From Neodothiora populina (Eukaryota): DNA of 64,000 bases. Made by a program: the position numbers and the translations under genes. Location: positions 2,356,001 to 2,420,000 of the forward strand of contig NW_027191413.1 of NCBI RefSeq assembly GCF_041146345.1, written 5' to 3'. Every line of letters begins with the position of its first letter. The stretch's first letter is position 1. The notes beneath the pieces are model-generated. The model saw nothing but the letters and a program-made list of their open reading frames with translations. It was not told the DNA's origin and ran no database searches. This document shows positions 1 through 64,000 of the stretch, one piece after another.

Positions 1-30
1 ACATGAAAATGCTGATGTGAGAATACACAG

Positions 31-662
31 GCAAGCAGTGCTACCACTGCCAGGGTCTTGGTCACGTCCAGGCTGACTGCCCCACCCTTCGCCTGAACGG
101 AGGCGCATCGAACGGACGCTGCTACTCCTGCGGTATGGTCGGTCACCTTGCAGTAAGTCTTGTTCTACGACAGTCTCCGACGCCGAACAAAAGCTGATGA
201 CATGTTCTACAGCGTGCCTGTCCCAACCCCGCTGTTCCCGGCGTTGGTCGCGGTGCTGGCGGTCCTCCTCGCGGAGGCTTTGGTGGCTTCCGTGGCGGCT
301 TCGCTGGCGGTGCCCGTCCGGCCACTTGCTACAAGTGCGGTGGTCCCAACCACTTTGCTCGCGACTGCCAGGCCCAGGCCATGAAGTGCTACGCCTGCGG
401 CAAACTCGGTCACATCTCGCGCGACTGCACTGCCCCCAACGGTGGCCCATTGAACACGGCGGGCAAGACCTGCTACCGCTGCGGCGAGACCGGTCACATC
501 TCTCGCGAGTGCCCCCAGGCCGGGATCAACGGTGACGGTGCTACCGCTGCTGCTGCTGCTGCTGCTGCCGCCTCCGCCTCCGCCGCCGCCGCCGCCGCTC
601 CCGGCACTGGCCCTGTCCCTGTTGCTGTCGTGCCCATCGTCCCCGCGCCAGTTGTGGCATGA
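31..662 (+). CDS. GIS2: CCHC zinc-knuckle nucleic-acid-binding protein (CNBP/Gis2/Byr3 family), 5' end lies before the window
   Basis: Exons 31-152 and 213-662 (CAG acceptor ending at 30; intron 153-212 GTAAGT..CTGAT..CAG) give repeated C-x2-C-x4-H-x4-C knuckles (CYHCQGLGHVQADC, CYSCGMVGHLARAC, CYKCGGPNHFARDC, CYACGKLGHISRDC, CYRCGETGHISREC) and an RGG-rich linker. Confidence 0.93.
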
Positions 663-1175
663 AAGGGATATGTGTGCTTGGGTGACATTTCTAAGTTGGA
701 AAGCAGAACTGGCATGTTTGAAAGCCTCTAGCAAGCATATATGCATGAATTAATGCCCTTGAATAACTCATCGGACAGCTGCTCGGGCTGACGAGGCTAA
801 TTTTGATCACAAATCGTATCAACATGAAGAAACCTCAGGTTTCTGCTATGGCAGTATTTTCTCTATTAAATCTCTCGTCCTTTCTCGTGGGTTTTCGGTC
901 TGCCGTATAGATAGATGTAATTGCAAAATGGGTGGAACCGCTGAAGCGTGTTTGGATCCTCCGCTCCGCAAAGCTTATCGCCTTATCAGCAACTTTTCAT
1001 CTGCAAAGCAAAGTGGAAGTGATTGATTACACCAGCGTCAATTTCATTGTCGCAATCCAAGTTATTTTCTTCCTCAGCATCTCACAATTGCGAATATTGT
1101 ATCCTAATCCCCGTTGATATTCATTTCCGTCGACGACAGCCTAAGGATCGAAAATAACGAAAACAGCCAGCAAGC

Positions 1176-1202
1176 ATGGCGCCCGCAACAGCGTTGTCCA
1201 CA

Positions 1203-1243
<41 letters not shown>

Positions 1244-2277
1244 AAAACCAGCACGAAAAGACATCCCCTCGACAGTCCACGACTACACCGTCCTGCCTTT
1301 GATCCTGCCGCCGACCGCTTCTCTCCCGAAACCCACGACGCACTACCTGTACCTGCGGCCTCACGACCCCAAAGTGCCCACAGACTCGACGCCGCGCCAG
1401 GTCTTCCTCGTCAACGTCCCCGTCGACGCAACAGAGACGCACATCCGCTCGCTGTTCGCCGATGCCGCGCTCGGGGCCACGCGCATCGAGAGCGTCGAGT
1501 TCGAGGGCGCCAGACGCACAGGTGTAGGGCGCAAGGTCACTGCGCCTGTGGCTGGGCCTGGTAGCGGCGGCAGCAAGAAGAGAAAGAGAGGGGCGGATAA
1601 GGAGAGCGTCGACGCCGTTGTCGAGTTGCCTGATACGTGGGACAGAGAGGTCAGGGGCAGCGGCGCTACTGCTGTCGTCTGCTTCGTCGACGAAGCGAGT
1701 AGAGACGTTGCGCTCAAGGAGGCCAGGAAGAGAGCGGTGGCTTCGTCAAAGACAACGTCGCCCAAGAGCGCAGCTGCTGTGCTTTGGGGCAGTGGTGCAG
1801 TCGAGGACAAGGTGCCTGCTCTGGGCTCTGCTCGTATGTTTCCTTTCTTTCCTTTCCACTTTTGACATTTGCTATTCCGAAGCCTGAATACTCATCATTA
1901 CAGGCTACCTGACCCACCACACCCTCCGCTACCCGTCCGCCTCGACGCTACAATCCAACGTAGACGCATACATGACCCAGTTCGCCGCGCAAGAAGCCGC
2001 CCGTGTCCGCTCCCTGGCAGCTCAACGCTCCGTGCCCGACGAAGACGGCTTCATCACCGTGACGAGAGGAGGTCGCGCCGGCCCCGCCAGACAGGAAGAG
2101 GCGCAAGAAAAGGCCGAGAAGCAAAAGGAGAAGAGCATGGGCAAGGAAGACTTCTATCGCTTCCAGATGCGCGAGAAGAAGAAGGAGAGGGCGGGCGAGC
2201 TCATGAGGGGCTTCGAGGAGGACAGGAGGAGGGTGGATGAGATGAGGGGACGGAGGAACAAGTTCAGACCCAACTGA
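1176..2277 (+). CDS. RRP7: Ribosomal RNA-processing protein Rrp7
   Basis: Exons 1176-1833 and 1904-2277 (intron GTATGT..CAG). N-terminal HYLYLRPH...FLVNVPVDATE RRM-like region; C-terminal PDEDGFITVTRGGR...DFYRFQMREKKK...NKFRP Rrp7 signature. Confidence 0.92.
1200..1244 (+). repeat. (ACG/ACA)n microsatellite encoding a 15-residue poly-Thr tract in Rrp7
   Basis: Direct reading of the sequence and translation. Confidence 0.9.
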
Positions 2278-3929
2278 GTCTTTTTTCTTCTCTCTTCGTT
2301 TCATTATTGAAGCATTTTAGGCATTGGGTGGGAAAGAATGACATTTGATCTTTTCAGCGAAAAAGCAAGCGCAGAAGAATCATCGATTTCTAGACCGACT
2401 CCTGGCATTCATTTCCTCCCTCCAAGACAAAATTAATGCAACAAGAGAAGCCTTGCTATCCGACAGAGACGACAATACCGTTCCACTCAACCCCTACAAG
2501 GAGAACGACAAAAGAGCCCGCACTCTCTCCTCTCATCCTCGACAGAAAAGGTTGCAAATGTCAGATACTCGCGACAGCATCTCGCGACAGGACAAAGGCT
2601 TGTCCAGTGCAAGCCATGGCTCTTCCCATATCTATCCGCCCCCAACGAATATTCTCGTGGCGAAAGGGACGGAGTAAACTGTAAACCAATTGTTCTTATC
2701 CTGTATTTCTGGAGTGTCTCACCTACCTCAAGGATTACTCTGACTACTCTCGTCTCATAATCCCTGCTTCTTGCCACATGTTCTGCTGATGCTAGTGCTA
2801 CAGTATGTATGTACTACTCGAACACCCTTGACCCAGTAGCCATGCCGTGCCATGTCATGTTGTCACTTTCCACGTGTCTTGCTCATATGGTTGGGTAGGT
2901 GATTCAACCTCACCAAATCAATACACCAGACCGTAACGCGATTGGCCAGGAGCTCGTTCCGCCGGAACTCTCGATAGAAAGCGCAAGGTAATATAACAAG
3001 CGACAGCACCATGACCAATTCGGAGCAGCAATAGCAGCAGCAGTGATGCAAGCAATATAAAGGCAAGGGAACAAGACCAAAGACAAGGACAAGGTTCCGG
3101 TCGGCCTGAGATCTTTGGGAGAAGAACGAGAGGGGCCAAGGTAAGGTAATATAAAAGCAATCAATCAATCGAGCCCTCTTTTCTTTCTCTGCTCTTTGTT
3201 TCTCATCTGCCATGGTCCCGGACGCATGGGTGCATGGCATCGAGGTGCGTCGAATACGAGCGGTAGTCAGGATAAAACGGGGGACGAACGTGAATCACGG
3301 TACTGTCCCACTTGCGCTTACCCTGCCTTGTCCGGTTGTCTAATCTACTGTATGTGGATCGTATGTCGTATATGTACTGGTACGAAAGAAGATTGAGAGA
3401 ACAGAAGAGAGAGAAGGGAGTGATGCAGAGCAAGGTATCACTCTCTCGGTCTCTGCTTCGACCCCTCGCTTCCAGCTGGTTGGGTCACTGGACTGGAGGG
3501 GGCCCATGGTATCGGGTCTTTGAGAACTGATATCTACAGTAATAATAGGTCTGCCTGCCTGCCTGCCTGCCTGTCTGTCTGCCTTGCCTCAGAGAGGTTC
3601 TTATGGGAGGCCACAGTGGCAGGCAAGCAGGTACCTACCTTAGCCTCACACATACATCTGCGACTGTATGTAGGTCATGAGCACGTTTTCAAGAGTGTGG
3701 ACAAGCTTGCTTGCTTTGCTTGCTGACTACCCTGTCTCGCCTGTAGTAGTCGTACATGAAGCGTGCATCAATCAGGGGCCTTTTCTCTCTTTCTCGCTAA
3801 TTCCTCCCTGCCCCAGCCAGCTACTGTCCTCCGCACTTACTGCAACGCTGCACGCTGGCTCTGGCTCTTTCACTTTCCCCGAGGTCCAAAAAGGTCTTCC
3901 CCACACAAATGTCTGGTCCCCCCATTATA

Positions 3930-3956
3930 ATCATCATCATCATCATCATCATCATC
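3930..3956. repeat. (ATC)9 microsatellite, intergenic
   Basis: Direct reading. Confidence 0.9.
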
Positions 3957-4355
3957 GTAATCACTTTTCTATCATGTGTCTTCTTTCCGCACCCGAGTCA
4001 GCTGCGCGGAGTTATGGCGCGCCTGACACCCGGCATAAGCACCAAAAGACGTGCCTCGGCTTTCCCCAACTTTGCTCTCCACCTCTTGTCTAATGAGAGC
4101 TTTGTTTCTGATGATTCTATATACCAAGGCTATTACCTTTGACACTTTGTTGCCGACAACGGTCGCCCGGGACTCGTTGCATGTGATTAGGACTTGAGGT
4201 TATACTTTTTGGGAAATCTACTTTGCGTTCTTGTGTTCACTTTCCTGTCTGACCTCGTGACCTCGTCTCTTTTTCTTTAGGACTCATTTCCACTTTGTAG
4301 TAGACTTCTTCTGCTTTTGGGGGTGCCTTGAACCTGGCTTGTATAGAAACATAAG

Positions 4356-5851
4356 ATGGCGACTTTTGTCAGGAACCTAAGACCGCTGGCTTGCAGGAGC
4401 TCTGCTGTTGCCGCTGCTGCTTCTTCTTCTTCTTCTTCTTCTTCTTCTCCACAAGTTACGCGATCTATTCTGCGTGTGTTGCCAGCAATCCGACAAAGGT
4501 TCGTGCCATTACTATGTATATACAACGAAAACAAAAACTGACGGTATGGGACGCAACACAGCACAAGACCGCTCTCGTCATCTCAGTCGCGCAGACAGAC
4601 CACCACGGGCGAACCCTACGATCCCACAGATGTCATACCGACTCCGATAACCCACTTCTCCGAGACGGAAACCCTCATGGCCGAGCAAGTGTCGCGATTC
4701 GCCCAAGATGTCATCCTCCCTAAAGTGCGAGACATGGACGAGAAGGAAATGATGGACCCTAGCATCGTCGAGCAATGCTTCGAGCAAGGCCTTATGGGCA
4801 TCGAAGTCCCCGAGGAGTACGGCGGTGCCGGCATGAACTTCACTGCTGCCATTGTCGCCATTGAGGAACTGGCTCGCGTGGACCCTAGTGTCAGTGTCAT
4901 GGTCGATGTGCACAATACTCTTGTCAACACGACTGTTCTAAAGTATGGTACTGCTGAGAGTCAGAGGAAGTGGCTGCCTAAGCTGGCTACCAACACCGTC
5001 GGTACGTTCAAGATCTCCTTTCTGCTGTCATCAAACCTGTTGTTCTAATGTCGATAGGATCATTTTGTTTGTCCGAGCCTGTTTCCGGTTCAGATGCATT
5101 TGCTCTCAAGACCCGCGCCGAGAAGACCGCAGACGGCTACCGAATCAACGGAAGCAAGATGTGGATCACCAACTCCCTCGAGGCTGGCTTCTTCATCGTC
5201 TTTGCCAACCTCGACCCTTCAAAGGGCTACAAGGGCATCTCCGCCTTCATCGTAGACAAAGACACCAAAGGCTTCTCCATCTCGAAGAAAGAAAAAAAGC
5301 TCGGCATCAAGGCCTCGTCGACCTGCGTCGTCAACTTCGACGACGTCGACATCCCCAAGGGAAACCTACTGGGCGAAGAAGGCCAAGGCTACAAATACGC
5401 CATCGGCATCCTCAACGAAGGCCGTATCGGAATCGCCGCGCAAATGACCGGCCTCGCGCTCGGCGCCTGGGCGAACGCCGCCTCATACGTGTGGAACGAC
5501 CGCAAGCAATTCGGCCAGCTCGTCGGTGAGTTCCAGGGCATGCAGCACCAGCTGGCGCAAGCATACACGGAGATCTGCGCCGCTCGCGCCCTCGTGTACA
5601 ACGCGGCGCGCAAGAAGGAAGCAGGCGAGGACTTCGTCAAGGACGCCGCCATGGCCAAGCTGTTCTCCAGCCAGGTCGCCGGCAGGGTGTCTGGACAGGC
5701 GATTGAATGGATGGGCGGCATGGGCTTTGTCAGAGAAGGGCTTGCGGAGAAGTACTGGCGCGACAGCAAGATCGGAGCCATCTACGAGGGAACCAGTAAT
5801 ATCCAGTTGCAGACTATTGCTCGTCTGTTGCAGAAGGAGTACACGCATTAG
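4356..5851 (+). CDS. Mitochondrial short/branched-chain acyl-CoA dehydrogenase (ACADSB-like)
   Basis: Exons 4356-4498, 4562-5001, 5058-5851. Arg/Ser/Ala-rich presequence, then GLMGIEVPEEYGG, FCLSEPVSGSDA, GSKMWITN, NEGRIGIAAQ, RDSKIGAIYEGTSNIQ motifs. Confidence 0.95.
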
Positions 5852-8800
5852 ATGGAGCGAGTGTGGAACGAATTCGTACCAATGAGCCTTTTCTTCTCCC
5901 ACCCATGCTTCCATGCCAATTTCACACCTGAACCTCCATGGCCTTTCCTCTTCTATCTCCCCGTCTGTGATACACGGCATGTACTTCCTTCGCCCTTGAC
6001 CACCTGCCGTACTTACTATGTCTACCCCTGTCTCAGCCCAGTCTGGAAAGAGTAAGTGAATACCGTCTGATACAGTATAGAAGAGGAATAAGATTGCAGG
6101 TCAATAGTGGAACAGAGCAGAGCAGAGCCAGGGCCGAGCAAAGCTGTATCATCAAGGTACACTAAGGTAAATATACTGTACTGTTGTTTTAGTCAAAATC
6201 AAGCTTTTCGTATCTGTAGTGTGGATCGTTTGGTGGGGGGGGGGGCGTGATGCTTATGTTCGTATCTATCTGTATAGATTTGGATGTGGAAGTGATAGTG
6301 GAAGTGGGTTTAAGTGGTGAATTCCTGTGGGTGTGGGTTTAGGTGGTGAATGCTTGTGGATGATGATAATACAGTAAGGGTAAGGTAGGTAGGTATGTTG
6401 TATATAGGACTGCTGAACCAAGTGTCCAGCGGCTCTTGATAAAAGCCGCCCAGGGCTGTCTACCTTGCTGCAAGTACGACATAATCAGCAGGCAAATGCC
6501 ACATTCGCGCCGTGGCGTCGATGCTTGTGACAGTGTACCATAGGGCTCATCCTGCCGCGGTTGAAGTTGTTGAATTGTCTGTTTTTGTCGCGGTGGACAA
6601 TGTTCTATAGTTTCCGAATCAAGAAGCATTCAGTGCATGGGCAGGATTTAGCATATTTGACGTTTCTGCCTTGCGGCGCTGCCTTGTTAGTACAGCACCA
6701 GAGGTTCGGGCCAACAGACTACTTGTACTGTACTGTCTTTTGCTCGTCGAGTCGGTTGTTCGAGATCATACTACTACGACTTACACTGCATCTTTCCTAA
6801 TCCTACCCTCACTTGCTTCTACACGTCTACTTGGCATTCACGACAAGCCGAGGTCTGTTGTCTAGCATGTCCGCGATCTTGCGGCGATAGTCACAGACCC
6901 CCTAGCTGCGTATTTGGGGGAGATCAATCATCTAATCGATGCAGCACAGTATTAGTGACTCTGCAGCCGCCTGCTGCTGCTGCTGCTGCTGCACGGTGCC
7001 TTTGGCTCGCGACATGAACGACTGGGTAGGCACGTTTTCGACCTCAGCCCCGTCAACCACTAAAGCACATCCTGAGCCCCAAGAACAAATCTGGCAGCTG
7101 CACGTCCGGGGGTCCCATCTCGTCTGCCTGTCTCTCCATCTGTCTTGATTGGTGGTTTCGATGTTCTGTAATGCGGATCCTCGCACAGTAAGGACTTTCC
7201 CCGCATCTGAGAGAAACAGGGCAGCAGACCGATCGGGAAATTTATGATCAATCACATTTTTTTTTTCCTGTTCTTCTTCTATCACTCTGGCTTCCAACTA
7301 TTGTCGTCGATGGGAGGGTATTTCCGCGCTTGCGATCTGTGTCTCTCGAACGGCAGAGCAGTCTAAGTCGTGCCACGTAACGATGACTTTACGGCCTTCT
7401 GTCCGTTCAGCACTAAGCAGTTATGGGGTATCTTTATGCGATTTCCCATTTGCACGTCGATTCCGGGCAAGTAGTGACAACATTGCGATGAGCAAGAGAC
7501 CAGAAGAAAACGAGGATCGTCTACCCTGCCTTATCATCCGTTTTTGTCATGGGGAATAGTGCATTATGCAGCCCCACACGCGCAGTGTACTTGTACTATG
7601 ATAAAAAGAGATCAATAGCAGAGGCACTCTAACTGCCTTTTCTTGCTATAGTAGTGAAGCACGAGACAACCGTTGGAAAACCGGAACCCAGCCCTGATCA
7701 AAGCGAACAGCTTATCTTGAAACGCATGCGCTTTTGGGTCTTATGTTTCTTTGTTTTTGCTTCTTCGCTTGTCGTGTGCAGCATATCCAGATATCTGGTT
7801 GCCAGTCTTTGCAGATACCAGTAGTGGACTCATGCATTAGAGCGTTTCTTCATAGCCTGCAGGAGTTGATCCGGGTCGGTCGCCACGTGCAAGGGCAGTT
7901 GTTCGCCTGCATCGTGCCGGGGCGTCGTGGTGGTGGTTGGATGATTGACCCTTTCATCATCCAGGGAGTCTTTCGAAAGAGTAACTTATAGCGAACGAGT
8001 GATGATCCAGAGACAATAATTATCGATGCGGCAAGACAGAACGGTACATCGACCGTACATCTCTTGCGTCTTGTATGAGTATGAGGTACAGTAGTCATGT
8101 TCAATGATAATGATGCGTTATCCATGATTACCTTGTTCCGATCGGCGTCACTATATTAGTTTTAGGCTATTTCTTTATGCCCGTTGCACCAGATCAAAAA
8201 GTAGTTTGTACAGCCTAACTGTGCAGCTTCTCCATCCTCCAACGAGGGCTCGCGTAAGCGAAGTACCGCTGTACCACGGCTTCGAGACTTTGGAATCTGG
8301 TTGCTCACCGCCAGCGACGGCATGCGTTGCGCGCCCACATCAAGCCACTGCCATGGGACCGGATCACCAGGCGGTTGGAGCTGACTGTATGTACTGTATG
8401 TACTAGTTATAGGTTCTAGATGCTCAATATTCTATGTCAAGATTCACTTTTTTACGGCTTCATAGCTTTCCCATGGAGTAAGTGGCTTATATGCAAAGCA
8501 AAGACGCATGGACTTCCAAGAGACACGGAAAAACTCATGTCATGTCTAATTCTTGTCGTCGGTCGTCTATGTTTTTTTTTGCTTGCTTGTGCGCTTTTAA
8601 GGTTCGCACGGTTTTCTGTGGCCCATTTCCGCAGGTGCTATAGCACATACAGCACATGTTGGCGAACAGTCTTTCCCCATAGCAGAAAAAGGTGAGCTAG
8701 AATACACCATGCATGATTGGGACTCACGCTAGAGGCCCGCAGCCCGCGTGGCCGCCGCCGCAGAAAGCTCGGAAAAGGAAATGTCTCCAGATGACCCTCG

Positions 8801-9648
8801 GCATTGGCAAAGGGAACCACTCCTCAGAGAGCGCTACGGAGACGAACCGGTGGATGGGTGACCACTGGGTCCTGGGATGGTACTGTCACTTGTACGGTAC
8901 TGACTTTGTAGCCGTTTCTGTTGCTATAATTTACGATTATCGTGCGGGACCGTCCCCGTGTACGGTCACCCAAGTTACCTGCCCGACTCTCACCGCATGT
9001 CTGACCATGAATCATCTCGCTCTCGTCGATCAAAGTGGAGGCAAGGTGAACAGTAGTCTCGTCATTTCCATAGTGTGATTCCAAGTTAGGAGAAAGGGCT
9101 GGCAGGCAGCTGGGTCTCTTCCGTTATGTACTACACTTCGGGCTATGCAAAATTTACCCTGGACTATGGCGCGGATCCTTAGTCGAAACCAACAGATAGT
9201 CCGCTAAACACTCGATTCGACCCTAACGCGGTGGAACAACACAACCCCCCTCCCAGGGCACTGCACCTGCGGACCACTGCAGGGTGCTGATGAGACACAT
9301 GCGCCTACGCGTGAAAGATTCCGAATCGGAAGCTCGGAGATCACTTCATATCGTCGCAAGAGACGAGTTAGGGGTCCGCTGACGCTATCCCATGCGGTGG
9401 AATTATTCGAGGCCGAGCTGTATTCGAAAGATGGGAGCGAGGGGAAAAAGCCAGTCGCGACGGATGCATTCCCTATATCTCCTATCTTCCGAGTGAGACC
9501 CAGGCGCGCCTCACTCCGAGCCCAGGCGATTGGAAAGCCCGATTATTGCATTGCCGATACTCTGGAACTGCGGTACAAGTTTTCACGTCAACGAGAGCAT
9601 CCTGCTTTCGGAGATTGTCCCATTGGAAATCGAGAGCCGGCCGTGTCT

Positions 9649-9669
9649 GTGTGTGTGTGTGTGTGTGTG
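9649..9669. repeat. (GT)n microsatellite
   Basis: Direct reading. Confidence 0.85.
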
Positions 9670-10590
9670 CGAGTACGTGTGTGCAGCCTGGTGTTCGCGC
9701 GTCACACAAGGGTGCTACAAGCTGACTGAGCTGGGACAAGCAACACCATGCACGGCTGACATTGGTTAGAGTAGCATTGCCTGGTCGGCCCTCTCTCTCG
9801 TGTGGAAATTGATGGGGAGATAATGGGAAAAACACTGATACAGGGACAGTACAGGCATAGAAAAATGTGGACCAAAATGTCATCACTACGCCTAGGTGCT
9901 TCTTGACACGAACATCATTCGTTTTTAGATTCGAAGAGGACGGGATTCAATGCATTATACCGACAGAATGGAACCCGATGCCCGTAGCTCAAGTGCATGG
10001 TGGGTCATCTGCAAGCCAAGCCGGGCTGCCATGGCGTCGACACCAAGCACGACTTGAAACTCTGTTTACGTTTTGCTGTTTCCTGTGGGGTGGGATCGTG
10101 CCGTTGTCAAGGATTCGCCGTCCGGAGCATCTCGCCAAACAAGATGTTAACCAGCATGTTGTGTGAAGATTCGGCTAATGTACATAAGATGGACAAGCGA
10201 GTCCGCCGCTGGGACTGCTGCTGCTGCTACCAGCACTGCTCAAAAAAGTCACAACCTAGTCTGTATACCTCCTGTGTGTGTTTGCGCCTCTTGTATTATT
10301 GCTGTCGGATCCATGGTTTACCCATCTGCGCGTCTGCACAGATACACTATGTTCCTTGAAGAAACATTAGCCCGGGAGCCTGTCTGAGTCTTGTGCAGCT
10401 AACCGTCCCGCTAACCAGACCCTTGGGTCGCCTGGTTGATTGCTTGCGTTTAAAGCCCCACGGCGCCGCCTGACATTGCTGCTCTAACATCACATAAGGG
10501 CTGCTCGAATCTGTGTGTCCTTTCCACTGCAACTCCGTCCTATCCCACTTAGGCTTCCCGCATTGCACGGGAATCATGTACCGTTGATAT

Positions 10591-11993
10591 ATGATAATGT
10601 CTAAAATCGCGGTCGCATCTTTGGTCACTCCTTCTACTCCTTCGTCTTCACTGTGCGTAAAACCAACCTTCCGCAGCAAGTCTGACATCTTTCTTCGCAA
10701 ACGTGAATATCGAGAAGAGAGACGACCTGCTGTAGAAAACATGTCTGTCGCCACAAGTCACCTGACGCATCTCAATAGATCGCTATCCCTAAAAACGCCT
10801 GCACAAGAGCCAATGGCTCAGAGCGAATGGTTCGAGGAAAATGGTCGGTTGTATCATAATTGGCAGAAGGGTCTCTATATGTACCCGCTAGACGAGGTAA
10901 GGTGCTCGAGCGGGAAAGATTGGCGAGCGATGCAATGCTGACAGTGGAAATAGCAAGAACAAGAACGAATGGACATTTACCATAATCTCTTATACCGGAT
11001 AGCTGGCCTACCATTACATTCGCCTAGACTGACCCCCGCTATACCCAACAAGCCTAGAATCATGGACGTTGGTTGTGGCACAGGCCATTGGGCTGTGTCT
11101 ATAGCAGAGTACGACTTCAATGCTTATGTGTGCTAGTCGCTGTACTGACGAGTTGCCTATTAGCGACTACCCTCAAGCAGAGGTTTTGGGATTGGATCTG
11201 GCGAACATCCAACCCGCACAGTGAGTGTTTAGCGCTCACAACGCTCACAAAGTCCATTATGCTAAGCTCCAATAGAATACCAGCAAATGTACAGTTTCAA
11301 ATCCCCACAAACATCGAGGGCCATTGGACATTTGGGCAAGACTCATGGGATCTCATTCACATGTCTGCATTACTCGGAAGCGTTTCAAGTTGGCGCAACA
11401 TGTACGCCAAGGTGTTTTCGTACGCAAAGACTTAGCTCGGCATATTGCGTCTCTGGTCATCAGCTAACCCCAACAAGGCATCTCCGACCTGGTTATGGTT
11501 ACATCCAACACATCGAGATTGACTATCGACCGCGGTGTGACGACGGAACGATGAGTGCAGACGGGTGGCTTAGCCGTTGGTACAACTATCTCAGCCAAGC
11601 ATCCCAGCAAGCGAACAAGCCCATTGCATACCGAGAGAACACACGGGAATTGCTCCTACAGGCCGGGTTCGTTGACATTGCAGAGCGCGTGATACAAGCG
11701 CCGCTGTGTTCCTGGAACGACGATCCGATGCACTTCAACATTGCCAACTATCACCAAGTCTGTCTGGACTCCTGCTTCGGGCTAGAAGCGCTCAGTCTGG
11801 CATTGTTTTCGAGGCTCTGGCAGTGGGACATGGAATCGATAAAGGGTCTCATGGAAGCAGCACGCACGGAGATCCGCACCAAAGCGATACACGAGTACAA
11901 CAACATGTAAGTATGCACAGAGCTCTGGAGCATCGCGGGCCGAGCTGACATGCCAAAAGACACGTCTGGACCGCCAGAAGACCAGCATACTGA
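10591..11993 (+). CDS. laeA: LaeA-family SAM-dependent methyltransferase (velvet-complex regulator of secondary metabolism); start codon uncertain (10591, 10741 or 10813)
   Basis: Exons ..10896, 10954-11108, 11164-11220, 11276-11419, 11478-11906, 11960-11993. Motifs EENGRLYH..GLYMYPLDEQEQERMDIYH, MDVGCGTGHWA, GQDSWDLIH, EIDYRPRCDD, IHEYNNIHVWTARRP match LaeA as I recall it; true orthologue versus close paralog needs a tree. Confidence 0.85.
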
Positions 11994-12828
11994 AAGAGGA
12001 GAACCCGGCATTGATGGAGCTCTGGGCCCGTCAACGATTGGATTTCCTTGATATTTCAGATACCAGACCTATCATGACCCTCGGAGACTCGCATTGGACT
12101 TATCTCTGCTAGACGTCCGGAGCCAGGCTAGCCCTTAGCTTGTCCCACCCCATGGGGGCTGGAAGTCGAGTAGAACAGGACACAGTTCGTGGCCTGATGA
12201 CACCGGAAGGAGCATGCATACCGCGGATCGCTGGGGTCCGGCGAAGCGGGCGACGGAGGCTGCCCTCTGGATTTAGCATGGCGTTGTTTGCTTCTTTGAC
12301 GGGAACACGAAGGACATATATTATATCATGATGACGGAGTTTTTGCTTTTGAGCTCGCCCTAGCCGACGTCTGCGCCCGACCTGATGCCTGGAGAACCAC
12401 TAGACACTGAGGTTGTAACAGGGTGATGAGAGGGGCGGAGGTGGGAAATACGAGGGAGAACGTCGCATGCGCGAACAGAGCGGAGGATTGCATTCGGGAG
12501 TCGGATATCTCATGATCTCAGAAGGAGATGATTCGGACACACGAAAAGACACTGGTCTGTAGGGCCAATACGACGATATGCAGAAGAATCGTTCAACATT
12601 GATGCATTCAGGTTGGTGATTTGAATTTAGAATAGTCCAAATAGGCAGCTCCAATTTCACGTCGAGACGTGCAAGCTTCGCGCTTCCCCGACGCGTCTTC
12701 GGCGTGTCACCCTCTAATGTGCATTTGTGGATTTCAGGCATCTTTCGCCTCCCGCATGAATTCACGTACCATTACTGAAGAGTCTTGCCAAATACGCCGG
12801 TGTACTTCAAGACATAAAGCTGGATTAG

Positions 12829-15801
12829 ATGTTTAAGCCATTTAAGGTGCCCACTGTGACCAGACGTCCCGAAACAGTCGAACGCAGACCCTCACAAGCA
12901 CAACCCACTGAGCCTCCTCCCAAGAGGAGGAAGACAGCGAAAGAGAATGACGACGATCCAGCGCACTCCTCGCAGCACGAGTCACAGATATCCATCCCAT
13001 CGGCGAGACCTCTGAGACGGCCTCTTGCCACTGTCAGCCCTTCGTCTGTTCTGGCAGTTCCAGACTCACCACCGCCATCCACCGACTCGACCACCAATGT
13101 GACTCGACGATATACTGCTCTATGGCGTAAGAAAACCAACAAAAAGCACAAGAATTGGGATGGCGATGGATTCGTTGTCGTGTCTGGAGGATACGCCATA
13201 CTTCAGGATGTGGGAGGGAGAGACATGGGCAGGACGGCGTCCACTGGCCCGCTCTTGCCAGGCTCTACTCTGAGTATAGGCGGCAAAGACGTCGAGATTG
13301 ATTCTGTCGTGGCAAAAGAAGACGGCGAGACGAACACAGTCAAGCCCGTGTTTGTCAAGCCTTCGTATATCCCGCCTCGTCCAGTCCAGGCCACGACCAT
13401 GTTTAAGAAGCCAATCGTGAAGCTGGAGAAGACTGATGTTGTAGTACCTCGAAACATACATGCTCGAGCTCAAGAGCTACCGAAAAGAACGAATACCGAG
13501 TTCCGGAACCCTTTGCTACAAAAGACGCAATTATCGCGAACAACTTCAGATGTGAGAGTTCCTGTCCCTCGGCACGATCCCGATGCGGAAGGTGCGCTGG
13601 TCATGAAGCGACCCTTGAATGCACCAAACGGAAAGCACATTGTCGATGTAGTCATAGACCCAGTAATCAACAAGCACTTGAGAGACCACCAAAAGTCTGG
13701 CGTGGCCTTTATGTACGAATGTGTCATGGGGCTGAGGGATTTCGAAGGTGAGGGGGCCATTCTAGCAGACGAGATGGGTCTCGGCAAGACATTGCAGACC
13801 ATCGCTCTGATCTGGACTTTGCTGAAGCAGAACCCGATATATGAGGATGGTCCAGTGATAAAGAAGGCACTGATTGTCTGTCCGGCTACTTTGATCAATA
13901 ATTGGCGCAAAGAGTTTCGCAAGTGGCTAGGAAATGAGAGGATAGGTGTCCTCGTCGCGGAGAATAACAAGACGAGGTTGACCGACTTCACCAAAGGCAA
14001 AAGCTACAGCGTCATGATCATTGGCTATGAGAAGCTGCGAAACGTGCAGGCTGAACTTCAGAAAGGAGCGGGAATCGACATTGTCATTTGTGACGAAGGC
14101 CACCGGCTCAAGACTGCTCAGAACAAGTCTGCAATGGCGATCAAGTCTCTCAGCACAGAGAGAAGGATCATCTTGTCGGGCACGCCTATCCAAAATGATC
14201 TGAGCGAGTTCTACACCATGGTAGACTTCGTCAACCCAGGCTTACTGAACAAATACACCACTTTCAAAAGGGATTTTGAAACCCCAATTCTCAAAAGCAG
14301 ACAGCCCGGTGCCTCTGCAAAAGACATAGAGAAAGGCCGCGATCGGAGTCAGGAGCTGGCATCTCTGACGGGCCAGTTCATCCTGCGTCGAACAGCTGAC
14401 ATCTTGGCCAAATATCTACCTCCAAAGACCGAGTTTGTCCTGTATTGTCGTCCGACGGAGGTACAGGTAGCATGCTACGAAGCCATCATTGGCACTGACA
14501 TTTTTGACAATGCTTTGAGAAATAGCGATTCTTCATTCCAGCTCATCAATGTCTTCAAGAAGGTTTGCAATGGACCCAAATTACTGCTCAAGGAAACGAG
14601 TGAGGACAGACAAGGGCCGAACGCTACTCTTGTTGCTGCGATAACCCAACGCGTCCCTGTGAAACACCTCCGGTCTTCGTCAGGCAGCTCCAAGATGCAT
14701 GTCTTGGACTCGTTGCTACATGTTCTGCGAACAACGACGGAAGAGAAAGTCGTAATTGTATCAAATTATACGGCAACTCTTGATGCCCTTACCAAGCTTC
14801 TGGTAGCCATGGATTATCCCTACTCGCGTCTGGATGGATCCACACCAGTCGCCCAGCGTCAAGATCTGGTCGACCGCTTCAACCGCTCACCGGCTGCAGC
14901 GAGCTTCGTCTTCTTGCTGTCAGCCAAAGCCGGCGGCGTGGGTATCAATCTGATCGGAGCCAGCAGACTCATCCTATACGACATTGACTGGAATCCAGCC
15001 GTCGATCTACAAGCCATGGCACGCATCCACCGCGACGGCCAAAAACGACCGTGCTATATCTATCGCTTCATCACCAAGGGCGCGCTAGAAGAGAAGATCT
15101 ATCAGCGGCAGCTGAGCAAGCAGGATCTGTCTGACAACATAGTCGACAACAAGAACACGGCCAGCACATTCACGGCGCAAGAACTCCGTGACTTGTTCAC
15201 GCTCGATCGACGTGTTGGCTGCCAGACACATGACTCTCTGGCCTGTCCATGTGGCGGCAAGAAGACCGACTCGCAGCAGTTGTCTGTGAACCCCTCTGCG
15301 GCTCCGTCTCCTCCCTCGCTGGATACCGACGCCGCCATAGAGGCTGACAACGATGACATCGTCGTCGATGAAAACAGCGATGACGTAGAGAGCCTGCCGG
15401 ATCTGCCTGACCTTCCAACTTTCATGCGCTCGAGTCAAGTCGACATGATGGTGGAAGAAGTCAAGCGCGAGGAGAGACGCAGACTGGAGATCGCGAGGGT
15501 GGACGCCAAGACCAGGACCAAGGATAAAGACAACAAAGGAAGCGGTAAACTGCAAAGCCTGATGAGGTACGCCCATGTGGATTGTGTATTACTGCGAGCC
15601 AGCAGCGTGGGCCAAAGCGGTGGCGATGGCATGAAGATCAAGTCGATGGGGAGCCTGGAGGACGAGGAGGTAGATGACGAAGGCGGTGCCAGAGAGGAGG
15701 ATTTTACTTTCGAGTCCGCCATTGAAGATCAGGCTCTCCGGACAGTAGTCGCCGAGGAGGGAAGTCGAGTCGACTTTATCTTTGCCAAAACGAGCTCATG
15801 A
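12829..15801 (+). CDS. RDH54: SNF2-family DNA translocase Rdh54/Rad54B
   Basis: Single 990-aa ORF: N-terminal WRKKTNKKHKNWDGDG domain typical of Rdh54/Rad54B, ILADEMGLGKT, CDEGH, SGTPIQN, QAMARIHRDGQ helicase motifs. Confidence 0.92.
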   Translation: MFKPFKVPTVTRRPETVERRPSQAQPTEPPPKRRKTAKENDDDPAHSSQHESQISIPSARPLRRPLATVSPSSVLAVPDSPPPSTDSTTNVTRRYTALWRKKTNKKHKNWDGDGFVVVSGGYAILQDVGGRDMGRTASTGPLLPGSTLSIGGKDVEIDSVVAKEDGETNTVKPVFVKPSYIPPRPVQATTMFKKPIVKLEKTDVVVPRNIHARAQELPKRTNTEFRNPLLQKTQLSRTTSDVRVPVPRHDPDAEGALVMKRPLNAPNGKHIVDVVIDPVINKHLRDHQKSGVAFMYECVMGLRDFEGEGAILADEMGLGKTLQTIALIWTLLKQNPIYEDGPVIKKALIVCPATLINNWRKEFRKWLGNERIGVLVAENNKTRLTDFTKGKSYSVMIIGYEKLRNVQAELQKGAGIDIVICDEGHRLKTAQNKSAMAIKSLSTERRIILSGTPIQNDLSEFYTMVDFVNPGLLNKYTTFKRDFETPILKSRQPGASAKDIEKGRDRSQELASLTGQFILRRTADILAKYLPPKTEFVLYCRPTEVQVACYEAIIGTDIFDNALRNSDSSFQLINVFKKVCNGPKLLLKETSEDRQGPNATLVAAITQRVPVKHLRSSSGSSKMHVLDSLLHVLRTTTEEKVVIVSNYTATLDALTKLLVAMDYPYSRLDGSTPVAQRQDLVDRFNRSPAAASFVFLLSAKAGGVGINLIGASRLILYDIDWNPAVDLQAMARIHRDGQKRPCYIYRFITKGALEEKIYQRQLSKQDLSDNIVDNKNTASTFTAQELRDLFTLDRRVGCQTHDSLACPCGGKKTDSQQLSVNPSAAPSPPSLDTDAAIEADNDDIVVDENSDDVESLPDLPDLPTFMRSSQVDMMVEEVKREERRRLEIARVDAKTRTKDKDNKGSGKLQSLMRYAHVDCVLLRASSVGQSGGDGMKIKSMGSLEDEEVDDEGGAREEDFTFESAIEDQALRTVVAEEGSRVDFIFAKTSS

Positions 15802-16137
15802 GAGAAGGAGGGAAAGCAAGACTGCCGAAAGGGGGTCGGGGCGTCTGACAAGAGAAACAGAAGACTGGACAGGACTTTCTCGTGTTTTAAATCGTATGGA
15901 TTCTTTCTTCTTCCGTTTTCATGAAATATACAGATAGATATGATACCCCGTCAGATTTACAATCAACCAATTCCCAGGGAGACACAAGTGCCATTTTTGA
16001 ATATCGGAACATGGTGTTTGTTTGTAGGACGAAGATGGCTCTGAAGCACGAAACCAATCTGGAAGGCAAAGAGTCCGGAACAGGACAAATAAAACCTCCG
16101 CCTCATAAAAATACATACTTCATAGTCATCATGATGA

Positions 16138-17250
16138 TCATCGTGGCCTGTACAACCACTGATCCCGCCTGAACCTAGTCTCAAACTCAACCCCACCAAA
16201 CATGCCAACAGCGCCAATCAAGTCCCTATCGCCCTCGAGCCCAGCCACACTCCCACCATCATCCTGATCCCTTTCCTCATGCAGGTCCCAGCCGCCGACA
16301 CGCTCGCCCTCGCGCGTGAAGAAAACCTCCACACTCGGCCTCGGGCCCCTCGAGGGCGCAAACGTCATGCCTATTCCCACGACCTCGCCGTCCTTGAACG
16401 AAGTGGTAAAGTCCTGGCCGCCGAGGTTATTGTGCACGTATTTGCGGCCGTCGTCGCCGTGCACGCCGAGACTCGCGCGCTCCCATCCGGGCAGACGCCA
16501 GTGCGGGTAGGGAGGGGCCAGGAAGCCGATTGCGATTCCGGCGCTTGCTTCGGAGTACGAGGATGAGGATGAGGTCATGCTGGCTACTTTGATCTCGAAG
16601 TAGATTGGTTTGGGCTTGCCGGTGAGGTTCACGTTGTCTTCGAGGGCGGAGAAGAGGGGGAGGTCGGTCAGCAGGATCGTGTCTTCGCAGTTGGGCCTGG
16701 TTTGTACGCTCCAGGTTCCGGGCGCTGTGCGTCTGCATTTGCCTATGAAGCTTTGAGGTGGTTGGGTCAGGTTGATGTCGTACTTTGCCAGTCTGTCTTT
16801 GTCGGACAAGAGTAGGTGGCGGGGGTTGATCAGGGGGTTGCTCCTGCACCATCGTTTTGCGTCGCTATCTGATTTCTCGGTCGCATTTGCTGTTGGGGAT
16901 TGCTCATATGCCAAAGAAGGGGGTGGAGGGAGTTGGGATGTATCCGGGATAGCCATCCATGGCGCGTACTGTGGAGGCTGTTGCTCAGAAGAAGCATGCA
17001 GGGCTGATGGAGGAGGGCCGGGAGGAGGTGCGTAGACTTCATCTTGTTGCGGTGCATGCCTCATCCCAGGAGGTGGGCCCGGCGGAGGCTGGAATTTCTC
17101 CTCGCCTTGTGATGCATATGCTCGACCTGGAGGCGGACCTGGAGGCGCGCTGAACTTCTCCTCTCCAGGAAATGGTTGCTGCGTGGGATCCACCGAGCTC
17201 GAGGCATTGTTGGATCGACGGAAAGGGTTGAAATTGGACTTGCCAGACAT
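16138..17250 (-). CDS. SPRY-domain protein (Ssh4/Ear1-like) with a Pro-rich N-terminus
   Basis: 370-aa ORF with IYFEIK, PYPHWRLPGWERASLGVHGDDGRKY, GEVVGIG, VFFTREG SPRY motifs. Confidence 0.85.
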   Translation of the reverse strand: MSGKSNFNPFRRSNNASSSVDPTQQPFPGEEKFSAPPGPPPGRAYASQGEEKFQPPPGPPPGMRHAPQQDEVYAPPPGPPPSALHASSEQQPPQYAPWMAIPDTSQLPPPPSLAYEQSPTANATEKSDSDAKRWCRSNPLINPRHLLLSDKDRLAKYDINLTQPPQSFIGKCRRTAPGTWSVQTRPNCEDTILLTDLPLFSALEDNVNLTGKPKPIYFEIKVASMTSSSSSYSEASAGIAIGFLAPPYPHWRLPGWERASLGVHGDDGRKYVHNNLGGQDFTTSFKDGEVVGIGMTFAPSRGPRPSVEVFFTREGERVGGWDLHEERDQDDGGSVAGLEGDRDLIGAVGMFGGVEFETRFRRDQWLYRPR

Positions 17251-17803
17251 GCTGAAAGATCAAGCTTCGAGCTTTCACTTTCTCGAGCGAGCACACTATG
17301 TGTAAAGAAGAAGATTGAACGATGGGTTTTATGATAGACGTTGATGTAGGTATCAGTACAGTGCTGATGCCTGGGGCAAGTACGGAATGATGCGATTGAG
17401 AATAGATTGAAAGCCTTGTAGTACCTACCTACTTAGTGAGCAGAAGTTCAGGTCTAGGGATGTGGCAAAGACTTTATACTCGTACGCCAACATGCAAAAT
17501 CAAGGATCAAGGCAGGTAGCCATACCGTTGCACTGTCAGATGGATCCTACTGCTGCGCCTTTCCCACACATGAGTCAGGGTGGCTCGTGTGGTGGTCGGG
17601 GTATGACGCAGAGCTCGGCGAATGGATCAGCGAATGACTCGTAGTGAATTATGACGCTTTGACAATTTGCTGTTGTCAGTGTTTACCCGAAAGATAATTG
17701 GAGTATTTAGTGGTATATCTATGTCTACTCTCCGCCATACCGCAAGACATCTGCCCAGGAGCTCATCACATGGCGTGTATGAATCAAGGATGCTGACGGT
17801 GAT

Positions 17804-19012
17804 ATGGATGCACCCTCAGCGCAGCTTCACCAGGAACTGCGGAATGCCGTGACAGACGCCCTCTCGACTCGGCGACCGCTGCTTCACCATCTCAGCGCCG
17901 ACACTGCCTGGCTGCTGCAGCTGCCTCGACCACAACAGGCGACCCGTAGAGGCGGGAGACTCTACTTTAACATCCTCATAGACCCATGGCTCTCGGGAAC
18001 CCAGACGGACGTCACCAGTTGGCTAAGCACGCAATGGCATGCCACGCGGCCTCGAGTACCCAACATCGCAGCAGTCGAGCAGCTGTTGCGCGAAGTAGAG
18101 ATACTGGGAGCTAGCACACGTCTGAGTAGAGCTAGAAAGAGCAATGTGCAAGAAATGGAAGAGAGTGGCGATCTTGAAACATACATAGATGCTGTTGCCA
18201 TATCGCATGAGTTTACAGATCACTGCCACCAAAAGACCTTGCTTGAGGTGCATCCTGATGTTCCTGTGTTCGCAGCCGAAGTACGTGTTTATTTCCTGCG
18301 CACGAGGTCGAGCCTCACTGATCAATCAAACAAGAAAGCAGTGTCATTAATCGACTCTTGGGATCACTTCCGGCTGGTCCAAAGGATACCAAACTTTCGC
18401 GATGACCCAGACTGGCATGCAACGTCCATGTATCCCTTACCAGAGTGGCTCGGTATCTCTCGTCTGATCACCAATGGCGATATGGGCTTGTTCTTCCATT
18501 CTGCCATACTCATCGCCTTCAACAGCAACATGGGCATGGTACCTTCGAGATCAGGCAAAGCACGACAAGTGCCCGAGGATGAGTCTGCGGAAGCAGTTAT
18601 ATATACTCCTCATGGCATACACAGCGATAGTGATGACCTCAATTTTGTTGCCACTGCCGACCCACCTATAAAGACCTTGGCTTTGCTGCATGGCTTGGAG
18701 TACATAACTCTGGGGGCTGTTCCTCTAAATCTGGGGGCCCACAATGGCCTTCGGGCTCAGCGCATATTGAAGGCACACTACTGGATCGGAACTCACGATG
18801 AACACAAGTCTGGCACAGGTATAGTCGGATGGCTGCTTCGCCGAAGGAAGATCAGTCTGAAAGACGCAGTGCGAGAGGAGCTGAATAGGAGGGATGGCAA
18901 GCGACAGCTTAGCATTGGCAGACCTGCGAGCCCCACGACAGACGTGCTGGGATCCTTCTCTGGGGTGAATTGGACAGACCTCGGTAACGGAGAGTCATTG
19001 GTGCTCGAGTGA
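17804..19012 (+). CDS. Fungal metallo-beta-lactamase-fold protein of unknown function
   Basis: Motifs HLSADTAWLL, ILIDPWL, ISHEFTDHCH, YTPHG, LLHG, WIGTHDE; probable in-frame 54-nt intron 18281-18334 (GTACGT..CTGAT..AAG). Confidence 0.8.
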   Translation: MDAPSAQLHQELRNAVTDALSTRRPLLHHLSADTAWLLQLPRPQQATRRGGRLYFNILIDPWLSGTQTDVTSWLSTQWHATRPRVPNIAAVEQLLREVEILGASTRLSRARKSNVQEMEESGDLETYIDAVAISHEFTDHCHQKTLLEVHPDVPVFAAEVRVYFLRTRSSLTDQSNKKAVSLIDSWDHFRLVQRIPNFRDDPDWHATSMYPLPEWLGISRLITNGDMGLFFHSAILIAFNSNMGMVPSRSGKARQVPEDESAEAVIYTPHGIHSDSDDLNFVATADPPIKTLALLHGLEYITLGAVPLNLGAHNGLRAQRILKAHYWIGTHDEHKSGTGIVGWLLRRRKISLKDAVREELNRRDGKRQLSIGRPASPTTDVLGSFSGVNWTDLGNGESLVLE

Positions 19013-19537
19013 CGATAATATATCAGACTTTCATATAACATTAGCTTCGCACAAGTTAGATGACTATGTCAACCTCAATATGATATACTTGTAGAACCAC
19101 CTCGTGATTTCCGATGTGCCAAGGGAGTATGCGAGCAAGGTAGGATACGAAGCATGATTGTCTATATCTACGTTGAACTTGGGTTTCGAATAGAGAATAA
19201 TACAAAGGCCTATACACAAGGGTAATCCAGCACGTGGAGATGCTATAACGTGACGTCAGTCTGCATGTCGCGGTCCAAGCGCGATCTCCTGCTCGTTCGG
19301 CTGGGCTTTCCCGTAGTGTCCGCGATGCCAGGTAGAGTGATTGATACATGGAAGTTGCCTGATGAAGTACCAGCTGGCATCAACAAGTCCACGTTATACC
19401 GAGGAAACACTGCAAAAGGTTGACGCATCATCGCGTGCTCATCTTCGTCGAGTCTGGCGATTTGAAAGAGGAGTGCATCATGCGGTTCGTTCGCCGCGTC
19501 CAAATACCCGGTCTATAAAAAGCAGATATAACGAACA

Positions 19538-22184
19538 ATGATACAACCATGTCGGCGGACTACCCCGCTGCTTCTGCTCTTCCTGTTCTTTGCTCTATTG
19601 CAAGTCAGTCCTGCGCGAGGAGACGGCGCGGACCAGCAGGTGTTATCTCAGGGTGAAAGAGCATCGGATGCAGCCCAAGGTTCGCATTGGGAGGATGGAT
19701 ATGCAGAATATCGAGCAGGCGAGGAAGGAGCAGGCAAGAGTCAGGCAGCCGTTCAGGAAGCCACTGCCATCTTGCGCAAAATCAAACCTCCAACGAGTCG
19801 ACTATCGCGTTTGAGTAAACCCACAGGGATCATAGGCTCGAGCATACACTATGCAAAAGAGTTGTTTGTTCTGCTATTCATGAACGGGCCTCCGCAACCT
19901 GACCTGCTCACCACCAGCTCGCAGCCCCAGAAGCTGAGCCCTGCACTGTCAAATGCTGTCCACCTGTTAACAGATGCCGCTGATTCTTACCATGACCCGG
20001 ATGCCATATGGCTCTTGGCGGAGATGAATTTCTATGGCAACTATACCCATCCGCGCGATTACAAGCACGCTTTCAAACGCTATTCGCAATTGGCCTCCCT
20101 CGCTGGCAATAGCTCCGCACAGTACATGCTCGGTTTCATGTACGCTACAGGTATAGGAAACGCTGTCGAGCAGAACCAGGCCAAGGCTTTGTTATACCAC
20201 TCGTTCGCAGCCGAGGGAGGGGACATCAGATCACAAATGACTCTTGCATATCGCCACCACACAGGGATAGGCACGCCCAGGAACTGCGACGAAGCCGTGC
20301 ACTGGTACAGACAAGTCGCCGATAAGGCAGTCGCTTTTTACAAATCTGGCCCGCCTGGAGGACATTCTTTACTCAAAAATTCATATCGTTTAGCGGACGA
20401 GGAGGGCGGAGTCTATGGCGAAGGTGCAAGTGTCAGCAGCTCCGGTCCACACGCGAAGCAGGGCGGTCCCACTTCCGATGCATATGCCGACTTGGAGGAT
20501 GTGCTCGAATACCTGGACTTCCAATCGCGGAAAGGAGACCACAGAGCGACGTTCAACCTGGCCCGACTGTACTATGAAGGATCCAGGGGACTGAAACGAG
20601 ACCTACCAGCTGCCAAGGAGCACTTCATGAAAGTTGCTCGCCTCTACTGGACCAAAGACGGTCGAATAATGAAGGACGTTCCCCAAGTTGTCGAGAAGCT
20701 AGCTCCCAAAGCTGCAGGGTACGTCGGTAGGATGTTCCTCCGCGGCGAGGGCATGGAACAGAGCTACTCAAAGGCCAAAATTTGGTTCCAGCGAGGCATT
20801 GCGAGCAGCGGAGAGCCGCTGTGTCAGTACTCGATGGGTTTGATGTATCTATACGGGCTCGGTGTGCCCAAGGATGTCACGAAAGCAGCAGAGTATTTTG
20901 CTCCGGCAGCAGACTCTCACCTGGCTGTCGCCCAGACCGAGCTCGGCATTCTGTTTATGGATCAGGGCGATTTGGCCACTGCGAAGAACTATTTTGAACT
21001 CTCTGCACGAAATAGCCATATCGAAGCATTTTACTATCTCGCTGAGATCAGCAACCAGGGTTTGCTGAAAGAGCGGTCATGTGGCGTTGCTGCCGTATAC
21101 TACAAGATCGCTGCAGAAAAGGCCGAGATCATCCACTCGCCGTTCGTCGAAGCCAATGATGCCTACGACGATGGCGACCTGGAGACTGCTCTCGTCGCGT
21201 ATATGATGGCTGCTGAGCAAGGATACGAGAATGCACAGGCGAATGTGGCCTATCTGCTAGACAATACTCGGCCCGCCTTCTCCCTGGCGTCTTTCTTACC
21301 AGTGTTGCAAGGGAAAGCTACCGCCTTCACCGACGCCGCGCTGGCTCTGATCTTCTGGACCCGTTCTGCCAAACAGCAGAACATCGACTCACTTGTCAAG
21401 ATGGGCGACTACTACCTCAACGGCATGGGCGCATCGCTGTCGGCGGAGAATGCAGCGGCATGCTATCAAGCAGCAGCCGACACATTGCAAAGTGCGCAAG
21501 CCATGTGGAATCTTGGCTGGATGCATGAAAATGGCGTCGGTATGGAGCAGGACTTCCACCTCGCCAAACGTTTCTATGACCAAGCACTCGAGACGAACGC
21601 GGAGGCGTATCTACCCGTTAAGCTGAGCCTCGCAAGACTGCACTTGCGCAGCTGGTGGAACGGGGTCTCTGGCGGTAAAGTGAACTCTATCAGAGAGGAA
21701 CCAAGTAAGTAAACACCAGCCTTTGCTCCAGATTCTGGAAGGAAATTGGCACCCACTAACCACAATTTGTGCAGCACTTAAACGCAAGCGCACCCTAACC
21801 CAATGGCTCAACGACTTTGTCGAAGCAGACTATAACATGCACCCAGACCAATATGGCGAGTCAGATGACTGGGGCAACGGCAACGACCACGACGAGGACT
21901 CCGGTCACATGCCAGGCGTGGCTGACGACTTCTTCGATGAGGAAATCGACGATGGTCTCATCGAGATGCTGGTCATCATAGGATTGGCAGGCGCACTCGC
22001 GTTCTTGCTATATTATCGTCAACAGAGAGCATTAGCAGAACGTAGAAGGCGCGAACAAGAAGGCGTCGCTCAGCAGCAACAGCAAGGGCAAGAGGATCAA
22101 GATGGCAGAGCGGGAGGAGGCTTCTTCCCTCCACCCGGTGATCCGAATTTCGCCAATTGGATCGCTGGGGGTATAGGTCATTGA
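19538..22184 (+). CDS. HRD3: ERAD component Hrd3/Sel1L (Sel1 repeats)
   Basis: Exons 19538-21704 and 21775-22184 (GTAAGT..CTAAC..CAG). Signal peptide, many Sel1-like repeats (AQYMLGFMYATGIG, AMWNLGWMHENGVG), C-terminal TM helix and WIAGGIGH end. Confidence 0.93.
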
Positions 22185-25100
22185 TCTTCATTTCAATTTC
22201 ACAAGCTTTCACATGACGCGAGACCAAGAGACCGCTCCCAAGGAAGCACGTGCCTTTTTTCCCTTCTCTCCTTCTCCTTCCTTTCTCTTTCTATACCGTA
22301 CACGATAAGGTACCGTACTGTAGTGTCATCTTGTCGGACCCATCATACTATACTAGCGAGGCGGGTGACTAAGGTAACCGTGTGAGCCACACCTTCTCAC
22401 CACCTCCCTTAGCCCTTCGCGATCTCAAGAGGTACACTCAATCAGACTTTGCCTTCATGGCTCTGCAGCAGAGAAAAAACGTGGGCATCGCAGCTGACCA
22501 GCCGGCGCTTTCCCATCATCGTGATTGCATACCTACCTACCTAAGTCGTTAGTGGCAAGGCGCGAGAGAGAGCTACGAGAAGACTTTAGCCTATATTGAC
22601 CGCCTCCGTTGATTAAGCCAGCAGCACGAAGAAGAAACAGAAGCAGAAGAGATGCAGGAGACCGGTAGAACTGCGATTAATTTCGTGATCGTCTGTACAA
22701 AGTGTCTGCATGTATGCATGTAGGTAGACCTTATCGTAGCTACCTAGGTACCTGATCTCCCATTGACCGGGAGGGTGTCTCAGGGTACGGAGGAGACGAC
22801 TTGCTTTACGGATCCTGTACATTATTTTTCTGTGCAGTGAGGTAGTAGTGGTACAGATACGAGTAACAGTCTGGTATCTACCGTGTGACGTGTGCCGTTC
22901 TTCACCACTGTACCAGCAGTCACAGTAGCAACATTTTTACCTTCGGCTTGTCGTACATTATTACCTGCAAATCAAGCATTTCGCTTATATAGACTTTTAT
23001 TTCTCTTACCCTCCGCGTGGAGGCTACATGCAGGGCAAAGGTTTAAATGGACTGAAACTTCTGCTGTCAGACTCGCGCTTGTGAATTGTAAATATACGGT
23101 TTGTAGACATCATCGCAGGTCAGCATTGTCACATGTGAGCATGATATACTGTACTCTTGTGCGCATATGTTATCTTCTGCGCGGAAATGCAATGGTATCT
23201 CAGGACACTGAAGATCACGGAAGTCGAGGGGCGCAGTGACGTTCCACGTCGCCTACATTTACCAGTGTGTAGCAGCTAATTACTGTACCATACCGTTATC
23301 TTTGTTTTCTTGTTGTTTGGTTCCACTGTGCAGTGATGAGATGTAATCTTAGGATGCTCCGCTGCTGCTCCTGCACCCCGCCCCACCCCCGCTGTCCATC
23401 GTGATTTTGCTTCATGAGATCAGGGACAAGTCTGTTATGCGTGTCAGGATAAAGAGATCCAACCGTCGGCTTTAGCCGGCAATTGGGTTTCTTGTCGTAT
23501 CACATGCATCTACTGTATGAAATGGATGATCTTGCGGGGGTGGAGCTCCGTCAAGAGGCCAAGGAGTGCGAGAACGAGGAAAGTGAAGGAAGCGGCAAGA
23601 AGAGGTCTGATAAGGCGATGGGATAGGGAGAGGGCGAAAATATCGTGTCTTCTCTCTCGTGCGGATTGTTCCTGATCGCGCAGACGCAGTGAGGGCGTCA
23701 AGTAAAAGAGATTGCGAGATAAGAGCACATTCAGGCTTGTGACGCTTTCTCTCCCTCAGGAACACGCAAGCAAAACGCAAAGTGAATCCTCATCGTCAAG
23801 TATCTCCCTCACTCCATTGTTGAATTTGCAGATCTCAACGGGGGCGCGGGAAGTCGTGGAGAAATGGATGAGGAGAGCGTGGTTGGTGAAGCGCCATATG
23901 GGGAAGATGATGAGCAAGTGGAGTGATGGAGAAGTAAAAGATAAAGACACGGGCTGATGGTTATGGGAATGCTCAATGTCGATGAACGCACATCTCTCTT
24001 TCTGCGTCTAGATAGGACCTGAGGCGTGTTACGGTCTGTTTTACCCCGGGTCTTTCTGCCCATAGTCCCCACCTACCCTTTCCGAGTGGACCTTCCACCG
24101 AAGACTCACTGAAAAAGACTTCGAAGCGGATCACCACATCCCGAGGCAAATTCTGTCATAGGCTCTCAGCACCTTTTGGCGTGCCCAGAGATGATGATCT
24201 TTCCCTCGGGGACAAGTAAGGCACAACGTTCATGACGCTTTCCTCGGTCGGCGACGGCTACTTGGAAACTTCCGTCCTTGTACCAAGAAAAGGATACATA
24301 CCTTAGGCACGTGAGACTCCTTAGACGGAACGCTTTGGTCGATTCATGGTAGCTTGAACGCTTTGCTGACGACGAGAGTGAGGCTCAGGTAAGTGAATGC
24401 GATGCCTGTAGGGGCCGTTTACTAAGCATGCGCTGAATTTGCTTGAAGGCATGATGCTTTGTTCCGAATTACCCTCACTCGTGGTCGCGCTTCCCTCGGT
24501 GATCTGTCAAGGTTCCTCGTCATCATTGTTTAATAATAATACTACTCAGGGCCGTCCAATCGTGGCTGATGTGATATTGGGGGGAAAAGGCAACTATGCA
24601 ACAACTAGAAGATGAGATAGGGATGGAAGATCATATGTGCCCATGTCGCGATTACAGTGGGCATTATACTGCAGAGTAAGATTGATGCCCGTTGCTCGCG
24701 TAGAAACGCGTCCTGCTGCTTCTGGCATTTTTTCATCGAATCGAAATTGGATCGTCACCCCTCACATTATCGACTTCATCTCCCCAAAGCACAATAATAG
24801 TATGAGTCGCAAAGACGATGTACGGGAACGAGTGGAAGACAGGCGGATGTGCACCAATCGTCGGAGAATCATATGGCAATATCGGCATGTTGACACGAAA
24901 AGGCGCGAGATTGTCTCGCTTCTCCACGACTTCTGTGTAAGGCGTTACCAAACTTACAGTGCACTTGATTTGCCGCGTGCTGACGATAAGCGGCGGAGGC
25001 GTGGCGGCGGCGGTGGCGGAGAGACAAGCTGAGCAGGTTCACGACGGATTCTAAATCTCCGGGTTTAATCGAAAGTCTTTACGCTTGCGCAGAGCGAGTG

Positions 25101-26997
25101 AGCGGGTGCACACAAAACACAGGCTGGCGTCAGAGAAAATCGCCAGGTAACATGGAAGTTTTACACAGTGTGCATGCTATAACGCGCCCCGCCTGCACAG
25201 TTGCCATGTGACGATCCTGTCACTCGTTCGTATAGCAGACACTAGGCAGGCCTATCAATGTAAAAGTTGCCGTGGAAAACACCAGAAGTCAGGATTTACC
25301 TCAACGGCCAGCCGCATGTGCGAAGTAAAAGACGTTTTGGCCATAGGCATTTTAGTTGCAATTGTCATCCAGTCACTACTATGTAGATCGACAGCGTTGA
25401 TGCAACATTGAGAGGCTCTAAAGGACTCACCCCTACGTGAACAGGGTGTGCAGGTGTGAGCGTCAAGTGACTCGAATCATGTCTCACAATGGTACAGATG
25501 TGTCAAGAAGTTTGGCTGGTACCGCCAAACGTGGTGACGATCGTCATAACTTAATGATCCACCAAACATGGTCAACCTGACGTGTGAGTTGCTTGGCACA
25601 GTTGTGTTGTCAAGTGGTGAATTTCGACCCACCGACAAGACTCAAGGGACCCGTGAACGTAGGTTCGGGTAGGTGCCGGACTAGATAAAGTGCGACCTTA
25701 CTCGCGCACCGTGCATTTCGAGCAAGACGATACATACCTATCTGGTATGACTGATGTGGCATCACAGCAGGTTTGACAAGCGGTAGGCGATGCTTGCTAC
25801 ATTATGGTGCGGTGGATCAGCGGACTCGCATAGCAGGACCTGAACCAGAAGATTGCAAAGCTACCTAGGCACAAGAGCGGTCAAGCAAAATAAGGCTGAC
25901 CGCGCCTTCCTCGTAGGACTTTGGATCACCTGTGGCGATTTTGGAGAAAGAAAAATGTCGAAGCGTCTTTCCCAAGCAACATCGACATGGGGTATGGCAA
26001 CCAGAAGTAGTGTGTCGTCGTATGTGTGTACATAATTGACCGGGAGCTCGGCGCACATGTTTTTCTCTCGAGGGTCTGTATGCAAATTGCGGCCGTCGCT
26101 CGGTCATGTCACTCAGCTAGTCCTTGTGGCCGGGCGCTAGGCATATGGTAGACGATTCATATTGTGGATGCTTCACCAACTGACCCTTGTCGAAGGAGTG
26201 CAAAAGACCCCCTTCTATAGTCGCCAAAAGGGATAAGATCTGCTTCAAGGATCATTGGAATCGGATGGTGGACCTGCCGAGTACAGCAAAAACCTGGGAG
26301 TGACCGACGATTGGTGAAGATCTTTGCCGCGTTCTTGTAGAGCGATCTTCAATTGCAAATTTGTGGGTCAAGGGGGAGAGCATAGAATGTCAGTCCTTGT
26401 TGTCGTATCAGATATAGATGCACGAGAAAAAAGGCAAGGAAGCGTAGCGAGGGCATTCGCAGATGCTGTACAATGCGCTGTGGGGATCAGAGTAGTCTTG
26501 TTAATGAGACCCATGTAATGGTAGCCGGCGCATCATCCAATTACTGGTAGATTGTCATGAGTGGCTGAGAGAAGGGCAGAGGGGAACTGCGGGTATCTGC
26601 GTTACTTCGGATGCAGGCCCTGGCCATGCGCTAAAGGCGAATAGCGTCATAGTCATTCAATGAGGTGCGCCCTAGCTTAAAATGTGCGAGGGCAACGTCG
26701 AACCTTTAGAGAAGCAGTCCCGCCGGGTAAAGACTCCACTGATGCCGGAGCAAGAGTGAGAGAGTCCCTCTGTATGCTCTTCTTTCGTGAACGCTGGCCT
26801 CTGCCACCCTTACCTTACTCTAAACGCCGCCGTCCCTCCTCTCTCGTTCCCCCCCTCCCCTCTTTGGACTCCAGATCTTCCTTTTATCTACATATAACGG
26901 AAGACATGGTGTTACAGGCGCTGGTGCACCGCTCGTAACAGCACATTGAATGATTTGAGAAGAGAGATTCGGCCCACGAATTCCTTCCCTCCATATC

Positions 26998-27636
26998 ATG
27001 ACATTTGACTCGACAAATTCTGATTCCACTTCGATACCTACACCTTCCCTCAGTGACGCCATCTCACCGGTGTCTCGCTTATCCGGAGCAGAGAAAGAGA
27101 CTCCACCTTTATCTACCAATTCATCAGAAGATAGTCTTCCACCACAAGCTCGTCTTCCCAGACCGAGATTACCGAGTCGCAAAAGCAGCGGCACCATGAT
27201 CATCCCCCGAGACAGTCCCAAAGTGGAGCTCCGACCCGAGGATGAGGAATATGATGAGGACGATGTCCGAAACCTGAGTCCTAGACGGACCAGTGAGGTC
27301 ACCGAAAAGCTAGGAGAGGATGCCAGAAGACATCTCATCGAGTATGTTTTTCTTTTTGATGATATAACAATCGAGCGTGCTGACGATCGACCTTTCTAGA
27401 CAAGCAAAACAATTACAAGCCAGCTTGATGGCCATCGTCGACCGGGTAGAAACGGTCAAGGTCGAACATGAGAAGCTCGAAGGCGGTAACAAATTTCTCC
27501 AATCGTAAGTTTCTCACACATGACATAAGTCCAAAGGGCCAAGACTTACAACCACTCCAGATACATTGGTGAATTAATACAGACGAGCAAGATCACCTCG
27601 GCCCACAAGAAGGGCAAGTCACGAGGTACCAAATAA
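26998..27636 (+). CDS. SLO1: Short coiled-coil protein (SCOC/Slo1, DUF2205-type)
   Basis: Exons 26998-27341, 27400-27504, 27561-27636; spliced C-terminus QAKQLQASLMAIVDRVETVKVEHEKLEGGNKFLQSYIGELIQTS matches the SCOC/Slo1 coiled coil. Not recovered as one ORF in the track. Confidence 0.8.
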
Positions 27637-28759
27637 TGACTTCGGATTACTATTGTTTTGGGATGGCATATCGCAAGGCGTCAACGGCATGGATGCATTT
27701 TCGACTACGCGGGCATTTCTTTTTCTGTTCCAGCGTCAGGGTTTCATGCGGCGTTCAGGTTCACCAGGGATCCAGGCGTATGTCCACGGAAGGACATACA
27801 CGGATTCACTCAAGGTCAGCCTTTTGATTTGAAATGCCCACACCACAAGGCTCTTTCTTTCTGGTTCACAATATACATAACTTCGATACCGGCTCAGTTT
27901 CGTCCGACAGCAAGCGTTGGATAAGAGCATTATATGCAGCGTGTGGCAAGATACCCTGCAGCATCATTTCTTCACAGAGAGCGCAAGGTAGTAGCATGGA
28001 ACTCTTTTTTATATTCCATTTCTACTGTAACAACATTAACTATTAGATTTTGGAGGCGCTGTATTAGATAACAGACCAAACAGCGCGAGCGTTTTTCGAG
28101 CCAAAACAAAAAACAAGATAATAAAACCAAACCCTCGATCCAATCCTTCCAGCGCCGTGTCATAGTAGCTGCTCTCCGATGTTGTGTACGTTGTTTGTGT
28201 GCAAGACCAAACCCCACCCATCCACCCTAGTCCCACAGTTGCTAGCTGAGTAGAAACACGTATGTGATTGTCGTCACGCTATTTGCAAATCAAGGGGCCC
28301 AATTAATAGGAGTAGACTCTCAGTGCTGCAGCCCAAACAAAGCAGGATTTGTCTAGGTGCGATGCCTTCAGGTCCGACAGTTGAGCAGTTGATGGAACGG
28401 TTGCCAAGACCGGCGATAGGGAGACTTTAGGATAGGAGAAAAGCTGCGGTGGGGAGGGAGAGGGGAGAGTACCTATACAGTACTGTACACTGAAGAAAGG
28501 AAGCTGGTAAACGTTTTATTCAACTCCCACCCGTCGCATGTGAATCACTTTACCATTAGCTGAGACCACCCCCTCTTCTCTTCTCGCTCTCCATATTGTT
28601 ACTCATGCGACACTCTTTACAACAAACCCGAGTACGCCAGCAGCAGAAATCTTGACAACACAAGCCATATCCAGTCGCGGACCCTGGATTGACCTAACTC
28701 TGGTAGAGGATAACTCGGGCCGACCGGACCACCGCGCGCGATCGCCCGCCGACCGCATC

Positions 28760-29938
28760 ATGCTCGCCACCTCAGGCATACTACGAAGCTTCGGCCTCGC
28801 AGTCGGCGCCATCCTCATTCTTTTCGGCCTGTTGTGCCTATCCATATCCATTCCGACAGCGCCACATTCACAAATAGATGCATTCGAGAAGGTGCCGCAC
28901 GAGGAACTTTACAATGGCACGGAAAAGGGATTCGCTCGGATCAAGAAGGTTTCGGCCTTGATTGGCGAGCGTAATCATCTATACGAAAGGGCGTTGAAGA
29001 CACACGAGCGCCATAATGAGATACACGGGTACGAGATGCAGGTGCTGAGAGAGAGGATCACGAGCAGCTATTGGGCCAAGCCTTCGTGGCTGTTGGCCAT
29101 GCTTGTCGAGGAGCTTGCTAGGCCCGAACTCGAGCGTAATGAATGGCTCGTGTGAGTATCTATTTTTCTTTCCTTGGTTGGTTCGGCAACACAAAGAGCG
29201 GGAAGGATCAAAATATGATATCATTGTATAGCGGAATATGGTGACTGACTTTGATGCGAAACCAGGTGGTGTGATCCTGACACGATCATCTTGAACCCGC
29301 TGATACCTCTGGAGACATTCTTGCCACCGAAGAACATGACTGACGTACACATGATTGCGACACACGATCCGGATGGCCTCAATACTGGAGTTTTGTTCTT
29401 CCGAGTATGCGAGTGGACTTTCAAGTTCTTGATTGATGTTCTGGCAGTGCCGTTGAGAGACGGCACGATACAGACCGCATTGTCAAAGGACGCTCCGGCA
29501 ATTGAAAAGGTGTTGGACTACCCCAACTTTCGTGGCAGAACAATCTACGAACCCAGAGGCTGGTTCAACGCATTCCACGCACATGGCTATTTTGAGGCGA
29601 GTCAGGGAAGCATGCTGGTTCATTTTACTGATGTCAATGGCGACAAATGGAATGCAATGGATCAGTACCTCAAGAACGTGACTGCGGAAGTAAATCCCTG
29701 GAAGAAGAGACTGAATGAGACCGCGTACGAGATCATGCTGCATGACTTTTGGAATCGTGTCACGCAGGCAAAGGATCTACTGACGGAGTTCAGGGAGAAG
29801 GAGAGGGACAACGAAGTGCGAGAGGCTGCGGACAAGCTTCGACATGCGCTCGATCACAGGACGGACGACTTTGACAAAATGATTGCAGCGCTGATAGGCT
29901 TGAGGAAGTCAGTCAAGAAGCCAAGACAGTCTGAGTAG
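28760..29938 (+). CDS. GT34-family glycosyltransferase (Mnn10/Gma12-like Golgi mannosyl/galactosyltransferase)
   Basis: Exons 28760-29151 and 29266-29938; N-terminal TM anchor, YWAKP, WLVWCDPDTIILNP (DxD), GLNTGVLFFRV, LVHF motifs. Confidence 0.88.
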
Positions 29939-30551
29939 ACGACACCAAGTCACCACCAGAAGAGGGGAGTCTTGTCATGGTCAAAAACCCTGTGACGAAT
30001 ATATCAATGTGTTTTTCTCGGTTCAATGTATAATCTTTCCATTCCAATGAACACTGGCTTTAATGTTCTCTACGAGCGCTGTCATCGAACAGGACATTGA
30101 TGTGTAAGGTACCTATCGTTCTCTTGCAAGATGCAGAATGATGACGGAAGATGCCGCGGCAAGAGTCAATCTGGTCCAAGGGCTGAGGAGGGTTTCAGAA
30201 GGTCGCGACAGCTGTCCGGGGTCGATTAAAGTGATTAAAAAAGCCATGTGAAGCGTACGGAGTAGAAGCCACGTTAAAGAATGGAAGTGTGAAGTTGCTA
30301 GCAGTACGGTAGTTGTTGCAACGTAACAAAGCACCACTTATTTGACTTGAACAAGCACCTGCCTTGCGCAACACGTTCATTCCTCTCGACGCCCTTTCCT
30401 TGTTCTTTGTCCTGTCTCCAAAGCAATTGGTGTTTCTATTCCCCTCGCCACAAGCTCGCATCTTCTGGATTGCCGAGTCTCGTCCTTGTCACAGGCGCCG
30501 CAGAGCGCAGTACCTTGATTGGTGAATCAGTATAGACCAAACGCCGACAAC

Positions 30552-32890
30552 ATGTCGACAGAGTACAATTACGATGACCAGGTAAGCAGGACAGCAATGC
30601 ACAGCAGTCTCCTCCTGGTGACCAAAAAGCACATCACTGACTTTCATCAGGGTCAATTCTTCCCCTTCTTCTTCGTCACTGTAGCCGGTCTAGTGACGCT
30701 CCCCGTAACATATTCTCTCCTTAGACCCAGCAAAGGTGCGCAACTTGCAATCTCTCCCCGAGTCGCGCCCATACTCACAGCCATTAGATTTGGAAAACAC
30801 TGCGCCGCGGATACAGTCCTCGTACGAGCCCGAACATGCAGATCTTATTGAAGGACAGAGACGGAGGCAGAAGAGACGTGAACGCAAGCTCAAGCGCATG
30901 ATTGTGGCCGCCGCGGGCTGGACCTTTATGGCCCTGATGATCTACCTCATGAGCGTCACCGCGAGGAGTGAGACGAAGATCTGGGATCCCTATGAGATCC
31001 TGGGCATTCCCATGGTATGTGGTCAATTCGACTCATAGGGGGTGGGGTGGGAAAGCGCTGACAACAAGTTCCAGTCGGCAACAGAGAAGCAGATTCAGTC
31101 CAGGTACCGAAGACTCTCGATTACGATGCATCCCGACAAGGCTCAGCCCGACGCATCCAAGAACGAGACGGCAGAAGACATCAACGGACGATGGGTCGAG
31201 GTCATCAAGGCCTACAAGGCTCTGACCGACGAGGACATCCGCAATAACTTCATCATGTACGGCAACCCCGATGGCAAGCAGTCTACCAGCTTTGGCATCG
31301 CTCTACCACAATTCCTCGTCACCGAAGGCAACGGCAAATACATCTTGCTTATCTATGGAGCGCTGCTGGGTGTACTCTTGCCCTACTTTGTCGGCAGATG
31401 GTGGTATGGCTCGCAAAAGATGACCAAAGAGAAGATCCTCGTCACGAGCGCCGGCAATCTCTTCAAGGAATACAGCGAGCGTCTCGACAAGAACGGAATC
31501 ATCTATGCCCTCAGCAGTGGAGCTGAGTATGCAGACATCCTCAAGGGGCACAAGGCCGACACTGGCTCAGGTCAACTGGAGAAGCGCGTCCTTGCCGAGA
31601 ACGAGGCTTCGCTGCTTTCCTCTGTGCTCGCGGAGAAGGACCGCAAGAAGTTACAGGAGCTGGACGATGGTGTGCGCAGGAAGACTCTCGCCCTATTGTG
31701 GGCTTATCTGGGTCGCGTGGAACTCGACGATGCCACTCTGAATGAAGAGAAATACGAATTGGCCCCGACCGCCCATCGACTGAACGACGCCTTTATCCCT
31801 ATGGCTCTCGCTTTTGGCTTCACCATGCCCGTCCTCCACGCCTACACGACATCGCAGAGCCTGATCCAGGCCATGCCTCCCGATTCGCCGCCTCTACTGC
31901 AACTACCTCACTTCTCCCTCGACGCTATCAAGAAGATCGAAGAGGCGGCAAAGACCGAGTACCATCGCCATCTCACCGTTCAGGGCTTCATGGATCTTCC
32001 CGAGCAATCTAGACGCGACATGGTCAAGTCTGCAGGCATTTCCCCGCAACAGTACGAAAGCGCTGTAACGGTGGCGAGACAGCTGCCGCGTCTGGTTGTC
32101 GAACGTACCTTCTTCAAGGTGCATGGCGAAAAGTACATTATCCCTAGCTCCCTTGTCCAATTCGTGGTCAAGGCTCGATTCATACCTCCCGGCGCCCAGG
32201 ATGTCCCCGCCGTCAAGCCGTCAGATCTCGAGGATATCGACGTGGAAGAGTTCGACAGCAACGGTCGCCGCATCTCTCAAAGCGAGGTCAAGCAGCATCA
32301 GCCTCCTCTCGCCCACGCCCCTTACTTTCCCCGCGACCACTCTCCCCGATGGCATTTGTTCCTCGGCGACACCCGACAGAACAAGATCGCTGTACCGCCA
32401 TTTACTTTTACTACATTTGACAAGCCCATCCTCGACGAGGCGGGCAAGCCGACGTACAATGTGCAGACGCTCAAGATGCAGTTCCAGGCTCCACCTCAAC
32501 CCGGACAATACAAGTTCCAGATGCAGTTGTTATGTGACAGTTATGTTGGATTCGACGAGAAGGTGGATGTCTTGCTCACACTAGACGACCCCAGCAAGGC
32601 CGAGGAGGTGGCCGAGGATGACGACATCAGCGAGCCCGAAGAAGGTATGCACATGTCTTTCTATTTCCTGCTTCCTTTTCCCATTGGCTAATGTTTCCAT
32701 TACAGACACGATCGCAGGCCAAATGGCAGCATTACGAGGCGCACCGACGGCGGCAGATGCCAAGCCCAAGACCGAGAGAAGGAAACGAGTGGCGGCGGCG
32801 GACGAGGAGAGCGACAGCGAGAGCGGCACAGATGAAGACGAGGAGACGGAGAGCGAGACGGACACCGACACGGACACGGACGAGGAATGA
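30552..32890 (+). CDS. SEC63: Protein translocon subunit Sec63
   Basis: Exons 30552-30581, 30651-30735, 30788-31014, 31075-32644, 32706-32890. MSTEYNYDDQGQFFPFF start, J-domain (WDPYEILG..HPDK..YGNPDG), Sec63/Brl domain, acidic tail TDTDTDEE. Confidence 0.95.
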
Positions 32891-33765
32891 GTATCTCAGT
32901 AGAAGTTCCCCGCGCACGGAGGGTAGTAAGACTTGTTTGAGCCGCTTCCGTTGTTTGAATCGCGCGAGTCTTGCATACCAAATGCATATCTAAGGCGTTC
33001 TTTTTTCTCGTCTAGGCCAAATTCAGACAGCGCTTGATGCTCTGCCGGGACTTGCACGTCGTCTCGTCGCTCATAACGTGCGCCGAGTTCCTGACGCTCT
33101 CGTGGATATGGCTTTTGTTGTTGCTGGTTTCTTCGCTTTGGCGATCTGCGCCGACATGACAGATACGAAATCCACGTTTCCTGGTCTGTCACATTGGTGT
33201 AGTGTATGGTGTAGTCTATAGGCACTGGAGGGAGGACGTTGCAATCACAACAATATCAATGTCGTGTTTAGAAAAGAGCGAGAGAGTTCCTGTAATCGGC
33301 TAGCGATAAGCAATCCTTATCTCTCCCGTTCCGAGGGACCGAGCCCAAGAAGATTCACGAGGATCCGGAGATGACGGGGAAATTGTTGCTAGGTATCCAG
33401 CAATGACCATGATTGCATTCGCCCTGGATTAAACCTTCGATCGTTGTACATATACAAAGGCTGTCGGAGTACATTCGACACTGACTTGAAGCTGCATTGG
33501 AACACGACAATTCTGATCTCTCTCCTTGCCCGTTATCCTCAGATTGATGTCTGAAGGGCTATCTCAGCTACGACGAGCGAAGCAGCCAGGGTGCCCCTGC
33601 AGTCAACGGCGGCCTTGGCACTTTGATGCGGTATACAACAATACCTTGACAGTTCCGCCAGCTCTCCCTATCTTGCATTCCTGTCTGTCGGGAAATTACT
33701 GCTGCCGAGTGACGCGATATCAGATGAACCTGCAATATCCTCGCTGAATGTGATGCGACCGCGCC

Positions 33766-34602
33766 ATGTACCATCTGATCAAATCCGTGTACTTGCATGC
33801 CACCAGTAAAGAAGGTAGCTAATATCTCAATCATATATGTACATATATGCTCCAGGATCGAATGACCTCAATTCACTAAGTGAAAGACCCACAGAGTACT
33901 CGATCCTCTTGCTCGGACTAGACAACGCGGGGAAAACAACGCTACTGGAACAGATCAAAGCCCTCCACAGCCCACACTTACACCCGAACCTCAAGACCGT
34001 CCCCACCGTCGGCCAGAATGTCAGCACCATCGATCTCCCCGACATGTACCTCAAGATCTGGGACGTCGGCGGCCAGCACTCGCTGCGCGGCCTGTGGCAG
34101 TCGTACTACAAGAGCTGCCACGCCATCGTCTTCGTCATAGACAGCACCGACATTGGCGACTCGGACACGGAGCGCCTGGACAAGCAAAACATGGGCCACG
34201 AGGTCGACGAGGAGGGCAGACTCGAGGAGTGCAAGCTGGTCTTGGAGGATGTGCTCTTGAACGAAGACACCGAGGGCGTGCCTGTCCTGGTGCTGGCGAA
34301 CAAGCAGGACAGAGAGGACTGCGTCGAGGTCGTGCGCATCAAGGAGGGTCTCGTGCGCAAGGTCATCGAGGGAGAAAAGGGCGGCAGCGTCAGAGACAGC
34401 AGAGTTCTGCCGCTCAGTGCCCTGACTGGTACTGGAGTCAAGGAGGCTGTCGAGTGGCTCTGCAGCCGCATCAAGTGGAACAAGGTTTGTCTATTTGTCC
34501 TTTTCTTTCTTCGGTGATGCTCTCTTTACCTGCACCACTGACTATTCGCATTGTGCTGACTGTACGCGAAAACAGGAAGCAAGGCCTCCGCAGATGAGAT
34601 AG
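33766..34602 (+). CDS. ARL3: ARF-like GTPase Arl3/ARFRP1
   Basis: Exons 33766-33814, 33895-34484, 34576-34602. MYHL.. start without the myristoylated Gly2, GLDNAGKT, PTVGQN, WDVGGQ, LANKQD, SALTG. Confidence 0.9.
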
Positions 34603-35032
34603 ATCTCGTTGCAGGACAACGCCTCCTCCATACAAACTTTACGACTTTCTTCCACCGGAAACATTCCAAGCCATCTCTGTGCCTGAGAAGAGGGGCAGGG
34701 ATTATGCGCAACAGTGTGGTCAAAGATGAACAAGTCTATCATTGCAATCTTTTCTGCTGTTTCGTAAACCACCGATACCCACCTTTTTATGCAATACAAC
34801 GTTTATTGTATCGAGCTTTTGTCCAAACATTACTGGTTTCGTCACGTGTCAATGTACAGAACCATGTAGTAAGCAGGCAATGATTGAGCAGTTCCATTGC
34901 AGTCATGCTCTTCATATGCCAACGTCTGTTCTCTATCTAAACCTTGAAAGACAGCTCTTGCTAGCTATATCTGCTGCACTGACGACAGTAGTCCTGTTGC
35001 TACATTACTTGTCAACTGCATTGGCGAGTTCG

Positions 35033-35677
35033 TGCTATGACACAATGCTGCTTTAAGCATGACGAAGGGCTCGGTCAAGTTAGCGACCATTCATTAGGCA
35101 ATCATTGACCATTCAGTAAAGATTCATTAGCTATTCACTAGTGACTCATCGATCACTCATCATAGCCTCATCGACTACGCAACTAGGTATTTATCAGACA
35201 GGTGTGCTTTCGTGACCAGGGTCTAATGGTCAAGTCGTATATATGTATATGCGATACTTTTGGTGGTATCGCCGATGAGGAATTTTGGTAATGCTTAAGG
35301 TACGCCAAGGTCAGGAGTTGCAAGAGAGAACTACATTTCAGGTCTGTTAGATAGTACAAGTATAGGATAGAGCTTACTCCGAACATCACGTTCACTTTAT
35401 GATTTAAGCTTCATATAATAAATGGCTGGTTTAGTAGCACTCGGGCAGTAAGCGAAGTGTTAGGAAAGCAGTAAGCGAGTTCTTAGGATTCAACATGTGG
35501 GTCGCTGGCAAGTGATGAACGAGTCGTTGAAAAGAAGAAGAGTGAGGAACAAGCCTTTAAAGAGCTATCAATAAGGTCTTAAGAAGTACGAGCTCCTCTG
35601 TTAATGACTCGGTTACTACAGGTACCTTAGGTTTACAGTAAAGCAAGACGCGCCTTATGATGCTCGTTGATATAACA
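35033..35677. other. A+T-rich, TpA-rich degenerate segment (possible RIP-mutated repeat or gene relic)
   Basis: Stop-rich in all frames, many TA dinucleotides, short direct repeat GCAGTAAGCGA; boundaries approximate. Confidence 0.3.
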
Positions 35678-36837
35678 GGTACCGGTGGCTTGTGGCCCGG
35701 CCCGCTTTAGGCCGTAAAACCATTATCTCACATTGGTATTTGCTTCCTTATCAGAAGCAATCCCATTGATATCGCAGTCGATCTCAAAGTTCTTCACCTT
35801 CTAGCGAGCGTCTGCACAGCATCGAAATCGTTTCTAGCGTGCGTATTCGCAGTGCCAGAACAGAAGGATACCTTATCATCGTCATTTAATGCCCCTGTCA
35901 TCTTGATTTAGACTCTCTGAAATCGCACCAACCCACGCCAACCAAGCCCGGCACCTCGTTCCCCGTCGGGGAGAGCGAGTCTAAGTCTTGGAACAGGACG
36001 ACAGAAGGGACCTGCATCGCACAAGCCACGTACAACGTCCAGCCGGCTAGTCGGGCATTTAGGCCTTGCACTGTCAAACCAGGTTACTGGGGCCACCACA
36101 AATTTTCGCCTTACTCGATTGATCTGTCCTTGGAGCTTGTTGACTCTGTCCAGACAGCCAGAGAAGGAAGGTTTCATCGCACTGAATCCCGTCATTGCGT
36201 CGTCGTTTGCGCGCGCGCCCGGGTCCTTCAGGAGCAGAGCTTCCCCTTGCAAGCCACCGCGATCACAAGAAATTCATATTTGACACGTCCCTTATATATG
36301 CAACATGGAGGTGAGCCAATCTGCTTTCCCCTCTTTTCTCATGACATTTCCTTGATTTCGTGAGACTGCTTTTTTTTCTGGGCGGATCATGTTATTTGTC
36401 ACGTTGTTTCGCTGCGCTGCGGATACCTTTCGTGCTCGCATTGGCGTGCATTGAATAAGAGTTCACCCTGGCTTGGACTCACTTGTCGTTTGCTGTAAGT
36501 CTCACAATCTCTCTACTTTCTACTTTGTTTATATCCACTTTGGCTTTTTTTTCTTTCCCTCATGATCAAAAGTCCATATGGCTTATGGTCGTATACGGCG
36601 CGTGCAGGCAAACCATGGCCAATGATCTCGTCCCCGGACTGTGGCATTATACGCCGAGCAGTGAACTTTGATAGACCTATCATTGCAACAGCCCCGTGAA
36701 ATTCACTGGCCTGTTCACTTCCCACTCAGCTGACAGTCGACTTCTCTACCTCCAGTCCAACGACCTTGACCACTTCATGAACTTTGCGGCCAGCGAAACA
36801 GACATTCGAGCCAATCGGAACAAGAAGCTCTGCCATC

Positions 36838-38135
36838 ATGACGCGACCAAGCATGCGTGTCCTGAAGGGACCACGCGACGAAGTCTTCAGCCACGAGAGA
36901 TTAATGAGTTATATACAGGAGCAATCCGACGCCGATTTCCCTGAGCTGTCCAGTGAAGCTGCCGCTGAGCGGTATCACACCGGACGTGTACCCAATGGAG
37001 GCAAAGGTCGCAACCGCCCAAAGTTGATGCTCATGGGACAGAGGAGGTCCGCCGCACATTCATGATCCAGATCACTTGCAATTTTGCTTACTTGAATTTC
37101 CAGGAGTGGCAAATCATCTATATCAGGGGTGGTGTTCCAGAAAATGCCCCCATCAGAAACCTTGTACCTGGAGACGACTACAAGGCCCGAAGAGTCCTCC
37201 TCGCAGTAAGTACCGAATTCGAATTGTGTTATGCGCGACGTTGCATCTGACAGTAGCAAAAGCTCTTTTATGGACTTCCAGATTGCCGAATTGCCCGGAC
37301 ATGTGAATTACTTCACCCCGGACTTCAATCAGGCGAATATATTTGCTGAGATAGGTGCCATCATATGGGTGATCGATGCCCAAGATCAATATCTGGACGC
37401 CTTAAACCAGCTCATTGATACCATTACGTATCTTGCGCAAACATGGCCTGCGATCAACGTCGAAGTCTTTGTTCACAAGGTTGATGGCCTGTCCGAGGAG
37501 TACAAAAACGACACATTTCGCGACATTAGACAGCGAATACTGGATGAGTTAAGCGACATGGGATATGATAATGCTCCAGTCAGTTTCTACCAGACGAGCA
37601 TCTACGACCATTCGGTGTTCGAATCCATCAGCAAAGTCATACAGAAGCTGCTTCCTCAGCTACCGACTCTGGAGAGCCTGCTCAACAGTCTTTGTAGCAC
37701 GTGTCGCATACAGAAGGCATACCTTTTCGACATCATCACCAAGATATACATTGCGTCGGACACCAGTCCACAAGACACTAACAGTTATGAGATCTGCTCC
37801 GACTTGATCGACGTTGTGGTTGATATCAGCGAGCTTTATGGCTGGCCGCGCCCGAAAGACGACCAGTCAGATAGATTGGAGTTTGGCAACCATGCGTGTG
37901 AGAGCATGGTGACCATGGAGAAGAAGGGCCACAATTACCTGTACCTTCGCGAGATGAACAGGTATGTTTCCTCAGAACATAAGTATGGATCGTGAACGAG
38001 GATACTGACGAGGGCCACAGATATCTTGCACTAGTATGCATTATGGGAGACGATAACCCCATGGAGAGGAAGGTGCTCATAGATTACAACGTCGGGGTCT
38101 TTCAGGAAGCTCTGGCCAAAGTTTTCCAGTGGTAG
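36838..38135 (+). CDS. GTR2: Rag GTPase Gtr2/RagC-D; 5' end uncertain
   Basis: Exons ..37046, 37104-37205, 37263-37961, 38021-38135. MGQRRSGKSS P-loop, FMDFQIAELPG, VIDAQD, FVHKVDGL, TSIYDHS, YLFDIITKIYIASD. Confidence 0.93.
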
Positions 38136-39380
38136 AACCACTAGAACCAAAACAGAGGCACGATATTCGAGGGAAGGATAAGGAGAGGCTGAAAAGAGAT
38201 CTCCTGCGTGCTTGAACTATCAAAAGTATATACATATATCAAATTTCCCGGGAAGAACAGAAGAGGAAAGTCGAATTAGGAAAATGCCTTTTCTTGTTGT
38301 CATCAAGACAGATCATCTCCTCATTCCAACCGATGTTGTCTTCTCCGCCCCCTCTATTTCCAAATGTTATCGTTCTACTCTCAACCTTCTTGAAACCTTG
38401 CCCGCCCTCTTCAGTTATAGATCCACCAACCTCCCCAATCAATTGCTGATCAGTGCCCACATTTTTCCCGAAAAGAGCAAACAAGTCTTGGCGTTTCCTT
38501 GAGTTTCATCATTACAATCACTCGAGGTCCGAGGCAACTCGGCTGAGGTGTTTTACGAAGCTGACTTTACCTCCGCCGCCGCCGTCGTCGTCGTGCTACC
38601 ATTCACAAGCAGGATATATGTCATCGATCGTGCAGTGTAGCAATTGTAGCATGTCTGTTTGACGAACATCTCTGCGTCTATTGGAAAGACAAAAAAGGCG
38701 AATAAATCAAAACAGAGAGAAAGCTGTAGCGCGTGACACTGCCCTCGGTCACTTGGAGTCCATACTTAGCAAAGCAACCGAGTCCCAAAAGTGGAGTGAC
38801 TTTTCATCATGCGTGTATAGTCTCTTTATAATCTTTTGGTAGTCGGTTTCTTGGTTTTGCTCTCCTCCCCCCTACCACGGACAGAAAAGAGAAAGACCTG
38901 CGGACCCAAAACAACAGGACAGGAAGGGCTGAGAAAATTAAATAGTAGGACCACTTTTGTCCCATGACTTGCCCTTTTTGAAACACGAAAAAGAGAGACC
39001 GGGACTGTGCACACGCTCACACTTACTCAAACACTATCTTCTGTACTGTAAAGACGGTCGCCGACAACGGGTGGGGTCGTGTCGGTCTTTTCGCCACTTG
39101 TGTCCAGGTGTTCAGGGTGGTATTACGGTAATTGTATGTGCATCATCTGTTCAGGAACCAAGGACGAAACACTCTACACGGTCGGGACAGCTGCTTATTT
39201 TCTTAAACTTGTTTCACCACTCTATATTACTCCTTTGGGATCTTTGTCTTGCTCTGGCAACCTATACGTCCTGTCCTCTCTTAATTGGATCGATCTTACG
39301 GACTTTGCTTCCTGCTTTCTTGAAGCATACACACATTATACATATACACTCATAAATATCCACGCACGGCGCAAAACACA

Positions 39381-40374
39381 ATGGCAGACGTGCGCCACCG
39401 AAAGGTAGCATTACCAGCCGCAGCAGTCCCCGCAAATGAAAACGACAAGAGCTCCAACAACAACAATATACCGCAAAGCAACAGCAAGAACAACACAAAC
39501 AGCCTCGGAGTGACGGATGTCCTGCGTATACTGGGCGGGTTATTGCTGCTCAATTGTGCCATCAGCTATTTCGTCACCAACAGTAGTGTGACGTGGGGAT
39601 GGAGGCCTTGGTATTCCAAACCGGGGGAGTTGAGGGCTTGGATGGTGAGTGTTCATTTCTTTCTTCTCGCGAGGGTGTATGTCTGCATAGGACTACAAGG
39701 GTATATGGATATGATGAAGAGCAGAGTCGAGGAAGCGACCTTGTATCCCCATGGATGAGGCAACCAGAGTATCTTCGCATACACATATCAAGCAAAACCA
39801 CACATCACAGCAACAAATCACTAATACTCTACGACCACAGGCCGGCCCCCTCCAACTCACAGACGCTGAACTAGCGCAATACGACGGCGCCGACCCTTCA
39901 AAACCAATCTACATCGCGCTGAACGGCACAATCTACGACGTGACGGCCGGCGCACGCATGTACGGCCCCGGAGGCAGCTACCACTTCTTCGCCGGACGAG
40001 ACGCGGCGCGGGCGTTCGTGACGGGGTGTTTCGCCGAGGACTTGACGCCGGACCTGCGCGGCGCCGAGATGGCGTTTGTGCCTGTTGACGACGACGCTGA
40101 AGAGATTGGGCCTGATGGCGAATTGGTGCGCAAGGGAGGGAGCTCGGGGCCTACGAAGGCGGAGCTGAAGATCAGACGTGAGAGAGACCTTAGGGCTGCG
40201 CGCAAGAGAGTGCATGATACTATCGAGGGCTGGAGTAAGATGTTTAAAGGAGATGGAGGCAAGAATTACTTCAAGGTCGGCATGGTCAAGAGGGACCCTG
40301 ATTGGCTTGATCGTCTGCCTAAGAGACAGTTGTGTCAGAGGGCGCAGGAGGGACGGCCCAAGAGGAAGGAGTGA
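39381..40374 (+). CDS. Cytochrome b5-like heme/steroid-binding membrane protein (MAPR family)
   Basis: Exons 39381-39644 and 39841-40374; TM helix followed by ELAQYDG..IYIALNGTIYDVT..YGPGGSYHFFAGRDAARAF. Confidence 0.9.
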
Positions 40375-40924
40375 GCTTGTCTCTAGCTTTGACTCTGTGG
40401 TTATAGAACATAACAAGCATATCCTGCACGATTGCACTGCTTCATGTGGATTACCAGCTGTTAAGAATGATTCACTGCCTCTCTCGTAGCCTCCAGGTTC
40501 GAGCGATGAACATTCGATGCGCATTTCGCGAAAAGTCTATAGGGCGTAAGGCGATTGTGGATGTTCGAAATGGCCTTGGGCGGTCCTGTGTCTCGGCCCA
40601 AAATGTATAGTGGGAAGGGAAGCCTTCGGCACGCATGTCAAAGCAGTCTGCAACAGTGCAAGCTACAAATCACTCTTCCTCAAGTTGGCGGGCCGATAAA
40701 TTGGGAGTGCGAATGCTCGTGGATTTCATTCCTATGGATGTGCCCAATCCATGTACAGTTTGATTATTCCTGCATGCGAGCTACGTGAAAGTAAAGCACG
40801 AACGCCCAAAAACCGGTTCACCTAAGAACCTAGCCATGACACCAAGACCCATGGATCCTCCAAAACTATTCTGCTCCCTTTTTCGCTTTTGGCTCAGAGA
40901 GCGGGATATCCAGCATCGAGTCGT

Positions 40925-41454
40925 TTATTCGTCAGAACCACCAACGGCACGGGCTGTAGAAACAGAAATTAGTAGCTGTAGGGACAGAGAATAGCCGGGG
41001 GTTTGACATGTTACGCACTGTAGATGGTGCACTTGGAGTGAGCGACGACCTTGCGGATCTGGCCCTTCTCCTCGAGGTCGGCGAGAGCGCGACGGGCGAG
41101 CGAACCGTTGATCTTGAGACGATCGACGAGGGTGGCGACGGTCACGAGGCGGTAGGACTGGACATCCTTCTGGAGCTTGTCGTTGGTCTGCTTGTCGAGA
41201 ACGACGGCGTGCTGGGCCTTGTCCTTGACTGTTAGAGCGAGAAATGTCAGTACCGTGCTATCCTGGATGTGCGACTTGTCGATGATGATGGTATCATGGA
41301 GGAGCTGTGCCGATGGAAAGGCGTGTTCTGCATACCCTTGCCCTTGGACCACTTCTTCTTTTGCTTCTTTCCGCCGGTTGCTGCGGGTGCCTGAAATCCG
41401 ATGTCAACTCTCGAGTCCCGAATAATATATAGGGTGATAGCGTCGACGTACCAT
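40925..41454 (-). CDS. RPS25: 40S ribosomal protein S25 (eS25)
   Basis: Exons 41454-41452 (ATG only), 41390-41336, 41228-41019, 40953-40925: MAPAATGGKKQKKKWSKGKVKDKAQHAV...RLKINGSLARRAL...IYTRAVGGSDE. Confidence 0.96.
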
Positions 41455-41540
41455 TTTGTCGATTGTCGTGGGTGGTTAATCACTGAGTTCGCCTGGGAGT
41501 GCGCTTTGAAGTAACCTGAATTCTGAATTCGCCTTGTGGG

Positions 41541-41548
41541 GTCACGTG
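41541..41548. promoter_or_regulatory. GTCACGTG E-box (Cbf1-type bHLH site) upstream of RPS25
   Basis: Exact motif about 90 nt upstream of the ATG; function inferred. Confidence 0.4.
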
Positions 41549-42448
41549 CGTTGCCCCAATGTCTTGGCGCTGCATACGCGACCAGACCCCAGGCATATGC
41601 AAGAACGTGTCGTGAGCATATCGCGAGTTCGAATATCTTCAGTATATCGACAATATCTAATCAATCAGTATCTTTCAATAAATCATCACCTGATCCGGAA
41701 TGAGCTGCGCCTTGATAAACAGGAAAAGCTGCAGCCATATCTCATCTGTGGATTCACACCAGGTTCTTTGATTGTGAGGCTTTCTACATATTGTTGTTGT
41801 AGCGGTGCAGCTCAGCATGCATGCACGTATGCATCATAAGCGCCTGCACTGTCCCGCTGGCCGGACTGGCATGATGTTCCCAGGGCGGCCTACGACACCG
41901 CCTTATCTTGCTGTTTCATTGCAATCATCGCAGGGCCGATGTAAGGTCGAAAGCCCTCAAAACAGCAATTGAGCAAGCATGAGAGAAGTGGGAGTCCTGA
42001 ATACTTTTGTCATCACAAGGTCGCATCAATTTGCGTGATAGTAAGCCTGACAACAGGAAGCCAACTACTCAGGTAATCAACTTAGTGACCGGCCTCGTGC
42101 TTGGTGACACAGCGGGGACAAGTAATCAATGATCTGTATCGCCTTGCACGTCAATCTAAATTGCTTGTCATTTTGTTGTTATTCCAAATCTCACCTTTAC
42201 GAGTTCGCCTCTACGGCGCAATTGTACTTGCCATCGAGCCTGTTGCTATTTTCTGAACCTCCCACGAAGTCTTGAAGCACTTTCAAAGCAATAGCGTCGA
42301 CATAGCCTCGTACACAGTGCTTTCAGCCTTGCTCAGCCTTTGATAGGCATCATAAATTTACCCACCATAGAGTCAACGCTGCAGCGTCTGGCATCCCACT
42401 GCCATCCATATTCTGGACACATGGTGCGCTTCTGCGCCGACATCTCCA

Positions 42449-43510
42449 ATGCGACCGCGAGCGCAAAGCTACAGATCGCTTAATAATCCTGCTGCTAGTC
42501 GCGACAATATCAAGGTGAGTGCCTGTCGAGACAAAGGCCGAGTGCTGCCTGCGCTGACACTGCCTATAGTGGGTGTGGAGATGCGTGGCAATCATCGCAT
42601 TCTGTCTGACATTAGGCGGGTAAGTGTGATGACCACAAGCTTCCGAGTATAACGTTGTTCTGACCGATGGTGCAGCTTCTTCATCCTTCCTCCTACTTTT
42701 GACTTTGACCCTCAGCTCCGTGTGAGCGGGATTGCATTGGGTGTCTTCGGCGTGGCTTTCCTGGTCGTTGGCTTCTCTCTGACCGGGCTTTTGTGGCTCA
42801 CATGTAACAACTGGTTATTCCTTGCCGACTTTGTGTTCCTTCCCATCTCAACAGCATGCACTCTTGGCCTCCTCAACACCCTTTATTGCTTCTTCATCGG
42901 CAAGCGTTATGTCTGGAATATAGCCGCCCTCCTTACCACCATCGGATCTGCAGTATTTGCCCTTGTGTACGCCGTCCTGTTCTACATTGCGCGCCGGAAA
43001 GCAGGCATGATCCGCAAGAGCCATGAGTCGAACGTGCTTCTCACGCGCAGCTCAGGTAACCACATTCAGGGGCAAAGCTATCATGCACCCATATACTTCC
43101 AGAACCACTTGGCGAATATGTATCCCGCATCACAGTCATACATCAATCATGAGCTCGCCAACTCTCTCGACGAGTCTATGGAGGAGGACCGCACGCGGCA
43201 ACAAATGCTGATGCTGCTGGCCAAACTCCCTGAATCCCAGATCAGTCCGGATCCGTCGACCAGTACGTTCAATCGGATCGATTTCACGCCCACCGACGAG
43301 CCCGAGCAGCCAGGACAGCCTAATGGATCCCCGATCCTACGCCACGATCATTATGGACATTCAGCCCCGAGGTCACCGGTGCATAGCTCAAATCGAAGCT
43401 GGGGCGGCAGCACTGCTCATCGATCTTGGGATGGCATACGACGGACCGGGCCCTCCATTGATCCTGCGGTCCGCGAACAACGCAGACGAGAAATAGAGCA
43501 GAGCAGATGA
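42449..43510 (+). CDS. Hypothetical multi-pass membrane protein (about 4 TM helices plus low-complexity C-terminal tail)
   Basis: Exons 42449-42514, 42570-42619, 42676-43510 with canonical GTGAGT/GTAAGT..CTGAC..YAG introns that preserve frame. Confidence 0.8.
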
Positions 43511-44525
43511 GCTTTGCCGGCACACTACTATGACCCTTGTGACATTAATGCATGGTGCGAACGGTGTAATGGGCATGGCGTCTTGACGGAAGCAGAGGGA
43601 TATACCACGGCTATCATTTCTTTCAGCTATATTGTATGTTATTATTTTATCACTTTTCCATCTCAAGGCTATCATTGAGTCAGTGCCATTCCTCCAGCTC
43701 AAGAAGCGTCCCATCCAATCACTTGGTATATATCGGATCAGCCATATAGCCGTATAGCAGCAAAAACAACCTGACTTGGTGCGAAGAAATCCAACTGTGC
43801 AAAACTCCGGGCCTAGGTTCCGATATCCGTGAGCAAGCCACCGACTCCGCGGATCCAGTCCAAGGATCGGATTTACAAGATAGTGCGGCTGAGGAAGACA
43901 CACGACTTTCACACACTCTAGTCTTAATAACGACGCATCGAAGAATCTATTGGCGGGAAGAAGATAATCAGGAGTCAGACATCTATGACCCGCACGATAT
44001 AGGATCGCGCCCACTTTCTCAATGTGTAATTATACTGCACAAGTCCGAGACTCCGCGATCGGTCAGGCAGGTCCAAGCGCATGCGCTTTGTTTTGCGGGG
44101 GCTGCGCCGGTACATGTTGTACATTCTGTGGCCGCTTAATACCCATGTTGTGGCTCGCTTGGCAGTTGATACAGACAATGCCGGCTCATGGAGATTGTAT
44201 TGGTGGCTGCAATGCCATTGTATTATATGTTGGAAGAGAACTACCGTGATTGTAGATAGCAATCACATCTCTAGACTGTGGATAGATTAGCTAGTGTACA
44301 ATATTGTAGTATCGTGCCGACAAAGCCGAGTGACTCGTCAGCTACTCACTCCGTCACTCACTTCGCTACATCGCCATGTTCTCCCCTCTCTGCGAATGTT
44401 CATTCAAGAGGAACAAACAGTAACCCACGCTTTTTATACTCCTTTGCCCGTAATCATACGAGCGAATCCCACCCAAGATTGACGCGATTTAAGCTGTCCA
44501 TTAAACATACAAATCCTGGCGCTCG

Positions 44526-44553
44526 TGATAAGTGATAAGTGATAGCGTGATAA
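44526..44553. promoter_or_regulatory. Cluster of four TGATAR (GATA-factor) sites
   Basis: TGATAA at 44526, 44533 and 44548; TGATAG at 44540. Confidence 0.35.
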
Positions 44554-44664
44554 ACCGAATCATTCTCCCTAATCTAAAGCACTTTCTATAGTAGAAAGAC
44601 GGTGTCGGTGCGTTGAAGTCAGTACACTTGTAGGCACTCACAGACTTGCCGCAAGGGTTTCCAT

Positions 44665-44714
44665 CATCATCATCAGTAGATCATTTCCTCATCATCATCA
44701 GTAGATCATTTCCT
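44665..44714. repeat. Perfect 25-bp tandem duplication CATCATCATCAGTAGATCATTTCCT
   Basis: Copies at 44665-44689 and 44690-44714, in the 3' region of the downstream minus-strand gene. Confidence 0.85.
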
Positions 44715-44784
44715 CGTAGATGAACACTGTTACTAGAAAGAGTCAAACTTCTGAAATGCGAGGAATGGCCGCTTTTTGTGTGTC

Positions 44785-46032
44785 CTAGCTCGTGACTTCA
44801 GACGAGGGAGAAATAAGATCTAGACACTTTATCAGGACTGCTTTCTTTGTCAGCAGTGTTCAGATAGATTGAGCAGTTCAAGATGACCTACGCTCCAAGA
44901 TCTCTTCCTCGGCCACGCCCATTTGATAGTCTACAAGGCCGAAGGCGGAAATTCCATCGCAGAGTTTGACGAGTTCTTGACCGAGCTCCTCCATGTCCTC
45001 AGGATCTAGCAACGATTGAGGGTGTTGCATCTGCTGACTTCCACTTGCAATGATATCGCGAGTGAGATCCAGCTGCGCTTGTAACGTCGTAAGCCATGTG
45101 TTGTTAAATGTCTCCCATAGCTTGAGCCTTTCATCATAGAGGCTTTTGTCATCCTTGTCAAGGCCTGATTCTGTGAGTCAGTTGACTTCAGCTCGTTGCA
45201 CATTCTAGTATACAGTGTGTTGGCGCGTACCTAAGGCTGCAGCGTTGCCCAGCAGATAGTGCGAGATGTGCAGCAAGCAGTCTCGAGTATCTTTGAGTCG
45301 GCGATCCTTGACCAGGGTGAATATTGCCTTTGCCTTGATCTGGTAGGTTTCGTAGGCTTTATCTATGTCTGGAATGCTCCGCGAACTCGGCTGTATCGGA
45401 CCTTGTGCTCTGCCACCAAAGCTGCTAGGCGGCAGCATTTGTCCCGTTGCTTGTTCATTACCCCCGAAACTTGAGCTTTGCGTGTACGAGAATGATTCGA
45501 AGGAAGTAGGGTTGCTGCTGCTTCCCATCGTCGAATTTGTAGCAGGGAATTGAGTCGGTTGGCCGTTGGCAAAGTATTGCGACTGTGGTGTTGGAATAGA
45601 GTACTGCGAAGACGTCGACGCAATACTTGCATGCCGGTCAACTGCAGCCTGATAGCGCTGCATGTGGTCCTGAGATGGCTGGTCCGAGGATGGTGTTGCT
45701 TGTTCGCCATAAAAGTATGCATGATTGTACTGACTCGTGGGTTGCTGCGCTTGGTACGGGGCAGCATAACCCAGAGACTCGGCGCTGGTATACTGATTGA
45801 AGTGCGATCCACTACGCTGCAAAGAGCTTTGTGGATACCCGCTGGACTCCATGAACCCCTGAGTTGGTATCGCAAACGCTTGCGAAGGTTCTGTCACCGA
45901 ACTCGATTGGACGGCGGTAGGGTGTCTAAATCGCGCCGCCATGTTCGAGGTCCCGTATGAAGTCTGCAGCGCGCTTGGGCTTCTTTCATCATAATGGCGA
46001 TACATTCTGATAGACTCTTCATTTTGGTCCAT
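44785..46032 (-). CDS. Conserved-looking fungal hypothetical protein: Q/S/Y-rich N-terminus and helical C-terminal domain
   Basis: Exons 46032-45231, 45164-44892, 44837-44785; C-terminal YLLGNAAALGLDKDD..ERLKLWETFNNTWL..ELVKLCDG..GLVDYQMGVAEEEIL reads through two canonical introns. Confidence 0.8.
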
Positions 46033-48291
46033 ACCCAGGAGCGAAAGCTCCTTCAAGTGACAGCCTTGCCGTAGGGATGGCAACAACGGCGTGGCATGAA
46101 CACGCGCCAGTTCGACGGTGAGAGTGTGTTAGGAGGCGGTCACACTCCAGTCGATAGCGATGCTCACTTCTGACTTGTGGACAGTCGCTATGCTTTAGCG
46201 GACATGTGAAAGCTTAACCCTGGCGAATTGTGTCTTGGTATGCAAGGAGGCACTGTGATTGTCAACGTGCAGGACCTACTGAGACCTGGCTTTCCAAAAT
46301 GCTGGTAGTGCTTGGTGATGAATGCAATTGCATGAACGAGTTGCAATTGGACTCAATGGATCGGGCTGGAAGACGATTGGCGCGTTCGCTGGTCTGCTAT
46401 TGGAGGGAGAAAAGACAACACTATCAAAGACTCCAGTTACTAGTATAAATATACCATTAGCAAGATTGTTTTCGCAGGCATATGCGCCTCTCTCCTATAG
46501 ATGTATGGAGCACATGGAGCGAGGGCAAGAGATACAAGGCCATCAACATACATTTACGGATTCGTAAAAGGTGCCGTGTCTGCAAGCTCGAGTTACAGTA
46601 GATCTGATCTTCCTAATATGTTCTTTCCTATTATGACGGCGAGAGCCGTTTATTTATGACCAAGTAGTACTGGTAGCGGTCTATGTGCCGCAAGCGTACC
46701 TGACCGGCTGGAGTTTCTGGGCCGGACTTGGGTTGTTGACATGCAGAAGGTTGCGGATAAGGACGATTTGACAAAGTCAGTATGATTGCAGATGTAAGGC
46801 ATTTGTTGTTGACTATCAGATGAGTCCTAAGGCAGGGTCTCGTCTCGTCGAACCTGAAAAGCGATGATAGGCTCCCTGAGAGGCGAAAGTGGATACTGCA
46901 TCTACGGGGTGCATGACCAGATTGCTCTTGCTTCGATGCAGGCCGAGGCTCTATTTGGTTACTGGGAGAAGATGGAAATGGCGTCTAGGCAGGTAGGACT
47001 AAGACCCTCATCCTTGTGTCCCCAAAAATCGTCAACGAGAATACAGATCGTGTTTACACAGAATCGGTATGCTAGAAGACGCTGACTGGTGAGAAAGCCA
47101 TCACTAGCGGCGAAGCTCGGTAGCTTGATGGCTCGCCGCATCGCCATTGGACATTCCCGGCACAGGGTTAGTGTAGTAGAGGCCGCACAGCGACAACCGT
47201 GCTTTAGTGTCCGATACCGACGAGGACTGGATGTAATGTGAGCAAGCCGTCTTTCGTAAGGCAAGCCTGATACAGTACTGTAGATCTGCCCGTGAATCGT
47301 TCATGGCATTCACCAAGGAACCGCCAAACTCCTAGGTATGTCTGACGGCACATGACAGGTCTATGCTTTCTCTAAGAGCTTGGTCCAATGTCCGAGGATG
47401 AGTATCAGTGACAACACGATTGATAGGGATGACAGCTCGAAAGTACAGTTCATGCACAGTAGTGGGGCAATCTTAACATGGTCGTCGCTAAGGCCAACAC
47501 TTGAATTGAACCGTCTTGGGAAGGTTTGAGCTCGAGGATTTTGTGTGATCGAGAGAAGACATGCCGGTCAACACTAGGCATGCGTTCACCCTGGGACACT
47601 AAAATACTGGTGTGTGGTCAAGGTTCACAAGCCGTTTGATAGAGTGCTGTGTGCTCGGGGAAGTGCGTCAGCTTCCATGTTTCAGAGTCGTCCATTCCGG
47701 ATGAGTACATAGCAGGATGCCAAGAAGACCCGGACTCTTCCCATCGGCCGTCGTATGGATTGTACAACGGACATATGCCGTCAAGGCTGAGAATAGAGAA
47801 GTGATACAGAAAATGTGCCGGACGTGCTGATCCGGCTATACGAAGCGGGAAGGCCCGTTTGGCAAAGTCAAAGGTAAAATGCAAGGCACCGTCGGTACAT
47901 TGCCCCAAGTAGGGTCAATCATTACCTCACGCAGGACCTCATTCAGAGCAAGGATAGACTGAATTGTGGAGGGGGGCCATACCAGTCCATCGTTCCAAGG
48001 GATTGAGCGACTTCCGAGGAAGGCCCGGACCCGTTGGTGAAACCAGACTTACCTTGCATGGTGCATGCATCTCTGTCATGATAATCAAATCCTACAGGCC
48101 AGATATTCTTCTGAGATGACATGGCTTTTAAGATTGCGCCAGGAACTGTGTGATCTAGTTCAGAGAGGAGAATCAGGATCATATCGCTATAATTGATCGG
48201 TGTTTCGGACTCTGATCGAGAACCCATTACTCCCGATCAAACAGAAGTACAAGCCGCGAATGCTTCACATACAGTATTAGGTTGAAGTATT

Positions 48292-49094
48292 ATGCACCCA
48301 GACGTCAAAAGATGGCTATAGAGATTGATGTCTTCAAGAGACTGGCCTAGTAAGTATGTCCACGAGCGTTTAGAGCTCGAGTTGCTCGAGGTCTAACTGA
48401 GTACAAGATCCAGGCCAACACATTTTGGAATGGACCGCAGCAGTGATTGATCAAGTCTTACAGACTTGGGCACAATGGCTGCACAAGTTCTGACAGTATT
48501 TTAGACACGGATGACCTGTATAGGTCCGCGTGCAGCAGATCATGCCTCCGAATTGGGTTGACCTGCTTGTCGCTCTACCCATTAGTGTCACTTAGACGAC
48601 CGATATCTTACATGAAATTGTATCAGGACTCGATGACGAAATCATGTCTACGATGAAGCAATACAATCACAATCAACAGTGTAGGAGGTTGCATGGTTAA
48701 GGGGTACTTCCACACAACTCAGCACGTTCTACTAGAAAACCTAGATGTGTCTGGCAAGTAACAGATTGTTCTTGTGACCCTTCATTGTAATGGATAGGTG
48801 GAAGAACGATGTGCTGTAATAGGGCTATGTAGTAGGATCGTCAAGGCAATTCTGAATAAGTGAACTGCCGTATTCCACGAACTTTCCTTCTTGCGAAACC
48901 CTGTCGACTTGGAAAGGCCAGAGACGGGGTGCGACGATCTGTCCGATCAGCCTAAATTCTTGAGCATCAATTTGGTAGATGTTACAACGAGTCTCTTCAA
49001 GCTAGACGCCAGTGTTGCTGCCCTTAAGAAGACCGTCCATAAGAATGCGGGAGCTGCGAGAATCAAACAACCGCTTGACCGATTATTAACGTAG
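48292..49094 (+). pseudogene. Possible decayed spliced gene
   Basis: ATG 48292, canonical intron 48350-48413 (GTAAGT..CTAAC..CAG), protein-like frame broken by TAG/TGA/TAA stops; no family recognised. Confidence 0.25.
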
Positions 49095-51639
49095 ATCAAC
49101 CTAGCTGGGTCATCAAAGGCTGTTTGCCTCCTGCCGTGGCTGATGAACCCCTTATATATCTGATCTGAGCTTCAAACCTCTCATGTCCTGGCGTGAGAAG
49201 GCACCCAGGCTCCCGGTAAATATTGCAGACCTATGGGCCAGTGATGAGATGGCATGTCCTCTAAGGTAAGGTAGCGTTCCTTGCGAATGTACCTGCATAG
49301 GTACTTTCGTACTTTTACGATGGGCTTTTGCAAAAACGTGATTGTGATATCAGGCCTAGATGGCGGGAGGTGAAAACTGGTACTGCGTACGACTCATAGC
49401 AACCAGACTTAAGTGTAAGGCACATTGGCAGCTTTGGATCTGCAAGATCTCTGCAGCACAGACTTTGTCGTAGATGTTTCCGTGCAGGAGCCTGCTGCTC
49501 AATTTCTATTATGCATAAGACAATATTGCGGCTCAGAACGCCACAAACCAAGCTGAATTGTTGTGGCGCTGTCCTCAAACCGAACCGCACGAGTCCCTGG
49601 CCTTCTTGTGCGTGTATGGTTATGTTGTTCTCAGTGACGACCCCCGTCAAGCAAGATAGATTGCTGTCCTCATCTTACGATGGTGCCATAGCTTCTATGC
49701 AGGTTATCAGATGTGGATCTGACGAGTGGGAAATTTCTTAAGCACAGGTACCTTATGTAACATGGATTGCAGATCTACTGTACCATGGTCTTAGTGCAGT
49801 TGATGACGTTCAGCCACTAACCACAAGCACCCTCCCTATATGCTCGTAATGTAATCCATGTACAAGCACTGTCAAACAACGTACCAGGAAGCATGTCATC
49901 GGGGTGTCGTTGGAGAAGGCTTAGTCTCGCCGGGAACCTTCGCACAGATCAACGAAGTGACATCCAGGAAACCCCCACCCCCGCGCACTAAATGGCTATG
50001 CGGTAGCGTAGGGTAAAGTACTGTTGGCACTTATCACCTTCTACTACTGTTCAGTTGTCAAGGTACTGTAATATTCGATCTCGATCAGCTTTGACAAGGA
50101 TAGAGTACTCAGGGTCGTATAAGTGGCACCATGGAGGATCTGCACTTTTTACCATGCAGAACATGGCCACAAACCCTATTCATCGACAGTGCCATACGTA
50201 CGATGCGCATGTTGCGCATGTTGCGTGAAACACCGAATTTGCGAATGCAGTATTTGCTTCGCCATCATTGCGACTTACACTTTTTCAATGACATATGCAT
50301 GTGCCCAAGGTACGTAAGAAGGTTGTCGGAGGTAAGTCCGCCAAATAGTGAGTGGAGCACATTACAATCGCCGCGGTATGCAGTAAAACTGTTGCTCTCG
50401 TGCGTTCGAACCAGTATCGCTGAAGCAGGGGTTTTCAGTTAGAATGATTTGGCTCTTTGGACCGGACCAAACACCTCCCAGCGGCCTTCTTTCCGCTCTC
50501 TCGACGATACGATGATCGCTGTAGAATCCGACACTTGAAACCCATCGTGAAGCTAGACTCAACGCAGCTATGATGTGCTATTACTAAATTCCCAGCTTCT
50601 CCGGCACGTCTTCTGCCTTGTTCTTTTTAATCGATCAGGGCAGGATCATCAACACTGCGCTGATATGGCGCATGGCGGTGGCTAAGCTTTGTGTGTATAT
50701 GTGCGTCGTACCTTCGGCATTTGACGGGTCAAGTGAGCCGATATATTTTGGATGCATCGCATCTATGTTGTCGCGTCCTTTGAGAATATGCGACTGGTCG
50801 TGATGATCAGGATATTGATGTCCTTGTGACGATCAAGTTGGCCGAAGGATTGCGCCTCTATTGTTCGACATCTTGTGCTTTGCCGAATCAGGTCCAAAGA
50901 TCCTTACTTTCCTTGGAGAGGACCAGTCCTCGCTTGCACTTCACAGAGTGCCGATGCAATTGGTCTCGATTCGGGAGACCTGACAACAACAGTGTAAACT
51001 ATACCTTTGGCAAGGCGGACCGTGACATTGCCAGCACCACCGTGCCCTCTTGCCTTTGCCCTGAGAGTACACATGGCAGCATTAGAAGATGTGATTAGTT
51101 GTATCACTCTTGCGTGAGTATCTTGGCCTCTCTCTTCTTATTCCCGCGCTCCATCGGTCGAAGCAACTAGTCTTGTATCGAGAACAAGGTTCTGTCACTG
51201 CGATTGCCATTCTGGACTCCGCGCTCCCGTTGTATATTTCCTACGATCTCCTCGAGTAGCGAAGTGCCGAAACGTGCAGCATCCGTTCACAGCACAAGTC
51301 TCATCAGCGACCATTTTCCATACTGGTGGACTGGGTTCCTGCCTTCTACACCCCCCCGGCGTTCTTCGCCTTCATTTTCTTTTCTCTCCTCTGCCTCCCT
51401 TGTCTCTATCAGCTCAGATTACTACAATCACCTACCTATTCCACTATAGCATGCAGGTCTCATCTGGTGGTATCCGCAACGAGCACAGAAATCGGGTTAA
51501 TCTACCTAGGTAGGCACTATTGGTGACACTCTCTGAAGAGACACACACCACTTTGCCACCTTCCTCGAGACCTATTTGATATTCTACCGTCTTGTCCGAC
51601 GCGCTGCACTTGCTGTCTTTGCTTTCGACCGGCTCTACT

Positions 51640-52085
51640 TTCTGTCCTCTCTCTGTTCTTTCCCTGTTCACTTCCTGCTCTTTCATGTGCAATTTCTTGT
51701 GATTAATCCCTTTCTACTCTTTCTCTTATTATCTCTCTGAACTCGCTGTTCACTTTTCTGCTCCTTTATTCATGTACATACCTTTCACTTTGTTTCTCAC
51801 TTAATTCTTTGATTCGAATATATCTCTACATACACGCACTCTGTCTCATTTCACTTTGTTCACTTATCTCGCACTCTCACTTTCATCATACCCGGTCACT
51901 ACTTCACTCCCTGTTTCTTATTCCTTTCTATACCTTCCTACTCTCTTGATCTCATTTACACTCAATTCACAGTCACATCGGTCTCTATACTGTGTCTCGC
52001 TTCTCTCTTGTTCTTCTTGTCATCTGCACTTTGAGTGTTCTTTTTATGCCCGTTGTTCCATATCCTCGATTCCTCCATCTTTTAT
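51640..52085. repeat. Low-complexity pyrimidine-rich tract with recurring TTCACT units
   Basis: Very low G on the + strand; TTCACT recurs several times. Confidence 0.5.
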
Positions 52086-52845
52086 CCAAGCGTAGGCTCG
52101 AGGCAAGGTGTACTTGTTGAGTAGACGGTCTTGCGAGAGTACACAGGAATGAGAAATTGCATTATACTGCAGGCAAACTTCATATCACCATGTTTTGAAG
52201 TGCCGTGGCTGCTGTGAAGTGGTGATGATAGTACGTCTTCTAGAAATAGAGGGATGCAATGGGTTTGGAAGCTCACTTGAGCGACATTCTTGACTAAGAG
52301 GTACACTTTCTCTCCTACTGGGCATATTAGGACAGGCTGCCATATAGATGACTGAGTTCTCAAAGTGGAAGAGAGGAGGAAAGGACAGAGGATCAAGACA
52401 AGCAATGCAAATTCTCTATTGCTCTTTTCTCATTCGAAACATATATATTAAAAAAAAAGGTGAACACCGCTTGTTGTGTTCCGTGAGAGACGGGGAGAAA
52501 CCGACTTTCCTCTCATTCCATCATGTTGAAGATGCTTTTGATTTTTCCTGACGATGGCATGACAATCATAAAAGACAGAAGAAAGACTCTCGTCTTTCCT
52601 CCATCACACAAATCTAGTTTTCGTTTTTCCTTTTCCTCTGCTATGCGATTCGTTCCTCCCCCATTCTTGGTTGTCGGCCTTGTTGAAGAACCGTTCTGTT
52701 GCCTGTACATGGTCTCTGAGTCGGCATTAAAACCAATCGGGAAACCCCCATTCTAATCCTACCATAAATATGCCCGTCGGACAATTTTGTGGTTTGGCAG
52801 TAGTGAGGACATCATACTTTTTCCCATGACATGTGTTTTCCCTTT

Positions 52846-54559
52846 TTAGTTGGTAGCAGAGTAGGTTTGCTTAGGGAACGGATACCTGCAGCACAAGGGA
52901 AACAAGATTCCAAATGTTAGCCTTTTCTGAGAGGCAAGAAAAAGAAAGAAGACAATCAACTGCGTCGATCGTCGATGTCGAGAGCATGAGGACAATAGAA
53001 TCGACTTGACGCAGGACCTGATCGTGTACGGAGATAACGGAAAAGCAGGGTGAGATGCAAAGCAAGAAAAGATGAACAAGGCAGGGATTCGATGGGGAGC
53101 GACATAAGCAGGGTCGGCGAGAAAGGCGGGTGGGTGTTTGTCAAATGTGGTTGATGTGGGACGCGACTTCTGTTTAGGGGAGAAACATCGGGGAGGCGGG
53201 GTGCGACACCATGCTTGCAGCACTAAGCCCTTTCTGGGCACAGCAAGCTTGACCCAAGAGTACCTGCACCTTTGCTCAGAGTAATCTTGTTTTCTCTTGC
53301 TTGCATGTGCGCTAAGAAGGTTGGCAAAGATGTGGGGCTCATCACAGCTCGAGTTCAATGCTCGGTCGATTGCTCGAGTTGAAGGAGCCAGAGATGAACC
53401 CTGCTGAATGCCACTGATGCGATGCAGGAAGAAGTGGATGACCAAGGCGGACGAAAGGGAAAAGAAGGAACGAAAAGAAAAAAGAAGATGACTTACGCAG
53501 GACCGAGCTCCTTGATGCTCAAGTGGGCCAACCACTGTCCCATGTCGACGCAGGTCTTGAGGCTCTCGCCCTTTGCGACACCGGCAACGAAGCCACCAGC
53601 GAAAGCATCACCAGCACCAGTGGTGTCGGCGATTTCGCTTTTGTCGATGGCGTGAACGGGGAACTCGTGAACCTTGTCCTCGTCCTGGACAGCTACAACG
53701 GTAGGGTCAGTGCCTTGGGTGATGATGACGGTTCTCTTGCGCTGAGAGTTTGCCTTGGGCAATTGGGCCAAGTGACGGGCGATGGTGGGGATGTCCTCGG
53801 TGTTGAGGTCGTGAGAAGCGGCGTAAGAACGAGCCTCGGTCTCATTGCCGACTACGTAGTCCCAGTAGGGAGCAGTCTGGTCGAGCTGGTCCTTGAAGAA
53901 CTGGGGAATGAAGGGGGCGGAGAGAGAGAGCATGAAAATCTTGTTCTCCTTTGCTGCCTCCTCGGCGAGAGCCATGATGGCAGGGACAGAGACGGTAAGG
54001 TGGTATCCGCCGACAAAATAAAGCTTGGCCTGCTTGACCAAGTCCCAGTTCTCCTTGAGGTGCTCGACCTTGTAGCAGTTTGCGGCGGCGAGGTCGGTGC
54101 ACATGGACCTGTCGTGGCCGGTGATGACGACTCCGCAACGACCGGTGGGCTGCTCCTCGTCGACACGGTAGACAGTGTGGAGACCGACCTTCTTGTTGGC
54201 CTCGACGAGCAGATCGGCGTACTTGTCCTTTCCCACGCAGCCAACGAAGACAACAGAGTCCTCGGGCAGGATGTACTGTGCACCTCTGGCAGTGTTCTGG
54301 GCAGCGCCGCCGGCGTTGAAGTCGGCCTTTCGGTTGATCAGGTCCTCGTAGATTCCCATGTGCTTCTCTTCTGCCAGGATGGCGTCGTTGGGCTTGAGGC
54401 CATATTTGTCGAGCAGGGCCTGGTCACTTTGGGTGAGAGCCACCAGGGTCAGTTGCTGGGATGGGAAATATCCCGAAGGAGAAGAATAAAAAAAACTCAC
54501 CCGACAGCCTGAATGTCGAGGAGAGGGTTCTCCAGCGCAAGAATCTCGTATTTGCCCAT
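52846..54559 (-). CDS. ADO1: Adenosine kinase (PfkB family)
   Basis: Exons 54559-54501, 54426-53497, 52885-52846. MGKYEILALENPLLDI, AGGAAQN, GNETEA, DTTGAGDAFAGGF, ELGPAYPFPKQ. An in-frame upstream ATG at 54799 may add 80 aa. Confidence 0.95.
53273..53349 (-). ncRNA. Candidate intronic box C/D snoRNA with an 18S rRNA guide
   Basis: C box GTGATGA (53345-53339), D box CTGA (53279-53276), short closing GC(T)/(A)GC pairing, guide AACAAGATTACT (53291-53280) complementary to the 18S segment GGUAAUCUUGUU recalled for filamentous ascomycetes. Confidence 0.65.
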
Positions 54560-55061
54560 TTTGTTACGTGTGTCGATACTTTTCTGATTGATGTTGAGTT
54601 GACGACAAGAATGAAACAATGCTTTATTCTCGATGGCGAAAAGAGTCGTCGCCCCTCGTTGACTTTGATGATGGCGGGGCAGGGCTGTCGCTGTCGCTGT
54701 CGCTGTTGCTGCTCGCGGAAATCTCACCGCTGCCGCACTGACCGGTTTTGTGAACACTGCTGCTGCTGTCACTATCGAGTGGGCAATGGCCGTATTCATC
54801 GCTTGCTTTCTGCAAGCGGTTTTTCTTTATAGATTATCACGTGAAGCAGAAGCAAATGTATGTTCTAAAAGGATGGTCATGATCGAGAGGGTGTTTCCTT
54901 CCATCGCCGTCGAAACAAAAGACCCCCGCGCCTCCCAGTGGCCCATCCGAGTTTCCCCTTCCATATTTACCCCATGGAGATGACAGAATCTCCTGACTCC
55001 CGAACACCACCGTGGATCTTCCCCTGATGTCATGCAGATATCTGCTTGTTTCTCCAATCCA

Positions 55062-56848
55062 TCAAAACATGTAGTCGCCGCCGCTCTCGCTAATGATAAA
55101 TTCACAACCCAGCTTGCCCCATCCGCCTTCCTCCAGTGCGGCTGCGTGGTCATTCAGTTGACTCAGGATCCGTTCGGAGACGTGCGGTCCGTCCTTGAGC
55201 GTGTCCTTGACGTGTATAATGACCACGCGCAGACCTGTAAGCGGCGCCTCGACAGAGATTGCATCGACGGAGGTTGCGTCGACAGAGGGTGCGTCGAATG
55301 AGAACTCAACACCCTTGGACTGCGGCAGACTCATGGGACTGGGCACCGCCGACTCCTCGGGCACCCCGAGAGGTTGACTACTGCGCCGCAGCGGAGTGCC
55401 AGGGCTCCGTCCGACAGCTATGCTTCTGCTACGCTTCTTCTCAATCGCTTCGCTCAGACTAGACGGCTCCGGTAGAGAGCTATAATGTGCACTGCGTTTC
55501 CGTTTCCTTCGTGCCTTTTCTTGTGCTCTGATCACCTTCTCGTCCTTGACCAGCTCTGAGAGCGCTTGCAGCTCTGCCACAATGTGCCGCGGCGCCATGT
55601 GTCCGAACAGCACGGCGTCAGGTTGGCTGTCGTCATAGGAACACTCTATGAACATACCGACCAGAACCCCGGAGGCGATCTTGGGCGCTGCCTCCCGCCA
55701 GATATTATTCAGCCGAGGCGCAGATGACACACTGTCTGGCTCGACGTCGCCGAATATGAGAATCTCTCTCGATGTGGCATCGTCCCGGATGAAATAAACC
55801 GTGCTGTCTACGATGGAACTCGGAGGTACCTCGTTGACGAAGCCTTGTGCTAGCTGGCCGCCTGGGTTTGGAGACATGTAGCCGCCTCGATCCCCAAGAA
55901 GACTGAAAGACGTCGACCTCTTCGTCTCCACAGATCCACCGGGAGTGTGTACACCTGCATAGTTGGTGTCCGATGTGTTGCCCAGAGAGCTGCGGTGCGG
56001 TTGCATGGCCGACGAATCGCTGCGTGCACAGTGACCGTGACTGATCTTGAACCCCTTGACTCCCAGTCCTTCGCACACTTCAATGTAGCCCCTACCCTCG
56101 CCCTCGCCAACCATGACATCACCACCCTCTTTCAGCCGCTGAAAGGTGACAAAGCCCACCCCACCGTCCTCGTCCGTCAGGTTCGGCCAAATCACATCGT
56201 TGAAGATGTGTCTCTTTATAGCGTCCACGGTGAAGGGCATGGCGGCAAGCTTCTTGGGCCGTGACGTCGCGTGGAATGACGCCGTGTTGATGGCGAAGCC
56301 TGACAAGTGGTCGAGATGTGGATGAGTGATCAGGTAGGTTGACACGTGGTTTCGCACGATGTGTGCCGCATTCGCGCGCGCGGAAGCATTGGGCAGAGGC
56401 AGGCCTGCGAAAGGGCCAGCCTCCAATATCGTGGGTATCGGAGGGGGTGGAGGTGTGTCCCTGGAGCTGGGCGGTGACGAGGACAGGGGTGAAGAGTCCT
56501 CTGGCTGCACTTCCGCCCGCACCTCCATCTCCACATCTGGAGTCTCCGACACCAAGGGCATGTCATGTTCGAGGATGCGCGTGATGGCTGCCATGTGCGA
56601 TCCAGCATCCACAGCCAGCAGAGATCCCCGCGCCCAATTGGTGGCTATAGAGCGAACAAGTAGTCCGGTAACATTGTCTTCGCTAGGCCCACCTCCAGAA
56701 CCCTTCACAGACGCAAGTTTGTCAGTACGAGGCCATGTCCATAAGGAATAAAGTCAGGCTGAATCAGCTGTTCGAGCTGTGTGGCACTCACTAGACAGAT
56801 GACCTGGATAGCTGCTGCCTTCTCCCGTGTCTCATGCCTGCCTTTCAT
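55062..56848 (-). CDS. PDE1: Low-affinity class II cAMP phosphodiesterase
   Basis: Exons 56848-56792 and 56702-55062; VICLGSGGGP, AVDAG, ITHPHLDHLSG, FNDVIWPNL, FGDVEPD, IECSY, LFGH, IIHVK class II PDE motifs. Confidence 0.92.
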
Positions 56849-58267
56849 TTAGGCCGCGCTCTGCCCTCGGCCGAATATTCGGGCCAACAAGACAAAGGAG
56901 ATGGGTCTCGTGCAATGATCGCAAAGAAGTCTCACTGCGGATAGGTTGCGTAAGTTCGCTAATGAAGTCTTGTCTTTCCAATCCCCTTAGATTCCAGTCG
57001 TCCCCAGAAACCAGTTCGCGCTGCCCGTCTGCTTCTTGCAATATATAGATTCTATGTTTGTCCTACACTTGTCGCCGTTGTTATTGTCTCGAAGCCCGTG
57101 CGCTGCGATGATGGAGGTACCAGCCCGTAATTGGTATTGACATTGACGAGACAGGAAATGGCTTCAACTGCGTGTGTCCCTCGCAAGCGAATGCTAGAGC
57201 GTTGCACCACGGTAGACAAAGGGGAGGGAGTGAGAGGCAGTGTGTGTGTGTGTGGAATGTTGTGGCGCCCTTGTACAAGTACCAGCAGCTAGGCATGCAA
57301 GGCGCTGATCGAACACGGAGGAGCAGAGACCAAAATTCCCGGGGTGAAGTGAATCTATTGCGGAGGCCTCAAGTGCTTCGCTTTCGCTGGAAGGTTGAGA
57401 GATTGTCGCAGGCCATGTGTTCAGACATGTGGGTACAGGAAAAAGAGATACTTGTAGGCAGGGAGAGACACAGAGAGATCAGCCTCGCATCTGGACTACT
57501 ATGCTGTTATTATTGTCAATAGCGCACATGATCCCCAAATTGGCGAAAAGCTGGGAGACGGACGCAAGTCTAGACGGAAGCCCAGTGATGTGCAGCTGGC
57601 GGCTCGCAGATCCCGCCGTAGGGCAAGCCGATATCATATCAAGCGTTGGTCGCCCCATTCTGTCTATGGTCCATGGGCAACTAGCGATGAGGAGCGGGTA
57701 CTCTCAGCAACGTGAGACATTATCAGCAGCGTTTTCCGCTACTGAGCCAGCTCGGTTCTCAACATCTTGCAATCTGATTTTTACCCTATTGTTCATTCAG
57801 TTTCTGAGTCAAGACATGCAGAGGAGCGTGCTGATCATCAACAATGGGCAAGACACGAGGCGAAGCAGGAGACAGCCCTGCGGCTCCGTCTCAGCGCGGG
57901 GGTCGATTCATTCAGTGCAGATAAGGTGATGTCGGATAGTGCTCCCAGACACCGAGCGCTTGGCCCGGCCGCTATGGCGTGTCTAGCCCTTGATGCCTTG
58001 CCACAATCCATTCTGGAATATTGCACTCATCAGACCTCGATCATACATGTCATGTCACGGTGGATGTGTATATATATATCAAAAGCAAGCGGTAGGTAAT
58101 GGGATATATTTTGGTGTTGCGTAGCACATGCACATGCTTTATGCGAACTCGTCTCTATTAAGCATTGCTCGTATCACTCGAGGCCTGGAACCCTTTTTCT
58201 GTCGGTCACAGGACTCGAGCATATCTGAAACTCGATCATCATCATCAAGGCGCGGCGAAGTCTCCCT

Positions 58268-58778
58268 CTACTTGAAAACCTTGCCGTCGGACCACTCGTA
58301 GGTCTTACCGTCGACCTCGATGGGCTTGTCCCAGGACCACATGTCGTTGACAAACTCCTTGTCCTCGGCCTTGGTGGGGTCGAGCTTGGTGAACTCGTAG
58401 GACTCGTAGTCGGGGGCGACGTCGAAGGCGGGGAGAGCCTCCTGGCCGCGGACGAGGAAAGCACCACGCATGATGCTGTCGTTGGTCACGCCGTAGACGG
58501 ACATGCATCCGAAGATGTACTTACGAGAAGCCTCGAGACGGGCGAAGAAACCGCCGATCTGGTTGGCGCTCATGAAGGGCATGGTGAGCTCATCGTTGTA
58601 CTTGAAGTCGCAACGGAAGAGAGAGTACTCCTCGAAGTTGGTGTTCTCCCAGAACCAGGGAAGGGCGACCTCGCGGGTCTCCTCGTTGGAGTACTTGCGC
58701 TTGAGGTCGTCAAGGACGAAGGTGGCGCGGGGAAGAGCCTCGAGAGGGTGCTTGGGCTTGGGGGCAGGGGCAGGCTCC

Positions 58779-58809
<31 letters not shown>

Positions 58810-59902
58810 GCTTGGGGGCAGCCTTGGGCTTCTCAGCCTTGGGGGCGGCCTCCTTCTTGGGGGGCTGGTTGGGGATGGCCTGGTCGATGAGAGTGAACTT
58901 CTCGGCGACGTCGGAGTAGATGGGCTGGTTGTAGACGGTCTCGTACCAACGGGAGACGTTGGGGTGCTCGCTTCTCCAGGCCTTGTCGAAGAAGTACTCA
59001 AAGCCACGGGCGATCAGGCCAGTGACGAAAAGATCGGCAAGAGTGAGACGCTCGCTGACGAGGTAGGTGTTGACGAGGAGGTGGTCGTCGAGGACCTTGA
59101 CGGCCTTGAGGGCAGCGGTCTTCTTGTCCTCGACAGACTTCTTGTTGTAGGGGTCCTTGCCGATGAGAGGGCGGAACCAGCCAGCGAGAGCGGGGAGGAT
59201 CTCGGTGTTGCCGTAGGACATCCATCTCAGGATGGCGGCGTAGTCCTGCTTGGTCTTGCCGAGGAGAGTGGTCTTCTCGTTCTGGGAGGTGACTAGAGAT
59301 GCAGAGTCAGTCCTGGCCGCGCATCTTTTTCATGGAGACAAAAATGAATAGTAGAGGATAGGATGCATGTCAGAGTGTGAATAATTCTCAACAATAGTCT
59401 TCAGACAGGGATAACTGTTTGAATGAAACTTCTCATCATTGCAGGTGGAGCGGCACAAGTACGAGGCGCGATAGGAAGGTGGGTTTCTGGAAACAGAGAA
59501 AAGAAAAGAACAAAAAGAGGCAGACGTACGATAGATGGCAATGGCCATGCACTCGGTCAGGACGTAACCATCAGCACCCTCGAAGGTGGGGACCTTGCCG
59601 AGCTTGTTGAGCTTGAGGTAGTCGGTCGAGACATCAGCGCCAGGCTGGGTCTGGACGATCTCGAGATCGAGGTTGTTGGCCTTGGCGACTGCGCGAATGG
59701 CAGTGCTGCGGGGGTTACCCTGTCGGTGACAAGTCAGTCATGCATTTTCGTTCTCGTGTGTGTGTGTGTGTTTCGTGTTTCTTGATCTCTGACTGTGCCA
59801 AGAGAAGAAAGAAAAGAGTGGCGGCGCCAAGTGCTTTGAAACCGCACAGGAGTGAGATGTGAAAAGACATACCGGGTAGGTGAAGAGCTTGCCGAAAGAC
59901 AT
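58268..59902 (-). CDS. TEF4: Translation elongation factor eEF1B-gamma
   Basis: Exons 59902-59873, 59719-59530, 59292-58268; GST-like N-terminal domain (GKVPTFEGADG..LTECMAI) and C-terminal KPKHPL..KRKYSN..APDYESY..DGKVFK. Confidence 0.96.
59364..59444 (-). ncRNA. snR38: Box C/D snoRNA snR38 homolog in eEF1B-gamma intron 2
   Basis: C box ATGATGA (59439-59433), guide CAGTTATCCCTGT followed by D' CTGA (59404-59401), D box CTGA (59373-59370), TGCA/TGCA terminal stem; the guide is complementary to LSU rRNA ACAGGGAUAACUG; yeast snR38 lies in the TEF4 intron. Confidence 0.93.
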
Positions 59903-60209
59903 TTTGTATAAGATGCAACTGGGAGAAGAACAGATGCTATTTGGAGGTTATACAACAAAACGTCTGATGAGGGGAGGGGGGTGGACGAGGTGGAAAGCGG
60001 CGTGGGAATTTTACAGCTTCCACTTGCAATTTGCGGGCAGCAACGACGGAGATTTCCGTTTGAATTGTTGACACCTTACTGCCTTAGGGCTTTCGGTGTT
60101 TTACTGCTCCGGATATACAGCCGACACAGATCTAGGGCTACCTTCATGCTCAACTCAGAAAGTTTGGTCTCAAGATCATCAAACGCCATTGATAGACAGT
60201 AGCACCTAT

Positions 60210-60233
60210 AATCACAATCACAATCACAATCAC
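60210..60233 (+). repeat. (AATCAC)4 repeat in the MRPS9 leader
   Basis: Direct reading, immediately upstream of ATG 60239. Confidence 0.8.
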
Positions 60234-60238
60234 CAGTC

Positions 60239-61321
60239 ATGGAGACGGCAGTGATGCGGTCAGGCATCCGTCAAGCCATTGCCGCCGTGCGCAGTCCCGC
60301 ACGAACGAGACTCGCCTTCCAGCAGCAACAGCCCAGACGCTTCCTAGCAACACCGACCGGCACCACCACCACCACCACCACCGCCGCCAACGAGCCCATC
60401 CGCGCCGCACCTCCAATCGCCTTCGCTTCCTCGAAACAGAACCAAGATCCCGATGCTGCTGCTGCTGTTGCCGCCGCCACCACCACCCCCGCCGCCTCCA
60501 AAGATGACGGAGCAGAGTCTCTAGCCCGTCTTCGTCTCGTGCCGCGCTCACCCTCCTACTTCACCGGCAAGCCCGAATTCACAGACGACCTGCTGCACCT
60601 CGAGACTCTGGTGCGCAAGTACCAGACTCTGCCCGTGCTCCCCCCGGCGAGGCGCCCAGAATCGCATGGAGGACGCTGGCCCAATACAAGACGCTCAACA
60701 GCGAGCCCGTCAAGAGCGCACGCTACAAGAAGATCGTCGAGCTGCTGCACAGACTCAACTACATCCACCCGAGCCTGATGCCGCAAGAGGTCACCGACGC
60801 CATCCAGAGGTTCATGAGAGACGTGCAGCCCTTCCTTAACGTGCCCAAGCCCGTCTTTGTGGACGAGTACGGCAGGGCGCGCGGCGTCGGCCGCAGAAAG
60901 TCCAGCCACGCCGTCGTGCAGCTCGTCGAGGGCGAGGGAAAAGTTCTCATCAACGGGAAGCCCCTGACCGAGGCCTTTGGCAGACTTCACGACCGCGAGA
61001 GCGCCATCTGGGCCCTCAAGGCCACCGACAGAATCGACAAGTACAACGTCTGGGGTATCGTCAAGGGCGGCGGCACCACCGGCCAGGCCGAGGCTTTGAC
61101 GCTGGCTGTTTCAAAGGCATTGATGGTCCACGAACCCGATCTCAAGCCTGCGTTGCGAAGAGGTAAGCTCAGAAGTCCCTGTATTCGTTCAATTTGCAAA
61201 TCTTTTTGCTAACTTTTCCACCATCACAGCCGGCTGCGTCACTAGAGATCCTCGTCGTGTCGAGAGGAAAAAGCCTGGCAAGCTCAAGGCCCGCAAGATG
61301 CCTGCCTGGGTCAAGCGTTGA
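60239..61321 (+). CDS. MRPS9: Mitochondrial ribosomal protein uS9m, with an apparent 1-nt frameshift at 60640-60645
   Basis: Exons 60239-61162 and 61230-61321; [54 protein letters not shown]. The frame changes in a C6 run. Confidence 0.9.
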
Positions 61322-61343
61322 TTTTCTCTTCGCTCGTCTTTTC

Positions 61344-61366
61344 TGTATATACTCTATGTATTATTA
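61344..61366 (+). promoter_or_regulatory. Puf-type UGUA elements in the MRPS9 3' UTR
   Basis: TGTATATA at 61344 and TGTATTATTA at 61357, about 20-45 nt after the stop; Puf proteins are known regulators of nuclear-encoded mitochondrial mRNAs in fungi. Confidence 0.35.
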
Positions 61367-62312
61367 CACGCTGTTTACCCACCCTTCCACATCTTGTGCT
61401 GCGCAACAGCCTCACCAGCTGCGAGAGTATGCAAATAGACATCAGCTACGACATGGTGCTGCGAATATGATTGGCATCGATAGTCGGCCTCTTTTAGTCT
61501 TTATACCATGAAGACACAACAAAGATCCGAGTGAAGTTGCCATGATATCTTTTCTTCTTCGTCTACTGCAAACAAAACAATTTCCCGGTGAAAAAGGGGG
61601 GGGGGGACACCGAAAAGGAAATAGAAAACTTAACACGCAATTCGCAAACTCAGACAAAGTGCCGCCACTCCCTCCCTTTTTCCCTTTCTGCCCTTTTTGG
61701 TTAAGAGTGAATATCTTCGTTCCTTCCCTCCCTTCTGAACCCCTTAGTAGCTACACTTTACCCCCCAAGGCTCGTTGCACTCGTCTGCCTCGCCTATTCC
61801 TGCTCACTTCCACTCGAATATGAAAATTCATCACCCCCCTCCCGTCATCATCATGTTACTTTAAATTATGACTAAAACAGATGGGAATCTCTGAAAGAAG
61901 AAAAAGTTATGAAGAAAAGTCGCCTTCCCGACCGTCGTGATAAAACTAGACTAGTAAGACTAGCAACTTTTTTGGAGTCGTGCCCATTTCCCTGTCCTCT
62001 TTTCGCCATTGCGTCATGTTTGGAGAATTGTGGGTTTTTTTGGTTTTTGATTTTCTCGCCTTCGGGGTTTTTTTTGTGTGTTATTTGTAAGAAGAGGCAA
62101 ATTCCGGGAGCAGGGAATTCGTAGGAAGAAGATTTGCCGCGCATGTGCTGCTTTAAAAGAAGGAGAAAAGACGCCAAGGGTGGTTGGGAAAGAACAACGA
62201 GGTCGTAATAGGGCATGCAAGTAAGCAGTTTAAATCGTCGATACAGCCAGTCACATGTTCCATGTCCAACTCCCGCTAAAAAAGCCGCTTCAGTTCAAGG
62301 ATAAAGGGAAGT

Positions 62313-63708
62313 TTACTGTGACCCATAGTCAGCACCCATGCCGTTGTCCATGCCCATTGCCGAGTGGTTGTGGTTGCCTACCTTCATTGGCGCAAAGTTG
62401 CCGTAAGGGTGTTGAGGAGGCATACCAGGCATGCCCATCTGGGGGTACGCTGCAGGCGGAGGAGGCGCCGGGCGGTAGGGAGTGCCGGCGGGACCAGAGT
62501 TGTTCTGGCTGCGACCCCAGCTGAGACGCACGCGAGAGTTGCCGATAGGGTAGCCCTGCATCTGGTTGATGGCCATCTCGGCCGCGTGACGCTGCACAAA
62601 CTGTACGAAACCGCAGCCCTTGCCGGGGGGGATCTTGACGTAGGTGATCTCACCGAATCCCTGGAAGAACGATCTGAGTTCATCCTCGGTCACATATCCA
62701 GAAAGACCGCCGACGAAAACGGTCGTGTTGTTCGGATCGGTGAACTGGTTCATTGGCTGCGGCGCAGCACCATAGTAGCCCATTGGGGGAGCACCCATTC
62801 CGTACATGCCCATAGGTCCACCGGGCATGCCACCCATGGCGCCGCCAGGACCCATGCCTGCGTTCTTGTTCTTGGGCGTCGCGGTGGAGATGCGCATGGG
62901 ACGGTTGCCGCAGTAAACGCCTTGCATCTCGGTGAGGGCTCGCTGCTGGTCGGCCTCATCGGAGAAGCGCACGAAACCGTAACCGCGAGAGAGGCCGCTG
63001 ATGGGGTCTGACATGATCTTGGCCGATTTGCATGATGGGAAGCGGTTCTGGAAGATGCTGACGAGCACGTATTCGTTGACCTCGGGGCCGAGATCGCCGA
63101 CAAAGATAGAGAACTCGGGACCACGGTCGTCGCGGCTGCGATCGGCAAGGCCACCTCCAGATGCCCAGTTGAGCTTGAAGGGGCGGTTCGAGTTGGGAAT
63201 GAGAGATCCGTTGAGGGCGAGAGCCTTCTGAGCTGCGTCAGGGCTCTCAAAATCAACGAAACAATATCCAGCATTACTTCTGGCCCAGAGATTAGTGCCT
63301 TCTCTTCCATTTTTGCACCATGGATCGCGTGTTAGACCTACCCGGAGAATTTGTCCCTGATCATCTTAACGTTAACCTGGTAGCCCATGCCGAACCAAAC
63401 ACTTCTCACAAAGTTCTCGTCGATCCATGGCTCGAGCTCGCCCATCCTATCATTTGAATCAGTCCCATCCCAAACACTCTTGCATTTTGCGACACGCACC
63501 AGAGGGTGGTTTTAGCATCGCCAGAAGACTGGGCGGAGGCTGGGGCACCTGGGGCACCAGCGGGAGCACCCTGGAACTGGCCTTGCTGACCGTCCAGAGG
63601 CTGACCCATTGGTGGCTGCTGAGGCTGTGCGCCAGCGGGTCCAGGCGCGACCGATTCGTCGTTAGGCTGCTGAGCCTGGAAAGACTCGCCGAACTGTTGG
63701 AAGCTCAT
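62313..63708 (-). CDS. NAM8: Three-RRM RNA-binding protein Nam8/Ngr1/Csx1 family
   Basis: Exons 63708-63500, 63446-63342, 63279-62382 and a final stop-only exon 62315-62313; TLWMGELEPW, FKLNWA, IFVGDL, SRGYGFVRF, DPNNTTVFVGGL, RVRLSWG. Probable 5'-UTR intron 63841-63759. Confidence 0.9.
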
Positions 63709-64000
63709 GTTGAGTTGTGTGTTGATATGAAAAGATTATCAATGAAGAGAATATTTATCTGTCCACGCGAAGAGGAAGGTTAGCAATGAGCGAGTGGTGA
63801 TTCGTTATAGCAACAAGTCAGAGGCCAAGTCAATGACGTACGAGCGAGATTGAAGAAGTAGATTGAAACTACTTGTCGTGACCGTGAATCGTTTGGACTT
63901 GTCGGAAAACGTCGAGAGATGAAGCTTGACAGACGGCGCGCAATCAAGGATTTGAACGCGCGATAATAGCTTGACGATAGAGTGCAGTTCCGAGTTGAGG

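Follow-up and report, generated by a model that had tools for sequence, protein, structure and literature searches.

Does the last intron of the adenosine kinase gene ADO1 in Neodothiora populina encode a box C/D snoRNA that directs methylation of 18S rRNA, or does it carry only the likeness of one? The question comes from an earlier reading, made from the sequence alone, of a 64,000-nt stretch of genomic DNA (the window), which proposed an unannotated snoRNA within this intron. The explanation that we prefer, with about even confidence, is that the intron is structured and the candidate a snoRNA look-alike, of chance or decayed origin. The host gene is laid out as follows, with positions counted from the first nucleotide of the window.

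54501..54559, minus strand: coding exon 1 of ADO1 (adenosine kinase), with the ATG at 54559; the gene product equals the named protein P0121
54427..54500, minus strand: ADO1 intron 1, 74 nt
53497..54426, minus strand: ADO1 exon 2 (PfkB domain)
52886..53496, minus strand: ADO1 intron 2, the last, 611 nt, with a GTAAGT donor, a GCTAAC branch site and a CAG acceptor
52916..52921, minus strand: branch site GCUAAC of ADO1 intron 2
52846..52885, minus strand: ADO1 exon 3, to the stop codon

The spliced product of 342 aa matches N. populina AAFC00_003158 (P0121) letter for letter, and the ADO1 proteins of other Dothideales are 84-89% identical. Scored with splice profiles from 41 distinct orthologous introns, intron 2 has one donor, at 10.9 bits against -0.7 for the runner-up, and one branch site, at 9.5 against 3.7, and is therefore a single intron. 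A nested or recursive intron within it, or an intron on the opposite strand, was rejected, as there was no credible donor or branch site. A stop-free frame of 253 codons (52846-53607, minus strand) runs through all 611 nt of the intron, up to the stop codon of ADO1. By chance, an open frame through the intron arose in 92 of 20,000 shuffles for a fixed frame (the frame counted differing from the one observed) and in 261 for any of the three frames. A coding remnant was rejected here, since the frame gave no Pfam match and no protein at E 0.001 among 1.84 billion. In-frame internal YAG triplets occur at intron positions 83, 185, 233, 263 and 479, none with a branch site.

Several side observations concern the gene and its surroundings. 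In the public annotation, ADO1 also appears as a 422-aa form (P0122) with an N-terminal extension of 80 residues, which by eye looks like a mitochondrial presequence. A long pyrimidine-rich stretch on the plus strand (51380-52100), holding no long ORF, converges on the 3' end of ADO1 and is possibly a leader, an intron or a non-coding transcript. The 8-mer TGCAGGTA occurs twice on the minus strand, at 53268-53261, 12 nt past the D box described below, and at 52890-52883, across the true 3' splice junction; the copy past the D box reads as an AG|GT junction but has no branch site.

The elements of the candidate, together with the one established snoRNA of the window, which serves as a positive control, are located as follows.

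53339..53345, minus strand: C box GUGAUGA, in the 3' arm of hairpin 1 (see below)
53276..53279, minus strand: D box CUGA, in hairpin 2
53280..53291, minus strand: putative D guide AACAAGATTACT, 12 nt, abutting the D box on its 5' side and complementary to 18S 1512-1523 (yeast scale)
53313..53324, minus strand: CCAACCUU followed by a D'-like CUUA (CUUA at 53316-53313)
59363-59444, minus strand: snoR38/snR38 (RF00213), 46.9 bits, the only Rfam match at threshold in the window

Gene, intron, boxes and guide are all as the sequence-only reading had described them: the C and D boxes are perfect and 59 nt apart, and the guide lies flush with the D box. The two boxes are also the sole RTGATGA and the sole CTGA of the intron, and the 12 nt of the guide fall within the 10-21 nt usual for box C/D guides. 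The C-to-D length of the candidate is 70 nt, identical to that of snR38, which resides in a 237-nt intron (59529-59293) of the EF1-gamma gene. Both helices of the k-turn flanks have at least 2 bp in only one of the 29 C-D pairs of the window, namely the candidate. The middle of the candidate, inspected for a C' box, contained no recognisable one. According to the available parts of two studies, C'/D' motifs are often degenerate (PMC5824354, PMC3116282), and the first of these also reports that more than 40% of fungal C/D snoRNAs have no terminal stem. At the gathering threshold of Rfam 15, no family matches the candidate, and the best relaxed scores are 13-16 bits against thresholds of 40-110; the proposal had likewise seen no obvious internal boxes and had presented the snoRNA as unannotated. 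Its 3' part aligns weakly with SNORD58 (RF00151), with similar ends (13.7 bits, E 3.4), far under the gathering score of 42, so that it is a non-member.

The 18S complement named in the sequence-only reading does exist. A search for fungal rDNA among contigs that contaminate prokaryote assemblies gave 25 loci, of which 24 are rDNA judging by their sequence context; an Rfam SSU match was obtained for all 9 of the loci submitted, and the 25th locus is not rDNA. The complement reads GGTAATCTTGTT in 19 of the 24 rDNA loci and GGTAATCTTGTG (GTG at the end) in the other 5, counts that establish the existence of the site and not its frequency, given that the search pattern required the target motif together with a second motif. 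Between the guide and GGTAATCTTGTT, taken from loci not known as those of N. populina, 12 bp can form (11 Watson-Crick pairs and one G-U at position 1). By the D+5 rule the target is the second A, as had been predicted; it is 1511/1512 in three full-length 18S sequences and 1516 on the yeast scale (yeast GGUAAU 1512-1517). Directly 5' of this target, CCAACCUU pairs over 8 bp with 18S in rDNA locus L098, and over at most 7 bp in the other 23 of the 24. To judge from its ITS, L098 looks like a Dothideomycete. Pairing of 8 bp was equalled by 551 of 3000 shuffles and is not significant alone; the layout resembles the extra base-pairing of yeast snoRNAs, as set out in the accessible part of PMC3116282.

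As regards the contigs themselves, 24 (within L082-L106) belong to bacterial species-representative assemblies and represent fungal rDNA contamination. In one of them (L105:3288-4991), the 18S fragment exceeds the matched model span and the target motif lies farther from the 18S end, and insertions, for instance group I introns, are probable in this 18S.

The adenosine had been proposed as a site outside the S. cerevisiae set, and the accessible portion of the S. cerevisiae map indeed has no modified 18S base between 1428 and 1572 (PMC5062969). The corresponding portion for S. pombe has none between 1448 and 1613 (PMC4605285). In the available part of the N. crassa list there is no guide for 18S A1511, and the guide sequence is absent (PMC2780460); the same study predicts an H/ACA guide, ACA8, for Psi1509, two bases 5' of the target. 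The available A. fumigatus table lists no target nearby and includes 10 orphans (PMC2377427). The T. rubrum table, in its accessible portion, lists Am1540 (PMC3890542), which from the offset of its snR56 site would lie about 60 nt 3' of the candidate site. A literature search for Am1511/1512/1515/1516/1517 methylation returned no relevant report.

How often would such an arrangement arise by chance? Among the 517 CTGA motifs of the window, the candidate's alone shows a Watson-Crick run of at least 11 nt against rRNA (4,520 nt tested, made up of 18S, 5.8S and partial 25S), and a random 20-mer reaches an 11-nt run with a frequency of 0.0022. Among 20,000 shuffles of the intron, 229 contained a C-D pair and none a C-D pair with a run of at least 11. 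Over both strands, the 29 C-D pairs multiplied by 0.0022 give an expectation of about 0.06 per window (about 1 per 16 windows), and scans of many windows will therefore meet such matches. The candidate is thus striking within the ADO1 intron but not beyond chance for a multi-window scan. Among viral contigs, the C-box, guide and D pattern gave one match (L081), about chance level, and two 18S patterns found none.

These results bear on a rival explanation that we regard as possible but doubtful, that of a real lineage-restricted box C/D snoRNA. Snu13 would bind the C/D kink-turn, about 78 nt would be trimmed from the debranched intron, and Nop1, directed by the D guide, would methylate 18S A1516; within this scheme CCAACCUU may either contribute pairing just 5' of the site or serve as a D' guide. 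It is favoured by the perfect boxes on the sense strand with a guide of 11+1 bp that no shuffle and no other CTGA reproduced, by the good k-turn flanks, by the snR38-like C-to-D length, by the target in 19 of 24 loci and by the 8-bp pairing beside it in L098. Also on its side are the lineage-specific C/D families of fungi (described in the available part of PMC5824354) and the prediction that N. crassa ACA8 acts on a uridine two positions 5' of the candidate site (PMC2780460). A change of host is possible for snoRNAs, and the relatives compared below are all at most 81% identical. By our own estimate, boxes and guide, weighed before context is considered, speak for a snoRNA by perhaps twenty to one. 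On the other side, the CCAACCUU pairing is chance-like and reaches 8 bp in a single rDNA locus, and the site has no listed guide or modification in the accessible data for S. cerevisiae, S. pombe, N. crassa, A. fumigatus and T. rubrum. Much of the remaining evidence against it comes from context, beginning with two predicted hairpins, whose bounds (and hence z-scores) were picked after the fold was seen.

53335..53401, minus strand: hairpin 1, 67 nt, -28.4 kcal/mol, z -3.8, with ACA one base after it
53238..53310, minus strand: hairpin 2, about 73 nt, -29.5 kcal/mol, z -4.1, holding the guide and the D box, with AGA two bases after it

Among 470 background folding windows, z was at or below -3.3 in one and at or below -2.5 in seven; the stability of the whole 611-nt intron is ordinary (z -1.17). 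In the full intron, the probability of being unpaired is at most 0.16 at 6 of the 7 bases of the C box, and the predicted fold has 0.0 expected pairs between the two flanks of the candidate. Freeing both boxes would cost a predicted 13.6 kcal/mol, as opposed to 3.9 for snR38 in the window, in a calculation of equilibrium folding that takes no account of proteins. Once trimmed to 78 nt, the RNA is predicted to leave most of its guide open, and by this model a mature RNA, should one be produced, could function.

The position of the candidate in the intron was also compared with known cases. From the end of the D box to the acceptor there are 390 nt, versus 77 nt for snR38, and from the C box to the donor 151 nt; in N. 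crassa, most such snoRNAs lie 41-60 nt from the 5' splice site according to the available part of PMC2780460. A search for literature on the distance between snoRNA and branch point found no relevant report, and the argument from position therefore rests on PMC2780460 and the snR38 control. Among the contrasts between candidate and snR38 is a G+C content of 0.46 versus 0.34. Further hairpins occur on the minus strand at 53050-52930, one of which stops just short of the branch site (z -2.84 and -2.55 in windows of 80 and 120 nt); if formed as modelled, they may shorten the effective intron.

Conservation was examined by a metagenome scan, in which the best 80 of 112 ADO1 relatives were used (54-81% protein identity). 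Among these 80, 46 loci have a complete intron at the same site (41 distinct), with lengths of 47-328 nt and a median of 109; the rest comprise 4 partial introns and 30 loci that are spliced, intronless, truncated or missed by the donor pattern. With its 611 nt, the N. populina intron is thus as unusually long as had been claimed. None of the 46 complete orthologous introns, from relatives of 54-81% protein identity, contains a C box (TGATGA), and the guide is found in none of the best 80 of the 112 relative loci (at most 81% protein identity). This is the conservation check called for when the snoRNA was proposed, and it leaves the production of a snoRNA unsupported. The best blastn match of the intron to the 313,658 nt of these loci (L001-L080) had an E value of 0.045 and was of low complexity. 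In Aureobasidium, of the same order, the intron would be about 55 nt here, judging from the read-through gene models P0131, P0141 and P0006. Since the orthologous introns are short and that of Aureobasidium appears short as well, the long ADO1 intron is likely to be recent.

Part of the intron has a relative elsewhere in the window, and the guide has a complement near the acceptor.

8566..8626, minus strand: diverged copy of the middle of the candidate, without the C box, the D box and the 3' half of the guide
52900..52909, minus strand: 10-nt tract between branch site and acceptor, the exact complement of guide region 53292-53283

The diverged copy, 45 kb away, shares 32 of the 39 nt of the blastn core and agrees in 45 of 61 columns of a local alignment. 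Its score was matched by 1 of 1000 shuffles, by none of 60 fifth-order Markov windows and by 4 of 780 window tiles, three of which were microsatellites; it is the sole repeat pair not made of microsatellites. By its sequence, the copy may be a small repeat or a duplicate that has decayed. No gene was recognised in the roughly 7 kb around it (5.9-12.8 kb).

The hairpins and the copy also give some room to a different structured RNA. In this unlikely alternative, the region at about 53401-53232 would be a two-hairpin RNA (H/ACA-like, another structured RNA or a small repeat element) in which the C/D reading is incidental. Its hairpin-hinge-hairpin layout of about 170 nt falls inside the fungal H/ACA size range of 150-270 nt given in the accessible part of PMC5824354; ACA follows hairpin 1 and AGA hairpin 2, the z-scores are strong, and a second, partial copy exists. 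However, the hinge ACAUCU and the tail AGA both depart from the H box ANANNA/ACA consensus stated there (PMC5824354). The best H/ACA pocket in the intron has 12 bp and was equalled or beaten by 1299 of 1668 shuffles (in a target set limited to rRNA, with 25S lacking its final third), pockets consistent with the fold have at most 10 bp, and there is no Rfam match. A homologue of ACA8 in the intron was considered separately and rejected, as no H or ACA box has the spacing that such a pocket requires.

The tract near the acceptor brings in a regulatory possibility. No exact inverted repeat in the intron is longer than the one between the guide and this tract, which for this guide arises in 76 of 20,000 shuffles, and the duplex of the two (-21.2 kcal/mol) was equalled by 19 of 2000. 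On this basis the intron could act as a cis snoRNA-like switch of the SNORD86/SNORD2 type, a reading we consider quite improbable: the hairpin fold would permit splicing, whereas C/D core proteins would free the guide, which would pair with the 3' tract and slow splicing, so that adenosine kinase output would track snoRNP supply. The two predicted folds are mutually exclusive, no stop codon interrupts the intron when read in frame with exon 3, and human precedents are described in the available parts of PMC10324135 and PMC11028025. Yet an inverted repeat of at least 10 nt anywhere occurs in 32 of 300 shuffled introns, and the pairing probability of guide and 3' tract is 0.001 in the free ensemble. 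The purine-rich guide segment has predicted duplexes of broadly similar strength, of -26.3 kcal/mol with its local arm, -22.7 with a mid-intron tract, -22.1 with 18S and -21.2 with the 3' tract; the advantage of the local arm over 18S speaks for a look-alike. The profile scan offers no alternative donor or branch site, the intron lies in the last 40 coding nt, and no conserved regulatory role is seen in the relatives. A combined form of these ideas, a recent snoRNA with a dual role that guides methylation of 18S A1516 and also works as an in-intron hairpin/snoRNP switch masking the ADO1 3' splice tract, seems to us very improbable, more so than the switch by itself.

We return to the preferred explanation, a look-alike of chance or decayed origin. 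It is chosen because, with weights that we estimated, the position, the buried boxes, the missing C' box, the non-conservation and the box-less copy outweigh the evidence of boxes and guide; the same features count against the real snoRNA. For the look-alike we have before us the sequence, the expansion of the intron, the predicted folds and the copy. The last ADO1 intron expanded in this lineage, reaching 611 nt from a length of about 50-150 nt, and the added sequence includes two imperfect inverted repeats, several pyrimidine tracts and a part related to the stretch 45 kb off. The course of events in the cell may then be as follows. During transcription, hairpin 1 would close over the C box, and hairpin 2 or a downstream pyrimidine tract would sequester the guide and the D box. 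The kink-turn would then not be offered to Snu13, and no snoRNP would assemble. The intron would be spliced whole and then degraded, and 18S A1516 would stay unmethylated.

A look-alike would provide a useful false-positive case, in which boxes with an 11-nt match turn up about once per 16 windows by chance. A plain guide would add one more lineage-specific snoRNA and a new 18S methylation site, lying in a stretch of about 140 nt of 18S that is unmodified in both mapped yeasts. Its interest would be modest because unlisted fungal snoRNAs are to be expected, the fungal survey having been seeded from five species only (according to the accessible part of PMC5824354). A real snoRNA would also represent a datable snoRNA birth or change of host, because Aureobasidium, of the same order, appears to have a short intron. 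A cis switch would extend a mechanism of human cells to fungi and to an enzyme of the methyl cycle. Adenosine kinase clears the product of SAH hydrolysis, and under the dual role it would be tied to the supply of the rRNA methylation machinery. The sequence-only reading had pointed to a link between the host and the methylation (SAH) cycle, and our analysis found no evidence for it.

In the literature, the candidate is not described in the available parts of the sources consulted, which include PMC5640933 and PMC5824354 apart from its external supplement. Searches on adenosine kinase intron snoRNAs in fungi and on RiboMeth-seq in fungi found no relevant report; a search on intronic box C/D snoRNAs of Dothideomycetes, judged by titles and the beginnings of abstracts, found none on the candidate.

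Among known systems, human SNORD86 (NOP56) and SNORD2 (EIF4A2) resemble the candidate in that their box C/D sequence can also fold outside a snoRNP and is complementary to a 3' portion of the host intron. As presented in the accessible parts of PMC10324135 and PMC11028025, they are conserved, demonstrated by experiment and associated with alternative splice sites, whereas the candidate is a prediction, is unconserved and has no alternative site. N. crassa ACA8 pairs with the same 18S stretch, using CAAGA, but is of the H/ACA class, intergenic and aimed two bases upstream (PMC2780460). The N. crassa RNAs CD9, CD13, CD18 and CD33, intronic with a single D guide and about 75-100 nt long in the available part of PMC2780460, share with the candidate a location in a sense-strand intron, perfect C/D boxes and a guide of 11-13 bp abutting the D box; none of the sequences listed in that part has its guide or target. 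The nearest comparison is snR38, in the same genome, on the same strand, in a protein-coding host and with the same C-to-D length. Unlike the candidate, snR38 passes its Rfam threshold, has clear D' and C' boxes, is A+U-rich and keeps boxes that are cheap to free.
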